A DNA stretch of 64,000 nt from the NCBI GenBank assembly GCA_965203325.1, contig OZ241875.1, positions 3,776,001 through 3,840,000 of the forward strand, given 5' to 3'. A program made the position numbers and the translations under genes. This document shows, one piece after another, positions 1 to 64,000 of this stretch. Under the pieces are notes generated by a model that saw only the letters and a program-made list of their open reading frames with translations, searched no databases and was not told where the DNA came from. The stretch is from a bacterium (lineage in GTDB: Bacteria > UBA8248). Each line of letters starts with the position of its first letter. Positions within the stretch are counted from its first letter, which is position 1.

Positions 1-1
1 A

Positions 2-355
2 ATCGAGACGCTCAAAATCATCGAGGAGCTTGGACTGCCCGAAGCCCTGGACGGGAGGACGAAAGCGCTCTCGGAAGGGATGGCGGACGCGGCGAAAGTA
101 GCGGGAATTCCATTCTCCGGTGCGCGCTGCGGGTCGATGTTCGGCGCGTTTTTTCAGTCGGGTCCGGTTCGCAATTTCTCCGACGCCATGAACTCTGACA
201 CGAAAAGGTATGCCAAATTCTTTCATTCTATGCTAAAACGGGGCGTGGCATTCGCCCCGAGTCAGTTCGAAGTGGGGTTCATGTCTTCCGCCCATACGGA
301 TGAGAGCGTGGAGGCCACGCTGGCCGCCGCGCGAGAGGCGTTCGCCGAGTTGTAG
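2..355 (+). CDS. hemL: glutamate-1-semialdehyde 2,1-aminomutase, C-terminal part (5' truncated by window)
   Basis: Frame open from position 2; GSMFGAFF...FFHSMLKRGVAFAPSQFEVGFMSSAH is the typical HemL C-terminus. Confidence 0.9.
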   Translation: METLKIIEELGLPEALDGRTKALSEGMADAAKVAGIPFSGARCGSMFGAFFQSGPVRNFSDAMNSDTKRYAKFFHSMLKRGVAFAPSQFEVGFMSSAHTDESVEATLAAAREAFAEL

Positions 356-390
356 CCGATGAGGCTCGCGCGCCTCGGGGTCTGAGCGCG

Positions 391-714
391 ATGCGAAAAG
401 CAGGACGATCATCCACCAAGGGCCAATCCCCCAAAGCCAGATTCTTCTTCTGGATGTGCGCGGGCGTCATCGTTTTGCTGCTCGGCTCCGCCTTGCTGGG
501 CCGGGACGGGTATCTCGCCGTCATCGTGAACAAAGAGCGCGTGTCCGAACTCCAAAAAGAGAACGCGGAAATCGAGGCGAAGAACAAGGAGTTGCGCGCG
601 GAGATTCGCTCTTTGCGCTCCCATGAGCGCGCGATAGAGAAAATCGCGCGAGAAGACTTAGGGCTCGTGAAGAAAGGCGAAATCGTCTACGAGTTCATCC
701 CCTCGAAAAAATGA
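391..714 (+). CDS. ftsB: septum formation initiator (FtsB/DivIC family)
   Basis: Single TM segment, coiled coil, IEKIAREDLGLVKKGEIVY motif. Confidence 0.85.
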   Translation: MRKAGRSSTKGQSPKARFFFWMCAGVIVLLLGSALLGRDGYLAVIVNKERVSELQKENAEIEAKNKELRAEIRSLRSHERAIEKIAREDLGLVKKGEIVYEFIPSKK

Positions 715-779
715 ATCGTGATTTTCGGTTCCTCGATCCCGGGGAGCCTCTTGGTAGTTCTCGAAGAACCTCTCTCTCC

Positions 780-808
780 TTGACAGAACGCCCGTGCGGG
801 AGTAGATA
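780..808 (+). promoter_or_regulatory. sigma70-type promoter for tRNA
   Basis: TTGACA (780-785), 17-nt spacer, TAGATA (803-808), just upstream of the tRNA. Confidence 0.6.
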
Positions 809-819
809 ACACATATTGA

Positions 820-896
<77 letters not shown>

Positions 897-907
897 AGCG
901 AATAACG

Positions 908-931
908 GCCGCGGGGTCTCCGCGGCTTTTT
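908..931 (+). terminator. intrinsic terminator after tRNA
   Basis: GCCGCGG-ggtct-CCGCGGC followed by TTTTT. Confidence 0.8.
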
Positions 932-992
932 ACTTGCCGGTTACATACGCGAAGTCATAGAGACATCATTTTCAAAAGTGAAAGGAACGGGA

Positions 993-2123
993 ATGGCGGA
1001 CAAAAAAGAACTGGGGCTGGCCATCGTCGGCTGCGGGGTCGTGGGGCGCATGCGGGGCGCGCTGGCCAGGGATTTCCCCGGAATCGGGTGGATCGGCCTC
1101 TCCGACATGAACGAGAAGGTCGGAGAAAGACTTAAAGCAGACATCGGGGCCGATTACTTCACGGCCGATTTTCACGAACTCATCGCCCGCCCCGAGGTGG
1201 ATGCGGCGATCATCGCCACCTCGACCTGGGCGCATGTCGAACCCACGCTCGCCGCGGCGGAGCGCGGCCTGCCCATGCTGATCGAAAAACCGCTCGCCAC
1301 GGACGCGCGCGAGTCGGCCTCCGTGCTCGCGGCGATTGAATCGGCCGGCGTGGACGCCGTCGTCGGCTACACCCAGCGTTTTCGCAGGCGTTTCCTCGCC
1401 GTGAAGGACCGCGTCGATAACGGCCAGATCGGCGACGTCACGGCGGCGGTTACGCGCGCCTTCATGAACCGCATGGCGCCGACCGGTGAGGTTCGCCTCT
1501 CGCAGGACCGCCGGTTCCTGACGCCCATGGTCGTCTCCGGCACCCACAGCCTCGACATGTGTCTGTGGCTGATGGGCGACGCCAAGCCGGTTTCTCTCTA
1601 TGCGCGCTCGACCGAGGGGATTCTGAGCGATCTCGGCACCAAGGATGCCACCTTCGGCGTGTTCACGATGGATAGCGGTGCCATCTGGAGCATGAACATC
1701 TGCTGGGCGCTGCCCAAGGAGTGGCCCGGCGCGGTGTACGGGCTCGAAATCGGCATCGTGGGCACGAAGGGCGTGGTGGACATCGAGGACACGCACCGCG
1801 ACGTGGTGATGGCTTCTGAATTCTCGCAGGGACCCGCCTATAATCCCGAGGATCTTGATCTAGAAGCGCGGCGGAACGTCGATTTCCTCACGAGCTTCCC
1901 GCCGGGCGACATGTATGACGGAGAGCTTTGGGGCCCCATGCGCGAGGAGACGAACTCTTGGTTCCAGCGGATTTATTCGGGCAAGCGCACCCCCCACGCG
2001 ACCGCCACCGAGGGGCACCGCAATCTGGTGTTGACCATGGCGATGGACCTCTCGGCCAAGCGCGGTGAGGAGTTGAAGCTGCCCATCGATCCTGCGGAGT
2101 TGATGGCGGGCCTGGAAGCGTAG
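993..2123 (+). CDS. Gfo/Idh/MocA family oxidoreductase
   Basis: GCGVVG Rossmann motif, IEKPLA, GTHSLD. Confidence 0.9.
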   Translation: MADKKELGLAIVGCGVVGRMRGALARDFPGIGWIGLSDMNEKVGERLKADIGADYFTADFHELIARPEVDAAIIATSTWAHVEPTLAAAERGLPMLIEKPLATDARESASVLAAIESAGVDAVVGYTQRFRRRFLAVKDRVDNGQIGDVTAAVTRAFMNRMAPTGEVRLSQDRRFLTPMVVSGTHSLDMCLWLMGDAKPVSLYARSTEGILSDLGTKDATFGVFTMDSGAIWSMNICWALPKEWPGAVYGLEIGIVGTKGVVDIEDTHRDVVMASEFSQGPAYNPEDLDLEARRNVDFLTSFPPGDMYDGELWGPMREETNSWFQRIYSGKRTPHATATEGHRNLVLTMAMDLSAKRGEELKLPIDPAELMAGLEA

Positions 2124-2163
2124 GACATTCCTGGAAATTTAATCAGTAGGGCAGAGCGGATAT

Positions 2164-3318
2164 ATGGCGACGCGGGAGTTGGGAATCATTCTTCACGGGG
2201 CGACGGGCGGCATCGGCTCCTTCCAGCATCTGAGAAACTCACTCGTACCCATCATCGACGAGGGCGGTCTCGACGTTGACGGCGAGAGAATCCTGCCGAA
2301 GCTCCTGCTCGTCGGCAGGAGCGGGGAGCGCCTCGCGAAACTGGCGGCGGAACACGGCGGCCTCGAATGGACGACCGATCTCGATGCAGTCCTCGCAAAC
2401 GCGGCGTATCCCGTCTTCTTCGACGCGGCGGCCACGCACTTGCGGGCGGGCGTATTAAAGCGCGCCATCGCCGCCGGGAAGCACATCTATACCGAAAAAC
2501 CCGTCGCGCCCAGCGTAAAGGAGGGGATGGCGCTTCTTCGCGCGGCGCTGGCGGGGGGCCTCAAGCACGGCGCGGTGGAGGACAAGCTCTTCCTGCCGGG
2601 GTTTCTGAAACTCAGGCGGGTGGTGGAGAGCGGTTTTCTGGGCCGCGTCATTGGTTTTCAGATCAACTTCGGCTGGTGGGTGTTCGACGGGGTCGAGGCG
2701 GAATGCCAGCGCCCGAGCTGGAACTACCGAAAAGCGGGCGGCGGCGGGCTCATCTCGGACATGCACCCGCACTGGCGCTACGTCGTGGAGGGAACTCTGG
2801 GGCCGATTGCGCGCGTGGCGGCGCTCTCCTGGACGGGCCAGACCGAGCGCGCCGACGAGGCGGGGGAGCGCTTCCGCGTCGACGTAGAGGATAACGCGCA
2901 CACGCTTCTGGAACTCGAAAACGGCGCGCGCGGCGCGATTCTGAGCTCCTGGTCCACGCGGGTGAGGCGCGAGGACCTGGTGACCTTCCAGGTGGATGGA
3001 ACCAAAGGCTCCGCGGTGGCGGGTTTAAGAAAATGCTGGAAACAGGCGGCGGGCGATACCCCTTTGGTGCGCGGTTTCCTGATGGGCCGCGACGCGGACA
3101 CCATGGACGTCTCGGTGGACTACCGCGAGAACTGGCAGGAGGAGCCCGACGCGGAGTCCTACAAGAACCCCTATCGCTACGGCTGGGAGCGCTTCATCCG
3201 TCACGTCGCGGGCGATGAGCCTTTCTACGCCGATCTTTCCGCCGGCATCCGGGACGTGCGGCTCGCCGAAGCCTGCCTCAAAAGCGCGCAAGAGGGCGGC
3301 TGGGTGGAGATGGCGTAG
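2164..3318 (+). CDS. Gfo/Idh/MocA family oxidoreductase
   Basis: GATGGIG, GKHIYTEKP, GGGGLISDMHPHW. Confidence 0.88.
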   Translation: MATRELGIILHGATGGIGSFQHLRNSLVPIIDEGGLDVDGERILPKLLLVGRSGERLAKLAAEHGGLEWTTDLDAVLANAAYPVFFDAAATHLRAGVLKRAIAAGKHIYTEKPVAPSVKEGMALLRAALAGGLKHGAVEDKLFLPGFLKLRRVVESGFLGRVIGFQINFGWWVFDGVEAECQRPSWNYRKAGGGGLISDMHPHWRYVVEGTLGPIARVAALSWTGQTERADEAGERFRVDVEDNAHTLLELENGARGAILSSWSTRVRREDLVTFQVDGTKGSAVAGLRKCWKQAAGDTPLVRGFLMGRDADTMDVSVDYRENWQEEPDAESYKNPYRYGWERFIRHVAGDEPFYADLSAGIRDVRLAEACLKSAQEGGWVEMA

Positions 3319-3343
3319 TCATAATGGCCCGGTATCTCGGGCT

Positions 3344-3835
3344 TCAGCCGATAGGGTCGTTCCCGCCACCGTGGTTCGCCACGTCCCCCTCATTCAGTTG
3401 AATGAACGCCTGCGCGAGGACGATGGCGGCGGTGTTGGCGAGGTTGTAGGAGCGTATCGGCCCCGGCATGGGCACGTAAATCCGCCGCTCGGACCAGCGC
3501 GCGTGCCATGAATCGGGCAGGCCGGTGTTTTCGTTCCCGAGCAGCAGCACGTCTTCGTCCCGATACGTCACCCGGTCGAAGCGCGAAGCGCCGAACTTCG
3601 TGATGAGCCAGGGCGTTCTCTCGCCCAGCCATTCGAGGAATTGGCTTTCGTTCTCGTGGATGGTGAGCTTCACGTCCGGCCAGTAGTCGAGCCCCGCTCT
3701 TTTGAGGGAATTGTCCGAAAAATCGAATTTCGCGGGCTCGATGATGTGAAGATGCGCCCCCATCCCCACGCACAGCCTGCCGATGTTCCCGGTGTTCTGC
3801 GGAATGGCCGGATGATAGAGAGCGACGTGGAGCAT
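3344..3835 (-). CDS. trmL: tRNA (cytidine/uridine-34 2'-O)-methyltransferase (SPOUT)
   Basis: PAIPQNTGNIGRLC, RAGLDYW, GNENTGLP, RSYNLAN motifs. Confidence 0.92.
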   Translation of the reverse strand: MLHVALYHPAIPQNTGNIGRLCVGMGAHLHIIEPAKFDFSDNSLKRAGLDYWPDVKLTIHENESQFLEWLGERTPWLITKFGASRFDRVTYRDEDVLLLGNENTGLPDSWHARWSERRIYVPMPGPIRSYNLANTAAIVLAQAFIQLNEGDVANHGGGNDPIG

Positions 3836-3873
3836 TTCATTCTATTCGGAAGTTGGGGACCCGACGCCGAGTG

Positions 3874-5190
3874 TCATCCCGAGACGGCGCCGCGAACGCT
3901 CGCCTTGTCTACCGCGTCGGTGAGGATGTCCATCGCCTGATCCATCTGCCCCTCCGTCGTGGTGGCCGGCGGCACGAAGCGGAGCACGCTTCCCCCGCGC
4001 CGCTGGCTGAAGATGAGTCCGTTTTCCAGGCAACGGCGGTTGATCTCGCTTCCCTGTCTGGTGGCGGGCGTCTTGGAGCGCCTGTCCTCCACCAGTTCGA
4101 TTCCTTGGAGAAGCCCCCGCCCCCTGATGTCGCCCACCATTTCATATTGCTCGCCCAGCCAGGTGAGGCGCTCTCTTAAGTGAGCGCCGATTTTTCTCGC
4201 CTTGGCGGGCACGTCTTCTCCCTCGATGACGTCGAGGCTCGCCACGCCGGCGGCGCAGGCGAGCGGGTCGTTCGTGTGCGAATGGGTAACGACGAACTCG
4301 GTGGACGCTATCTTGTCCTCCACCTCGGCGCTCGTCGAGACCGAGGAGATGCTCACGCCCCCGCCGAAATGTTTCGCCAGCGTCACGACGTCGGGCACCA
4401 CCTCGTCTTTCTCGAAGCCGAACATCGTGCCCAGCTTGCCGAGCCCCGTCTGCTCGTCGTCCACGATGAGGAGCATGTCGCGCTCCTCGCAGCTTTCTTT
4501 CAACTTCTTGAGCCATCCGGGCGGCGGCTCCACCACGCCTCCCGCGCTGAACAGTGGTTCGGTGATGACGGCGGCGGGCTTGCTCGTCGTTTGCGCGTCG
4601 ATGAGTTCGAAGCTCGTGTCCAGGCAGGCGATCTCGCAATCGGGGAATTTCTGGGCGAGCGGACAGCGGTAGCAATAGGGCGCGACCATGGCCATGCTCC
4701 CGGGAGAGAGCGGCCCGTGCCCGCTGTGCCAGCCCGCGAAGGTGAGCGAGCGCGCCGTGTCGGAGAGGCCGTGGAAGCTGATGTGGGGGCTCGCCACCTC
4801 GAAGCCGTCCGTGAATTTGCGGGCGATCGTCACCGCCGCCTCGTTGGCGTCGGCGCCCGATCCCAGGAAAAGGCTTTTCTCCAACGGGGGCGGCAGCAAC
4901 GCGCCCAGGCGTTCGGCGAGGATGATTTCCTGGTCGTTGAAGAAGCTGCTGTGCGCGTGAATCAACTCATCGCAGCTTTTCTTGATGGCGTCCGTGACGG
5001 TGGGGTGGTTGTGCCCGAGGGCGGAGCACATCTGGCCCGAATTGAAATCGAGGTACTGCTTGCCGTTCACGTCCTCGACGGTCGATCCCTCGCCGCGCAC
5101 GAAGACGGGGCCTGAGAAAACAGACTTGTCCACCCGACCGCGAAAGCTGTATTTCTTCGCCGAATCGAGCAGGTCTTTTTCGCTTCGCAT
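3874..5190 (-). CDS. class III PLP aminotransferase, 2,2-dialkylglycine decarboxylase-like
   Basis: DFNSGQMCSALGHNHP, EPLFSAGG, QTGLGKLG, TLAKHFGGG, HTNDPL; GGAGG RBS before ATG at 5190. Confidence 0.8.
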   Translation of the reverse strand: MRSEKDLLDSAKKYSFRGRVDKSVFSGPVFVRGEGSTVEDVNGKQYLDFNSGQMCSALGHNHPTVTDAIKKSCDELIHAHSSFFNDQEIILAERLGALLPPPLEKSLFLGSGADANEAAVTIARKFTDGFEVASPHISFHGLSDTARSLTFAGWHSGHGPLSPGSMAMVAPYCYRCPLAQKFPDCEIACLDTSFELIDAQTTSKPAAVITEPLFSAGGVVEPPPGWLKKLKESCEERDMLLIVDDEQTGLGKLGTMFGFEKDEVVPDVVTLAKHFGGGVSISSVSTSAEVEDKIASTEFVVTHSHTNDPLACAAGVASLDVIEGEDVPAKARKIGAHLRERLTWLGEQYEMVGDIRGRGLLQGIELVEDRRSKTPATRQGSEINRRCLENGLIFSQRRGGSVLRFVPPATTTEGQMDQAMDILTDAVDKASVRGAVSG

Positions 5191-5434
5191 GGGAGTGCCT
5201 CCATGGGGATCGCGAGAATGGACGCTTGATGCGCTCCTCTCGCCAAGGCGGTTTTCTCTGCCGGAGCCGCGCTCCATGTAACGCTGATGTATGCTTTAAT
5301 ACTAGCGCATATTCATGGATTCGGATATGGCTTATCATCAAGCCATGAGGCGCAAAGTCTTCCAATGGTGAATCGCCCGTGAGCCGCGTGGTTGCGCAAA
5401 TCGTGGGTGAGGACTTCCGGGAGGGTGGTTTCGA

Positions 5435-6982
5435 ATGAACATGGCGGAATTCTTGGCCCGGGCGGCCAGAGCCTGCGGGGAGCGGCCGGCCATATCTTTT
5501 GGAGAAGCGGTGCATTGCACGTATGAGGAGTTCGCCCGCCGGGCGGGATCCATGGCGGGTTTCCTGCGGGAAGATCTGGACATGAAGCCCGGAGACCGCG
5601 TCGCCATCACCATGAAGAATTGCCCGGCGTTTCTGGAGGGCCTCTACGCCATATGGCATGCCGGCTGCTGCGCATTGCCCATCAACGCGAAACTCCATCC
5701 GAAGGAGATGGCCTTCATCCTGGAGAATGCGGGCGCGCGTAGTTGCTTCGCCACTTCCGACTTGATGGAGACTGTGACGCCGCTCGTCGATGAAATCGAG
5801 ACGCTCGAGAGCGTGATGGAGGTCGATACCCTCGAATACCGGGCGATTCAGTCCCGAGAGGCCATTCCCATCGAACCTCAAGCGCCGGATGATCTGGCCT
5901 GGCTTTTCTATACGAGCGGCACGACGGGCAGGCCGAAGGGCGCCATGCTCACCCACGAGAACCTCCACAGCATGAGCCTGAGTTATTTCGCCGACGTCGA
6001 TCCGGTCTCCGAAAACGATTGCATCCTGCACGCCGCGCCCCTGTCCCACGGCTCGGGCCTGTACGCGATACCGCACGTATATCAGGGCGCGAACAACATC
6101 GTTCCAGAGAGCGGGGGGTTCGAGCCTGAAGAGATTTTTCGGCTCATCGAGGTCTATCCGGGCCTCGCCATGTTCGCCGCGCCCACCATGGTCACGCGCC
6201 TGATTCAGAGCGAGGCGATAGGGGATGCGGATACCACGAATTTGAAGGTCATCGCCTATGGCGGTGGGCCGATGTACGTGGAAGACCTCAAAAAAGCGAT
6301 GGAGGCTCTGGGGAACAAACTCGTTCAGGTATACGGGCAGGGGGAAAGCCCCATGACCATTACCGTCGTCTCCAGAGAGCGGCACGTCGATACGGCCCAC
6401 CCCCGCTTCGAGGAGCGCCTCGCATCCGTCGGGGTGCCGCACACCGTGGTCGAGGTGCGCGTGGTGGACGGCGATGACAACACCCTGCCGCCGGGAGAGA
6501 CCGGCGAAGTGCTCGTGCGCGGCGACGTCGTCATGAAGGGCTACTGGAACAACCCGGAGGCCACGGCGAGCGCGCTCAAGGGCGGATGGCTCCACACGGG
6601 CGACGTGGGCGTGATGGATGAGGACGGCTTCCTCACCCTCAAGGATCGCTCGAAAGACCTCATCATCAGCGGCGGCAGCAACATCTACCCCCGCGAAGTG
6701 GAGGAGGTGCTGCTGCGTCACGAGGGCGTTCTGGAGGTCTCCGTCATCGGGCGTCCCCACCCGGACTGGGGGGAGGAGGTGATGGCCTTCGTGGTGCCCA
6801 GGGATGGGGGAGGCGTGAGCGAGGAAGACCTCGACGGCTTGTGCCTCGAACACATCGCGCGCTTCAAGCGCCCCCGGGCGTACCGTTTCATCGAGGCCCT
6901 GCCCAAGAACAATTACGGAAAAGTCCTCAAGACGGCGCTTCGCGAGATGGCCGAGCGTGAATCCCGGGAAAACGGTGGATGA
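5435..6982 (+). CDS. AMP-dependent acyl-CoA synthetase/ligase
   Basis: YTSGTTGRPKG, YGQGE, GWLHTGD, LPKNNYGKV. Confidence 0.93.
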   Translation: MNMAEFLARAARACGERPAISFGEAVHCTYEEFARRAGSMAGFLREDLDMKPGDRVAITMKNCPAFLEGLYAIWHAGCCALPINAKLHPKEMAFILENAGARSCFATSDLMETVTPLVDEIETLESVMEVDTLEYRAIQSREAIPIEPQAPDDLAWLFYTSGTTGRPKGAMLTHENLHSMSLSYFADVDPVSENDCILHAAPLSHGSGLYAIPHVYQGANNIVPESGGFEPEEIFRLIEVYPGLAMFAAPTMVTRLIQSEAIGDADTTNLKVIAYGGGPMYVEDLKKAMEALGNKLVQVYGQGESPMTITVVSRERHVDTAHPRFEERLASVGVPHTVVEVRVVDGDDNTLPPGETGEVLVRGDVVMKGYWNNPEATASALKGGWLHTGDVGVMDEDGFLTLKDRSKDLIISGGSNIYPREVEEVLLRHEGVLEVSVIGRPHPDWGEEVMAFVVPRDGGGVSEEDLDGLCLEHIARFKRPRAYRFIEALPKNNYGKVLKTALREMAERESRENGG

Positions 6983-8361
6983 TGAAGCCGGGCACCGCGT
7001 CTTACGCGAAAGAAATGAGATTCTCTCGCCTTCAGGCAGCTTTTGCCTCGGGCGGGCAAACGCCGTCTGACGTTGTTCATGAAGTCTGTCGGCGGATCGC
7101 CGCGCGCGGTGAGGACGGCGTTTGGATTCACGTTGAACCTGAGGATAGATTGCTCGCGCGCGCGCAAGAACTCGAAACCCGCAGGGCGGATGCGGACTCA
7201 CTCCCCCTTTACGGCGTTCCCTTCGCGGTCAAGGACAACATCGACGTGGCGGGGGTCCCTACGACGGCGGCGTGCCCCGAATACGCCTATACACCCGATG
7301 AGAGCGCTCCCTGCGTGGCGCTTCTACTCGATGCCGGGGCGATTTTCGTCGGAAAGACGAACCTGGATCAGTTCGCAACCGGCCTCGTCGGCACGCGCAC
7401 GCCTTATGGCGTGGCGCGGAATCCGTATCATCCCGACTACGTTCCGGGCGGTTCGAGTTCCGGCTCGGCCGTGGCCGTCGCGTCGGGTCTGGTGAGTTTC
7501 GCCCTCGGCACGGACACGGCGGGCTCGGGCCGGGTGCCCGCGGGGTTCAACAACATCGTGGGCTTGAAACCCTCACGGGGGCTGGTGAGCACGCGGGGTG
7601 TGGTTCCCGCCTGCCGCACGCTCGATTGCGTCTCGGTTTTCGCTCTCGCGGCTTCGGATGCGCTTTGCGCCCTCGAGACGATGGCCGTCCCGGATGACGA
7701 CCCGTACAGCCGCGCTCTTCCGGCGGGAGCGTCCCTGCAAATGGCCGCCGACTTGCCGGGTGGGCTGAAGGCGGGCGTTCCTCTGCCCGGGCAAAGGGAT
7801 TTTCTGGGAGATGATGAGGCGAGAAGCGCCTATGAGAAGGGGGTAGAGCGCATCTCGGAGATGGGCGCGGCTGTGCAGGAGGTTGATTTCTCGCCTTTTT
7901 TCGAGGCGGCGAAACTCCTGTACGGCGGTCCCTGGGTGGCGGAACGTCTGGCGGCGATTGAAGCGTTTTTTGGAGAAAAACCCGAAGCCCTTCATCCCGT
8001 CACGAGGGAGTTGATCGCGGGCGCCGCCGGGTATACGGCGGTCGACGCCTTCAAGGCATTCTATCGCCTGGAAGAGTTAAAGCGTGAAGCGAGAAAAATA
8101 TGGAAAAATATTGATTTTATGTCGGTTCCCACGACGCCCACGGCCTACACGATAGGCGAGGTGAATGCCGACCCCATCGACTTGAACGCGAACCTGGGGA
8201 TGTATACAAATTTTGTGAATCTCCTGGATTTATGCGCCGTCGCCATCCCGAACGGGTTTTACGCGAACGGTCTGCCCATCGGGATGACCCTTCTCGCGCC
8301 CGCTTTCCAGGAGAGATTCCTGTGCACTGTGGCGGAGGAATTTATATCGGGGGAAGGTTAA
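6979..8361 (+). CDS. atzF: allophanate hydrolase-like amidase (amidase domain only)
   Basis: KDNIDVAG, GKTNLDQFATGLVGTR, GGSSSGS, GTDTAGSGRVPA, YTNFVNLLD. Confidence 0.8.
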   Translation: MMKPGTASYAKEMRFSRLQAAFASGGQTPSDVVHEVCRRIAARGEDGVWIHVEPEDRLLARAQELETRRADADSLPLYGVPFAVKDNIDVAGVPTTAACPEYAYTPDESAPCVALLLDAGAIFVGKTNLDQFATGLVGTRTPYGVARNPYHPDYVPGGSSSGSAVAVASGLVSFALGTDTAGSGRVPAGFNNIVGLKPSRGLVSTRGVVPACRTLDCVSVFALAASDALCALETMAVPDDDPYSRALPAGASLQMAADLPGGLKAGVPLPGQRDFLGDDEARSAYEKGVERISEMGAAVQEVDFSPFFEAAKLLYGGPWVAERLAAIEAFFGEKPEALHPVTRELIAGAAGYTAVDAFKAFYRLEELKREARKIWKNIDFMSVPTTPTAYTIGEVNADPIDLNANLGMYTNFVNLLDLCAVAIPNGFYANGLPIGMTLLAPAFQERFLCTVAEEFISGEG

Positions 8362-8401
8362 GATAGATGAAAGTGAGAAAATTTTTCGTGGAGGATGTCT
8401 G

Positions 8402-9301
8402 ATGAAGCGTTTGGGTTTTGTAGGCGTGGGGGCGATGGGCGGACGCATGGTGCCGCATCTCCTCAATGCGGGACATGAAGTGGGCGTGGTGGACGTCGTC
8501 CGTGAATCTGTGGAACGCGCCGTGTCAAATGGCGCCGTCGAGGCGTCCGGTCCGGCGGAACTCGCCGCTACGTGCGAAATCGTGCTCACCTCCCTGCCCA
8601 CGGGAGCCGAGGTGGAAGACGTCTACCTGGGCGAGGGCGGCCTCATGGAAGCCGTGGGCGAGGGCGGCTTGCTGGTCGACCTCTCCACCATCGAGCCCGA
8701 TCAGAGCCGCAAACTCGCCGCCGAGGCGGCGGAGCGCGGGGCGGTGGCGCTCGATGCGCCCGTCTCGGGCGGGGTGATGGGGGCGGACGCGGCGAGCCTC
8801 ACCATCATGGTCGGCGGCCCGAAAGAGGCCTTCGAAGTCGTGCAGCCCGTCCTGGCGTTGATGGGGAAGAACATCATCCACGTCGGGGGGTACGGCGCGG
8901 GGCAGGTCGCCAAACTCTGCAACAACCTCATCGCGGGCGTCACCATGGTGGCGGCGGCGGAGGCGTTCGCCATGGGCAAGGCGTCCGGCGTGGACACGAA
9001 GATTCTCCATGAGGTGATCCGCACGAGCAGCGGCGGGAGCTGGGTGATGGAGAAAGACCCGCCGTGCCCCGATCTCATTGAGGGCGCGCCTTCGAGCAAG
9101 GATTTCGAAGCCGGCTTCACGGTGGACTTGATGCTCAAGGACATGTCCCTGGCCGTTTCGGCTCTCATGTCCCTGGGGATTCCCTGTCCCACTGGTGCGG
9201 CGGCGAACCAGGTCTACCGCATGGCTTCGCGCGACGGTCTGGGGGACTTGGATTTCGCCGCGGTGGCCATGCTGACGGGCGCGGCGGAGCGTCCCCGATG
9301 A
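8402..9301 (+). CDS. 3-hydroxyisobutyrate dehydrogenase family (beta-hydroxyacid dehydrogenase)
   Basis: GVGAMG, DAPVSGG, AKLCNN, LMLKD. Confidence 0.88.
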   Translation: MKRLGFVGVGAMGGRMVPHLLNAGHEVGVVDVVRESVERAVSNGAVEASGPAELAATCEIVLTSLPTGAEVEDVYLGEGGLMEAVGEGGLLVDLSTIEPDQSRKLAAEAAERGAVALDAPVSGGVMGADAASLTIMVGGPKEAFEVVQPVLALMGKNIIHVGGYGAGQVAKLCNNLIAGVTMVAAAEAFAMGKASGVDTKILHEVIRTSSGGSWVMEKDPPCPDLIEGAPSSKDFEAGFTVDLMLKDMSLAVSALMSLGIPCPTGAAANQVYRMASRDGLGDLDFAAVAMLTGAAERPR

Positions 9302-9369
9302 GCGGCGTATTGCAGGAATATGCCTGACAGCGCGAAGCGCGCTGATTGGCTGATCGGAGGAGTCATCTG

Positions 9370-10707
9370 ATGGAAGAGAGCAGTCCGGCCCACCTGAGTG
9401 CTCGCCGCGCCGCGGAAGCGATACGCGAGGGCGAGTTGACCTCGGAAGCACTCGTCGGGGCGTGTCTGGCCCGCATCGAGGAGTGCGAGGAGCAAATCGG
9501 CGCCTGGGAGCACCTGGATGAGGAATACGCCCTCAGGCAGGCGAGAGAGGCCGACCTCGCCAGAGGGAGAGGGGAGGCGCTCGGTCCATTCCACGGGGTT
9601 CCCGTCGGGATCAAGGACATCATCGACACCGCCGAACTGCCGACCGAGAACGGCTCGCCCCTTCACGCGGGCCGCCGGCCCACCGAGGACGCCGCGCTCG
9701 TGTCCCTGCTCAAGAACGCAGGCGCCGTCATCATGGGGAAAACCGTGACGACGGAGTTCGCCGTCTATCATCCCGGCAAGACGAAGAATCCCCACGATCC
9801 GAACCGCACGCCCGGCGGCTCTTCGAGCGGTTCCGCCGCCGCCGTCGCCTCCCGCATGGTTCCCGCCGCGGTGGGGAGCCAGACGAACGGCTCCGTCATA
9901 CGGCCCGCCTCGTTTTGCGGGGTCTGCGGCTTCAAGCCCACCCACGGATCGATTTCACGCTACGGCATGCTGCCGCAGTCGAGGCCGATCGACCACGTGG
10001 GCCTTTTCGCGCGCTCCGTCGAGGACGTCGCCTTCCTGGGCGATCAGCTGATGGTCTTTGACGCGCGTGACCCGGACATGCGGCATCGCGCGGCCCCGAG
10101 ACTGCTGGAAACCGCCGCCTCGGAGCCTCCGGTGACTCCGCGATTCGCGTTCGTGAAAACGCCGGTCTGGGATCAGGCCGATGAGGACGCGCAGGCAGCG
10201 TTTGAGGAGTTGGCGATAAGTCTGGGCGGGGAGGTTGTGGAGGAAGTCGAACTTCCAGAGCCTTTCAACAACGCTATCGAGTGGCACCAGATCATCCTGG
10301 AATCGAACCTTGCGCGGAACTTCGAGACGGAATACGAACGCGGCAGGGACCAGTTGAGCGATCTTCTGCGCAAAATGATGGAACGCGGCAAGAAATATCT
10401 CGCGGTGGATTACACCCGGGCGGTGGAGAAGGTGCCCGCCCTGAACGGTTTGCTGGGAGAGACGTTCGAGCGGTTCGACGCCATCCTCACACCGCCTGCG
10501 CCGGGGCAGGCGCCGCTGGGGCTGGGCGCGACGGGGAATCCGGTTTTTTGCACCATCTGGACCTTGTGCGGGACGCCGGCCGTGACGCTGCCTCTGCTGG
10601 AGGGCGCGGACGGGATGCCGCTCGGCGTGCAGCTCGTGGGGCCCAGGGGAGACGACGCCAGGCTGCTCCGGACGGCGAGGTGGCTGGAGTCCCGACTCGG
10701 CGGGTAA
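9370..10707 (+). CDS. amidase (amidase-signature family)
   Basis: GIKDIID, GKTVTTEFA, PGGSSSGSAAA, GSQTNGSVIRPAS. Confidence 0.92.
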   Translation: MEESSPAHLSARRAAEAIREGELTSEALVGACLARIEECEEQIGAWEHLDEEYALRQAREADLARGRGEALGPFHGVPVGIKDIIDTAELPTENGSPLHAGRRPTEDAALVSLLKNAGAVIMGKTVTTEFAVYHPGKTKNPHDPNRTPGGSSSGSAAAVASRMVPAAVGSQTNGSVIRPASFCGVCGFKPTHGSISRYGMLPQSRPIDHVGLFARSVEDVAFLGDQLMVFDARDPDMRHRAAPRLLETAASEPPVTPRFAFVKTPVWDQADEDAQAAFEELAISLGGEVVEEVELPEPFNNAIEWHQIILESNLARNFETEYERGRDQLSDLLRKMMERGKKYLAVDYTRAVEKVPALNGLLGETFERFDAILTPPAPGQAPLGLGATGNPVFCTIWTLCGTPAVTLPLLEGADGMPLGVQLVGPRGDDARLLRTARWLESRLGG

Positions 10708-10816
10708 TCTGCCAGAATGTGAACAGCGCCAGGACTATGAGGCTTTCGCGATTGCGCCAGAGGCTCCGACGCGCATCTTGTTTCGACCATAAATCACAAA
10801 GAAGGAGGCTTAGACG

Positions 10817-11716
10817 ATGAGCCGATCCGTCGCTTTTATCGGAACCGGCATCATGGGCAAGCCCATGGTGTTGAACTTGCTGAAAGCAGGCCATTCGGTG
10901 GCCGCCCACAACCGGAGCAAGCCTCCGCTGGAGGAGCTGGGAAAGGCGGGCGCGATTGTTTGCGGCTCCGCAGCAGAAGCGGCCTCGAAAGCTGACTTTA
11001 TCATCACCTGTTTGCCCGATTCGCCGGACGTGGAACTGGTCGCCCTGGGCGAGGGGGGCATCATCGAAGGCGCGGAGGAGGGTTCCCTTTTCATCGACAT
11101 GAGCACCATCGCTCCCGGCGTCTCCAGGAAGGTGGCTCAGGCCTTGGGGGAGAAGGGCGTGCGCATGCTCGATGCCCCCGTGAGCGGAGGCGACGTAGGC
11201 GCCAGGGAGGGCACGCTCTCGATCATGGTGGGCGGCGCGGCGGCGGATTTTGAAGATGCTTTGCCCGTCTTCGAGGCCATGGGCAAGACCATCGTCCACG
11301 TGGGCGAGAACGTGGGAGACGGCGGGTACGTGAAGATCGCGAACCAGATCATGGTGGGCCTGCACATCGCCGCGATGAGCGAGGCGCTGGTGCTGGGCGC
11401 GAAAGCGGGCGTGAATCCCGAAAAAATGATCGCTGCCCTATCCGGCGGTCTTGCGCAGTCCCGCGTGCTGGAACTCCGCGGGCCGAACCTGGTGAGGGGG
11501 GAATACCCGCCGGGCTTCCGGATCCGACTGCACCGGAAGGACTTGCGACTCGCGATGGAGGCGGGGGCGGACCTGGGCGTGGCGATTCCTGCGGCGGGCC
11601 AGCTCTATCAGATGTTCACGGCGCTTCTGGCGACGGACCGGGGGGAGCTGGACCACAGCGGCTTCGCGACGCTCATCGAAGACCTCGCCGGCCACAGGGT
11701 CTGCGATACGGACTAG
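10817..11716 (+). CDS. 2-hydroxy-3-oxopropionate (tartronate semialdehyde) reductase family
   Basis: GTGIMGKPM, DAPVSGG, KIANQI, PGFRIRLHRKDL. Confidence 0.85.
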   Translation: MSRSVAFIGTGIMGKPMVLNLLKAGHSVAAHNRSKPPLEELGKAGAIVCGSAAEAASKADFIITCLPDSPDVELVALGEGGIIEGAEEGSLFIDMSTIAPGVSRKVAQALGEKGVRMLDAPVSGGDVGAREGTLSIMVGGAAADFEDALPVFEAMGKTIVHVGENVGDGGYVKIANQIMVGLHIAAMSEALVLGAKAGVNPEKMIAALSGGLAQSRVLELRGPNLVRGEYPPGFRIRLHRKDLRLAMEAGADLGVAIPAAGQLYQMFTALLATDRGELDHSGFATLIEDLAGHRVCDTD

Positions 11717-11718
11717 CC

Positions 11719-13110
11719 TTACGCGACGACTTCAGGCTCGCCGTCGCCAATCCAGCCGATGGCCGTCATCGAGACTTCCGTACCCGCGACGGGCGATACT
11801 TCCGGTATCTGAATGGCGGTGAAGGCCGGCCTTCGTTTCGGGAAGTATTTCCTGAACAAAGGCTCCAGCGCCGAGAGGTGAGCGATATTCTTAAGGAACA
11901 GCGTCAGGTGCGTCACCCGGCTCATGTCGGCACTGGCTGTTTTCATCGCGCCTTCCATCTGATCGAGAATCGCCAGCCCCTGAAGGACAGCGTTTCTCGT
12001 CGCCGGCGAAGACGCTTTCGGCAGTCTCCGGCGTAGCGCTCCCTTGAGCTCGCTTCTCTTGCTGATCGGCTCGCCGTCTCCGTTCAGGCCCACGAGGTTC
12101 GATAGGAACAACACGCCGCCCGCCGCGATGCCCAGGCTCATCTGAGCGCCTGCTCCATCTTCGCCGCGAATCACCTCGCGCTTGATCTTGCTTTTATCCA
12201 TCAGCGCCGTGGGCTCGATTTCGATTTTCTCCCCCTTGTGGCCGACTTCCGCCACCTGCATCACCGTGAGGGCGGGCGGGTCGTTTGGGAAAAACCGCTC
12301 GTGGACTCGGTGGAAGGTGGGGAAATCGCGCATGTCCCCGAGATATACGGTCAGGTTCAGGATGTTTTCGAGCGAGGAACCGGAACCCTCCAGATGCTTG
12401 CGGATGAGGTCGTAGACGAACCAAGTCTGCGCGGCGATGGGGCCGTTCCTGCTGTCCTCATGGCTCTGGCCGACGGAGAGGAATCTCCCCCTTTTCGGAA
12501 TGTCGGGGTAGTTGCGGATGAGGGGGGAGCCGGGTTTCGAGGTATCGGTCGGAATCTGGCCGGCGACGAAAAGATACGGCCCCGCTCCCACGACATGGGA
12601 GAAATGAGCGGCGGCCGAATGTGCCTTGGAGCCTTCATGCTTCTTCCTTTGCCCCAGAGTTTTCGCCGCCTTGGGGTTCAGGGCGATGGCGTCGATGTTG
12701 AATCGCACGGTAAGTTCCGGGTCGAACGCGCCCATGCCCACGGCGGTGCTCGGCGTGGGCACTTTCGGCTCGTAGTGACGCCTGATGCTGTCGAAGACCG
12801 GGAAAAAGCGCTTGTCGAGCTGATAGAGATGGAACCTGAGCAGGTTTTCCAGTCCCCCGCCGTTCGTTTCGAGCGTTTCTCCCACGCCCTCATAGGTGGC
12901 GACGGCCTGTGCGCCGATGGGCGCTTCGATCTTGTCGACCCAGGGGTAGTTCTTCGTCCGCGCGGGTCCTTTATCCCCGATTTCGGCGTATTTCGTGCAG
13001 ATGTTCCCCGTTTTCGGGTGCATCCCCATCTGCCCGCTGAAGAACAGGAATGGCCCGCCCGAAACGCAACGGGGCCACTTGGCATGGTCTGCAAAGAATT
13101 TTCTGGACAT
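11719..13110 (-). CDS. multi-domain Rid (YjgF/UK114) family protein, three tandem domains
   Basis: Three repeats of Rid-like strands (FLFFSGQ, YLFVAGQ, VLFLSNL), each followed by a start/turn and P-x-x-T segment. Confidence 0.75.
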   Translation of the reverse strand: MSRKFFADHAKWPRCVSGGPFLFFSGQMGMHPKTGNICTKYAEIGDKGPARTKNYPWVDKIEAPIGAQAVATYEGVGETLETNGGGLENLLRFHLYQLDKRFFPVFDSIRRHYEPKVPTPSTAVGMGAFDPELTVRFNIDAIALNPKAAKTLGQRKKHEGSKAHSAAAHFSHVVGAGPYLFVAGQIPTDTSKPGSPLIRNYPDIPKRGRFLSVGQSHEDSRNGPIAAQTWFVYDLIRKHLEGSGSSLENILNLTVYLGDMRDFPTFHRVHERFFPNDPPALTVMQVAEVGHKGEKIEIEPTALMDKSKIKREVIRGEDGAGAQMSLGIAAGGVLFLSNLVGLNGDGEPISKRSELKGALRRRLPKASSPATRNAVLQGLAILDQMEGAMKTASADMSRVTHLTLFLKNIAHLSALEPLFRKYFPKRRPAFTAIQIPEVSPVAGTEVSMTAIGWIGDGEPEVVA

Positions 13111-15438
13111 TTACGCCTCTATGAAGGATGGGGGTTGAAATGCCGTGATCTCGGGAAGTTCTTCCTCGTAGCGCTCCATCTCCACCAGCGCGCTGTGCGC
13201 GCTCGGGCCCTGGCCGAGGCTGGAGGTTCCCTTGTCGGGCGTCAGTACGTTGGGGTTGCCGTGCTTGTCGAGCGCCCCGATTTTCCCCGGCTCCAGCGGG
13301 TCGTACCAGGCGCCCGTGGAGAGCTGGATCACACCCGGCAGCAGCCCCTCGGTGATGACGGCGCCCGCTAAAATCGCGCCGCGCTCGTTGAAGATTCGCA
13401 CCACGTCTCCGTCTCGAATCTCCCGCGCGGCGGCGTCTTCGGGATGAATCCACACCGGTTCCCTGCCCTGAATCTTGCTCTTGATGCTGGTGGATCCGCT
13501 GTCCATCTGGCCGTGGAGTCTCGTGCGCGGCTGGTTCGAGATGAGGTGCAGCGGGAATTTATTCGCCAGTCCGCTTCCCAGCCATTCTACGGGTTCGAGC
13601 CAGGCGGGGTGGGGCGGGCAGTCTGCGTAGCCGAAGCTCGCGATGCGCTCGGAATATATCTCGATTTTCCCCGAAGGCGTTTTGAGCGGATTTTTCTCAG
13701 GGTCTTCTCTGAAATCGGCCAGATAGACGTGCGGCGTCTCCGGCGGGGCGACTTCGGTGTGCCCGGTTTCCCAGAAATGCTCGAACGTGTCGAGAACCAC
13801 GCCCTGAGCAGCGGCTTTCCGGCGCGCCTCCTCGTAGATGTGCCGGAGCCATTCCGTCTCGTCGCGGTCTTCGGTGAAGGCGCTCTTAAAGCCGAGGCGC
13901 CCGGCCAGTTCCGAGAAGATATCGAAATCGTGTCGTGCGTCGCCCACCGGCTCGATCACCTTGTGCATGGCGAGGATGAAGCGATCCCTCGAACTCGAGC
14001 CGATGTCGTTGCGCTCGAGCGTGGTGGTGGCGGGCAGCACGATGTCCGCATGGCGCACCGTGGACGTCCACCAGGGGTCGTGGACGACGATGGTTTCGGG
14101 CCGCCGCCACGCCTTCACCAGCCGGTTCAAATCCTGATGGTGGTGGAATGGATTGCCGCCGCACCAGTACACCATGCGGATGTCCGGGTAGGTGCGGCGC
14201 TCACCGTTGAAGTCGTATTGCTCGTTCGGCTGAAGCAACATGTCCGCGATGCGGGCGACGGGAATGAAGCTGCCGGTCGGGTTTTTCCCGAAATTCATTC
14301 TGACGGAGGGGATGTTCTCACGCGGTTCGCCGCGCCCGCCCATGCTCCCGTAGCCGAAGCCGAAGCCGCCGCCGGGCAGGCCGATTTGCCCGAGCATGGC
14401 GGCGAGCGTGATGGTCATCCAGAACGTCTGTTCGCCGTGATCCCCGCGCTGGAGCGACCAGTTCGTGTTGAGCATGGTTCTTGTGCCCGCCATGCGCCGC
14501 GCGAGGTTTCGGATGACGTCCGCCCCGATCCCCGTGATGGGAGCCGCCCAGTCCGCGTTCTTGGGTCTCCCGTCGGTTTCGCCCGCCAGGTAGGCTTCGA
14601 ACTTCTCGAAACCGACGCAATAGCGCGCGAGAAATTCCTTATCGTGCAGATTCTCCTCCCAAAGCGTGTGGGCGAGGCCGAGCATGAGCGCCACGTCCGT
14701 ATTGGGCCGCACGGCGAGCCACTGCGCGTCCAGAAAATCGGGCGCATCGTCTTTCAGGGGGCTTACGTTCACGAATTCCACCCCGTTCGCCTTCGCCCTT
14801 TCCAGCCATAGCTCCAGGGAGTGTTCTCCCGCGCCTCCCGCCGCCACCTGCGCGTTCTTGACGGGAACGCCGCCGAACATGACGAACAGCCTGGTGTCTT
14901 GCGCGATGCTGTCCCAGGTCGTGATGTGTCCGGCGCAGGAGATAAAATCCCCCATGACGTGGGGGAGGATGACGTACCCGGCGGCGATGCTGTAGGTGGT
15001 CACATGATCCGTGAAGCCGCCGTAGCAGTTGAAAAACCTTTTCACCAGAGTGTTCGCATGGTGGAAGCGGCCCGCGCTCGCCCAGCCGTATGAACCGGCG
15101 AAGATGGATTCGTTGCCGTGTTCGGTCTTGATGCGCTCTATCTCGTCAGCGACCAATCCGAGGGCCGTCTCCCAGGAGACGGGCACGAAGGGTTCGCCGC
15201 CGCGTCCTTCGGTGTTTTTCCCGGGGCCGTGCTCGAGCCAGCCCGCGCGGATCATCGGCCGGGAAATGCGGGTTTCATCATAAATGGCGTCCTGGATGGA
15301 CTCCAGGATGGGGGAGGGCGCCGGGTCCTTGGCGAAAGGTTCGAAACCCACCATGCGGCCATCGCGCACGTGCGCCCGGAATGCGCCCCAGTGGGAGCTG
15401 TGGTGACGTTTTTCAATTCCACGTTGCCCGTCGGGCAT
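13111..15438 (-). CDS. molybdopterin S/N-oxide reductase (BisC/TorA/DorA type), no Tat signal
   Basis: HSSHWGAF, YGWASAG, TYSIAA (Ser ligand), GGNPFHH, DIVLPATT, GNPNVLT; GGAGG RBS before 15438. Confidence 0.9.
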   Translation of the reverse strand: MPDGQRGIEKRHHSSHWGAFRAHVRDGRMVGFEPFAKDPAPSPILESIQDAIYDETRISRPMIRAGWLEHGPGKNTEGRGGEPFVPVSWETALGLVADEIERIKTEHGNESIFAGSYGWASAGRFHHANTLVKRFFNCYGGFTDHVTTYSIAAGYVILPHVMGDFISCAGHITTWDSIAQDTRLFVMFGGVPVKNAQVAAGGAGEHSLELWLERAKANGVEFVNVSPLKDDAPDFLDAQWLAVRPNTDVALMLGLAHTLWEENLHDKEFLARYCVGFEKFEAYLAGETDGRPKNADWAAPITGIGADVIRNLARRMAGTRTMLNTNWSLQRGDHGEQTFWMTITLAAMLGQIGLPGGGFGFGYGSMGGRGEPRENIPSVRMNFGKNPTGSFIPVARIADMLLQPNEQYDFNGERRTYPDIRMVYWCGGNPFHHHQDLNRLVKAWRRPETIVVHDPWWTSTVRHADIVLPATTTLERNDIGSSSRDRFILAMHKVIEPVGDARHDFDIFSELAGRLGFKSAFTEDRDETEWLRHIYEEARRKAAAQGVVLDTFEHFWETGHTEVAPPETPHVYLADFREDPEKNPLKTPSGKIEIYSERIASFGYADCPPHPAWLEPVEWLGSGLANKFPLHLISNQPRTRLHGQMDSGSTSIKSKIQGREPVWIHPEDAAAREIRDGDVVRIFNERGAILAGAVITEGLLPGVIQLSTGAWYDPLEPGKIGALDKHGNPNVLTPDKGTSSLGQGPSAHSALVEMERYEEELPEITAFQPPSFIEA

Positions 15439-15620
15439 CAGATGATTTCCTCCACGAATCTGAGTCGAACCCATGATTTGGCGGAGTATATCACGAGTGG
15501 GAGCGAAGTCCCTCCGCTCTGGCGCTTCCTGCGTCCAAAACAGGTTATGGGATGATTTTAGGGCCGGAATGTGCCATTGTTCCACCTTCTGGGTTCAATT
15601 TTTCTCATCTGGAGACGCTC

Positions 15621-16106
15621 ATGGATGTGCTCACGCGAATGGCCGGTGAAATCGGGCAATTGCTGAAGGACAACGGACAAACGGTCGCCGTTTCGGAAAC
15701 GTCCGCCGGCGGCCTGGTGTCGGCCGCTCTGCTCGCCGTTCCGGGGGCTTCCGCCTACTACATGGGCGGCGGGGTGCTCTACACCTACGATTCGAGGAGC
15801 ATCCTGCTCGGCTTGCCCGAGGACGCCTTCGAGGGAATGCGGCCGAGCACGGAGCCCTACGCGGCGAAGCTGGCCACGGCGATCAAGGACAGGCTGGGGT
15901 CGACATGGGGCGTTTCCGAAACCGGGGCGGCCGGCCCTGCCGGCAACAGATACGGGGACGCGCCGGGGCATTCGTGCATGGCGGTTTCCGGCCCGGTGGA
16001 GGAGGTGATGACGCTGGAGACGGGCAGCGCGGACAGGGAGGCGAATATGTGGGCGTTCGCCGAGGCGGCGCTCGGCCTGCTCAAAGAGGCAATCGAACAA
16101 AGCTAA
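15621..16106 (+). CDS. CinA C-terminal / PncC family protein
   Basis: AVSETSAGGLVSAAL, VPGASAYY, SETGAAGP. Confidence 0.88.
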   Translation: MDVLTRMAGEIGQLLKDNGQTVAVSETSAGGLVSAALLAVPGASAYYMGGGVLYTYDSRSILLGLPEDAFEGMRPSTEPYAAKLATAIKDRLGSTWGVSETGAAGPAGNRYGDAPGHSCMAVSGPVEEVMTLETGSADREANMWAFAEAALGLLKEAIEQS

Positions 16107-16125
16107 CCATATGGAGAGATACGTT

Positions 16126-17112
16126 ATGTTTCGTGCTCTGGTTTTGGAAGAAGATGACGGGAAGGTCAGTTCATCCGTTCAGGAACTCGACGAGGCGAGC
16201 CTGCCGGACGGCGACGTGACGGTCGCTATCGATTATTCGACGCTCAACTACAAGGACGGGATGATCCTGAAGGGCATCGGACGTCTGGTGCGCAATTATC
16301 CTCACGTACCGGGCATTGATTTCTCGGGCACGGTGGAGGAGAGCGCGCACGCAGGTTACAGCCCTGGCGACAAGGTGATTCTCACCGGCTGGCGGGTCGG
16401 CGAGGCGCACTGGGGCGGATACGCCCAAAAGGCGCGCGTGAAGGGGGATTGGCTGGTTCACCTGCCGGAAAATATGTCCACGAGGCAGGCGATGGCGCTC
16501 GGCACGGCCGGCTTCACGGCCATGCTCTCCGTTCAGGCGCTCGAAGACCACGGCCTGGGCGTCGAAGACGGGGAAGTTCTGGTAACAGGCGCCGCAGGCG
16601 GGGTGGGTTCCGTTGCGGTGGCCGTTCTCGCGAATCTGGGTTATTCCGTCACCGCGTCGACGGGGAGAGAGGAAACCCACGCTTATCTCGAATCACTCGG
16701 CGCTTCCGCCATCATCGCGCGGAGCGAACTCGCCGAACCCACGAAACGCCCGCTCGAGAGCGAACGCTGGGCGGGTTGCATCGATTCGGTGGGCGGCACG
16801 ACGCTCGGACGCCTGCTGACGCAGATGAAACACCGAAGTTCCGTGGCGGCGGTGGGTCTGGCGGGCGGGAGCGCCCTCGAGACGACGGTGATCCCGTTCC
16901 TTCTGCGGGGTGTAAACCTGCTGGGTATCGATTCCGTCATGTGCCCCTTCGAGCCTCGTCAAAAGGCGTGGACGCGGCTTGCGGAGGAGATGCCGATGGA
17001 CAAGCTCGAATCCATGAGCACCCAGGCGTCGCTTTCCGATCTGGCCGGACTGAGCGGCGATATCCTGAAAGGGCAGGTGAAGGGTCGCGTGGTCGTGGAC
17101 GTGAACGCCTAG
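16126..17112 (+). CDS. acuI: YhdH/AcuI family NADPH oxidoreductase (acryloyl-CoA reductase-like)
   Basis: YSTLNYKD, VPGIDFSG, GTAGFTAM, TGAAGGVGS, PFLLRGVNLLGIDSV. Confidence 0.85.
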   Translation: MFRALVLEEDDGKVSSSVQELDEASLPDGDVTVAIDYSTLNYKDGMILKGIGRLVRNYPHVPGIDFSGTVEESAHAGYSPGDKVILTGWRVGEAHWGGYAQKARVKGDWLVHLPENMSTRQAMALGTAGFTAMLSVQALEDHGLGVEDGEVLVTGAAGGVGSVAVAVLANLGYSVTASTGREETHAYLESLGASAIIARSELAEPTKRPLESERWAGCIDSVGGTTLGRLLTQMKHRSSVAAVGLAGGSALETTVIPFLLRGVNLLGIDSVMCPFEPRQKAWTRLAEEMPMDKLESMSTQASLSDLAGLSGDILKGQVKGRVVVDVNA

Positions 17113-17561
17113 GCGTTTCGTTTTTTCGTCAACTCGCGGTCTAAGGCCGCAGCGAACTTGTGGCGGTCCGCGGTGGCCATGGGAGGCGGGCCGCCCTGGA
17201 CGAGGCCGCCCGAGCGCATATCCATCATGAAGTTTCTCAAAGACAGCCGCTCGCCCACGTTTTCTTCGGTATAAACCTCACCGCGCGGGTCGATGCCCAA
17301 AGCGCCTTTTTCGACCGCTTTCGCCGCGAAGGGAACATCCGCGGTGATGACGAAATCGCCCGGGCTCAGGTTCTCGGTGATGTATTCATCGGCTACGTCC
17401 GCTCCGCCGGGGACCTGAATCGTGGAGACGGAAGGGATGTCCGGCGGCCGCAGCTTCATGTTGGCGACCAGAACTGTTGGAATATCAAGTCGCTCGGCGG
17501 TTTTGTAGAGAATCTCCTTGATATCTTGCGGACATGCGTCGGCATCCACCCAGATTTTCAT
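17109..17561 (-). CDS. YaiI/YqxD family protein
   Basis: KIWVDADACP, VITADVP, DPRGEVYT. Confidence 0.92.
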   Translation of the reverse strand: MKIWVDADACPQDIKEILYKTAERLDIPTVLVANMKLRPPDIPSVSTIQVPGGADVADEYITENLSPGDFVITADVPFAAKAVEKGALGIDPRGEVYTEENVGERLSLRNFMMDMRSGGLVQGGPPPMATADRHKFAAALDRELTKKRNA

Positions 17562-17679
17562 GCGTTCTCCCTCTCATCGCCCTTAATCACGGCGACTTCT
17601 TTTAGTATGATGCTTTTTATTCGGGATGCCCAATGGGCCAGACGCAAGTGAAGGGCATTTTTGCGCGGAGGGAGAAGAG

Positions 17680-17895
17680 ATGGCGGAACCGCAAGAGGGT
17701 CAAGCGAAAATAGCGGCGCGAATCGCAGATATGGCCGCTGCCGTCTTCGGCGTGCCCCGGGATGAACTCGGCCTCAAGACGGCGGATGATTGCGCACAGA
17801 TGCTCCAGATTCTCTCAGGCACACCCGTTGAGTCCACCGATGAGCCGTTCCTCCCCCCGCTCGAAAACTGCAAGTCCGATGAGGGTGCGGAATGA
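17680..17895 (+). CDS. small hypothetical protein, possible AtzG/GatC-like amidase partner
   Basis: GGAG RBS; ATGA overlap with downstream amidase; C-terminal DEP motif. Confidence 0.55.
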   Translation: MAEPQEGQAKIAARIADMAAAVFGVPRDELGLKTADDCAQMLQILSGTPVESTDEPFLPPLENCKSDEGAE

Positions 17896-19235
17896 GTGAA
17901 CACTGGCGCCTTTCGTTGAGCGAGGGTTTAAGCAAGTTGGAAGAGGGCTCTCTCGCCGCGGCGGAGTGGGTGCGTTCTTTGCTGTCCCGCATCGATGCGT
18001 GTGAGGAGCAGGTGAAGGCCTGGGTGCAGGTGGACGCAGAGGGCGCGCTCGAGGCGGCGAAGGCGGTGGATGACGCCAGAAGCGCCGGTGAGGAATTGGG
18101 TCCCCTGGCGGGCGCGCCGTATGCGGCCAAGGATATTTTCGGCGTCCGGGGCCTCAAGATGGAAGCCGGAACGCATATCTTCAAGGGACGCACGGCTGAG
18201 GAGGACGCCGCCTGCGTGGCGCGCGTGCGAGATGCCGGCGCGGTCTCCATGGGCAAGGCGGTGACGACGCCTTTCGCGCAGGGAGACCCCTCCATCACCC
18301 GCAACCCCTGGAACACCGAACGAAGCCCGGGCGGGTCGAGCAGCGGCTCCGCCGCCGCGGTGGGCGCGGGCATGGTACCCGCCGCGTTCGGCAGCCAGAC
18401 GACGGGCTCCACGCTTCGCCCCGCCGCGTATTGCGGCGTACCGGGCCTGAAACCCACCTATGGACGCATTCCCAGGACGGGCGTGATGAGCGTTTCGTGG
18501 AATTTCGATCATTTGGGAATCATCGCGCGCACGGTCGAGGACATCGCGATAATCATGGAGGTAGTGTCAGGCCCCGATGGCGCGGATCACAGCGCGGTGA
18601 ACGCCCCGCCGCCCGCCGCGAACCAGACGCCCCGAAAGCCGGAGAAAATCGCGTATCTCAAGCATCTACTCGATCTGGCGAGCGAGGAAGTGGCCGAGTG
18701 GACCGAGCGGACCGTAGCTCAAGTAAAATCAAAGGGTATCGAAGTCGAGGAGGTGGAACTGCCTCTCAGCATGGATGAGATAAACGCGGCGCATTTCATC
18801 GGCCGGTGCGTGGATCTGGCTTCCTGCCATCAGGATTTGTACGAGGCGCACAGGGATGATCTCCCGCCTTTCGTGCGCAGGAGCATGACGATCGGCTATA
18901 TGACGCCTGCCGTCCATTACGTGAAGGCGATGCGCGTTCGTGCGAATTTCACCCGGAAAATGGACGATCTGATGGAGCGCTACGATCTGTTCATGCTGCC
19001 GAGTTTCGATTCGGCGCCGCCGCCGTGGGCGGAATCCACCGGCGGGCCGGCCTTTTTGCAGCCGCTCACCTTCTCGGGGCAGCCCGCGATCACGCTGCCC
19101 CTGGGACGCGGGAACATGAACCTTCCCCTGGGGATACAGTTCGGCGCGATACGCTGCGGCGAGGAGAAGCTCCTTGCGACCGCGAGGTGGTTCGAGGACG
19201 AGATGGGCTGGATGGCGGAGTTTCCCGAATTTTAG
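17892..19235 (+). CDS. amidase (amidase-signature family)
   Basis: AAKDIF, GKAVTTPFA, PGGSSSGSAAA, GSQTTGSTLRPAA. Confidence 0.92.
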   Translation: MSEHWRLSLSEGLSKLEEGSLAAAEWVRSLLSRIDACEEQVKAWVQVDAEGALEAAKAVDDARSAGEELGPLAGAPYAAKDIFGVRGLKMEAGTHIFKGRTAEEDAACVARVRDAGAVSMGKAVTTPFAQGDPSITRNPWNTERSPGGSSSGSAAAVGAGMVPAAFGSQTTGSTLRPAAYCGVPGLKPTYGRIPRTGVMSVSWNFDHLGIIARTVEDIAIIMEVVSGPDGADHSAVNAPPPAANQTPRKPEKIAYLKHLLDLASEEVAEWTERTVAQVKSKGIEVEEVELPLSMDEINAAHFIGRCVDLASCHQDLYEAHRDDLPPFVRRSMTIGYMTPAVHYVKAMRVRANFTRKMDDLMERYDLFMLPSFDSAPPPWAESTGGPAFLQPLTFSGQPAITLPLGRGNMNLPLGIQFGAIRCGEEKLLATARWFEDEMGWMAEFPEF

Positions 19236-19277
19236 AACGGCATATATTCTTGATTTCTTGACATAGAGGGGCCTGAA

Positions 19278-20423
19278 ATGAACGAGACCGGACTTGAAAC
19301 GGCGGCAGGAGAAACAACCGATGCGGTGAAGCTCAAGATCATCGACGCGGACATCCATCCGCGCATGAACGGCATGCACCAGCTTCATCCGTATCTGTCC
19401 GAATCGTGGCGCAAGCGCATGGGCGTGGCGCCGCTCAGTTCCGCGAAAGACCCCAACACCGCGCGGAACGTCTTTTCGATACCCAAGCGCTGGTACTACC
19501 ATCCCCACGGTGCGGAACGCCCCGACGCCCTGCCGCCCGACGGCGGGAGACCCGGTTCGAACCTCGACATGCTGCGCTCCCACCATCTGGACAAATACGG
19601 CATCGACACCGGCATTCTCATCGCAGGCGATCTGTTCGGCATCGGGGGACTGCCGGACGCCGACATGGCGGCGGCCTTCATCGCGGCGAACAACGACTGG
19701 CTGCTCCACGAGTGGTGCGAACCCGAACCCCGCCTCAAGCTCGCCATGCACGTCGGCCCGCGCGACCCGGGGCTCGCCGTCAAGGAAATCGAGAGAATCG
19801 GCGCGCATCCCGCCGTGGTGCAGGTGCAGATTCCGCAGATGGACGTGTTGCTGGGGAACCGCCACTACTATCCCATCTACGAGGCCTCAGAAGCCATGGG
19901 CCTGGCCATCGGGATGCACGGCGCAGGAGAGGCGGCGGGGGTGAACACGCCCATGAACCCCACGGGAATCCCCGCCTATTACATCGAGGTGCACACGGGC
20001 GCGGTGACGATAGCGCAGGCGCAGGTGATCAGCCTGGTGTGCGAGGGCGTGTTCGTTCGCTTCCCGAAACTCAAGGTCGTCTTTCAGGAGATGGGCTACG
20101 CCTGGCTGCCGAGCATCATGTGGCGCTTCGATCAGGAATGGCGCTCGCTGCGCGCGGAGGTGCCCTGGCTCGAACGTCCGCCGAGTGAGTACATCGTCGA
20201 CCACATCCGGCTGACCACGCAGCCCATCGCGGAGCCGCCCACCAACGAGGACCACCGCCAGATTCTCAGGATGGCTAAAGCGGAGAAGACGCTTCTGTTC
20301 GCGTCCGATTATCCGCATTGGGACTTCGACAATCCCCGGCAGGTTTTTCAGGAAGTCTCGGATGAGATGAGGCGGCGCATCTACCACGAGAGCGCCGAGG
20401 AGCTTTATGGGCACAAGCTCTAG
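19278..20423 (+). CDS. amidohydrolase_2 family TIM-barrel metalloenzyme
   Basis: IDADIH, GMHG, EGVFVRFPKLK, FASDYPHWD. Confidence 0.9.
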   Translation: MNETGLETAAGETTDAVKLKIIDADIHPRMNGMHQLHPYLSESWRKRMGVAPLSSAKDPNTARNVFSIPKRWYYHPHGAERPDALPPDGGRPGSNLDMLRSHHLDKYGIDTGILIAGDLFGIGGLPDADMAAAFIAANNDWLLHEWCEPEPRLKLAMHVGPRDPGLAVKEIERIGAHPAVVQVQIPQMDVLLGNRHYYPIYEASEAMGLAIGMHGAGEAAGVNTPMNPTGIPAYYIEVHTGAVTIAQAQVISLVCEGVFVRFPKLKVVFQEMGYAWLPSIMWRFDQEWRSLRAEVPWLERPPSEYIVDHIRLTTQPIAEPPTNEDHRQILRMAKAEKTLLFASDYPHWDFDNPRQVFQEVSDEMRRRIYHESAEELYGHKL

Positions 20424-20438
20424 TAGGAGCTCGTAACA

Positions 20439-20762
20439 AGGCTGTTGAAATAGCCCCTCGTCGAGGGTACCGCTTCTACCTCCGATGCGAGATGGTTTGG
20501 CGGGCGACGTGGAAGAGGAAGTCCACCCGCATCAATCGGGCTTTCACCTGTAGGGGCCGCATATATGCGGCCCATGACGGGCGGAGAAAAAGGCCGGGTC
20601 GCATGTATGCGACCCCTACAACAGGAGCGACAATGACGCCGGAATGACGGCCAATAACGGACCACGTGCGGCTACTGGGGCAGGGCGGCCACGGGGGGCC
20701 GCCCCTACGGGTTCGTATTGTTACGTTCGGTTTTTGTAGGGACAGGCCCCTGTGCCTGTCCG
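20439..20762. repeat. cluster of GTAG-type REP palindromes with a MITE-like end
   Basis: GTAG-GGGCCGCATATATGCGGCCC ... GGGTCGCATGTATGCGACCC-CTAC (20550-20619); further GTAG/CTAC hairpins; GCTGTTGAAA at 20441. Confidence 0.8.
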
Positions 20763-20787
20763 AGGTCGCTCGGAATGCCTGCCCGTA

Positions 20788-21885
20788 TTACAGATCGAGG
20801 CGGAATTTGTGCACCGCCTCTTCGTTCACTTCCACGCCCAGACCCGGACCCTCGGGCACCTTGACGACCCCGCCTTCCGCCACGAAGCCGGTGACGATGT
20901 CCTCATCGTGCCAGGCGGGGGCCTTGCCCGATTCGTTGTAGACGATAGCAGGCGTCGAGGCGAAAAGGTGCGCGCAGGCGGCGTCGTTCAGCGCGCTGTG
21001 GATCACGCTGCCGCAGATGCCCTCGATGCCGTTTATCTCGATGAGGGCGGCGGCTTTTTTCGCATGTAACAGACCGCCCTCGCGGTTGACTTTCAGGTTC
21101 ACGATGTCGGCGGCGCGCCTGCGGGCGATTCGGGCCAGATAGTCGGGCCGGAACGACTCGTCCGCGCAGATGGGGATGCGCGTGTTCTTGTTGACGAACT
21201 CCAGGCCGTCCAGATCGTTGCCGGGCACGGGCTGCTCCAGCATGGTGACCCCGAACTCCTCGATGCGCGCACACATCTGCACGGCGAGCTTGGGCGTCCA
21301 GCTCATGTTCGCATCGACGACGATGTGCGCCTCATCTCCCGCCGCCTCCCGGGCCGCCGCCACGCGCGCGATGCTCGTCTTCGTGTCGCGGTTCATCTTC
21401 ACCTTGAACGAGGTGATGCCCAAAGCCATCGATTCCGCCGCGAGTTCTGCGGTTCTTTCCGGTGATTCGAGCGGCAGGATGTCGAAGGCGGGCATCTCGT
21501 CCCTGATTTTTCCGCCCAGCAGATCGTAGACCGGACAACCCAGCATGCGCCCGATGAGATCGTGCACCGCGCAGTCGACCGCCGCCTTTGGCGAATAATG
21601 GAAGGGGATGGCCTTTTCCATCCTGTGGGCGATGCGTTCCCTGTCGAAGGGGTTGCAGTCGGCGACGGCGGGCACCAGGTATTCATCGAGTATCTGGTAC
21701 GCGCTCTTGAGCGTCTCCCCGGTCGGAAACGAGCGCAGCGGCGCCCCGCCCCAGCCCGAAACGCCCTCGCAGGTGATTTTAACGACGATGTCTTCTGAAT
21801 GCGTCGCGGTGCGCGTGGCGCTCTTGTAGGGATGGTTGAGCGGGATGGCGACGGGGAAGAGTTCTATTTTCTCGATTTTTCTCAT
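20788..21885 (-). CDS. enolase superfamily, muconate cycloisomerase/dipeptide epimerase subgroup
   Basis: FKVK, VDAN, EQP, ADES, VNLK catalytic and metal motifs. Confidence 0.9.
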   Translation of the reverse strand: MRKIEKIELFPVAIPLNHPYKSATRTATHSEDIVVKITCEGVSGWGGAPLRSFPTGETLKSAYQILDEYLVPAVADCNPFDRERIAHRMEKAIPFHYSPKAAVDCAVHDLIGRMLGCPVYDLLGGKIRDEMPAFDILPLESPERTAELAAESMALGITSFKVKMNRDTKTSIARVAAAREAAGDEAHIVVDANMSWTPKLAVQMCARIEEFGVTMLEQPVPGNDLDGLEFVNKNTRIPICADESFRPDYLARIARRRAADIVNLKVNREGGLLHAKKAAALIEINGIEGICGSVIHSALNDAACAHLFASTPAIVYNESGKAPAWHDEDIVTGFVAEGGVVKVPEGPGLGVEVNEEAVHKFRLDL

Positions 21886-21913
21886 TCGTGCTCTCGGCTC
21901 CAATGGCGGGGGA

Positions 21914-22312
21914 TCACACGTGCAGCATCACCAGGTCTTTTTCGAGCGTGACTTCATACGTCTCGATGGAGGGGTCTTCTTCCGCCTCGAGCGTCACCTC
22001 ATAGGTTTTGACGCGCATCCTGTGGGGATTGAAGACCGAGCGCCCGTTCGTGATGTCGAACTCCCAGCAATGCCATGGGCACACGAGAACCTGCTCGTCC
22101 ATCACGTATTCGTAGCTGTGGGGCCTGGAGGATTTCATGGTTCCCTTGACCTTGCCGAGACACAGCGGCGCGCCCTGGTGCGGGCAGGAGTTCCTGACCG
22201 CGTACAGGGAATCCTTGATGTTGAACACGCCGATGGAGCGGCCCTCGACCTCGACGATCTTCCGCGCACCGGGGGGCAGTTCCGATATTTTGCACACCAG
22301 GTGTTTCGCCAT
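21914..22312 (-). CDS. Rieske [2Fe-2S] ferredoxin
   Basis: CPHQGAPL and CPWH motifs. Confidence 0.92.
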   Translation of the reverse strand: MAKHLVCKISELPPGARKIVEVEGRSIGVFNIKDSLYAVRNSCPHQGAPLCLGKVKGTMKSSRPHSYEYVMDEQVLVCPWHCWEFDITNGRSVFNPHRMRVKTYEVTLEAEEDPSIETYEVTLEKDLVMLHV

Positions 22313-22328
22313 GCGCGCCTCACCCGTT

Positions 22329-23156
22329 CTAGTTTTCCGCCGCCGCGGCCGCCGCTTTTTCCCGCAGCATCTCTTCGAGCTTCGGCATGGCCCGCACCGA
22401 CGCGTAGCGCGCGTGCTGGCCGCTTTGCGTCGAGAGGCTCCGCTTAGACCCCTTCGGGATGTGGATGATGGAGCCGGGGCCCGACGCTTGCCGCTCATCG
22501 TCCACCTGGGCGTCGATGACTCCCTTGATGACGTATACGAATTGCTCGTGCGCGTTCTCGGCCGTCTGATCCTCGAAGCCCTCGGGAATCTCGCCGTAGC
22601 CGAACGCGAGGCGCCCGCCTTCGATCCACACGGTGTGGCGGCCCGAAGATGCGGGAGCGTCGAAGGAGGGGAGTATCGGATAATAGGAGTTGTTCAGGCC
22701 TTCGACGATGATCTGCGCCTTGGAGGCGTCTTTTTCGAGATTTTCGGTGGAGCCGTCCTCGTACATTTCGTTGATCTCTTCGACACTGGGCGCCTTGTCC
22801 GGCACGACCTGATCCCTGTCCAGACCCACGACCGTCCAGGAGCGGTCCTTCACATAGAGGTAATCCATGTCTCCGTCTTCGGTGGCGATCATCTGGTGCT
22901 GGGCGTACGCGGGTACGTGAACGAAGGTGCCCGGCGTGACAACTCTCCTGTCCTTTCCGACGAGCGCGTTGATTTTCCCGCGGATGGGAAAAATCATGAG
23001 TTCGTTGGGGTGGTAGTGTATCTGGGAACCCGTGCCGGCCACCTTGCTGACCTGGCAGAAATACATGAATTCCCCCTCGACGATGGCTCCCTGTCCGGAG
23101 GAGAGATGGGGCGAGACGGCTTTTTTCTCGATTTCCTCGAAACGGTGGAACGGCAT
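22329..23156 (-). CDS. bicupin protein
   Basis: HYHPNE...PGTFVHVPAYAQH, second degenerate cupin (HEQFVYV...PGSIIHIP). Confidence 0.82.
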   Translation of the reverse strand: MPFHRFEEIEKKAVSPHLSSGQGAIVEGEFMYFCQVSKVAGTGSQIHYHPNELMIFPIRGKINALVGKDRRVVTPGTFVHVPAYAQHQMIATEDGDMDYLYVKDRSWTVVGLDRDQVVPDKAPSVEEINEMYEDGSTENLEKDASKAQIIVEGLNNSYYPILPSFDAPASSGRHTVWIEGGRLAFGYGEIPEGFEDQTAENAHEQFVYVIKGVIDAQVDDERQASGPGSIIHIPKGSKRSLSTQSGQHARYASVRAMPKLEEMLREKAAAAAAEN

Positions 23157-23388
23157 TCGATAAACTCCTTTTTTGACGAAGTTGTCCCTGCAGTAGTTTT
23201 CCCGTAAATCACGGCGAATCAAAAAATTTTGTTGTCAGGTTTGTTGAACCCAAGGCGCGAATGTTACCCTTTCCCGTCGCGTCTGACAATTTATGATCGA
23301 CAAAAAATGACGCGTCCCCCGGCGTTTGCTGGCGGTGGGCGCAAACGTGGATTCTTGACGGCGTATATCAAACTTACTGGGGGTTGTT

Positions 23389-24390
23389 ATGGCGAATGAA
23401 AAAGTACGGCTGGCGTCCATCGGCCTGGCCAACTGGGGAACCATGCTGGCGAATGCCGCGAAAAGGGCGGGGAACGTGGAGATTACCCGGTGCTTCACGA
23501 GAACCGAGTCCTCGCGCGAGGAGTTTGCGGAGAAATTCGGGTGCCGCCCGGCGGCGTCTTTTGAAGAAGTGCTGAAAGATGACGAAGTAGAGGGCATTCT
23601 CATCGCCACGCCCCATTCCACGCATACGGACCTGATCACGCAGGCGGCATCGGCGGGCAAGCACGTCTTCGTCGAAAAGCCGCTCACCCTGACGGTGGCC
23701 GATGCGGACAAGTGCATCGAAGCCACTGAAAAAGCGGGCGTTACGCTTCTGATCGGACACCACAGGAGGAGGCAGGGCGCGAACCGCCGGATACGCGCGA
23801 TGATAGACGAGGGCGCGCTCGGGATGATTCACGCCCTGGAGGCGAACCTCTCGAATCCCAACGGCCAAAACCCGAGAAGCGGCTGGCGGAACGACCCGGC
23901 GGAATGCCCGGCGGGGGGCATGACGGGGCTTGGCGTCCACATGGTGGACAATCTCCAGTACCTAGCCGGCCCCGCGAAGCGGGTGAGCGCGTTCAGCAAG
24001 CAACTGTTCGCCGCGGGCAATCTGGACGACGTGACGAACATCATCCTCGAATACGAGAGCGGCCCGCTCGGCTACATCACAACCTGCTACGTCACTTCCA
24101 AGCAGTGCACGACGTCGGCCCACGGCACCGAAGCCTCCGCATGGAGCGAAGACGAGGGCGAGCGGCTCTATCTCCAGAAAAAAGACGAAACCCAGAGGAG
24201 CGAGCTTTCCGTGGACGGCGGCGATGCGCTCGCGGAAGAAATACAGGAATTCGGCAGGTGCATCCGGGGCGAGGCCACACCCGAGACGGACGGGGCGGCA
24301 GCGCGGGAAGTCGTGGCCGTTCTGGAATCGATCGTCGAGAGTGCGAAGAGCGGGCGCGTTGTGGATGTTTCGGAGATCAGGGGGCACTGA
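23389..24390 (+). CDS. Gfo/Idh/MocA family oxidoreductase
   Basis: GKHVFVEKP, GVHMVD. Confidence 0.9.
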   Translation: MANEKVRLASIGLANWGTMLANAAKRAGNVEITRCFTRTESSREEFAEKFGCRPAASFEEVLKDDEVEGILIATPHSTHTDLITQAASAGKHVFVEKPLTLTVADADKCIEATEKAGVTLLIGHHRRRQGANRRIRAMIDEGALGMIHALEANLSNPNGQNPRSGWRNDPAECPAGGMTGLGVHMVDNLQYLAGPAKRVSAFSKQLFAAGNLDDVTNIILEYESGPLGYITTCYVTSKQCTTSAHGTEASAWSEDEGERLYLQKKDETQRSELSVDGGDALAEEIQEFGRCIRGEATPETDGAAAREVVAVLESIVESAKSGRVVDVSEIRGH

Positions 24391-24392
24391 GG

Positions 24393-25412
24393 GTGAGCAC
24401 GGATTCCTGGGAAATCGGGGGCGTGGCGATAGCCGCAGGCTCCTATGAATACGTGAAAATCCCGGTGGCGCGGATGCTCACCGGCTCGGAGACCGGTCTG
24501 CCCCTCCATTGCGTGAGAGGGGCGAAACCCGGCCCCACCCTGTCCGTTCTGGCTTGCGTCCACGGGGATGAGCCGCAGCCCATTCGCGCGTTCCAGAACG
24601 TAATCGCGCAAATCGATCGCGCGCAGTTGAGCGGCGCTCTTCTTCTCGTTCCGGTAGCGAACCCGTTCGCCTTTGCGAATTTCTCGCGGCAATCGCCGGA
24701 CCAGCACGAGCAGACGAACCTCTGGGGCGCGTTTCCGGGTTCCGCCAAGGGGACGCTCACGCAGCGCTACGCGCACAAGATACGTGAAATCCTTATCGAG
24801 AATGCGGATTATCTCGTGGAGTTTCACTCCGGCGGGGCGGCCGGGAGAATCCAGAGGCGCGTCGACATGGACCCGGACTATGAGGGCGCGCTCGGCGAGA
24901 AATCGCGCGAGATGGCGGTCGCTTTCGCGAGCGGGGGTGCTGCGCTGGTTCACGGTGTGCCTTTCAGCAAATCGAGCGCTTCGGGCCATTCGCTCACGCA
25001 AGGGATACCGGCCGTCAGCGTCGAGATTGGCGGCGCCTATCTGCCCGAATGCGAGGAGAACCTTTATCGCTACGACCTCGAACAAGGTTTCTTGAACCTC
25101 CTCGTTCATCTGGGGATGCTCCCGGGGGAAGAGAAGAGAGAGAAAATCACCTATTTCGGTTTCGCCCACCGCGCCGAGGCGAATCCCTCGAGCGGCGGAT
25201 ACCTCATCTCGCGGAAAACGCATTTCGCAGACCTGGGCGCCAAGGTGAGCGAAGGGGAGCTTCTGGGTGAGATGCTCGACCCTTTCAGCCTTGAAGTGGT
25301 CGAGGAGTTGCGAAGCCCCGCCGATGGGATTCTTTTCTTCAGCAGGTGCAGCGGGCCGTTCGAGGTGGGGAACAAGGGGTTCGCCGTCGCGACCGAATAT
25401 ACGGAAATCTAA
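24393..25412 (+). CDS. succinylglutamate desuccinylase/aspartoacylase (M14) family
   Basis: VHGDE, VPVANP, AFPG, EFHSG, VEIGG; GTG start just after the upstream stop. Confidence 0.85.
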   Translation: MSTDSWEIGGVAIAAGSYEYVKIPVARMLTGSETGLPLHCVRGAKPGPTLSVLACVHGDEPQPIRAFQNVIAQIDRAQLSGALLLVPVANPFAFANFSRQSPDQHEQTNLWGAFPGSAKGTLTQRYAHKIREILIENADYLVEFHSGGAAGRIQRRVDMDPDYEGALGEKSREMAVAFASGGAALVHGVPFSKSSASGHSLTQGIPAVSVEIGGAYLPECEENLYRYDLEQGFLNLLVHLGMLPGEEKREKITYFGFAHRAEANPSSGGYLISRKTHFADLGAKVSEGELLGEMLDPFSLEVVEELRSPADGILFFSRCSGPFEVGNKGFAVATEYTEI

Positions 25413-25481
25413 CCAACCGCGCATAAGCGCGCAATTTATCTATGGACCTTGGAACTACTGATTTGGAGGAAACGCAAGAAG

Positions 25482-25916
25482 ATGCCTTTTTACGATCCTG
25501 AGACGATGGACCAAAAACTGGCGGGGGCGAGCTACAGCACCTCCGAGGGCGTGTGGGTGGACGGCGATCGCGTCATTTTCGGCGTCATCAACAAGCCGGC
25601 GGGTACGGGCAGCAGGCCGCACCGCCACCCCAACGAGCAGTTCATCTTCGTGCAGCAGGGCAGCCTGCAGGCGATGATCGACGGTGAGCGGAAAACGGTC
25701 GGTAAAGGGGGAATCATCCACATACCGGCGAATTCCCTCCACAGCATGGTGGCCACGGACGATGAGGACGTCATCTTCATCGTGGCGAAGGATACGACCT
25801 GGCAGATCGAGGGTGTCGCCGAGGATGATTCGTCCTACGGCGCCTACATCGGCGAGGGCGCAGATGCGGGCGTGGCCGCCCGGTTCCGTGATATTGCCGA
25901 AAAAGGCCCCGAATAA
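25482..25916 (+). CDS. cupin domain protein
   Basis: PHRHPNEQF...IIHIPANSLH. Confidence 0.85.
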   Translation: MPFYDPETMDQKLAGASYSTSEGVWVDGDRVIFGVINKPAGTGSRPHRHPNEQFIFVQQGSLQAMIDGERKTVGKGGIIHIPANSLHSMVATDDEDVIFIVAKDTTWQIEGVAEDDSSYGAYIGEGADAGVAARFRDIAEKGPE

Positions 25917-26164
25917 AGCGATAATCGGCCCTGGCAGGCAAAGCAGTTCGAGTCGATGATCGCGCAAGAAATTCCATGATTCGAAAACGAGAAAATCTTT
26001 GCCCGATGATTTTGACTTGAGAAAGCAATTTTGCAAGAATGCCCGCAAATCGGACTTAAGCCGCAATGAACCACTTAAGAACTGACGGATAACTCCATGG
26101 CTTCGGCTGTGGACATATTGCATACGATATTATTTGAAATTCGCACGATTTGGGAGGCTGTTTG

Positions 26165-27034
26165 ATGGCCACGGCAACAGATGAAGTCAGACGGGATGAC
26201 GTAAAACTACCTGACGAGTACACGAAGCAGGAAAGATTCTGGATGTGGATCAAGGACAACGTCCCGAGCTTCATCGCGGTGCTCGTGATATGGGAGGGCA
26301 TCGCCTGGTACGTGAGCGAACCCGCGCTGTTTCCGCGCGTCTTTCCCATAGTCCACCGTTTTTATGAAGTCACCTTCCTGAAATCCGGCGAGACCATGTG
26401 CGTCCTGTGCGTGCATTCCTACCACACCGCCTGGCGGATCATGGTGGGCATGATAATCGCCGGCTTCGTGGGGATAGCCATCGGCATCGCCATGGGCCGC
26501 GTCGGCTGGTTCGAGAAGTTCATGATCCCCATACTGAGCATGCTCCTGCCCATCCCGGCCCTGGCCTGGAGCCCGATTCTCGTCCTGTGGTTCGGCCTCG
26601 GCAACACGACCATGATCTTCATCACCGCGTTCGCCGCCGCACTCCCGGCCATCTCATCCACCTGGACGGGGGTGAAGACCATCAACCCGATATGGATACG
26701 GGCGGCGCAATCGATGAACGCCGAGGGGATGACCCTGTTCTGGAAGGTCATCTTCCCCGGTTCGCTGCCCTTCATCCTCTCGGGTATCCGCATCGGCCTG
26801 GCGCGCGCATGGCGCGCCGGCATCGCCGGTGAGATGGTGGCCGCGAGCGACTGGGGCCTGGGCTACGCCATCTTCGACAGCCGCGAGGACCTCGATACCG
26901 CCTTCATGCTGGTGGGGATCGCGGCCATCGCCCTGGTCGGGTTCGTGATGGAGAAGTTCATCTTCGAGAAGTTCGAGAAGGTGACCGTCGTCAAGTGGGG
27001 CATGATGGAAGAGGTCGGCGGCCAGCGCCAGTAA
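26165..27034 (+). CDS. ABC transporter permease, NitT/TauT (SsuC/TauC) type
   Basis: Multiple TM helices, PIPALAWSP, EAA-like loop (AAQSMNA), GLGYAI. Confidence 0.9.
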   Translation: MATATDEVRRDDVKLPDEYTKQERFWMWIKDNVPSFIAVLVIWEGIAWYVSEPALFPRVFPIVHRFYEVTFLKSGETMCVLCVHSYHTAWRIMVGMIIAGFVGIAIGIAMGRVGWFEKFMIPILSMLLPIPALAWSPILVLWFGLGNTTMIFITAFAAALPAISSTWTGVKTINPIWIRAAQSMNAEGMTLFWKVIFPGSLPFILSGIRIGLARAWRAGIAGEMVAASDWGLGYAIFDSREDLDTAFMLVGIAAIALVGFVMEKFIFEKFEKVTVVKWGMMEEVGGQRQ

Positions 27035-27060
27035 CGGATATCACCGATAGCCTAAAAGGT

Positions 27061-27092
27061 AAGGCCGGCTCCCGTTGGGGGCCGGCCTTTTT
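27061..27092 (+). terminator. intrinsic terminator between convergent ABC genes
   Basis: AAGGCCGGC...GCCGGCCTT stem followed by T-run. Confidence 0.75.
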
Positions 27093-27119
27093 GTTTGTGT
27101 TCCTGATGCGGAAGTGAGG

Positions 27120-27872
27120 CTAGTTGCCGCGCACCGCTTCTGTCGCCATGTGTTCGAGTTCGATCACCCTCGGGTCGAAGGGGTCCCGGGGGCGCGGCAC
27201 GTCCACCTTGATCTCCTTGTGAATCACCCCCGGCTGGCCCGCGAGAACGATGATCCTGTCGGCGAGGTAGACCGCCTCGCTCAGGTTGTGCGTGACGTAG
27301 AAGATGGTTTTTTTCGTTTTCTCCCAGACCTCGACCGTCAGCGACTGGAGGTTCTCGCGCGTCTGCGCGTCGAGCGCGCCGAAGGGCTCGTCCATCAGCA
27401 TGAACTGGGGCTCGTAGGCGTACGCCCTCGCCACGGCGACGCGCTGCTTCATGCCGCCCGAGAGGTTGTGGGGATAGAGGTGGGTGAACTTTTCGAGGTG
27501 GACGAGTTCGAGAAATTGCTGCGCCTTCTGCCTGCGTTCCTCTTTGGTCATGCCCTTCATCTCGAGGCCGAACTCGACGTTCCTGAGCGCCGTGCGCCAC
27601 GGGAACAGCGCGTACTCCTGAAACACGACGCCCCGGTTCATGCGGCCCGCCGCCGAAATCGCGTTGCCGTCGAGCAGAATGGAGCCCGCCGTGTGATTCA
27701 GGAATCCGGCCAGGATGTTCAGCAGCGTGGTCTTCCCGCATCCGGACAACCCCACGACGCAGAGGAACTCGCCGTCCTGAATGTCGAGGTTGATGTCCTT
27801 TAAGGCGTGGACTTTCCTGTCCTTCAGGTAGTATTCCATGTGCAGATTCTTGATGCTTACTTTCACCGGCAT
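27120..27872 (-). CDS. ABC transporter ATP-binding protein, NitT/TauT type
   Basis: GLSGCGKTT, VFQEYALFPW, LSGGMKQR, LMDEPFGALD. Confidence 0.95.
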   Translation of the reverse strand: MPVKVSIKNLHMEYYLKDRKVHALKDINLDIQDGEFLCVVGLSGCGKTTLLNILAGFLNHTAGSILLDGNAISAAGRMNRGVVFQEYALFPWRTALRNVEFGLEMKGMTKEERRQKAQQFLELVHLEKFTHLYPHNLSGGMKQRVAVARAYAYEPQFMLMDEPFGALDAQTRENLQSLTVEVWEKTKKTIFYVTHNLSEAVYLADRIIVLAGQPGVIHKEIKVDVPRPRDPFDPRVIELEHMATEAVRGN

Positions 27873-28004
27873 GTTGTTCGGTCCTTATGAGATATCTGAT
27901 AGATGTTGATTTCACTTTTTTGTTTTTTGCGATGAATCCGAAAAATAGCGCAGATGAATCGCCTTCGTCAATTCCGTCGGGCTACTCGATTCGTTTCGCC
28001 AAAA

Positions 28005-28763
28005 TCAGAAAATGGCGGCAAGCCCCTCGAAGTTCATCACCACGAGAATACCCCCCATGATGAACAGTATGAGCGTGACGATTCGGAAGAACGCCTGGTC
28101 TGTAAAAATGTTGTAAATCTTCGTGCCCACGAAAAAGCCGAGCAGCACGGGCGTCGTCAGGATGAGGATGAGCCACAGGGCCGTCGCGCCGATGTAGCCC
28201 GCCGCTGCGATGGAGGCGATGGCCGCGACTCTGAGCACGACCTGGCTCGCGCTCAGCACGAACAGGTAGCGCTCCTTGGAGATTTTCATCCCCGTGAGGT
28301 AGGAGGCGATGACGTGGGAGGGGATGTTGATGGTGCCCAGCATCAGCCCTGCGACCGCTCCCATCCCCAGGGATCGCTTGAGCGAATCTTCGGGAGCGGG
28401 TTTCTCGGGCTGGAGCCATTGCCAGACGATCTGGCATATGATGAAGGCGCCCAGGATGAATTTCATCAGGCGCGGGTCGGTGTTCAGGAGTATCGTGAGG
28501 CCGGCGGCCAGACCCACCAGGCTCATCGAGAAGAAGGGGATGAAGGGTCTCAGACCCTCGTGGACGGCGGCGCGCGTCCGCCAGGCGTTCATGAGGCTCG
28601 TGCACAGGGTGGGGATGGAGATGACGGCGATGGCCGTCGGCAAGTCCCAGAAGATGGCCACGGTGGGCGTCGTCAGGGTGGCGAAGCCGAACCCGCCCAC
28701 CGCCTTGAGACCCGAGCCGACGAATGCGGCGCAAAAAACCAGAATGTATACCAGAGGACTCAA
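28005..28763 (-). CDS. TauE/SafE (TSUP) family membrane exporter
   Basis: GSGLKAVGGFGF and about 8 TM segments; start uncertain (TTG at 28763 chosen). Confidence 0.8.
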   Translation of the reverse strand: MSPLVYILVFCAAFVGSGLKAVGGFGFATLTTPTVAIFWDLPTAIAVISIPTLCTSLMNAWRTRAAVHEGLRPFIPFFSMSLVGLAAGLTILLNTDPRLMKFILGAFIICQIVWQWLQPEKPAPEDSLKRSLGMGAVAGLMLGTINIPSHVIASYLTGMKISKERYLFVLSASQVVLRVAAIASIAAAGYIGATALWLILILTTPVLLGFFVGTKIYNIFTDQAFFRIVTLILFIMGGILVVMNFEGLAAIF

Positions 28764-29024
28764 GATAACCCCGTCAAAAAGAATTTTTACGCCGGGCGAG
28801 ATGAGGCTGAATGCGTCTCTCTGAGACGTGAACGGCTCATTGCGAGAAATCCACAAACATGGCGCTCAACCTTGACGCTGCTGCGTTTATGTCGGCATTA
28901 TAACCGCCAACCTTGGGTACGGAAAATCTCACAGGCTTGTTCCATCATTATGTGCCGGATGCCCCTTTTCGGTATCTGGGTGACGGTGAAGGACAGGCTC
29001 CGCCACTGGAATCGAGGGTTTTGA

Positions 29025-30095
29025 ATGGAATTTTCGTTGTTTTACATCCTGTATCGTCCCGAAGACATGACCGAGACCCAGGTCCATGAGGATATGATCA
29101 CGGAGAGCATACTGGCGGACGAGTTGGGCTACTCTTGCGTATGGTACGCCGAGCATCACTTCTCCCGCGTCGGGATGATCCCCGACCCCCTCCTCATCTG
29201 CGCCGCAGTCGCGCAGAAGACGAAAAAAATTCACCTGGGCACGGCCATTTCCATCATGTCGTTCCACGACCCCACCCGGCTGGCGGAGCAGGCCGCCATG
29301 GTCGATCTCTTAAGCGGCGGCAGGCTCGAACTGGGCATCGGGCGCGGCTCCCAGCCCAAGGAATTCCAGGGGTTCGGCGCCAAGCCGTCGGAAAGCCGCG
29401 AGCGCCTGAAAGAGGGGCTGCATATCCTCTCCCGCCTCCTGGAAGGACAGAAGGTGACGTATCAGGGCCGGCATCATCAGTGCGCGGACGTGGAAATCTT
29501 CCCCAAGCCCCTGCAAAAGCCCAGGCCCCCCATCTGGCTGGCGGGCACCAGCCCCGAAACCTACACTTACGCGGGCGAGAACGGCTTCAAGGTAATGGCG
29601 TCTGCGGGCTTCACGGGTCCGGAAGTCTACAAGCAGAAGTTCGGGCTGTATGAGGACGCCATCAGAAAATCGGGCGGCGACCCCGCCGGAATCGAGAGGC
29701 CTCTGGTTCACCATATCCACGTGTGCGACGCGGTGGATGCGGAGGAATACTTCAACCTCACGGTGGAGGGCGAGGGCGAGTACCTGCGCTACCGGGCGAA
29801 GATGAACGAGGTGGAAATGCCCGAGGAGGAGGCGAAGCACTTGAAGCGCAACTGGAGCTATGAGCTGGACGTCGCCGAGATCGTCAGGGGCGGCGGCATC
29901 ATCGCCGATCCGGAGGCCGTGGCGGAAGACATTTGCAGGCTGCGCGATGAGTACGGGGTCAATCATGTCATCCTCGCGCCCTGGCGCGGGCCGGACCACG
30001 CTTCGGTGATGCGCTCGATTGAGAGCTTCGCCAACGACGTCATGCCGCTGGTGAACGCGACCGCGCCCGTCGGCTCGAATGGAAGTCAGACTTGA
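29025..30095 (+). CDS. LLM-class flavin-dependent oxidoreductase (luciferase-like), paralog A
   Basis: WYAEHHF, AEQAAMVDLLSGGRLELGIGRG, PKPLQKPRPPIW. Confidence 0.92.
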   Translation: MEFSLFYILYRPEDMTETQVHEDMITESILADELGYSCVWYAEHHFSRVGMIPDPLLICAAVAQKTKKIHLGTAISIMSFHDPTRLAEQAAMVDLLSGGRLELGIGRGSQPKEFQGFGAKPSESRERLKEGLHILSRLLEGQKVTYQGRHHQCADVEIFPKPLQKPRPPIWLAGTSPETYTYAGENGFKVMASAGFTGPEVYKQKFGLYEDAIRKSGGDPAGIERPLVHHIHVCDAVDAEEYFNLTVEGEGEYLRYRAKMNEVEMPEEEAKHLKRNWSYELDVAEIVRGGGIIADPEAVAEDICRLRDEYGVNHVILAPWRGPDHASVMRSIESFANDVMPLVNATAPVGSNGSQT

Positions 30096-30149
30096 AATCT
30101 TGATAGTTTCTTTATTGTCTCAAAATTCAGGAGGCGCTTTGTCGTGGGA

Positions 30150-31124
30150 ATGAGCTTTAGTCTTCATTTGGTGCCGGATGACATCCGGGTGGTGGCGGAG
30201 CGCTCGAAATACGCCGAGGACAACGGTTTCGAGCAGGTGTGGATAGCGGAGAGCCACCTCACCTGCCGGGATCACAACATCGCGCTCGCTCTGGCGATAG
30301 AGAACACCTCGCACGTGAAAATCGGCCCCGGCGTGACGAATCCGGTTCTCCATGACGACAGCGTTGCGGCGAGCGCCATCGCCACGCTCGACGAGCTTTC
30401 GGGCGGCCGCGTGATCTTCGGCATCGGCTCGGGCGATACGCCCGTCTACACGCTGGGCAAGAAGATGGCCAGGCTCGCCCGGATGCGCGAGTCCATCGCG
30501 GCGGTTCGCGCGTTCACGCGCGGCGAGACGGTGGAATACGCAGAAGGCGTGAACGTGAACATGTGGTGCGCGCGCGATATACCCATCTACACCTCCGCCG
30601 AAGGCCCCAGGACGCTCGCCATGTCGGCCGAAGTCGCGGAAGGCGTCATCGTGGGTTCGGGCGTCTACAAGGAGACGGTGGACTGGGTGATGAAGTATTT
30701 GAACGAGGGGATGGCGAACCGCGACCCCTCCCTCGGCGAGATGGACATTATTTTCGGCGCGGTCGTCTCGGTGGATACAGACAGCACGCGCGCGCGGGAG
30801 AAAGTGCGGGCGCGGGTGGCGAACCGCGCGCACCATAACTTCCGCATGACGCTCGACTCGGTCCCCGAGCCGTACAGGCCCGAAATCAAACACCTCCTGG
30901 ACAACTTCGACGTGAGCAACTGGCGCGACCCCAAGCACGTGCCCCTCATCACCGACTACATCCTGGACCGCTTCACCATCACGGGAACGCCCGAGGAGTG
31001 CGTCGACCGCATCCAGGAGATCGAGTCCTACGGGGTCAAGAGCATCATGATCGACCCCCCGAACCAGGATTTCGACGAATCTCTCAGAATGTTCACCGAA
31101 GAGGTTTTGCCCAGGTGCGTATGA
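30150..31124 (+). CDS. LLM-class oxidoreductase, Mer-like (possibly F420-dependent)
   Basis: GPGVTNP, ATLDELSGGRVIFGIGSGD, AEGPRTL. Confidence 0.85.
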   Translation: MSFSLHLVPDDIRVVAERSKYAEDNGFEQVWIAESHLTCRDHNIALALAIENTSHVKIGPGVTNPVLHDDSVAASAIATLDELSGGRVIFGIGSGDTPVYTLGKKMARLARMRESIAAVRAFTRGETVEYAEGVNVNMWCARDIPIYTSAEGPRTLAMSAEVAEGVIVGSGVYKETVDWVMKYLNEGMANRDPSLGEMDIIFGAVVSVDTDSTRAREKVRARVANRAHHNFRMTLDSVPEPYRPEIKHLLDNFDVSNWRDPKHVPLITDYILDRFTITGTPEECVDRIQEIESYGVKSIMIDPPNQDFDESLRMFTEEVLPRCV

Positions 31125-31172
31125 CCGCATCCGGGGCGCAATCGACCGTCTTTTTCATATGAGGAACCCAAC

Positions 31173-31571
31173 ATGGCGCTGATACCCGAATCTCATGCCG
31201 GCATTCTCGACACCAAGGCCCTCCTGTATCTGGGCACACAGAACAAGGACGACTCACCGCAGGTCTCACCCGTGTGGTTCGGGACCAACGGCGACATCAT
31301 CGAGGTCAATTCGGCCAAGGGGCGTCTCAAGGACTTGAACATGCGCGCAAGGCCCAAGGTGTCCATCGCCATCGTCGACCCCGAAAACGCCTACAGGTGG
31401 GTGGGGATCCAGGGCACGGTGGTGGAGATCACCGAGAACGGGGCGGATGCGCACATCGACGCCCTGGCGAACAAGTATCTGGGCGTGGACAGCTATCCGA
31501 ACCGCCGGGAGGGCGAGGTGCGCGTGATCTACCGCATCCGGGCGGACAAGGTATTCACGATGGGCGCGTAG
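31173..31571 (+). CDS. PPOX-class (split beta-barrel) probable F420-dependent oxidoreductase
   Basis: PQVSPVWF, GRLKDLNMRARPKV, HIDALANKYLG. Confidence 0.85.
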   Translation: MALIPESHAGILDTKALLYLGTQNKDDSPQVSPVWFGTNGDIIEVNSAKGRLKDLNMRARPKVSIAIVDPENAYRWVGIQGTVVEITENGADAHIDALANKYLGVDSYPNRREGEVRVIYRIRADKVFTMGA

Positions 31572-31621
31572 TAAGCCGCCCGGCGCACACGATTTTCATG
31601 AACGGGATGGAGACCTGAAAG

Positions 31622-32677
31622 ATGAAATTCTCGCTTTTCTATATCCCTGCCTGCCAGGAGGGAGAATCCTACAAGCACGAGTTCGATCAGCTGATCGAAC
31701 AATGCGAAGTGGCCGACGGACTCGGCTACGACACCGTGTTCCTGGCCGAGCACCACTTCTCCCGCGTGGGCATGTGCCCCGACGCCCTGATGGTCGCACT
31801 CGCCATCGCGCAAAGAACCAGGAAGATCAGGATCGGCACCGCCATCTGCATCATGCCCTTCCACAATCCGGTGCGTCTGGCCGAACAGGCCGCCCTTGTC
31901 GACGTGCTGAGCGGCGGCCGTTTGGAGTTGGGCGTCGGTCGCGGCTCCCAGCCCAAGGAGTTCCAGGGCTTCAACGTCTCCCCATCCGAGAGCAGGGAGA
32001 AGATGCAGGAGGGCCTCGAAGTGATGACCCGCCTGCTGGAGGGGGAATGCCTCACCTATCACGGGAAGCACTACAGCTGCGTCGACGCGGAGATTTTCCC
32101 CAAACCCATCCAGAAGCCGCGCCCCCCTATCTGGCTGGCCGGCACGAGCCCTGAAACCTACGTCTTCGCAGGCCAGAGGGGATACAACATCATGGCGTCG
32201 GGAACCTTCAAGGGGCCGGACGTGTATCTCGAGAAAATGGCGCTCTTCCAGGAAACCGTGCGGGGCCGGGGCGGCGACCCGAACGATTATCCCTCCCTCA
32301 TGGCGCATCACGTCCACGTGTGCGACGACCCTGAACATGCCTGGAGGCAAATCGAACCCTCCGAATCCTGGTACCTCTCCTACCGAAGTGCCGTGAATTC
32401 CATCGAAATGCCGCTGGAGGAGAAAGAGGCCCTCAAGCGCAACTGGAGCTACGACGTCGACATCCGCCAGGTCATCGAGGGCGGCGGCGTCATCGGCCCG
32501 CCCGATAAGGTGATCGCCGATCTCAAGCGGCTCCAGGCGGAGTTTCAGGTGAATCACATCATGATCTTCGTGCTGCGCGGCATCGCCCAGGACGAGGCGA
32601 TTGAATCCATAGAGCGGTTCGCGAAAGAGGTGATGCCCGCGTTCGCAGAAGAGCGCGCGGCGAGTTCGAGCGATTAA
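31622..32677 (+). CDS. LLM-class flavin-dependent oxidoreductase, paralog B
   Basis: FLAEHHF, GGRLELGVGRG, PKPIQKPRPPIW; close paralog of 29025-30095. Confidence 0.92.
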   Translation: MKFSLFYIPACQEGESYKHEFDQLIEQCEVADGLGYDTVFLAEHHFSRVGMCPDALMVALAIAQRTRKIRIGTAICIMPFHNPVRLAEQAALVDVLSGGRLELGVGRGSQPKEFQGFNVSPSESREKMQEGLEVMTRLLEGECLTYHGKHYSCVDAEIFPKPIQKPRPPIWLAGTSPETYVFAGQRGYNIMASGTFKGPDVYLEKMALFQETVRGRGGDPNDYPSLMAHHVHVCDDPEHAWRQIEPSESWYLSYRSAVNSIEMPLEEKEALKRNWSYDVDIRQVIEGGGVIGPPDKVIADLKRLQAEFQVNHIMIFVLRGIAQDEAIESIERFAKEVMPAFAEERAASSSD

Positions 32678-32701
32678 CATCGGTATCGAGGAGAGAGGAG
32701 A

Positions 32702-33301
32702 ATGTGGATATCCCCATTAAGGCTGAATGACGCCGAAGAACCCGCGCGCGGCATACTCGAAGGCATCCGGGAGAAACGAGGCGCGGTGCCCAAGCTGCTG
32801 CTCACGATGGCGCGCAGGCCCCAGGTTCTGAACGGACGCCAGACGATGAACATGGCCGTCCACGGCGGCAATTCGACGCTGGGCCAGAGGCGCGAGGAGC
32901 TGATCTCCTACTACGTCGCCACCATCGGCGGGTGCTATGGCTGAACGATGAACCATGGCCAAGCTTTCCGTGCTGAAAGCGGCGACGACGTAACGCTGGC
33001 CGACGTGGCCACCGTGGTGACGGACAGGGACAATTCTCCGGCCCTCGACGATGCGGACAAGGTGATGCTCGCCTTCGCCGAAAAACTCACGTTCGACCAC
33101 TACGCCATGAGCGAAGCGGACCTGGACTCGCTGCGCGAGGCGGGCTTCTCGGATGAGAACGTGCTGGACATCATCGGCTCGGTGTCGTACCGGAACATGA
33201 GTAACCGGCTGAACATCGCGCTCGGTCTGGACGCCATAGAACCCGAAGGCCCCGATGAGTTGATGGAGGTGGTGCGCTTCTCCCGAACCGCGCGGGCTTG
33301 A
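32702..33301 (+). CDS. AhpD/CMD peroxidase-related protein, predicted selenoprotein (CYGU; TGA at 32942-32944)
   Basis: ORFs 32702-32944 and 32948-33301 share a frame; joined read is RREELISYYVATIGGCYG-U-TMNHG...MLAFAEKLT...LREAGFSDENVLDI...NMSNR; SECIS-like hairpin follows. Confidence 0.82.
32958..32983 (+). promoter_or_regulatory. putative bacterial SECIS element
   Basis: GCC-aa-GCTTTC-cgtgct-GAAAGC-GGC hairpin; loop begins 24 nt after TGA with G at loop position 2. Confidence 0.6.
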
Positions 33302-33420
33302 CGACATACATCCGTTCGCCGGCCTTTTGACGCCTGGCCGGTGATTATCAGGCGATTGCTTGCCATCGTTCATTTGCGGTCCACCCAGGCCGCGAAACAA
33401 CGCAGAAAGGAACCGTTTCT

Positions 33421-34191
33421 ATGTCAGACCTCACCATCCGTCCGCTGAACTGCGGCACCATCCATACGGATTACTCCAACATGGTGTATTGGACGAATTT
33501 CGGGACGAAACTCGAGATTCCCTCGTTCATCTACATGATCGAGGGGGCGAAGGATCACGACGGCAATGACGTGAAGGTCGTGGTCGACACCAGTTTTCTG
33601 GACCCCGAGCGCGGCGGCGCCCCCTGGCCCGCGAGCCGGGAGCCCGGCCAGGGCGTGCGCGAACAGTTGGAAGGCGCCGGCTGGAAGCCCGAGGATGTGG
33701 ACATCCTCATCCTTTCGCACCTCCACTGGGACCATTCGCAGAACTGCGATCTCTTCACCAACGCGGTCAAGTACGTCTGGGCGGAGGAGCTCCAATACTC
33801 CATGTGTCCGGTTGCGCTGCAGGCGAAGCCCTACGACGCGCCGGTCCACCCCAACACCCGCTGGCCGGTGATCGCCCAGCAGGGCATCATCTTCGAGCCC
33901 ATCTGGAAGGACAATACCGAGATCGTGCCGGGCGTCACCTATTTCCACACGCCGGGCCATACGCCGGGGCACTGCTCGGTCGCCGTGGAGACGCGCGTGG
34001 GCACCTACGTCATCGCCGCCGACGTCATCCAGATAAACGAAGGCCTCGAGCGCCGCGTTCCCGCCGGCCAGATGTCGAGCATGCGCGACGCGATGGATTC
34101 CATCCACAAGTGCATCGAGCGCGCCACGAAGGAGGAATATATCCTGCCCGGGCACGAGATTACCGTGCTCGAGAAGGAAGTGTATCCATAA
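33421..34191 (+). CDS. metallo-beta-lactamase fold hydrolase, AHL-lactonase-like
   Basis: SHLHWDHS, TPGHTPGH, AADV, LPGHE. Confidence 0.9.
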   Translation: MSDLTIRPLNCGTIHTDYSNMVYWTNFGTKLEIPSFIYMIEGAKDHDGNDVKVVVDTSFLDPERGGAPWPASREPGQGVREQLEGAGWKPEDVDILILSHLHWDHSQNCDLFTNAVKYVWAEELQYSMCPVALQAKPYDAPVHPNTRWPVIAQQGIIFEPIWKDNTEIVPGVTYFHTPGHTPGHCSVAVETRVGTYVIAADVIQINEGLERRVPAGQMSSMRDAMDSIHKCIERATKEEYILPGHEITVLEKEVYP

Positions 34192-34245
34192 AAGCGGAAA
34201 ACCAGGGCGCAGCAGTTGCGCGCCTTCGTTCAGGGAGGATTCACG

Positions 34246-34623
34246 ATGGCGATGAGCGAGCGGGGCAGGGCCTTGTACGAGGAGATGAAGGCGGCGCGGG
34301 GATTCATTTATCCGGCGTACGAACTCCTGTGCGAGGTGGACCCGGAGCTTCTCGAGAACTACGAGAACTTGAAGAACCACATCATGAAGAAACAGGGCCC
34401 CTTTCACGAGAAATACAAGGAGCTCTTCATCGCCGTGGCGAGCGCCTCGCGCGACCCCTCCGATACCGAGGGCATCAAGAACCACCTGAAGAAAGCGCTG
34501 CAGCTCGGCGCGACCGTCGAGGAGGCGACCGAGGCGCTCGAATGCATGTTGCCCCCCTGCGGGATGACGGCGCTCGTGGCCGGCTGCACGCAGCTCAAGG
34601 AGGTGATCGACGAGGGGTATTAA
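34246..34623 (+). CDS. carboxymuconolactone decarboxylase (CMD) family protein
   Basis: KYKELFIAVA, NHLKKALQLGATVEE; GGAGG RBS. Confidence 0.82.
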   Translation: MAMSERGRALYEEMKAARGFIYPAYELLCEVDPELLENYENLKNHIMKKQGPFHEKYKELFIAVASASRDPSDTEGIKNHLKKALQLGATVEEATEALECMLPPCGMTALVAGCTQLKEVIDEGY

Positions 34624-34644
34624 CTCAAAACCTATAGTGAACCG

Positions 34645-34681
34645 ACCGGGGGAGCGCGAAAACTCCCCCGGTTTTTTGTTT
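34645..34681 (+). terminator. intrinsic terminator ending the LLM operon
   Basis: ACCGGGGGAG-cgcgaaaa-CTCCCCCGGT followed by T-run. Confidence 0.85.
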
Positions 34682-34711
34682 GCGGAGATATGAGGGATAC
34701 CACGCGAACCT

Positions 34712-34739
34712 GTAGGGACAGGTCGCGACCTGTCCCTAC
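34712..34739. repeat. GTAG REP palindrome
   Basis: GTAGGGACAGGTCGCGACCTGTCCCTAC perfect palindrome. Confidence 0.8.
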
Positions 34740-34771
34740 GCACTACCCGGTTAAAATTGCTGAGCGCCCTT

Positions 34772-35017
34772 GAAAATCACTCCCCCCTTGAGGGTCTGGC
34801 TTCCCGAGGGGAAAGCCAGACGGTGAGGTGAGGGGGTATTTGCCCGAAACCGAACCGGTGGGGGGTTAAAACCGACCGAGGAGGGAGGTTTTGCGTGCCA
34901 TTGATTTCCTCCTCCGTAAGCAATCGCTCCTTCATCAGTCGCGATTGACCCCCCACCGAATCGGCCTTCGCCAAGGCTCGGCCTCTTCGACTCCCCCTCA
35001 AGGGGGGAGTGATTTTC
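34772..35017. repeat. family-A modular palindromic element
   Basis: Terminal IR GAAAATCACTCCCCCCTTGAGGG / CCCTCAAGGGGGGAGTGATTTTC; inner IR CGGTGGGGGG/CCCCCCACCG. Confidence 0.85.
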
Positions 35018-35138
35018 CTCTCTCCTTGGATTGTAATGACTCTTTCTTAAGGGGGGCGTGGATAATCTGCCCTTCGTTTTCGAATGGAAATGAATTATCA
35101 CGGTGTCATTTATTTCGGGAGTTGCGCATTTATCATAA

Positions 35139-35161
35139 AAGATGTATATAATATACATGTA
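35139..35161 (+). promoter_or_regulatory. NsrR-type operator
   Basis: AAGATGTATAT-A-ATATACATGTA, 11-1-11 imperfect palindrome resembling the proteobacterial NsrR box, directly before the RBS of the Rrf2 gene. Confidence 0.75.
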
Positions 35162-35176
35162 TAGGAGGCGTATCCC

Positions 35177-35617
35177 ATGCGGCTGACCGTTCAGACAGAC
35201 TATGCCCTCAGGATGCTGATGCACCTGGCCTGCCACGCCGGTGCTTTGGTCACGATCCACGAGATCGCGGAGCGATACGGGATCTCGAAAAACCATTTGA
35301 TGAAGGTCGCACATGCGTTGGGCCGCGCAGGGCATATTGAGGCGATTCGCGGGCGCAACGGCGGCCTCCGGCTCGCCAGGCCGGCGGCGAAGATTCCCGT
35401 CGGGACGGTGGCGAGGCACACCGAACAAAACAGCCCCCTCGTCGAGTGTTTTCCGGGCGGAAGCGGGGGGTGCCTGGTGATGCCGCACTGCAGGCTGAAG
35501 AGCGTTCTGGCCGAAGCGCAGGAAGCCTTTTTCACCGTTCTCGATCGCTATACCATCCACGATCTGGTGAAACGCAATCCGGCGCTTCTCGAATTGCTTG
35601 CAGGAGACAGCGCATGA
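35177..35617 (+). CDS. nsrR: Rrf2 family regulator, NsrR-like
   Basis: MRLTVQTDYALR, ISKNHLMKV, RGRNGG, three Cys (ECF...C...C). Confidence 0.85.
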   Translation: MRLTVQTDYALRMLMHLACHAGALVTIHEIAERYGISKNHLMKVAHALGRAGHIEAIRGRNGGLRLARPAAKIPVGTVARHTEQNSPLVECFPGGSGGCLVMPHCRLKSVLAEAQEAFFTVLDRYTIHDLVKRNPALLELLAGDSA

Positions 35618-36063
35618 ACACCACACATCTCAACATCGTGGGAGAACGCCGGGCAGAAGTCCAGGCGAAAGCCGCCGCGATGGGGGTCGACGAGGCTTAC
35701 GTCTCTGAGCTCGTGAATGCTTTCTACAGCCGCATCCGTGAAGATCGGCTACTCGGGCCGATATTCGATGAAGCCATTCGCGATAGATGGGGGCATCACC
35801 TCGAGAAGATGAAGGATTTCTGGGCGACGGTGGCCTTGAACGCCGGGCGTTATTCGGGGGAACCGATTCAGGCCCACAAGAAACTCGTGGAGGTCCAGTC
35901 GTGGCATTTCGACGTCTGGCTGGAAATGTTCGAAGAAACCTTGAGAGACACGGCGCCGACGCCGGAGGCGGCCGCCTATTTCATGGAGTACGCCGTGCAA
36001 ATCGCCAAAGGGCTGCGAATCGCCATGTACGGCGCGGGCGGTTCCGGGCACCCGGTGGCGTGA
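35614..36063 (+). CDS. group III truncated haemoglobin
   Basis: LVNAFYSRIRED.LLGPIF, WGHHLEKMKDFW, YSGEPIQAH, HFDVWL. Confidence 0.9.
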   Translation: MNTTHLNIVGERRAEVQAKAAAMGVDEAYVSELVNAFYSRIREDRLLGPIFDEAIRDRWGHHLEKMKDFWATVALNAGRYSGEPIQAHKKLVEVQSWHFDVWLEMFEETLRDTAPTPEAAAYFMEYAVQIAKGLRIAMYGAGGSGHPVA

Positions 36064-36148
36064 GCAATGATGCGGCATTCATCCTCGCGCCCATGTTCCG
36101 TGCCGCCGGCATTGGCGCATCACGCAACTCCGAATGGGAGGATTCGAT

Positions 36149-36430
36149 ATGATTGAGAGTGTACCGGCAGGACTCGTCAAATTCTACGAAAGCAAAGTCT
36201 TCACCGAGAAGACGGTCCCCAAAAAACTCAAGACCCTGCACGATACGAAGCCCGGCATCTGGGCCAGAATCGTGGTGCTCGAAGGCTGCCTCGACTATGT
36301 CATTCCGGATTCGCCCGAGCGGAGTCGCCGCCTGGAAAGCGGCGATTACGGCGTCATCCGTCCCACCGAACCCCACCGCGTGGAACTCCTCGAAAAAGTG
36401 CGGTTCAAGCTGGAATTTCTAGGCGCGTAG
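36149..36430 (+). CDS. DUF1971 (YeaR/TehB N-terminal cupin-like) protein
   Basis: FTEKTVP...HDTKPGIWARIVVLEG...PTEPHRV. Confidence 0.82.
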   Translation: MIESVPAGLVKFYESKVFTEKTVPKKLKTLHDTKPGIWARIVVLEGCLDYVIPDSPERSRRLESGDYGVIRPTEPHRVELLEKVRFKLEFLGA

Positions 36431-36477
36431 ACGCGTACCGGTATTCGCGCGGACTCCCGGTTTCCTCGGGCCTCTCT

Positions 36478-37686
36478 CTAACCCCCGCCGCAGTGCGCCC
36501 GGGCGGCGGTGGCGAACATGCCGGCGGCGTCGACGAGGTTCTGCGCCGGTACGCGCTCGTTCGGCAGATGGGCTTCGGAGATGAACTCGCCGGGGCCGAA
36601 GAAGACGCCCGGAATCCCGTTCTCGATGAAGAGCCTGAGTGCGCCCGGAGACTCGATGCCGGGCAGGTATTCGTTGGGCGTCCCCCGCACGGCGGGCACG
36701 ACTTGCTCCATGAGCTGCACGACGGGCTCGTCTTCTGCGATTTCGGTCACCTCGCGCGCGCCGCTCGGCATAATCTCCAACGATGCGTCGAGTTCGGGGT
36801 CGTCCGCCGCGAGTTCTGCGAGGATGCCCTCTAAAGTCTCCTTGACGCCGGCGGAGGTCTGCCCCGGCAGCATGCGCACGTCGAAGGTGGCGCTGCATCT
36901 GCCGCCCACGACGTTCACGGCGGAGCCTCCGTTGATGGTGGAAAAGGCGAGGGTGCCCGGTCCCAGGAAAGGATGCGGCGGAGGTGCGATGCGCTCGGCC
37001 CGGAAGGCGCCGATGATCTTCGCCATCTTCTCGATGGCGTTGACGCCCTTCTCGGGCACGCTCACGTGGACGGAGCGGCCGCGCACTTTTACTTCAAAGA
37101 ACACCCGCCCCTTGAAGGAGCGGATGATGTTGTTGCCCGTCGATTCGGTGTAGAGCACCATGTCGCCGCCCAGTTCCCTGAAAACGCCGTGGTTCACGAG
37201 CGACTGCGCGCCGTAGAAATCGCCCTTCTCGCCGTCTGAGAGCAGCACCCAGGTAAGGGTGCCGTTCAGCGAGATATTCTCGTCCTTGAGCGCTTTCAAC
37301 GCGCCGATGGTGGACGCCAGCGCGCCCTTCATGTCGGCGGCGCCGCGTCCCCAGATTTCGCCGTCTTTCAACTCACCGCTGAAGGGGGGGACCTCCCAGG
37401 CGTCCACCTCTTCGGGGTGAACGGGCACGGTGTCCATGTGGCCGCCGATGACGAAATGCTCGCCCGGGCCGCCGTCGCCCGTCTGGATGATGAAGTTGGG
37501 CATCCCGGCCTCGTATTCGTGTGTGGTGATGTTATCGATGCCGATGGCTTTCAGTTCCGTGAGGATGCGCTCGGCCATCCCGGAGCAGTCACCGGGCGGG
37601 TTCTCAGCCGGTATGCGGATCAACTCCTGCGCGAGGCTGACGACGTAGTCCCCGTCCACGGGAACCGGTGCGATGGCGCTGTTCAT
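36478..37686 (-). CDS. M20 (ArgE/DapE) family metallohydrolase
   Basis: GHMDTVP, GRGAADMKG, GVNAI, GPG...AHLPNE. Confidence 0.9.
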   Translation of the reverse strand: MNSAIAPVPVDGDYVVSLAQELIRIPAENPPGDCSGMAERILTELKAIGIDNITTHEYEAGMPNFIIQTGDGGPGEHFVIGGHMDTVPVHPEEVDAWEVPPFSGELKDGEIWGRGAADMKGALASTIGALKALKDENISLNGTLTWVLLSDGEKGDFYGAQSLVNHGVFRELGGDMVLYTESTGNNIIRSFKGRVFFEVKVRGRSVHVSVPEKGVNAIEKMAKIIGAFRAERIAPPPHPFLGPGTLAFSTINGGSAVNVVGGRCSATFDVRMLPGQTSAGVKETLEGILAELAADDPELDASLEIMPSGAREVTEIAEDEPVVQLMEQVVPAVRGTPNEYLPGIESPGALRLFIENGIPGVFFGPGEFISEAHLPNERVPAQNLVDAAGMFATAARAHCGGG

Positions 37687-37854
37687 GAAAACTCCTTTGA
37701 AATGTGCGTAAAAGACCTGAGTTGACGATTTCTTCCTTATGGTCAATTCATAAAAAATCCGCCGGTTGAATTCATAATTTCTCCCACTAAAACTACTCCC
37801 TCATGCTTGGGTATTTCTCACTCCTGAGAGAATTTCAAATCCACGCTCCCTCAA

Positions 37855-38075
37855 GGGGTTGTTGAAAAAGCCTGATTTCGTGATTCGGTTCGACGGATGT
37901 GAAATTGTAGGGGTCGCATATATGCGACCCTGCCTTTTCGCCTGCCGACAATGGGCCGCATATATGCGGCCCCTACACGACCAATCACACCCCCTCGCAT
38001 CAAGCCGGCTTCCCCTCAACCGCTGCGTGAGACTGCATACCGTTCGTTCACAGGACCGGGTTATTCAACAGTCTC
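37855..38075. mobile_element. MITE with about 12-bp TIRs and 5-bp target duplication, carrying a GTAG REP pair
   Basis: GGGGTTGTTGAA...TTCAACAGTCTC flanked by CTCAA/CTCAA; REP pair at 37907-37976. Confidence 0.7.
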
Positions 38076-38187
38076 CTCAAGGGGGGAGAGGCTACATCGT
38101 TTCCTTGCAAATCCAAAATCCGACTACCGAGTTGCTAAATAATTCCCTGTTAGACCTCAGGCGAAGAGACCGCCCCGTTGGTTCTAC

Positions 38188-39372
38188 TTACAAATTCAGC
38201 GCGAGGCGGCTGACGGTGATTTCGGTTTCTTCCAGGATTTCCGCCCGCGTTCGTTTCCCGCTCAAGACGGCTGTCAACTCCTCGTGCAGGAGGTCCACGG
38301 CCTCGTCTCTCGAGAGTTCGCCGCGCATGACGCCGCTGATGTCGAGATCGGTGTTCTCCGCCATGCGGGCCGCCGTCCGGGGATTCGCCGTCACCTTGAT
38401 GGTGGGGGAGACGGGGTGGCCGATGGGGTTTCCGTTGCCCGTGTTGAAGACGATGGCCTGCGACCCGCACGCACCAAGCGCCGTGACGTTCTCCACACCC
38501 GCGCTCGGCGCGTCCAGGAAAACGCAGCCGCGCCGGCTCGTCCGCTCGCCCGGGACGATGACGTCGGCGATGTCGCGCGTCCCCGCTTTTTTCACCGCGC
38601 CCAGGCTTTTCTCCTCAATCGAGGAAAGCCCGCCCTGGATGTTGTCCTCCGTCGGGTTGCAGCCGATGATGTCCATCCCCATCTCGTGGGCGTAGTCCAT
38701 CGTGCGCTTCACCGCCCCCAGCAGCTTCCGCCGCACCTTCGGGCTGGCCGCCCGCTTCGCGAGAAGATGCTCGGCGCCGACGATCTCCATGGTTTCAGAA
38801 AATAAAACGACGCCGCCTGCGTCCACGATCCTGTCCGCCAAGACGCCCGTGACCGGGTTCGCCACCAGGCCGCTCGTGGTGTCCGAGCCGCCGCATTCCG
38901 TGCCCAGGGTAAGCTCGGACAGATCGCACCGTCTGCGCCTCGCGGCGCTCAGGTGGCGGTAGAGCTTCTGGGCGATCTCCACCCCCCGGCTCGCCGTCTG
39001 GAGCGTGCCGCCCGTCTCGTGGACCGTGAGGGTCTCGACAGGCATCCAGGGCGATGCCTCCGCCGCCACGTCCGCCACGTCCTGCGCGCTCTTGGGCTCG
39101 AGACTCACGACGATGGCCGCGCCCACGTTCGGGTGGCCCGCCGTGCGGCCCATCACCCGGTAGTGCTGCCGCTCGTCCTCGCCGAAAAGGTTTCTCCCGA
39201 ATGTTGTGTTCACGACGACCGCCTCGCGCACGAGTTTCCCGATGCGCCGCGCGAGGGGGTTGGCGTTGTCCATCGCGCTCACGACGACGAGGTGGTTCCT
39301 CGCGCCAGGTGCTCCGCTCGGCCGCCTGTAGCCCATGAAGGTGTTGCTCGGTTTTCTTCTCGGCAAGTTCAA
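38188..39372 (-). CDS. UxaA/GarD/SuyB family dehydratase or lyase, large subunit
   Basis: GARNH, HPNVGA, GTECGGSDTTSG, NIQGGLSSIEEKSLG, FNTGNG. Confidence 0.88.
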   Translation of the reverse strand: MNLPRRKPSNTFMGYRRPSGAPGARNHLVVVSAMDNANPLARRIGKLVREAVVVNTTFGRNLFGEDERQHYRVMGRTAGHPNVGAAIVVSLEPKSAQDVADVAAEASPWMPVETLTVHETGGTLQTASRGVEIAQKLYRHLSAARRRRCDLSELTLGTECGGSDTTSGLVANPVTGVLADRIVDAGGVVLFSETMEIVGAEHLLAKRAASPKVRRKLLGAVKRTMDYAHEMGMDIIGCNPTEDNIQGGLSSIEEKSLGAVKKAGTRDIADVIVPGERTSRRGCVFLDAPSAGVENVTALGACGSQAIVFNTGNGNPIGHPVSPTIKVTANPRTAARMAENTDLDISGVMRGELSRDEAVDLLHEELTAVLSGKRTRAEILEETEITVSRLALNL

Positions 39373-39408
39373 TCTCCTGTTTTGGTGTAAGAGTCGTTTG
39401 CCGCGCTT

Positions 39409-40239
39409 TCAATCCTCAAACGGCGCGGGGCGGTGGTGGACGTTCACCTCGCGCGCCTTGATATACTCGATCACGCCGATGAGCCTTTCCACCACGGCCT
39501 CGTGGAAGGCGCGCCCTTTCTCTTCGGTCGCGGCCGTCGGGTCGCCGGATTGTCCCTGATCCCCGATTTCGGCGCGGTATTCGCCCACCGTCTTGGGGTA
39601 GAAAAAGCGCGGCGCATCCACGCCCGGATCGCTGATGTGGTGCCCCGTCATCCACTCAGGGTTCGGGTTCGAGTTCTGAGGCGTGGCTTTCTCCATGTCC
39701 ACGAGGTGGGAATACATGTGGAGCGCGTGCGAGGTTTCCAGTTCGCACGCGTGGCCCTGTCCGCCGGGGGGCGTGGTCCTGATTTCGGGAATCCTGTCGA
39801 AGGCGATGATGCCCACGTCCACGACGGCGAGCGCCGCCCCGGTTTTCTGCCGCATCTGGTTCACGGCGATCTCGAGCGGCGCCAAATTGGCCCGCCTGTG
39901 TCCGTTCACCAGGATCACCCGATTGAAGCCGTGGTAGAGGAGGCTCGCCATGATGTCGGTCACGACGGCGGTCAGAGTCTCGGGCCTCAGCGTAATCGTG
40001 CCCGTGAGCGCCATGTGGTTGTTGGTCCAGCCGTACCAGAGGGTGGGGTAGACCAGAACGCCCGCGCGTCGGCCCGCGTCCTGGGCGACGTGGTGGGCGG
40101 CGAGCGCGTCGTGGCCCATGGGCATGTGCGGGCCGTGCTGCTCGATGCTTCCCACGGGCAGGATGACCAGATCGTTTCCCGAATCCAGGTATTCGCGCAC
40201 CTCGCGCCAGCTTTTCTCATGCGCCCAGGGGGTGTCCAT
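39409..40239 (-). CDS. creatininase family amidohydrolase
   Basis: LPVGSIEQHGPHMP, NGHRRAN, GHACELETS, GDPTAATEEKG. Confidence 0.92.
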   Translation of the reverse strand: MDTPWAHEKSWREVREYLDSGNDLVILPVGSIEQHGPHMPMGHDALAAHHVAQDAGRRAGVLVYPTLWYGWTNNHMALTGTITLRPETLTAVVTDIMASLLYHGFNRVILVNGHRRANLAPLEIAVNQMRQKTGAALAVVDVGIIAFDRIPEIRTTPPGGQGHACELETSHALHMYSHLVDMEKATPQNSNPNPEWMTGHHISDPGVDAPRFFYPKTVGEYRAEIGDQGQSGDPTAATEEKGRAFHEAVVERLIGVIEYIKAREVNVHHRPAPFED

Positions 40240-40259
40240 GGCTTTTCTCCTCTCGTGTG

Positions 40260-40575
40260 GGGGTTATTGAAAAACCCCTCGTCGGGGCTGTTGAAAAAGC
40301 CCGGATAAACGATGGTTTGACTCGCCCGATAAATGAGCAAGATTCACTCCCCCCTTGAGGGGGAGTCAGTGAGCTAAGGGCGCAAGCCCGCAAGCGAACT
40401 GGTGGGGGGATGGTTTTCAGTTATAATTTCCAAGTAAAAACTCCCCCCACCGATTCAGCCTTCGCATAAAACGCTCGGCTTCATCGACTCCCCCTCAAGG
40501 GGGGAGTGAAGTTTCCTACCTCCCCAGTCAACTCCATATGCCAAATCACAAAATCAGGGCTTTTTCAAAAACTCC
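40260..40575. mobile_element. MITE-like shell containing a family-A element (40343-40510)
   Basis: Two left ends GGGG(T/C)T(A/G)TTGAAAAA, right end TTTTTCAAAAACTCC; internal ACTCCCCCCTTGAGGG...CCCTCAAGGGGGGAGT. Confidence 0.65.
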
Positions 40576-40587
40576 ATATGGATTCTA

Positions 40588-40920
40588 CTAAAACAACAGG
40601 CTGCGCAGGCCCGGAAACAGCATGAACGCGCAAACGCCCGCGCCGAGGCCCGCGAGCAGGTTTTTCCGGGCAGCATAGAAGACGCCCACGCAGACCGCCA
40701 GCCCCGCGAGGCGGTCGATGAGGTGTGATTCCGCGAGCGCGCCGCCGGGCAGCAGGATGATCTTCATCATCAGGCCGGTGGCGATGGCGTAGGCCACGCA
40801 GGTCACCCACTCGAATATGGGGCTGTCGTCCTCGATCCGGCCCGCGATGAGCACGCCCATCCAGCGCCACGAATACGTGCAGACGATGGCGATTCCCAAT
40901 AAAGTCGCGGCGTCAGGCAT
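40588..40920 (-). CDS. AzlD family membrane protein
   Basis: Small 4-TM protein overlapping the AzlC gene; TYSWRW, VAYA motifs. Confidence 0.75.
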   Translation of the reverse strand: MPDAATLLGIAIVCTYSWRWMGVLIAGRIEDDSPIFEWVTCVAYAIATGLMMKIILLPGGALAESHLIDRLAGLAVCVGVFYAARKNLLAGLGAGVCAFMLFPGLRSLLF

Positions 40921-41638
40921 TGCGCTTCCTCGCTCTGCCGATAGCGAACGCGAGCGTTCCGGCCAGGACGCCGCCCGTGAGAAGCCCCCAGTTGGTGGAG
41001 ACGAGATAGCCCGCCGGTACGAGGGCGCAGCCGAGCACCACCGACAGGAGAACCGCGCGCCGGCTGCTCTGGGCGGCCAGCAGCAGCATGAAGAGCGGCG
41101 TGATGAGCATGAGCGTGCGCGCGATGAGGCCGGGCATCCTGGCGGCCATCGTGTAGCCGAACGCCGTGCCGAGAAGCCCCATGGACATGCAGGCGGTCGT
41201 GAAGCCGAAGAAATAGGCGGCGCGCAGGTTTTTCTCCGGGACGTGGCGGCACATCTCGACGACCTGGACGAACGAGGTCACCGAGTTGACGTGGGCCATC
41301 CAGAAATGCACGTTCTCGACGCCGGGGCGTTTTCGCAGCAGCGGCATGGTGGCGATGGTGAGCGGGAACATCCGCACGTTGGCGATGGTGACCGAGGCGA
41401 TGAGCGCGACACCCCCGACGCCGGCGGCGAAAAGCTCCACGAAGGCCACCTGGCCCGGCGTGCTCCACATGCCGCCCGTCATGCCCAACGCGATCAGGAG
41501 CGAGACGCCGCTGTCCTTCGCGAGCGCGCCGAAACCCGACATGGCGGCGAAAAGCCCGATGCCGGGCGCCTGGGTGCAATGCTTCATCCCCTGGCGGAAA
41601 TAGGCGCCCCATGTCTTCTCGGTGCGGCGAAAATCCAT
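40913..41638 (-). CDS. AzlC family branched-chain amino acid exporter
   Basis: GFGALA, PGQVAF, ANVRMFP, TM pattern. Confidence 0.8.
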   Translation of the reverse strand: MDFRRTEKTWGAYFRQGMKHCTQAPGIGLFAAMSGFGALAKDSGVSLLIALGMTGGMWSTPGQVAFVELFAAGVGGVALIASVTIANVRMFPLTIATMPLLRKRPGVENVHFWMAHVNSVTSFVQVVEMCRHVPEKNLRAAYFFGFTTACMSMGLLGTAFGYTMAARMPGLIARTLMLITPLFMLLLAAQSSRRAVLLSVVLGCALVPAGYLVSTNWGLLTGGVLAGTLAFAIGRARKRNA

Positions 41639-42771
41639 CAGTTGCTCATGATCTTTTCGAGTTTGTCGGCGGCCTTCAAACCGTGGCCCGTCACCGGAAC
41701 GACCACGGTTTCAGACGGCTTGACCATACCTTGTTCCTTCAAAAGTGCGAGCGCGGCGAAGGCGACGGCGCTCGTCGGCTCCATGAGGACGCCCTTCGCG
41801 CCGAACTCCTGGAGAAGGGGAGGGATGGTTTCGTCTTGGACCGCGACGAAACATCCTCCACTCTCCCGGACGGCCTCGCGCATCTGCTTCCAGCGGACGG
41901 GCGCGGCGATGGAGATACCCTCCGCCATCGTGTCCTCCGGGATGATCTCTGGCACGGCTTCGAGATTCTCCTCCCACATCCGCACCATCGGCGCGCAGTT
42001 TGCCGCCTGGGCCGCGTAGATTTTCGGTAATTCGTCGATATAGTCCGCCCGGAGGAGTTCCGAAAAGCCGAGATAAGCGCCGATGAGCGCCGAGCCGTGC
42101 CCGGCGGGGGCGACGACGGCGTCGGGCGCACGAAAGCCCAGTTGCTCCCATACCTCGAACGCCCAGGTCTTGGTGCCGTGGTTGAACCAGGGGTTCCAGA
42201 AATGGGAGGCGTAGAAGCGCTCCTTGGCCGCTTCCATCGCGACGGCGGTGGATGCGGCGCGGGGGCCGGGGATTTTGTGAAGCCGCGCGCCATAGGCGGT
42301 GATCTGCGCGCACTTGGCCGATGAAGTGGAGGCGGGCGCGTAGATGTCGCACTCGATTCCGGCGCGCGCGGCGTAGGCGGCGACGGCGGCGGCGGCGTTG
42401 CCCGAGGAATCCATGAGCACCTGCGCGAGACCCCACTCCTTGAGCTTGCTCATCAGCACGGTGGCGCCCCGGTCCTTGAACGAGCCGGTGGGGAACAGGA
42501 AATCGAGCTTGCAGAGTATTTCCGCGCCTGAGAAAGCGAGGGGGACGAGCGGCGTCATCCCCTCGTTCATGGAGACGATGTTCTCATCTTTCTCGATAGG
42601 AATCGCCTCCCGGTAGCGCCAGAGGGTGGCGGGGCGGGCGGCCAGGGATTCGCGGGTGAAGATGCCCCTCGGCGCCACCTCCAGCGGCCCGCCGCAGCCG
42701 CAACGCCAGCGGGGTTCACTCGGGGGGTATTTCTCCCCGCAGTCGATACAGGCGAATTTCGCTTCACTCAT
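41638..42771 (-). CDS. threonine synthase-like PLP enzyme (fold II)
   Basis: N-terminal CxxC...CxCG, PTGSFKDRG, DSSGNA, PAGHG, EPTSA, TGHGLK. Confidence 0.88.
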   Translation of the reverse strand: MSEAKFACIDCGEKYPPSEPRWRCGCGGPLEVAPRGIFTRESLAARPATLWRYREAIPIEKDENIVSMNEGMTPLVPLAFSGAEILCKLDFLFPTGSFKDRGATVLMSKLKEWGLAQVLMDSSGNAAAAVAAYAARAGIECDIYAPASTSSAKCAQITAYGARLHKIPGPRAASTAVAMEAAKERFYASHFWNPWFNHGTKTWAFEVWEQLGFRAPDAVVAPAGHGSALIGAYLGFSELLRADYIDELPKIYAAQAANCAPMVRMWEENLEAVPEIIPEDTMAEGISIAAPVRWKQMREAVRESGGCFVAVQDETIPPLLQEFGAKGVLMEPTSAVAFAALALLKEQGMVKPSETVVVPVTGHGLKAADKLEKIMSN

Positions 42772-42932
42772 TTTCCGGCGCCGATTCATCCGTTATAGTG
42801 AGGGTAAATGACGTTCAAGGCTAAATGTTCCGCGCATCGGCGTCCAGTCGCGCGGGGGAGATTCGGGTGGGAATGACCCTTTGGGGGGGGGGTATTGAAG
42901 AAAGTCTCCTTTCAGGAGGTAGGGGGGTAATG

Positions 42933-43129
42933 CCCCGACGAGAATTTCAAATCAACTCCCCCCTTGAGGGGTCTGGCTTCCCGAGGGGAAAGCCAGACGA
43001 TGAAGCCGAGCGGTTTTTGCGAAGGCTGAATCGGTGGGGGGACATGCCACAGAAAAAGCTCCCCCCACCGGCGCGACTTCGGACTACGTCCTTGTCTTGC
43101 CGACTCCCCCTCAAGGGGGGAGTGAATTT
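42933..43129. repeat. family-A modular palindromic element
   Basis: ACTCCCCCCTTGAGGG...CCCTCAAGGGGGGAGT with inner GGTGGGGGG/CCCCCCACC. Confidence 0.85.
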
Positions 43130-43312
43130 CCTATCTCCTTGGGTAGTAGTGATCCTCCAGGTGGGAGTGAAAAACCCCCGAGTATCAGGGAGTGGCATTG
43201 GAGAGAGAATGATGGATTCAACTGCTGGACTCTTTACGAATTGACCGGCAAGAAGAAATCATAAATTCAGGTATATAATTCCGCTTCATCTCGATAATTT
43301 CAGGAGACATTC

Positions 43313-44614
43313 ATGGTAACGGACCCCAGGTTTTTCCCGAGAGACGGCCGCGCGGGCGACGCGGCGGCCTCGTTCTCCGCTGAGGAGCGCGACAGGCGGT
43401 GGAACGCGGTGCGCGCCGCCATGGATGCGCGCGGCCTCGACTGCCTCATCGTCATCGGGCGCGGCTCGAACGGAAGCGGCGACACCCGCTGGCTCGACGG
43501 GGGCGATTACGGGGAGCGCAGCATGGTGTTCCCCCGGAAGGGCGAGCCCGTCACCTTCTGGCTCCTGCAGAACTGGGGCAAGTGGTACACCGAATCGTGC
43601 TTCGAGGGGGTGCGCTACCGGGGGCACGAGGGGAAGGTGAGCATCGTGGCCTCAGACGCCATCAAGGAGCTGGGCTATGAGAGCGGGCGAATCGGCGTCG
43701 TCGGCCTCATCGGCGGGGGATACGGCTCTGAAGGATCGATCCCCTACATGACGTATCAAAACCTCAAGCGCCTTTTGCCGGATGCCGAGTTCGCAGACGC
43801 TTCGGACATCCTCACGCGCCTGCGCATGATAAAGAGCGCAGAAGAAATCGCGATGCTCGAAAAGGCGGCCGAGATGGTGAACATCGAGATAGACGCCGTG
43901 CTCGGCTGCTGCCGCCCGGGCGTGCGGGAGAGCGAGGTGTACGCCGCGCTGTTCGGCGCGAGCCTGCGCGCGGGCGCGGAGGAGGGCCGCGACAGCTGGC
44001 TCATCATGTGCTCGGGCAAGGGCTATCCGGTGAACAGAAGGCCCACGGACAGGATTCTGCGCACCGGCGACATGGTGTGCATCGGCTACTACGCGCGCTA
44101 CGGGGGCTACTGGAGCCACCCGCACACCTCGATGTCGCTGGGCCCGATGGATGCGGAATACAGGCCGCTGCGCGAGGCGGTGCGCGAAAGCCTCCATGCC
44201 GCGCTCGATGCGCTCAAGCCGGGCACGCCGTGGAGCGAGGTGGACCGCGCGTCGAACGAGGCGGTGCTGAGGGGCGGGTTTTATCACGAGATCCCCCAGG
44301 TGCACGGGGTGGGGATCGACGGCATCGAGCCGCCCATGACGACGATATGCGCGGGCGAGATTCCCCGGAAATTCTCCTGGCGCGAGCCTTTCGTCGAGGG
44401 GAGCCTGGCGGAGAACCCCGAATGGCGCGAACTCGCGGGTGAGCGCTACGGTTTTCTGGCGGATTTCGAGGTCGAGGCGGGCATGTCCCTCGCCGTCGAG
44501 ATAAAGGCCGCGCACGAGGACAGGATGTTCATCGTCTTCGGCCCGCAGGTGATCGTGGAGGAGAACGGCCCGCGGGTCCTCACGCCCGAGGCGATGGACG
44601 TGATCGAGTTGTAA
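43313..44614 (+). CDS. M24 (Xaa-Pro peptidase/creatinase) family protein
   Basis: RLRMIKSAEEI, RPGVRESE, YGGYWS, HGVGI. Confidence 0.85.
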   Translation: MVTDPRFFPRDGRAGDAAASFSAEERDRRWNAVRAAMDARGLDCLIVIGRGSNGSGDTRWLDGGDYGERSMVFPRKGEPVTFWLLQNWGKWYTESCFEGVRYRGHEGKVSIVASDAIKELGYESGRIGVVGLIGGGYGSEGSIPYMTYQNLKRLLPDAEFADASDILTRLRMIKSAEEIAMLEKAAEMVNIEIDAVLGCCRPGVRESEVYAALFGASLRAGAEEGRDSWLIMCSGKGYPVNRRPTDRILRTGDMVCIGYYARYGGYWSHPHTSMSLGPMDAEYRPLREAVRESLHAALDALKPGTPWSEVDRASNEAVLRGGFYHEIPQVHGVGIDGIEPPMTTICAGEIPRKFSWREPFVEGSLAENPEWRELAGERYGFLADFEVEAGMSLAVEIKAAHEDRMFIVFGPQVIVEENGPRVLTPEAMDVIEL

Positions 44615-44631
44615 TCGAACACGACCGTGGA

Positions 44632-45010
44632 GGGGCTGTTGTATAATGCCCTGATTTTCGTGATTCGGCGTATGAAGCCAATCGAGGAGGGAGGAGACAA
44701 CACTCCCTTTTGAAGGTAGTTGCCAACCTAGGAACAAGGAAATTAACTCCCCCCTTGAGGGTCTGGCTTCCCGAGGGGAAAGCCAGACGGTGAGGTGAGG
44801 GGGTTTTTACCCGAAACCGAACCGGTGGGGGGAGCTTTTTCTGTGGCATGTCCCCCCACCACATCGGCCTTCGCATAAACCGCTCGGCCTCTGTGACTCC
44901 CCCTCAAGGGGGGAGTTGATTTGAAATTCTCGTCGGGGTAGTAACCTCCCTTACCAAGGGGGCTTTTTTGTTTTTACCCCCTGACAAGGGGGGGTAAGGG
45001 GGTGGTTTTT
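44632..45010. repeat. composite repeat: MITE end, family-A element (44741-44938), family-D hairpins
   Basis: GGGGCTGTTG...CCCTGATTTTCGTGATTCGG shared with 37855; CCCCCTGACAAGGGGGG hairpin. Confidence 0.8.
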
Positions 45011-45021
45011 CGGGCATTGGT

Positions 45022-46068
45022 TCATCCTATCCGCCAGGCCGTCACGCCACCCTGCGCGTCGAGCGCGGCAAGCGCGCGCCCGTCCGGCCGCCAGTACAGT
45101 TTCGCCCCGATGCCCGCCAGAACCGCGGTCCCGATCGGACGGCCATTTCCGTCCCTCTCAAGCGACCACACCACGACGGCGCCATCCCGTCCCGCCGATG
45201 CCAGGCGCATCCCGCGGCGAGCGAAGGCAAGCGTCGTGACGGGTTGAACATGAAACTCCAGAACACCGGGCCGCGTGCCTTCGGGACCATCTCCCTCGAA
45301 GCTCCAGACCGTCACCGCCTCCCCTCCGCCGGTGGCCAAAAGGGTGCCGGTATCATCGAAAGCCAGGGCCGACGGCTTGGCGGAATATCCTGACATCATG
45401 GCGTCCCGCTCCGTGGAGCGACGCCAGAAGTGCACCGTGTTGTCCTGGCTGCCGCAGGCCACGATATCCCCGCCCGGGCTCAGTACCATCGACACCAGGG
45501 AGCCCCGCCACTCCAGCTTCTGGCGAAGCTCGCCGGTGGGCGCGTCGAAGAACGTCACTCGACCGTAACAGGCCGTCGCCAGCTCCCCTGCGCTCGACCA
45601 GGCGATCGCGCTGACCGTGCTGGGATGATCATCAGATCGCCAAACCTCCGCGCCGTCCACGCCATACGCGCGAACCTGCCGGGAGCAGGAGGCCGCCAAC
45701 CACTGGCCGTCCGGCGACCACGCCACGTTCTCCACCCAATCGCCCCCGATGTCGATAGCCTGTTTTACCTGGCCTTCGGCGATACCCCAGATAAGGACTC
45801 GTCCGTCCTGGCCGGCAGTAGCGAACGTGGTTCCGCTTGGGTGGATCGCCACCGCGAGCACACCGCCTTCATGAACCCCGCGCCGCTCCCAGGTGGTCGC
45901 GCCGGACTTGCCGTCGAATGCGTAAACGCCACCCGCAGCGTCAGCGACCATCAGCGCCTCACCACGCAGGCTCCAGCCACCGGCGATAGCGTAGTCGCCA
46001 ACCGCCGCAGACCAGCCCCGGCGAAGAACACCCTTTGGGGCGTCGACATTTTGGAGTGCCGCCGACAT
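45022..46068 (-). CDS. WD40 repeat beta-propeller protein
   Basis: Repeated ATAGQDG.V.IW, WSPDG, GSQDNTVHFW, SAGRDG.VVVW. Confidence 0.9.
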   Translation of the reverse strand: MSAALQNVDAPKGVLRRGWSAAVGDYAIAGGWSLRGEALMVADAAGGVYAFDGKSGATTWERRGVHEGGVLAVAIHPSGTTFATAGQDGRVLIWGIAEGQVKQAIDIGGDWVENVAWSPDGQWLAASCSRQVRAYGVDGAEVWRSDDHPSTVSAIAWSSAGELATACYGRVTFFDAPTGELRQKLEWRGSLVSMVLSPGGDIVACGSQDNTVHFWRRSTERDAMMSGYSAKPSALAFDDTGTLLATGGGEAVTVWSFEGDGPEGTRPGVLEFHVQPVTTLAFARRGMRLASAGRDGAVVVWSLERDGNGRPIGTAVLAGIGAKLYWRPDGRALAALDAQGGVTAWRIG

Positions 46069-46069
46069 C

Positions 46070-46297
46070 TCAATCAGCCTTGGCAGTGGCAATCGCTGCG
46101 ATGTTGGCCAACAGCCATGCGGATGCAGCAAACAACTGCAACCAATCCCCACCGGACCTGAGCCCGTAAGTCAGCATGCTGCCAATCCAGCAAACGCTGG
46201 CAGCCGTTTGTCCGAGCCATTCGATGCTCCGCACCCTGGCGAGTCGGCTTCGCCTCGCGCCAGACGCGGCGGCCCCTTCGTCGTTTCCCGTCAACAT
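46070..46297 (-). CDS. small two-TM hypothetical protein
   Basis: Overlaps the upstream stop and abuts the WD40 start; hydrophobic with DWLQLFAASAW. Confidence 0.6.
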   Translation of the reverse strand: MLTGNDEGAAASGARRSRLARVRSIEWLGQTAASVCWIGSMLTYGLRSGGDWLQLFAASAWLLANIAAIATAKAD

Positions 46298-47421
46298 ACG
46301 CACTCCTCCCCGCAATAGGAGAGGTCATCGAGATACATGCCCCACTTGCGGTACTCTTCCAACTCTTCCGCCGGCAGCCCCAACGAGGTCGCAATGGCTT
46401 TGGCGACAACGGCGAATCGCTGTCGATACTTGTAGATAAAACAGAAGACGGAATTGTCATGGCGAACTGCGGGGCCGCAGAGAAATACGCCCGGTACGAT
46501 GGTTGATTCATCGTGTTCGCTCAGAAGCGGAAAGCCATCGTCGCGTCGCTCAAACAAATCCGCGACCAACTTGTGACTCCCCTCAAATCCGCCCGCCCAT
46601 AGCGGCGGCACGCGGGTTTCAAACCGATGCCCGTCTCGAGCCGTGACTTCATACATGGCGTCCACGCGAGTGACCGATTCGATAGGTGTGTGCGGAAACA
46701 GCTCCACTTGCTCGACAAACCAGTCTTCACGCATCCGTTCGAGCGTAAACGGGGAAAGCGCGACACTGGGATCGGAACTCTCTTCCTCCCACGGGCAATC
46801 CTTGTCGAACAACCGCACTCGTTTGTCGCGAAACGCCAGGTGGTAGGCCACGTCGACACCACTTTCGTAGCCACCCACAACGATGAAGTCGTCACCGTCA
46901 AGCTCTCCATAACTGGCGATGGTCGCGGTGTGACGACACAATTGGCTGCCAACAAACCCATTCAAGCGTGGGTATTGGAACTCGCCGGCGGCCCAGATGA
47001 CGTGCTTGGCTTGCAAGGTCTCGTCGGCCGTATCGATACGAAAGCCGTCGCCAACCTTTGCTATCTGCATCACGTCGGTATCCTGGCGTACGGGTAACTC
47101 AAAGAAATGTGCGACTGCACGCAAATATATCGCGTACTCTTCACCCGTCGGATGCTCAACCTCCAAACTGAACGCGGGTGAAGTTCCAATCGCGATCGAG
47201 TTCAAATCGAGCATGCCGATCGAATTGGTTGGGTACGAGGGCGTGATGAAGCGAGTCTCGGCCGGCCATGAGGCGAACGATGCGCCGACCGTGTGACGAT
47301 CGAGAACTACGAAGTTCTCGATGCCGGCATGCCTGAGAGCCACCGCGGCGCCCACGCCTGCGGCGCCGGCGCCGACGATCACGACGTCATAGAAGATTTT
47401 ACTGCTCTCGGCGCCGCTCAT
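46291..47421 (-). CDS. FAD/NAD(P)-dependent oxidoreductase (Pyr_redox_3-like) with Cys-rich tail
   Basis: GAGAAG, WAAGEFQYP, GGYESG, FCFIYKYRQRF, C-terminal CGEECVC. Confidence 0.85.
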   Translation of the reverse strand: MSGAESSKIFYDVVIVGAGAAGVGAAVALRHAGIENFVVLDRHTVGASFASWPAETRFITPSYPTNSIGMLDLNSIAIGTSPAFSLEVEHPTGEEYAIYLRAVAHFFELPVRQDTDVMQIAKVGDGFRIDTADETLQAKHVIWAAGEFQYPRLNGFVGSQLCRHTATIASYGELDGDDFIVVGGYESGVDVAYHLAFRDKRVRLFDKDCPWEEESSDPSVALSPFTLERMREDWFVEQVELFPHTPIESVTRVDAMYEVTARDGHRFETRVPPLWAGGFEGSHKLVADLFERRDDGFPLLSEHDESTIVPGVFLCGPAVRHDNSVFCFIYKYRQRFAVVAKAIATSLGLPAEELEEYRKWGMYLDDLSYCGEECVC

Positions 47422-47442
47422 GCAGGCTCCTCCTGTCGGTAT

Positions 47443-48789
47443 TCAAATCAGGCATGCCTCGAATCCCTCCCGCATGCTCTGTTCATCGAGGTCGCGGCCG
47501 ATGAAGACGAGCTGATTGCGCCGGGGCGAGTCTCCCCATGGACGATCCGGCTGGCCGTCAAAGAGCATGTGAACCCCCTGGAAGACGAAGCGACGCGACT
47601 CACCCGCGAGGCTGATGAAGCCCTTCATTCGGAAGATGTCCACCCCGCGCTCACGGAGCAGTTCGCCAATCCAGGCGTCGAGCTTTTTGGGGTCGACGTC
47701 GCCGTCCCTCTCGATCGCGATCGAGCCCACCTCGTCATCGTGCTCGTGCTGTGCGACCCAGGTGCGCTCCACCTCTGGCCTGATTGCCGCTCCTTCCGCG
47801 TTCCTCAGTTGGAGGTCGAACTCCTCCGCGCCGTGCTCGGCGTAGAGGGCAACCCGCACCTGCGTGTCGACCTCGAAGAAGAACGACTTGCGCCCCGGGG
47901 AATCGAGTAAGAGGTTCACATGCTTTCCGAGTGGAATCTCTTCCCCCGGGCGAATGAGCTCCGCAGGTTCGGCGTACTGCCGCACACACCACTCCGCACC
48001 CTCACGGAGGGCAGCGTCATCCGTGCCCTGGTCGGACACGACGACGAGCGACATCGCCGGATCAGGTCCATCGGCGAGGTCGAGTTCGTAGCGGCCGGTA
48101 TCGAGCGAATAGACTCCGGTCCATTCGAACGGATACTCCGGCTCGAGGAAGGTGGGACGACGCTCGAGCACCTGGTCCAGGTCGAAGGCGCCGAGGTTGA
48201 GGACCGTGTCGACCGAAACGTCCGCCCGCTCGCTGCGCACGACGCGCGCCATTCGGTTCATGTCCCGGAGCCGGGCTTCGAGCCTGTCGAGCGCCTCGCC
48301 GTTGACGAGGTCCGTCTTGTTGAGCAACAGGACGTCCGCGAACGCGATTTGCTCGGTGCTTTCGTCGCTTCGGCCGAGCTGTTGCTCGATGTGGGCTGCA
48401 TCGACGAGCGTGACGATCCCGTCAAGCGCGAACTCCGCGCGAATCTCGTCGTCCATGAAGAAGGTCTGAGCGACCGGGCCGGGATCGGCGAGCCCTGTGG
48501 TCTCCACCAGCACATAGTCGAACTTGTCGCGGCGCTTCATGAGATTGCCGAGCACGCGAATCAGGTCTCCGCGCACCGTGCAGCAGATGCAGCCGTTCGC
48601 CATCTCGAAGATCTCTTCGTCAGCGTTGATGACGAGCGCCTGATCGATGCCGACCTCTCCGTACTCGTTCTCGATCACGGCAATGCGCTTGCCGTGCTCT
48701 TCACTCAATATCCGGTTGAGCAGGGTCGTCTTGCCAGAGCCGAGGAAACCGGTGAGGATGGAAACAGGTACTTTTCGCGGCGTGTTCAT
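47443..48789 (-). CDS. COG0523/CobW family G3E GTPase with internal insertion
   Basis: GFLGSGKTT, NGCICC, ETTGLADP, NKTD, CobW_C (RMKG...FQGVH...LVFIG). Confidence 0.93.
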   Translation of the reverse strand: MNTPRKVPVSILTGFLGSGKTTLLNRILSEEHGKRIAVIENEYGEVGIDQALVINADEEIFEMANGCICCTVRGDLIRVLGNLMKRRDKFDYVLVETTGLADPGPVAQTFFMDDEIRAEFALDGIVTLVDAAHIEQQLGRSDESTEQIAFADVLLLNKTDLVNGEALDRLEARLRDMNRMARVVRSERADVSVDTVLNLGAFDLDQVLERRPTFLEPEYPFEWTGVYSLDTGRYELDLADGPDPAMSLVVVSDQGTDDAALREGAEWCVRQYAEPAELIRPGEEIPLGKHVNLLLDSPGRKSFFFEVDTQVRVALYAEHGAEEFDLQLRNAEGAAIRPEVERTWVAQHEHDDEVGSIAIERDGDVDPKKLDAWIGELLRERGVDIFRMKGFISLAGESRRFVFQGVHMLFDGQPDRPWGDSPRRNQLVFIGRDLDEQSMREGFEACLI

Positions 48790-49035
48790 CTAGTTCTCCT
48801 CGAGCAGAGGTATGGGTATCGGAATTTGGACGTCGAACGTCCGCGTGATGGCCCAATGGGCTCTCATGGAACGTCTCGCGAAGCTCTTGATAGATTTGAA
48901 TCCGGCTCGACTCTCTCGTGCGGCTCACGCGGAGAGCCAGGCGCCCTGCAGGACGTGCGCACGTGAGGTGCGGATGACCGTGAGGCGCCTGAGATGTCGG
49001 TGCCCCTTTCGCCAAAACGGACGGGGCAGTTTCGG

Positions 49036-50250
49036 TCATGCCGGCTCCTCGTCCATGAGAAGCTCCGGGAACGGGTTCCGGAGCTCTGCCCAGGCCTTGC
49101 TGCCAGCGGAGGCGAGGCGCTCGTCGAGCAGGCACGCGTCGAGGCGGGCGCGTATCTCCGCCTCGTGCATCTGCTGGCCGATGAAGACGAGTTGCTGCAC
49201 GCGATCGCCGAAGCGGGGATGCCAGTCCGGCTCCTGGTCAGGTCGCTCATCCTTGGGGTGCTCCCAGTGTTCGCGAGGCACGGCCGCCCACCACATCCCG
49301 GCGGGTTTCACGTCGCTGACGCCGCCGGCCAGAGCCCACTCGTAGGCGATCCGATGGTCAGCGGCGACCCAGAAGAGGCCCTTTGAGCGGAGCACGCCGC
49401 TCCAGTTCTCGTCGTCGTGCAGGAACGCCCACAGCTTCTCGGCGTCGAAGGGCTGCGCCGTCCGATAGGTGAAGCTCGAGATACCGTACTCCTCGGTCTC
49501 CGGCGTGTGCTCACCCTGAAGCTCTCGAATCCAGCCGGCGGAGCTCTCCGCCTTCTCGTAGTCGAACAGGCCCGTGTCGAGCACGCATTCGAGCGGGACC
49601 TGTCCGTGCGTCGCCATGAGGAGCTTCGCGCCGGGGTTGAGCGCTTTCACGATAGCCTTGACCTCGAGAGCCTGATCGTTGCTCACGAGATCGATCTTGT
49701 TGAGCACGATGACGTCGGCGAACTCGATCTGGTCGATGAGCAAGTCGGTCACCGTCCGGTGATCATCTTCGCCCAGCGACTCACCGCGGTCCTGGAGCGC
49801 GTCGGCGGCGTTGTAGTCCCGCAGGAAGCTCGCCGCGTCCACGATCGTGACCATCGTGTCGAGGCGCGAAACCTGACCCAGGCTCACACCGTTCTCGTCC
49901 TCGAAGGTGAAGGTCTGCGCGACGGGAATGGGCTCGGAGATCCCGGTGGACTCGATGAGCAGGTAGTCGAAGCGTTTCTCCTGCGCGAGCCGTGAGACCT
50001 CGGCGAGCAGGTCGTCTCGCAGCGTGCAGCAGATGCAGCCGTTCGACATTTCGACCAGCTTCTCCTCGGTCCGCGAGAGTTCCGCACCGCCGCGCTCGAC
50101 GAGCGCCGCGTCGATGTTGACCTCGCTCATATCGTTGACGATGACCGCGACGCGCATGCCCTCGCGGTTTCTGAGCACGTTGTTGAGAAGAGTGGTCTTG
50201 CCTGCGCCGAGAAAGCCGGACAGGACAGTAACGGGAAGTCTCTCTGACAT
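49036..50250 (-). CDS. zigA: COG0523 zinc metallochaperone GTPase (ZigA/YciC type)
   Basis: [49 protein letters not shown]. Confidence 0.88.
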
Positions 50251-50586
50251 GGGCACTTTGGTTCCCTCACTCAAAGGGTGATGACCAGGTCGGGCGCGGC
50301 GGGGGCGAGCGCGGCCGCGGCGGACAATAACAAAACTCTTGCCTTCACGGATTTCTCCTTTCCCTTTCAGACTTCCCGTTCACGATGCGCCATGAAGCGC
50401 TGGACAGGTTCGCTTGCTTCACCGACCACACAGGTCCCCGGACAGACTCCTGCGCCTGTCCGGCTACAGAACCATCGAAACTCCCTTCGGTTCCGTTCGC
50501 CGCTGCGAAAATAGCGGGCGGCTCCCGGGGATATGCGGGGGGAATAGAGCGGGCTGGTTCATATCCCCGGGAAGCGCCGCCTCAAA

Positions 50587-51777
50587 TTATTTCCGCGAAA
50601 GACACGTTTTGAGAGATTTCGCCATGTTGCGCAGGAGGGTGAAATACGCGTCCTCACCGGCGGGAATTTCCGCGCCCAGGGGGTCGAGCACGCCGGTTCC
50701 AGCGCCCGTTCCCTCCATGACGACCTTCACCAGCTTGGGCTGGAACTGCGGCTCGCTGAACACGCAGATCGACTTCGTGTCCCTGACCTTCTTGCGAATC
50801 TCGACGAGGCGCGCAGCGCCCGGCTTTTTCTCGGGCGAGAGGGTCACCGAACCGATGGCGTTCAGCCCGTAGCGTTTCTCAAAGTATTGATACGCATCGT
50901 GAAAGACGATGTAAGGCGCGCCTTTCAGCGGCGCGAGCGTACTTACCAATTCCTCATGCAGGGCGTCCAATCGAGCCATAAGCCTCTTTTCGTTCGCCTC
51001 GTATTTTTCCCTGTTCGCAGGATCCGCATCTTCGAGCTCATGCGTGATTTCATGCACCCACTTCTTGGCGTTCATGGGGTCGAGCCAGACGTGCGCGTCG
51101 AAGTCGTCGTGATGACCATCTCCGTGATGATCCCCGGCCTTCTCGTCGTGATGATCGTCTTTGCCTTTCTCGTGTTTATGATCATCGTGGTGCTTGTCTT
51201 TGGCCATAGCGTGTTTGCGATCATCATGGTGATCGTCTTTGGCTTTTTCGTGCTCATGCTTGTGGTGGTCATCTTTGCCTTTGCCGTGTTTGTCCTCATC
51301 GTGGTGATGGTCGTCTTTTTTGGCCATGCCGCGCTTATGTTCGTTGTGGTGGTCGCCTTTTCCCTCTTCACCGTGATGATCGTCGTGCCCTTCCCACAAG
51401 CCGCCTTCTCTGATCTTCAACAGCTTCAGACCCTTTATCTCCGCCATGGCGACGACCTCCGCCCGTTTCGGCAGAACTTCGAGGGGCCGCTCGAGGCTCG
51501 GGGCGAGCGACTCGCCCACCCAGAAAATCACGCGCGCCCGCTCGATCTCCCTGGCGTCGGAGGGTTTGAGCGAAAACGTATGCGGCGAGGCTGCGCCTTT
51601 TATCAGCAGATAAGGTTCGCCGACCCCCTTCATGACGCCCGAGACCAGCGAATGAAGCGGCTTGATGGAGGCCACCACCTTGGGCGCGGCCGATGCGGGG
51701 GCGGCCAGGCGCGCAATAAACGTCATTGTCAGGGCCGCAGTGAACAACATATATTTCATGGATTCGATCCTATTCAT
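50587..51777 (-). CDS. znuA: zinc ABC transporter substrate-binding protein with long His-rich loop
   Basis: Signal peptide, VVASIKPLHS, SPHTF, DAHVWLDP, FHDAYQYF, DPLG. Confidence 0.95.
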   Translation of the reverse strand: MNRIESMKYMLFTAALTMTFIARLAAPASAAPKVVASIKPLHSLVSGVMKGVGEPYLLIKGAASPHTFSLKPSDAREIERARVIFWVGESLAPSLERPLEVLPKRAEVVAMAEIKGLKLLKIREGGLWEGHDDHHGEEGKGDHHNEHKRGMAKKDDHHHDEDKHGKGKDDHHKHEHEKAKDDHHDDRKHAMAKDKHHDDHKHEKGKDDHHDEKAGDHHGDGHHDDFDAHVWLDPMNAKKWVHEITHELEDADPANREKYEANEKRLMARLDALHEELVSTLAPLKGAPYIVFHDAYQYFEKRYGLNAIGSVTLSPEKKPGAARLVEIRKKVRDTKSICVFSEPQFQPKLVKVVMEGTGAGTGVLDPLGAEIPAGEDAYFTLLRNMAKSLKTCLSRK

Positions 51778-51823
51778 GAATTCTTTCCTTTCGGCGTGAA
51801 ATGGGATTGAAAAAGTTTTCTAT

Positions 51824-51840
51824 ATGTTATATTATAACAT
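51824..51840. promoter_or_regulatory. Zur box
   Basis: ATGTTATA-T-TATAACAT perfect palindrome between divergent znuA and zur. Confidence 0.9.
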
Positions 51841-51877
51841 TATCATTTCACTCGTCAAGGAATTTTAGGTGACATCG

Positions 51878-52357
51878 ATGAAAAAGAATTTTCCCGGCAG
51901 GGATCGCGACCACGGGGCCAGCGTCGAGAGCGCCCTGGAACAAGCCGAAGCGCTTTGCAGGGAGCGCGGCGCGAGGCTCACGCCGCTCAGGAGGCGGGTG
52001 CTGGAGATCATCTGGGAGAGCCATACGCCCATGGGCGCATACGACGTGCTCGAGCGTATGAACGAGAACGGAGGGCGAAACGCTCCGCCCACGGTCTACC
52101 GGGCGCTGGATTTCCTCCTGAAGCACGGCCTCATCCACCGCATCGAGAGTCAAAAGGCGTTCGTGGGCTGCGCCACACCGGGGAACGCCCACAAGGCGCA
52201 GTTCTTCATCTGCCGTGACTGCGGAAACGTGGCCGAGACGCACAGCGAGGAAATCGGCGAGGCCATCGAGGCGAGCGCCAACCGGGCCGGTTTTCTGGTG
52301 GAGACGCCCGTCATGGAAATCAGCGGCAGGTGCAAGGAGTGTCATGATGATGAATGA
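51878..52357 (+). CDS. zur: zinc uptake regulator (Fur family)
   Basis: RLTPLRRRV, PPTVYRALDFL, FICRDCG, GRCKEC. Confidence 0.93.
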   Translation: MKKNFPGRDRDHGASVESALEQAEALCRERGARLTPLRRRVLEIIWESHTPMGAYDVLERMNENGGRNAPPTVYRALDFLLKHGLIHRIESQKAFVGCATPGNAHKAQFFICRDCGNVAETHSEEIGEAIEASANRAGFLVETPVMEISGRCKECHDDE

Positions 52358-53135
52358 CGCGCGGCGCTCTCTCGTCACCGCCGCGAACCTCCATCTCCGA
52401 ATCGGCGAAACGACGATACTCCACGACGTGGGCCTCGACATTTCGGCGGGTGAAATCCTGACCCTCATCGGCCCGAACGGCGCGGGCAAGACCACGCTCG
52501 TCCGCGTGTTGCTCGGCCTGCTCAAGCCCGATTCGGGAGACGTCCGCCGGAAAGAGGGACTCTCGGTCGGCTACCTGCCCCAGTCCTTCGAGGTGGACCA
52601 CTCGCTCCCGCTGACCGTGCGCAGATTGCTGCGCCTCACGCAGAAGGCATCTATCGAGGAGATGGCGGAGGGCCTTGAGGAAGTCGGCGCCGGAGACCTG
52701 CTGGATCATCCCGTCCAGAGCCTCTCCGGCGGAGAGCGCCAGCGCGTGCTGCTCGCCCGCGCCCTGCTGCGCGACCCCGAACTGCTCGTTCTCGACGAGC
52801 CCATCCAGAACGTGGACGTCAACGGGCAGAGCGAACTCTACCGCCTGATTGCGAAGATCAGGGACGACAGGGGCTGCGGCGTCATCCTGATCTCGCACGA
52901 CCTCCACCTCGTCATGGCGTTCACCGACCGCGTGGTGTGCCTCAACAGGCACATCTGCTGCACGGGGCATCCCGAAGCCGTGAGCAAAAACCCCGAATAC
53001 CTCGCCCTGTTCGGCAAGCATGCGGCCGAGAGCCTCGCCGTCTACACCCACAAGCACGACCACGTTCACGGTCCGGAAGGGGAGATACTCCCCGTCGAGC
53101 GCGAAGAAGCCCGGCACACCCACGGGGGCCGTTGA
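52344..53135 (+). CDS. znuC: zinc ABC transporter ATPase
   Basis: GPNGAGKTT, LSGGERQR, ISHDLHLV, CLNRHICC.G.P, HKHDH tail. Confidence 0.95.
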   Translation: MMMNDARRSLVTAANLHLRIGETTILHDVGLDISAGEILTLIGPNGAGKTTLVRVLLGLLKPDSGDVRRKEGLSVGYLPQSFEVDHSLPLTVRRLLRLTQKASIEEMAEGLEEVGAGDLLDHPVQSLSGGERQRVLLARALLRDPELLVLDEPIQNVDVNGQSELYRLIAKIRDDRGCGVILISHDLHLVMAFTDRVVCLNRHICCTGHPEAVSKNPEYLALFGKHAAESLAVYTHKHDHVHGPEGEILPVEREEARHTHGGR

Positions 53136-53438
53136 AAAAGTCCCTCTTAACAGGGGACAAAGGCAACCCCCCCTACCCCCCCTTGTCAGGGGGGTATAAA
53201 AAGGCGGCGCCCGCCGATGAGGAGGTCGAAGAAAAGCCCTTTTTTCAGGGGGGTATGAAAAGGCGGTGTCCCCGCCGGGCCGAGGGGTTTTGCTTTTTCT
53301 TGCCCCCCTGACAAGGGGGGTAGGGGGGGTTGAACCCGACCGGGGAGAAAGGAATTCACTCCCCCTCAAGGGGGGAGTGAAAATGAAACTTAAGGAAGGT
53401 GTGTTTTTCCTCGTCATTGCAGGGGTTTTCACAACCCC
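53125..53438. mobile_element. MITE-like composite repeat between znuC and znuB
   Basis: GGGGCCGTTGAAAAA...TTTTCACAACCCC; internal CCCCCCTTGTCAGGGGG/CCCCCTGACAAGGGGGG IR and a short family-A hairpin. Confidence 0.65.
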
Positions 53439-53453
53439 TCAAGGAGGCGCGTG

Positions 53454-54248
53454 ATGGAGGATTTCATGTTCCGGGGGCTCATGGGCGGGGTGGGCGTCGC
53501 CCTGGTGACGGGCCCGGTGGGTTGTTTCATCGTCTGGCGCAAGATGGCCTACTTCGGAAACTCCATGGCCCACACGGCGCTCTTGGGCGTGGCGATAGGC
53601 TTCGCCTTCGGGATCGACTTGCGGCTCGGCATCCTCATCTCCTGCATGAGCCTCACGATCCTCCTGGTCTTGCTGCAGAGCCGGAAAACGCTACCCACCG
53701 ACACGCTGCTCGGCATCCTGGCCCACATGGCGCTTGCGGTGGGCTTCATCGCCGTCAGCTTGCTGGAGACGATCCGAGTGGACCTGATGGGCTATCTCTT
53801 CGGGGACATCCTGGCGGTCGGGGCGCTTGATTTGTGGTGGATATATCTCGGCGGGGCGGCGGCGCTGGCCACGCTCGCGTGGCTGTGGCGGGGGCTTCTC
53901 GCCGTCACGGTGAACGAGGAACTGGCGAGCGCCGAGGGGGTCCCGACCTTCGCCGTGAAACTCGTCTTCATGCTCCTGATCGCCTTCATCATCGCCGTCG
54001 CCATGAAGCTGATCGGGATTCTGCTCATCCTCTCGATGCTCATCATACCGCCGGCGGCGGCGCGGCGGTTCTCCAAAACACCCGAGCAGATGGCGGCGCT
54101 CGCCGTCTTGGCGGGGGTCGTCTCCGTCGCGGCCGGTCTTTGGGCGTCTTTGGAGTGGAACGCGCCCGCGGGTCCGTGCATCGTCGTGGCGGCTTCGGTG
54201 CTGTTCCTCTTCAGCTACGTCTGGGAGATGATCGCGGGCAGGGGGTGA
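53454..54248 (+). CDS. znuB: zinc ABC transporter permease
   Basis: GCFIVWRKMAYFG, DTLLGILAH, DLMGYLFGDIL, IIPPAAAR. Confidence 0.95.
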   Translation: MEDFMFRGLMGGVGVALVTGPVGCFIVWRKMAYFGNSMAHTALLGVAIGFAFGIDLRLGILISCMSLTILLVLLQSRKTLPTDTLLGILAHMALAVGFIAVSLLETIRVDLMGYLFGDILAVGALDLWWIYLGGAAALATLAWLWRGLLAVTVNEELASAEGVPTFAVKLVFMLLIAFIIAVAMKLIGILLILSMLIIPPAAARRFSKTPEQMAALAVLAGVVSVAAGLWASLEWNAPAGPCIVVAASVLFLFSYVWEMIAGRG

Positions 54249-54356
54249 GCGGCGCAGCGTTCCTCGGCCCGGCGGCATCGCCTTTACCCCCTTGCCGGGG
54301 TAGTAACCCCAAACCCCCTTGCGCCGGGGGGCTTTTTTGTTTTTACCCCCTGTTAG

Positions 54357-54525
54357 GGGGTTGTTGAACAAGCTGGAGAGGAAAAATTTGATTGTGTGTA
54401 GGGGTCGCATATATGCGACCCTGTTTTTTCACCCACGACAAGGGCCGCATATATGCGGCCCCTACAAAAACCGCTTCCTCCCCGGTCGCATCAAATCCTC
54501 GCACCATCGCTTTTTCAACAACCCC
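54357..54525. mobile_element. MITE with perfect 12-bp TIRs inside a family-D hairpin, carrying a GTAG REP pair
   Basis: GGGGTTGTTGAA...TTCAACAACCCC; flanks GTTAG/GTTAA; REP pair at 54398-54465. Confidence 0.7.
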
Positions 54526-54943
54526 GTTAAGGAGGGGCAGGGGGGTGGTTTTCAAGTCGAGAGAGAGGCGAGCCGGGTCTGCGCCCGCATTTCCCCGCAG
54601 TTGGCGTTACCGGGCATGCGCCCGCTCCGGGCAGACTCGGGCGCGCGAACGGGAGGAGTTCCGATGGACTCGGGCAAGATGGGCTTTCACAGGGCAAAGC
54701 AGACGGACCCGGCGCTTCGCGCGCGCGGAATTACTGAAAAATACGATTAATCATTGTCATAAACCCGGTGTCGGCGCGATAGTATGATTGGCTCCGTTTG
54801 TCTACGATAACTGATTGTTTATAATACCATATTTCTGCTATTTCCTTCCCCGATGCCCCTTGCACTTTCGCCATACATATGCTTGAATAGCCTCCAGTTT
54901 GATGTCGCACGTATGCGGTTTGATTACAGATTCAGGAGGGAAG

Positions 54944-56128
54944 ATGCCGAAGCGAAGCGATCTGAAACTCACCAAGCGCACCGTCGACGCGCTCGCGGTC
55001 GACGGGAAGGACGCTCTCTTCTGGGACCGGGAGCTGGCGGGCTTCGGGGTGCGCGTCCACGCCACCGGCCGGAAGACCTGGGTGGTGCAGTCCCGGGGAC
55101 CCGGGGGGCCGAAGCGCTTGACGCTCGGCCGTCACGGGGAGCTGGCCGTCGACGAGGCCAGGAAACAGGCCGCCCTCATTATCGACCGCATCAAGCGCGG
55201 CGAGGAGCCGGTGGCGCAACCGCCCGAGGCGGAGACCACCGTGGCGGGACTCGCCGAACGCTTCATGCGCACCCACGTGGAGAAACACCTGAAGCCCGCC
55301 AGCGTTGCTGCGTACCGCACCACGCTCGACAAACACATCCTGCCGGCCATGGGCGGGATGGGGCTGGAGGAGATCGGCGGGGCGGAAGTCACGGCGCTCC
55401 ATCACGGCCTTCGCGATACGCCGGTCCTGGCGAACCAGGCGGTACACCTGCTCTCGCGGATGTTCGTACTTGCCGAGGCGTGGGAACTGCTACCGCCCGG
55501 GCGGAACCCCTGCCTCGCCGTGCGCCGCTACAGGACGCGGGCGCGCGAGCGGTTCCTGACGCCCGAGGAATACCGGAGGCTGGGCCGTGCGCTCAGGCAA
55601 GCGGAGGCGGAGGGCGGGATATGGCCGCCCGCGGTGGCGGCCATCCGGCTGCTCGCACTTACCGGATGCCGCAGGGGCGAGATATTGAACCTGCGCTGGG
55701 ACGACGTGGACCGCACGTCGGGGGATCTGAGGCTTCAGGACGCCAAGGCGGGTCCCCGCATGGTCCCCCTGACGAAGCCCGTTCTCGGGATACTGGACGC
55801 CATCCCCCGCTCCGGGGAGAACCCCTGGGTGATAGCGGGCCAGAGACCCGGAAAACGCCTGACGGGCCTGCACCACTACTGGCGGCCCGTCCGGGAGCGG
55901 GCGGGGCTTCATGACGTGCGCATTCATGACCTCCGGCATTCTTACGCCAGCCGGGCGCTGGCTCTGGGCGAGAGCCTCTACACGATCGGGAAACTCCTCG
56001 GGCACACGAGCGTGGCGACGAGCGCGCGCTACGCGCACCTGATGCGCGAGGCCGAGAGGGAGGCGGCGGTGCGGGTGGGCGGGAGCATCGGCGCCCACGT
56101 CGCGAACGGGAAGGTCGAGCACGGATGA
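54944..56128 (+). CDS. tyrosine recombinase/integrase with N-terminal arm-binding domain (copy 1)
   Basis: FWDRELAGFGVRV; TGCRRGE, K, HDLRHS, LLGH, RYAH catalytic set. Confidence 0.93.
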   Translation: MPKRSDLKLTKRTVDALAVDGKDALFWDRELAGFGVRVHATGRKTWVVQSRGPGGPKRLTLGRHGELAVDEARKQAALIIDRIKRGEEPVAQPPEAETTVAGLAERFMRTHVEKHLKPASVAAYRTTLDKHILPAMGGMGLEEIGGAEVTALHHGLRDTPVLANQAVHLLSRMFVLAEAWELLPPGRNPCLAVRRYRTRARERFLTPEEYRRLGRALRQAEAEGGIWPPAVAAIRLLALTGCRRGEILNLRWDDVDRTSGDLRLQDAKAGPRMVPLTKPVLGILDAIPRSGENPWVIAGQRPGKRLTGLHHYWRPVRERAGLHDVRIHDLRHSYASRALALGESLYTIGKLLGHTSVATSARYAHLMREAEREAAVRVGGSIGAHVANGKVEHG

Positions 56129-57294
56129 AGCAGCCCGTCATGAAAACGCTGTCGAACCGCGCGGTCGCGAAACTGAAAGTGGCGAAAGACACCGTCTTCT
56201 GGGACGGGGAGCTCACGGGCTTCGGCGTGAGGGTCTATCCCACCGGGAGCAAGGTTTACGTCGCCCAGGCGCGGGGGCCGGAAGGGCCCAAACGCGTGGC
56301 GGTGGGCCGCCACGGCGTGATCAACGCCGATGAGGCGAGGAAGCGCGCCGCCCACATCATCGCGCGCATCAAGGCGGGCGAGGAGGCGGTGCCCGAACCG
56401 ATGAAGCCGGCGGGAGGCCCCACGGTGGCCGAGCTGTGCGCGCGCTATCTCACGGAATACGTCTCGGTGCGCTGCAAGCCGGGCACCGCCGCGCTCTACC
56501 GCTCGGTGATCGACCGCCACGTCCTGCCCGCCTTGGGCAGGGCGCCGCTGGCCGCGCTCTCGCGCGCGCAGGTGGCGGAATTCCACGAGAGCCTCTACGA
56601 GACGCCCGCGGTGGCGAACACGGCGCTCCGCATCCTCTCCTCGATGCACCGCCTGGCAGCGGGCTGGGGAATGGTTCCCGAGGGAACCCCGAATCCCTGC
56701 AAGGCGCTCGTCAAATACCCCGAGCGCAGGCGTGAGCGGTTCCTGACGGATTCGGAGTTCACCCGCCTGGGAGAGGCACTTGACGAGGCGGAGGCCCGGG
56801 GCGGCGCCTCCGCGTCCGCGGTGGCCGCTATCCGGCTCCTGGCGCTTACCGGGTGCCGCAGGAGCGAGGTCCTCAAACTGCGCCGGGAGGACGTGGCGCT
56901 CGAAGCTGCCGAGCTCAGGCTGCCCGATTCCAAGACGGGCGCACGGGCGGTCCCGCTCCCGCCGCAGGCGGTCGAGCTTCTCGCGAGTCTCCTCAGCGCC
57001 CACGACGGTCCCTGGGTCATACCGGGGAGGAAGCCTGGGACGCCCTTGAGGAACATCGACGAGGCCTGGCGGGCGATAAGGAAGCGCGCGGGCCTGGAGG
57101 ACGCAAGGCTGCACGACCTGCGCCATTCCTGGGCCTCGCGGGCGCTTGCGCTCGGCGAGGCGCTCCCCGTCATCGGGAAGCTCCTGGGCCACAGCAAGAT
57201 GGAGACGACGGCGCGCTACGCGCACCTCGCGCGCGACTCGGCGCAGGAGGCGGCCGGCCGGGTCGCGCAGAGCATCGCCGAAGACATGCTGTAG
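56125..57294 (+). CDS. tyrosine recombinase/integrase with N-terminal arm-binding domain (copy 2)
   Basis: FWDGELTGFGVRV; TGCRRSE, DSKTG, HDLRHS, LLGH, RYAH. Confidence 0.93.
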   Translation: MKQPVMKTLSNRAVAKLKVAKDTVFWDGELTGFGVRVYPTGSKVYVAQARGPEGPKRVAVGRHGVINADEARKRAAHIIARIKAGEEAVPEPMKPAGGPTVAELCARYLTEYVSVRCKPGTAALYRSVIDRHVLPALGRAPLAALSRAQVAEFHESLYETPAVANTALRILSSMHRLAAGWGMVPEGTPNPCKALVKYPERRRERFLTDSEFTRLGEALDEAEARGGASASAVAAIRLLALTGCRRSEVLKLRREDVALEAAELRLPDSKTGARAVPLPPQAVELLASLLSAHDGPWVIPGRKPGTPLRNIDEAWRAIRKRAGLEDARLHDLRHSWASRALALGEALPVIGKLLGHSKMETTARYAHLARDSAQEAAGRVAQSIAEDML

Positions 57295-57426
57295 GGTCGC
57301 AGCAGGCGCGCGCCGGCCAGGTGTTTGCCCGCGCCCGGAGCCGGTGATAGATTTCATTCCATCCAACAGGTTATACGAATCGTTCATATCAGGTTTTTCA
57401 CCCGGAAGGTGCGCGGGAGGAGTCCT

Positions 57427-57720
57427 TTGCGGAAGATCGACATCATCAACCTCGTGTCCGACGATACGGGCCTCAGCCGGGTCAAGGCCGAAGAGGCCGT
57501 CGATGCCATCATCGACGCCGTCAAGGAATCCCTCGCGAGGGGCGAGTCCGTCACGTTGAGGCGCTTCGGCTCCTTCAGTGTGAGGGAGAAGAACGCCCGG
57601 GTGGGGCGCAACCCGAAGACGGGCCTGGAAGCGCCCATCAGCGCCCGCAGGGTCGTGAGGTTCAAGGCGGGACAAAACTTCAGGGATGCGGTGAACGGGG
57701 CCGGGGTGAGATTCCATTGA
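57427..57720 (+). CDS. HU/IHF family DNA-binding protein
   Basis: FGSFSVREKNARVGRNPKTG; GGAGGAG RBS before TTG at 57427. Confidence 0.9.
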   Translation: MRKIDIINLVSDDTGLSRVKAEEAVDAIIDAVKESLARGESVTLRRFGSFSVREKNARVGRNPKTGLEAPISARRVVRFKAGQNFRDAVNGAGVRFH

Positions 57721-57857
57721 TCCGCCGGTTCCGGGGTCGGGAAGAACCAGGCCGGCAACGTCCGCATCGGCGCAGGGCCCCGCGCCGCAAGACGGCGGGA
57801 AAAGCCAATACACCGCCTTCATGACGACCAATGGATTCGCGGGCGGAACCCGGAACG

Positions 57858-58460
57858 CTATTCCGAATCCCGGGCAGGCGAAGGCAACAGGGCCCCGGCC
57901 TGCCCCACGACGGATTCCGGAAAACTCTCATCGGGAGAAACGCACGCCAGCACCCTGAGGCCGAGAAACAGACCGAGCAGAGACTTCGCTGTCTGCTCCG
58001 GATCGACTTCGGGGGAAATCTCTCCGCAAGCCTGGCCCCGCTCGATGGAAGCGCAAAAGAACTCCGCCATGCCGGCGAAGGCGCCGGCAACCAGGGAAGC
58101 CACCTCCTCATCGTGCGCCCCGAGCTCCAGGGCGGCGTTGACTTCGAGACAGCCCTCCCGCGAACCACCTCCCGGCGCGGCGGAGGCGGCAGCGTCGAAA
58201 ACGGCCAGTACCGCCCCGCGCGGCGAGTCGCCCTTTTCGAGTTCCGCAATCGGATCCGCGCGATGGATGCGGCCATAATGGCGGAGCGCCCGGAAGAACA
58301 TCTCACGCTTGTCGCCGAATGCGTGGTACAAGCTGCCCCGAAAGAGACCCGTCGCCTCCTCGAGATCCCGAATCGACGTCGCCGAATAGCCGTGACGCCG
58401 GAACTGCCTCATGATTTTCGTCAGAACCTCGTCCATCTCGTACTTCGGCGTTTTCCCCAC
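57858..58460 (-). CDS. TetR/AcrR family regulator
   Basis: GYSATSIRDLEEATGL.RGSLYHAFGDK, GCL. Confidence 0.9.
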   Translation of the reverse strand: MGKTPKYEMDEVLTKIMRQFRRHGYSATSIRDLEEATGLFRGSLYHAFGDKREMFFRALRHYGRIHRADPIAELEKGDSPRGAVLAVFDAAASAAPGGGSREGCLEVNAALELGAHDEEVASLVAGAFAGMAEFFCASIERGQACGEISPEVDPEQTAKSLLGLFLGLRVLACVSPDESFPESVVGQAGALLPSPARDSE

Positions 58461-58667
58461 GGGTCCTCTCCTCGTCCGCCCGGTGAAGCATGGAATACAT
58501 CATGGCGGTTTGGCGGTTCCAGTCATCACCACGAGTCGAAACTTATCACACGGAAATTCCGCTTTCACAAAGAATTGCACCCCATCGGAGCTGTTGCCCC
58601 CCTTGGGCCCCGTTTTCAGGTGGGGGGCTTTTCCAGTCGAGAAGGGCGCCACTCCCGGGGAATCGAC

Positions 58668-61505
58668 CTATAACTCCAACCCCCGATCCGATCGGGTCTT
58701 CTCCATCGCCGGCGCCCGCCTCTCCATTGCCTGGGTCGCCTCGTTCGACCTCTCCGCCCCGATGCTCTCCGCCTTGCCCGCTCCTATCGCCTCGAGCGCC
58801 GCGATGCGCTCCCCCGTCGCGGCTTCCAACCGCTCGCGCAGCGCTCTCGCGTCGTCGGTCACGAGTTCCGCCCGGTCCCGGGCGCGGCTGATCTCGACGT
58901 ATAGCGTCTTCTGGTTGGTGAGCTCGGGGTGGTTCGCCTCCATCGCGGCGATGACGGTATCGACCGTCCGGCCCTGGAAGGCGTGGACGGTCGAGGCCCA
59001 TGCGCGGTCGATATGGCGAAGCTGCGGAACGCCGGCGGTCATGCCGATCGTGCGCCCGTCCTCGACCCGGAAGGTGACGCGGCCGTTCCTGACGCTCGTC
59101 ACCTCGGCGGCCTGGCTGTTGACCAGGCCGAGGTCCTTGTCGTTCCGGGTCCAGCGGACCTTGTCGCCGATGCGCAGTTCCATCCGCTCGACGCGGTATA
59201 CCTCGACACCGCCGCTTCGCGCCGCGAGGCGGCGGGGCTCCCAGCGGACTTGCCCTCCGTCCTTCCCTTGCAGGATGACCGCGCGGCCTTCGTGGTCGAC
59301 GCCCGTCACGCGAAGCTCGTCCCCCTTCTCGACGCCGAGGCGCTTGTAGGGGCGGTGGAAGGCGACGACGTCGCCGGGTGAATAGTTCGCGGCGAGCGAT
59401 TTCTCGGGGTTCGTGTAGCCGCGCGAGACGAGGCGATTCGTGAGGAAGGCCGGGCCGCAGACGGCACCCTCCCGGATCAGGCGCTCTCTGACGATGGCGT
59501 TGATCTTCTCGCGAATCTTATGGCTCGGCGCCATGAGTCCGGCGTTTGCGCGTTCTTCAGGGGAAAGCGCCAGCCAGCGCGCGGCGGCGGCGCCCGCGAG
59601 GTTGTCGGGCTTGACCTCGGCCACGTTCGAGCCCAGCTTCTCGAAGGCGCTCTTCACGTCGCCCGCGAGCGTGGACTCGACGGCGGCCTTCAGGTCCTGG
59701 TCGCGCTGGCGCATGATTTCTTCCATCACGGCCGTCTTCATGCCGGCGGCCTGCAACTGCGCGAAGGGTTTCCCGGCGTCGACGGCGTCCAGCTGTTTCG
59801 CGTCGCCCACGAGCACGACCCGGGGCAGGCGCAGGACCTCCGAGATGCGGAGCAGTTCACGCACCTCGCGCGTGGAGGCGAGAGATCCCTCGTCCACGAC
59901 GAGAGCGGTCTTCGCGTAGCCCGCGCGCAACTGTTTTTGCGCCTTTCTGGTGAGGCGGCCATCGGCGACGTCCGCGTTTCGCGTGAGGAAGCGCTGGAGC
60001 GTCTCGCTCTCGATCCCGGCCTCCGCTTCCAGGGTCCGCGCGGCCGAGGCCGAGGGCGCCAGGCCCCGGACCTCGTAGCCGCGTTTTTCGAATAGCGCGC
60101 GGGCGCGCTTCAACATCTTCGTCTTGCCGGTGCCGGCGTAGCCCTGTACCCCCACCACGCGGTCCTTTTCCGAGAGGATCAGCTTGACCGCCTCCCTTTG
60201 GCCATGCGTCAGCGGTCCCTTGCGCAGGTGCGCGCTCACCATCCAGCCCCGCATGGCGGGCGCGCCCCGCCCGCGTCCTGCCTCCACCAGGGCGATGGTC
60301 TCGCGCTCCGCCGCCGCGGCCTTCTCCGTCGTGAGCATGTCCCTGTTTCCCGGCAAATCCGCCGCGTGCAGGACGCCGGTTTTTTCGAGTCTCGCCACCT
60401 CGCGCTCCGCACCCGCCATCGACACGGCGCCGGGCCGCCAGGCGAGCGCGCCCGCGAGCAGGGCCGCGCGGTCGAAGACGGCCTCCCGCTCCGCGAGGTG
60501 CGCCACGGCCCATTCCACGGCCTCGCGGGCGGGTTCGACGACAGCAGCACTTCGGCCGGCATCGCGGGACAAGCCGCTCCTCGCCTTCGCCCGGTCCTTG
60601 AGGCCAGCGGCGTCGAAGTCGAGATCGGCGGCCTGCTTCTGCCAGGCGGCCATGAGGGTCCCCTTGTCGGCCTCCCGCTTGGGGTCCCGCGTCATGAGCG
60701 TGACCCGCTGGGCGGCGCGCTGGTTCCCCGCTGTCTTGCCCAGTCCGCGTTCTTCCATCGCCTTCTCGATCTCGGCCCGCCTGGTCGAGAACGCCTCGAT
60801 CACCTCTCTCGATACGCCCGCGATCTCGAAGCGCCCGTCGGCGTGGGTCTTCTCCACCCGGTAGCCGAACCCTTCGAGACCGCGGGCGAGTTCGGCCCGG
60901 TAGAGGGCGCCGATCAGCATCTTGTTCGCATAGAGCTTCTCATTCGACATGGTGCGCCATTTATCGTCGGCGCCACGAACCATGTTGGCGATGACCGCGT
61001 GCGTGTGGAGCAGGGGGTCGAGGTTGCGCGAGGTGTCGTGCCGGAAGGTCGCGACCACGCTCTTCTGGTCCCCGGCACGGACCATCTGTCCGGTCGCAGG
61101 GTCGCTCATCCTGGTCTCGGCGACGTTTCGCTCGACCCAGTCCAGGGTGCGCGCCACGGCCACCTCGTGGGCCCAGATCGCGCGACCGTCGCCGCCGACG
61201 TAGGCGAGCAGGGAGACGGACTTGGGCGCCGAGAGGGTCAAGTCGCGGCCGGGGCGGTGATGGATCACGCCGTCCTTGCCCCTCTTTCCGAGCCTGCGGC
61301 CCGAACCGTCCGGCACATGCCCCTCGAGCACCGCGCGGAGGGTATCGGGGTCGACCGGGCCCGACAGTCCCAGGTCCTCAGCACCCCTGCCGCGCCAGGC
61401 GCTCGCCGACCGGTGGTTCGGGTCGTCCTTCGCGTAGTAGTCGTCGCGCTCGAAGTAGGACGCGCACTGCGCGGGGGAGACTACGGCTCCTATCGACGCG
61501 ACCAT
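58668..61505 (-). CDS. MOB-F (TrwC/TraI-like) conjugative relaxase-helicase
   Basis: YFERDDYY, DLTLSAPKSVS, HDTSRNLDPLLHTH, FSTRR; helicase GYAGTGKT, VDEGS, LVGDAKQL, STVHAFQG. Confidence 0.95.
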   Translation of the reverse strand: MVASIGAVVSPAQCASYFERDDYYAKDDPNHRSASAWRGRGAEDLGLSGPVDPDTLRAVLEGHVPDGSGRRLGKRGKDGVIHHRPGRDLTLSAPKSVSLLAYVGGDGRAIWAHEVAVARTLDWVERNVAETRMSDPATGQMVRAGDQKSVVATFRHDTSRNLDPLLHTHAVIANMVRGADDKWRTMSNEKLYANKMLIGALYRAELARGLEGFGYRVEKTHADGRFEIAGVSREVIEAFSTRRAEIEKAMEERGLGKTAGNQRAAQRVTLMTRDPKREADKGTLMAAWQKQAADLDFDAAGLKDRAKARSGLSRDAGRSAAVVEPAREAVEWAVAHLAEREAVFDRAALLAGALAWRPGAVSMAGAEREVARLEKTGVLHAADLPGNRDMLTTEKAAAAERETIALVEAGRGRGAPAMRGWMVSAHLRKGPLTHGQREAVKLILSEKDRVVGVQGYAGTGKTKMLKRARALFEKRGYEVRGLAPSASAARTLEAEAGIESETLQRFLTRNADVADGRLTRKAQKQLRAGYAKTALVVDEGSLASTREVRELLRISEVLRLPRVVLVGDAKQLDAVDAGKPFAQLQAAGMKTAVMEEIMRQRDQDLKAAVESTLAGDVKSAFEKLGSNVAEVKPDNLAGAAAARWLALSPEERANAGLMAPSHKIREKINAIVRERLIREGAVCGPAFLTNRLVSRGYTNPEKSLAANYSPGDVVAFHRPYKRLGVEKGDELRVTGVDHEGRAVILQGKDGGQVRWEPRRLAARSGGVEVYRVERMELRIGDKVRWTRNDKDLGLVNSQAAEVTSVRNGRVTFRVEDGRTIGMTAGVPQLRHIDRAWASTVHAFQGRTVDTVIAAMEANHPELTNQKTLYVEISRARDRAELVTDDARALRERLEAATGERIAALEAIGAGKAESIGAERSNEATQAMERRAPAMEKTRSDRGLEL

Positions 61506-61962
61506 ATCAGCAGCTCCTCGGGCGGTTGACTTCCGGACCCGCGTGTCCGGGCGCTTCTGTTTCCGCACCTCCCGCCTCGCCGCTCACGCGGCGGCGCTCC
61601 CGTGCGACCTGATCGTTCCCGCCGTTCCCGTTCATATCCGTCTCTCCTTCGCGTTCGAACCTTTCGCCCCGATCGATCCTCCGGCGTCATGCGGGCGGGG
61701 GCGTCCATCGCCTGCATGTGAGACATAAATAAAGCGAAAACAACTCGTCTGCAAGAGTTTTCGATAGCGTATTTCCAACGCCTGCGCGCCATGCGCGGTC
61801 ACGCATGCGACCGGCTGCGCAGGGGTGCGATATTTTTTTCGGCCGGGCCCCGCCCTGCGCCTGCGAGAGGCCGAGCCGGGCCGTCAGGGGGCGCGGGAGC
61901 CTGGGCCGGAGAGGCCGGACGGCGCCCGCGATCCCTTCACCCGCAATCCCGGAGGCACGGCC

Positions 61963-62304
61963 ATGACGAAGAACAATCCATCGTGCGGCGCGAGGCTCCT
62001 CGTGCTGGCGGGACCCGCTCTGGCGCTCCTCGCCACAATCCTGTCTCTCGCGGCAGGCATCGGCCTCCGCCCCCTGGGTGCCGTCTGGGCCTGTTCGGCC
62101 CTCTGGAGCCTCCTCACGGCCTTATCGTGCGCCCTGTGGCGGGGGTTCCGCCGCGGGGACTGGTCCGCCTTCGCTCGCTACGAACTGCCCGACGGGAAAG
62201 AGGAGGACTTCGAGTGGTCCGCCCGGACGGGACGCTACGCCTGGCGCCGCGATGCCGAGGAGGAGGAACTGTTCGGCCAGGACCCGGACATCCCCTTCCC
62301 CTAG
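61963..62304 (+). CDS. hypothetical two-TM membrane protein
   Basis: GGAGG RBS, two hydrophobic helices, acidic tail. Confidence 0.6.
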   Translation: MTKNNPSCGARLLVLAGPALALLATILSLAAGIGLRPLGAVWACSALWSLLTALSCALWRGFRRGDWSAFARYELPDGKEEDFEWSARTGRYAWRRDAEEEELFGQDPDIPFP

Positions 62305-62478
62305 AAGGCGCCCCCGAGCCGAACGAAGACTCCCCTGAACGCACCGACCGACTTCTCATGGCCGACTGCGCGGCCCGCGCCCGAAAGAGGCGGAGTCCGG
62401 CCTGGAGGGGGCGTCGGCGGGACGTCCGGGAGAGGACGTTCTTCGCCGCCATCATCCACCCACCCAAGGAGGCGCGCG

Positions 62479-62775
62479 ATGCGGAAACCCGGACCCGAAG
62501 CGAGTACTTTCCTCACCCACCTGTTCGGCCGAGGCCTTGAGGACGAGCGCTACGAAGTGAAACGCTACAAGTCCGCCGATGGCGACATCAGGCCCGTGCC
62601 CGACAGGGAGAGCGGGAGGCGCAAGAAGAAGAGAGCTACGGCCTCGCGGAAAGCCGTACGCGAGATGCGGCCCGCGCGCGACGAACTCATCGTCTGCACG
62701 GGGATCAGGGTCCCCGGCAGCGGGCTGCAGCTGTGGGGCGAGCACCTCGTGTGGGCCCGGATGCTCACCCGGTGA
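62479..62775 (+). CDS. hypothetical protein
   Basis: AAGGAGG RBS; basic 98-aa ORF with no recognised motif. Confidence 0.45.
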   Translation: MRKPGPEASTFLTHLFGRGLEDERYEVKRYKSADGDIRPVPDRESGRRKKKRATASRKAVREMRPARDELIVCTGIRVPGSGLQLWGEHLVWARMLTR

Positions 62776-62869
62776 GGAAGTCCCCCCCGGAAGGACTTCC
62801 GCCCGCCAGACGTCTCGCCGGCCAGGCGCCGGCCGCACGGATTCCATCCACCCCAGGGAGGGAGGCGGG

Positions 62870-63679
62870 ATGCCCTACAAGGACCTGGAAAAAGCCCGAG
62901 CTTATGAGCGCGAGCGCCACCGCAAACGCACCGCCGAGCGACTCGCGCGCGGCCTGTGCCCCAAGTGTGGAAAGAATCCTCCCGCGCCCGGGCGCAGTCT
63001 GTGCGAACCCTGCCTCGAGAGGGACCGGGAGACCCGACGCGCCCGATACGCCGAAGCCCGGGCGGGGGGAGCCCCATATGGTGGACGCGACCCCGAGAGC
63101 CGCCGCCGCATGGCGCGGGAGAGGGCGAGGAAGCGCAGGCGCGAGCGGGTGGAAGCCGGCTTGTGCCCGCGCTGCGGACGCGAGCCCGTCGCGGCTGGCG
63201 CCGTCTGCGAACCCTGCCGGGAGGCGAGGCGCGCTGAAGAGCGAAAGCTCTACGCCGCCAGGAGAGCGAAAGGGCTTTGCGGACGGTGCGGTGCGGAAGT
63301 CGTCGATGAGGCTTCGACGTGCGCTTCGTGCGCCGCAAAAGAAGTAAAACGCCGTCCGCGCAAGAACACCGCGAGCAGGAAGCGCTATCGCGACAGGCGA
63401 GCCCTCGGACTTTGCGTCGACTGCGGCGCCAATGCGGACGCAGGGGTGAGATGTACTCCCTGCGCGCGCCGGTCGTACCACTCCTCGGGCGAGCACAAGG
63501 GGATGCCCGTCTATCCGCCGCGCTACACCGTGGTCGAACTCGCCACCGGCATCGAGCACGGACCTCTCGACTCCTGGGAGGAGGTCGCGATGTGCCTCGC
63601 CTTCGCCAAGCTCTCCCGGGAGGAAGTGGAAGTCATCGAAGACGCTCCCTTGATGGCAAACTTGACAGCTTGGGAGTGA
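62870..63679 (+). CDS. hypothetical protein with four tandem Cys4 zinc-ribbon repeats
   Basis: GGAGG RBS; four GLCxxCG-x9..10-CxxC units joined by Arg-rich linkers. Confidence 0.75.
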   Translation: MPYKDLEKARAYERERHRKRTAERLARGLCPKCGKNPPAPGRSLCEPCLERDRETRRARYAEARAGGAPYGGRDPESRRRMARERARKRRRERVEAGLCPRCGREPVAAGAVCEPCREARRAEERKLYAARRAKGLCGRCGAEVVDEASTCASCAAKEVKRRPRKNTASRKRYRDRRALGLCVDCGANADAGVRCTPCARRSYHSSGEHKGMPVYPPRYTVVELATGIEHGPLDSWEEVAMCLAFAKLSREEVEVIEDAPLMANLTAWE

Positions 63680-64000
63680 GCGTCGGCGGCCGCGCCTGCA
63701 CGTGCCGCCGTCCGCCCGCCGGCGGGGGGCAGACCCGGCCGGGGGGAGGGTTTGACGCTGCCCTGCTGCGCAGCCGGCCTGCCGCCGGGGGGTCGCCGCC
63801 CAGCCTCGCCGCCGCCCGTCGGATACGTATCGCCTCCCGAAACCCTCCGGGTTCCTTCCCGTCGAGGGCGGAGAGATTGCCACCCCGCTGCGCCGCCAAC
63901 CGGACCCGGGCGCGCCGCGCAGGACGGCGGGCGGGGGCCTGGCCGCGAGTCCGGATACGACCACACGGGGCGGACGCGACCCGGCAGAGCAGTCCCGCCA

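Follow-up and report, generated by a model that had tools for sequence, protein, structure and literature searches.

The locus at 32702-33301 raises a simple question: does the TGA that interrupts its reading frame end translation, or does it encode selenocysteine (Sec)? Within the window, which is the whole 64,000-nucleotide stretch of bacterial DNA that we analysed, direct reading of the sequence gave one ORF of 80 aa at 32702..32944, terminated by TGA, and another of 117 aa at 32948..33301. The two ORFs share a frame, with starts 246 nt (82 codons) apart, and between them stand just the TGA at 32942-32944 and one ACG codon. Translation revealed a single 199-codon frame on the + strand in which this TGA is the sole internal in-frame one; the read-through product has 199 residues and carries the active-site stretch GGCYG-U-TMNHG, with the motif C-Y-G-TGA-x-x-x-H. 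The original prediction had taken the two short ORFs for the halves of one 199-aa AhpD-like Sec enzyme, and translation confirmed the layout on which it was built. With a probability of about 0.92, we conclude that 32702-33301 is one intact selenoprotein gene of the TIGR01926 / COG2128 family, whose UGA at 32942-32944 is read as Sec via SelB, with a SECIS element likely at 32958-32983. The internal stop almost certainly encodes Sec at an AhpD-like active site, and on the evidence of sequence selenium would be inserted there. The features of the gene are as follows.

32702..33301, + strand: AhpD-like selenoprotein coding sequence, 199 residues, predicted Sec at 81, terminal stop TGA at 33299-33301 (translation, TIGR01926)
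32690..32700, + strand: Shine-Dalgarno-like purine-rich stretch GGAGAGAGGAG, immediately 5' of the ATG (sequence read directly)
32897..32899, + strand: Glu66 codon, 15 residues before Sec81, aligned with Glu118 of M. tuberculosis AhpD (alignment, profile match to 1gu9)
32933..32935, + strand: Cys78 codon TGC, first CxxU position; the column is Cys or Sec in all 25 aligned sequences
32942..32944, + strand: in-frame TGA, predicted Sec81, second CxxU position; TGA in 27/27 orthologous places, Cys there in PDB homologues
32954..32956, + strand: His85 codon of CxxUxxxH, invariant in the 25-sequence alignment

We assessed the joined protein against curated family models. It scored 110.1 bits against TIGR01926 "peroxidase-related enzyme" (cut-off 81.8) over residues 2-176, a match that spans the TGA, and a six-frame search of the genome gave 102.3 bits for the same model at this gene. 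The Pfam CMD model was barely over threshold (24 bits, cut-off 23). Two further models, NF053654 'YciW-related (seleno)protein' (47.5 bits, cut-off 310) and NF041238 'AhpD_rel_CFYUT' (27.8 bits, cut-off 175), scored far too low, indicating that the gene belongs to neither. The AF2 model of the 199-residue form was all-helical, with ten helices, pLDDT 94.4 and pTM 0.89, and placed Sec81 at the start of helix 79-92. The best Foldseek fold matches of this model were 3c1l, 2prr and 6k40 (probability 1.00, TM 0.69-0.76). On profile scores and predicted structure, the gene is a member of the TIGR01926 / COG2128 family with an AhpD fold.

The active site was compared in an alignment of 25 sequences, across which C78, U81 and H85 were invariant. 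A Glu lies 15 residues before Sec in this protein and in most of the 25 rows, and two UxxU paralogues carry Gln at the Glu66 column with a Glu one residue earlier. A profile of 25 homologues matched query residues 61-99 to residues 112-150 of the 1gu9 chain (M. tuberculosis AhpD), placing C78, U81, H85 and E66 on Cys130, Cys133, His137 and Glu118, respectively. In that enzyme, these residues make up the catalytic Cys pair, His and Glu, and Cys133 acts as the nucleophile. The Cys that had been expected at the TGA column was found in the PDB homologues 3c1l, 6k40 and 2pfx (E 3e-18 to 2e-17), where C-x-x-C aligned on C78-Y-G-U81 in all three, and in the genomic homologues without TGA, which read C-S-F-C (L060 and L061) or C-E-Y-C (L062). 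Were the TGA a true stop, the locus would be a split gene or pseudogene that yields two small proteins or an 80-residue N-terminal part only. Public gene callers do annotate two ORFs, and an ATG stands one codon past the TGA in the window; however, Cys78 would then be parted from His85 inside the active site, and the family model and the fold both cross the junction.

To place the TGA among relatives, a six-frame search covered 61 genomes, from this genome itself through its genus, family, order and class to others; the phylum sampled, labelled Nitrospinota, comprised 51 species. We found 27 orthologous places (60-99% identity) in 26 of the 61 genomes, each with exactly one TGA (27/27), and the TGA occupied the identical codon in all 26 retrieved orthologue sequences. 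Within the genus, 22 of 23 genomes hold the ortholog, and the single miss is a 79% complete genome. The clade defined at E<=1e-30 contained 52 full-length places, 52 with TGA and 0 with Cys. Six pairwise comparisons put dN/dS at 0.08-0.18 before the TGA (codons 1-80) and at 0.16-0.20 after it (codons 82-199); two further comparisons were saturated at synonymous sites. Met83, the only possible restart, is replaced by ATA in L026, CTN in L044-L046 and GTG in L047 (Ile, Leu and Val, respectively); because the ATG after the TGA varies among orthologues, a restart fails to explain the downstream frame. With the TGA and frame kept in every orthologous place down to 60% identity, downstream constraint the same as upstream, and the restart codon lost in five orthologues, translation ending at the TGA is scarcely credible.

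The conservation of the codon also bears on a sequencing or assembly error in an ordinary CxxC gene, which the original prediction had considered. The same codon is present in 26 independently assembled genomes, and two DNA runs, each from a separate study, supply contigs that cross the site, with no change at 32942-32944 among the differences listed; the probability of an error is negligible. Most of the DNA runs containing the stretch bear a sponge metagenome label. Contigs from two metatranscriptome libraries also span the site, likewise with no change at 32942-32944 among the differences listed: X16 covers 32487-33700 at ~91% identity, and X15 covers 32834-33020. These RNA-library contigs are uninformative on transcription, strand or level, and the word shares of 0.12 support no habitat statement.

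The Sec machinery was then sought in the same 4.39-Mb single-contig genome. The results showed that selA (511.6 bits), selB (392.8 bits, ~1 kb downstream of selA) and selD (333.2 bits) all score over their curated cut-offs. A tRNA-Sec scored 75.9 bits, where the gathering score is 47; ARAGORN called it SeC with anticodon TCA. All the components named in the original prediction are thus present. The selD gene itself contains one in-frame TGA.

The genome holds further AhpD-like genes. In 10 of its 12 AhpD-like places, the matching active-site position is an in-frame TGA, with a hairpin downstream in every case. The sister paralogue holds two Sec codons (UxxU), and a literature search of incomplete coverage returned no description of a UxxU AhpD-like protein.

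These observations allowed us to weigh whether the UGA is read as a residue other than Sec, either as Cys or Trp through near-cognate decoding or through a lineage-wide reassignment. The selenium in the protein is deduced from the genome, and non-TGA homologues have Cys at the column, both of which would suit such a reading. Against it stand the complete Sec system of the genome, a constrained RNA region 3' of the codon, and the recurrence of TGA with a hairpin at the AhpD-like places described above. Furthermore, of the 87 frames in the window that stay open for >=250 codons, 44 end in TGA, the commonest terminator in this count, which includes non-coding frames; it is also the terminal stop of the AhpD-like gene, indicating that TGA is not reassigned. 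We consider decoding as another residue highly unlikely, and Sec remains the preferred reading.

We then examined the RNA region 3' of the TGA for a SECIS element. Two overlapping hairpins were considered.

32958..32983, + strand: hairpin B, best SECIS candidate, 3 + 6 bp with a 2-nt bulge, loop CGUGCU at 32969-32974; minimum free energy (MFE) fold in genus-level orthologues
32954..32972, + strand: hairpin A, alternative that overlaps B, CAUGG-N9-CCGUG; its position matches the clear SECIS hairpins of paralogues and distant homologues

Hairpin B is present just as it had been described, with 24 nt between the TGA and its loop: GCC pairs with GGC and, past the 2-nt bulge, GCUUUC pairs with GAAAGC around the 6-nt loop CGUGCU, which has G at position 2. 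It is the most stable local fold. Its energy was unexceptional: at -9 kcal/mol (z -1.48) it was equalled by 20 of 200 shuffles, and its 75-nt context had no excess stability over shuffles (z 0.10). A search of 32850-33100 against Rfam returned no family, even at E <= 10, so no curated SECIS model lends support. Hairpin B was compared with the bSECISearch criteria. Since the thermodynamics of the hairpin are non-significant, the argument rests on conservation instead.

Conservation was pronounced directly after the TGA. The eight 12-codon windows with the lowest synonymous change, of 188 in the gene, all begin at codons 81-88; per comparable codon pair they show 0.124-0.154 synonymous differences, where the median is 0.347. 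Mean codon entropy across the 26 orthologues was 0.37 for codons 82-95, compared with 0.86 for codons 1-80 and 0.78 for codons 96-199. Individual codons are fixed among orthologues, with Arg90 as CGT in 26/26, Glu92 as GAA in 26/26 and Ala88 as GCT in 22/22. The nine pairs of hairpin B are kept in 10-13 of 13 distinct orthologue sequences, and genus-level orthologues have it as their MFE fold (-10.6 to -17.4 kcal/mol, compared with -3.7 to -5.5 kcal/mol for hairpin A). One compensatory change, G-C to A-U, occurs in three related sequences, in the same three of which a neighbouring pair is broken. A whole-family covariation signal for hairpin B (0 of 500 shuffles reached its score) was dropped; it mixes in groups that lack hairpin B, and the per-group pair counts were therefore relied on.

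The SECIS in use might instead be hairpin A, as in the paralogues, a change that would leave the gene a selenoprotein all the same. Clear hairpins also follow the UGA in eight other AhpD-like Sec genes of the genome; their loops, GGUC in most cases, lie at about +25 to +28 from it, and the loop of hairpin B, at +28 to +33, is near these positions. For the UxxU paralogues and distant CxxU homologues, the MFE fold is hairpin A, which often carries a GGUC-type loop there. Between 22 and 25 of 25 wider-family sequences preserve its five outer pairs, and A and B have about the same stability among the 75%-identity orthologues. The form of hairpin A present in the window and in its genus, however, has only 5 bp and a 9-nt loop beginning with CC, and it folds at just -3.7 kcal/mol here. 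Among the 13 orthologues, its five outer pairs are kept in 13/13 but its inner pairs in only 0-1. The outer pairs are formed by the His-Gly and Phe-Arg codons, which are conserved and fix them, and they never covary; moreover, the synonymous constraint reaches codons 92-94, past hairpin A. Judged by sequence conservation, hairpin B is probably the SECIS of this gene, and use of hairpin A is possible but unlikely. The evidence on hairpin B as the SECIS is mixed: its conservation and low synonymous change favour it, whereas its energy lies within that of shuffles, Rfam offers no match and hairpin A overlaps it. With hairpin B as the preferred candidate, the SECIS may have moved a few nt downstream in this orthologue group.

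The genes around the AhpD-like gene were identified by profile scores, and they are listed below.

29025..30095, + strand: LLM class (luciferase-like) oxidoreductase gene 1, PF00296 200.7 bits
30144..31124, + strand: LLM class oxidoreductase gene 2, Mer-like; F420-type models score best yet below cut-offs
31173..31571, + strand: F420-dependent PPOX-class oxidoreductase gene, TIGR03618 92.3 bits against a cut-off of 79.05
31622..32677, + strand: LLM class oxidoreductase gene 3, PF00296 217.2 bits; ends 24 nt before the selenoprotein gene; synteny in 25/25 related loci
33421..34191, + strand: metallo-beta-lactamase (MBL)-fold hydrolase gene, lactonase-like, PF00753 58.7 bits; synteny in 25/25 loci
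34216..34623, + strand: second, small CMD-family gene without CxxC, PF02627 36.8 bits; synteny in 24/25, the miss being a contig end
34644..34683, + strand: terminator-like hairpin and T run closing the cluster, 11 bp, 8 of them G-C

All genes of the cluster lie on the + strand with gaps of 24-119 nt, and the flavin/F420 oxidoreductase operon setting that had been proposed is borne out by the LLM genes and the F420-dependent PPOX gene. The ORF at 27954-29024, which abuts the cluster upstream, matched no Pfam family. The MBL-fold gene scored 75-78 bits against the AHL-lactonase and 4-pyridoxolactonase models, under their cut-offs. The order PPOX–LLM3–AhpD(Sec)–MBL was syntenic in 25/25 related loci, including the 75%-identity group, and LLM2 was present in 21/25. 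The genome also contains cofD and cofG, so F420 is plausibly available. An AhpC-type family had no match among 12 window ORFs (8 in or beside the cluster and 4 upstream). The AhpD-like selenoprotein gene probably serves the pathway of the neighbouring cluster, not general peroxide defence.

We propose the following mechanism. Sec-tRNA(Sec) and SelB would decode the UGA at 32942-32944 as Sec, directed by an intra-CDS SECIS hairpin immediately 3', most likely that at 32958-32983. Sec81 would replace the second Cys of the AhpD C-x-x-C-x-x-x-H motif, the presumed nucleophile of the M. tuberculosis enzyme. With His85 and Glu66 acting as a proton relay, the Sec81 selenolate may attack an oxidised substrate, either a hydroperoxide or the disulfide or sulfenate of a partner; Cys78 could then resolve the product to an intramolecular selenenylsulfide, which a thiol or a reductase system may reduce. 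The gene would be co-transcribed with the F420/flavin-type oxidoreductases, the lactonase-like hydrolase and the second CMD protein.

Peroxidase chemistry is suggested for the AhpD-like protein by analogy, from its family membership. The AhpD fold includes the debrominase Bmp8 (TM 0.71, E 1.8e-9), so non-peroxidase chemistry is conceivable. We regard it as a rather doubtful speculation that, within a conserved PPOX(F420)–LLM–AhpD(Sec)–lactonase-like–CMD pathway, the Sec-only clade is a dedicated catalyst with a small organic molecule as its substrate, and not a general peroxidase. If true, this would concern sponge-associated Nitrospinota-labelled bacteria, and the candidate reactions would be a selenol-dependent reductive dehalogenation, comparable to Bmp8 and the Sec-dependent deiodinases, or the reduction of an organic peroxide or lactone intermediate. 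The UxxU paralogue would in that case form a diselenide redox centre, which is unlisted for the family.

We also investigated how the gene appears in public collections. As had been anticipated, annotation splits it: the exact 80-aa and 117-aa halves are filed as separate 'hypothetical proteins', in clusters of 57 and 93 members, some of them bearing adjacent locus tags. Written with Cys in place of Sec, the full-length sequence was absent from the public protein collection searched. With the orthologue group filed as two hypothetical proteins, selenoprotein and AhpD-like counts are too low in these uncultured, largely sponge-associated bacteria. The family has been known since 2005, and the orthologue group is a new, unannotated member of it. 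The gene leaves knowledge of Sec decoding and of the family unchanged; it adds another example of Sec in place of the nucleophilic Cys in the AhpD motif, in a lineage with repeated use of it. The conserved F420/flavin cluster provides a concrete setting for a substrate search in an uncharacterised enzyme family.

Among known systems, the TIGR01926-type structures Mlr4105 (3c1l), D. radiodurans AhpD (6k40), 2pfx, 2prr and 2oyo are homologous over their full length at 24-33% identity; a single-sequence search gave E 3e-18, the profile gave 9e-45, and TM was 0.69-0.76. They differ from the present protein in that all are Cys proteins, with CxxC on CxxU, and most are structural-genomics entries without a defined substrate. 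M. tuberculosis AhpD (1gu9, 1knc) shares the C-x-x-C-x-x-x-H motif with its upstream Glu and the helical CMD/AhpD core (TM 0.46), but the relationship is remote (profile E 1e-3). M. tuberculosis AhpD is a Cys enzyme that reduces AhpC through lipoamide, whereas no AhpC or lipoamide partner adjoins the AhpD-like selenoprotein gene. Bmp8 (6ohi, 6ohj), which we take to be a debrominase in bromopyrrole biosynthesis, shares the AhpD fold at TM 0.71 with a profile E of 1.8e-9. Its C82A form scores 6.7 bits below the wild type, which places Cys82 on one of the two conserved Cys/Sec columns. Bmp8 differs in being a Cys enzyme of only 16-17% identity, and no halogenase genes were seen beside the AhpD-like gene.

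Selenoproteins provide the closest parallels. The AhpD-superfamily selenoproteins of NF053654 and NF041238 are related and also carry CxxU. Zhang, Fomenko & Gladyshev (2005, PMC1088965) presented the "AhpD-like protein" (COG2128, CxxU) as a selenoprotein family new at that time, with 27 sequences from the Sargasso Sea. In the GOS survey, AhpD-like 1 ranked fourth in abundance among the families, represented by 299 Sec sequences alongside 902 Cys homologues (Zhang & Gladyshev 2008, PMC2398784). An AhpD-like selenoprotein family is also listed in a 2026 review (PMC13188914), and the BSepDB paper places MAGs labelled Nitrospinota, which have 48-54 selenoproteins, among the richest bacteria (PMC13326102). 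AhpD-like 1 of the Sargasso and GOS data shares with the present gene the TIGR01926 family, CxxU with Sec in second place, one Sec per protein, a SECIS (here a candidate hairpin) just 3' of the UGA and a marine origin. The orthologue group described here differs in being limited, among the genomes searched, to one family of the Nitrospinota-labelled phylum, and in having GenBank relatives annotated as two hypothetical proteins. It is further set apart by being Sec-only in its clade and by its place in a conserved F420/flavin cluster.

AhpD-superfamily selenoproteins are markedly expanded within one genome. We located 12 places resembling the AhpD-like family TIGR01926 in the source genome (single contig G000:C1), and 10 of them carry an in-frame TGA. 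Examples among the 12 are:

G000:C1 1754367-1754897
G000:C1 280533-281048
G000:C1 1653326-1653847
G000:C1 2407301-2407744
G000:C1 1432172-1432618
G000:C1 370434-370958
G000:C1 3728968-3729516
G000:C1 3261440-3261646

At every TGA-bearing place (10/10), the TGA occupied the second-Cys position of C-x-x-C and a hairpin lay 3' of it, with a loop that was mostly GGUC. The selenophosphate synthetase gene was found at:

G000:C1:1726679-1727641 (locus L011), - strand, selD

Since selD carries one in-frame TGA, the selenophosphate synthetase of this genome is probably a selenoprotein itself, as is known for many bacteria.

The selenoprotein gene of the window belongs to a five-gene cluster, near which three further features were recorded:

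window 31173-34623, five-gene cluster: F420-type PPOX, luciferase-like (LLM) oxidoreductase, AhpD(Sec), MBL-fold lactonase-like protein and small CMD protein
window 27954-29024, + strand, predicted ORF of 356 codons, its end coinciding exactly with the start of the first LLM gene
window 35177-35617, + strand, Rrf2-family regulator gene, downstream of the cluster's terminator
window 35446-36063, + strand, frame that weakly matches a bacterial globin (23.4 vs 21 bits), overlapping the 3' end of the Rrf2 gene

Synteny of the cluster was retained in 24-25 of 25 related loci (L064-L088), at selenoprotein identities as low as 75%, and an Rrf2 gene was located near it in eight of the 25. No Pfam family was assigned to the 356-codon ORF.

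We then compared the SECIS candidates within the family in an alignment of the window gene with its homologues. In the UxxU paralogues and the distant CxxU homologues, the predicted SECIS was a hairpin on the His-Gly codons, whereas the window's orthologue group (region compared: window 32954-32983) has lost the inner pairs of this hairpin and has a stronger hairpin approximately 8 nt farther downstream. The predicted SECIS is not uniform inside one protein family, and it is possible that the element migrated within the coding sequence in the window's orthologue group relative to the homologues.

One UxxU paralogue of the window selenoprotein lies outside the window:

G000:C1:2238326-2238922 (L090:995-1591), + strand, 48% identity to the window selenoprotein

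Its score on TIGR01926 was 81.8 bits, exactly the cut-off, and its frame includes TGA twice, the second three codons after the first, in the motif G-G-U-Y-G-U-A-M-N-H-G. The double TGA was detected at 24 places in 24 of the phylum's 51 genomes, including 19 of 23 genomes in the genus and two further genera, and was read directly in all six fetched paralogue sequences. A single hairpin on the His-Gly codons would have to serve both UGAs. An AhpD-like protein with UxxU was not found in the literature searched, and the reviews consulted give this family a single Sec only, as CxxU.
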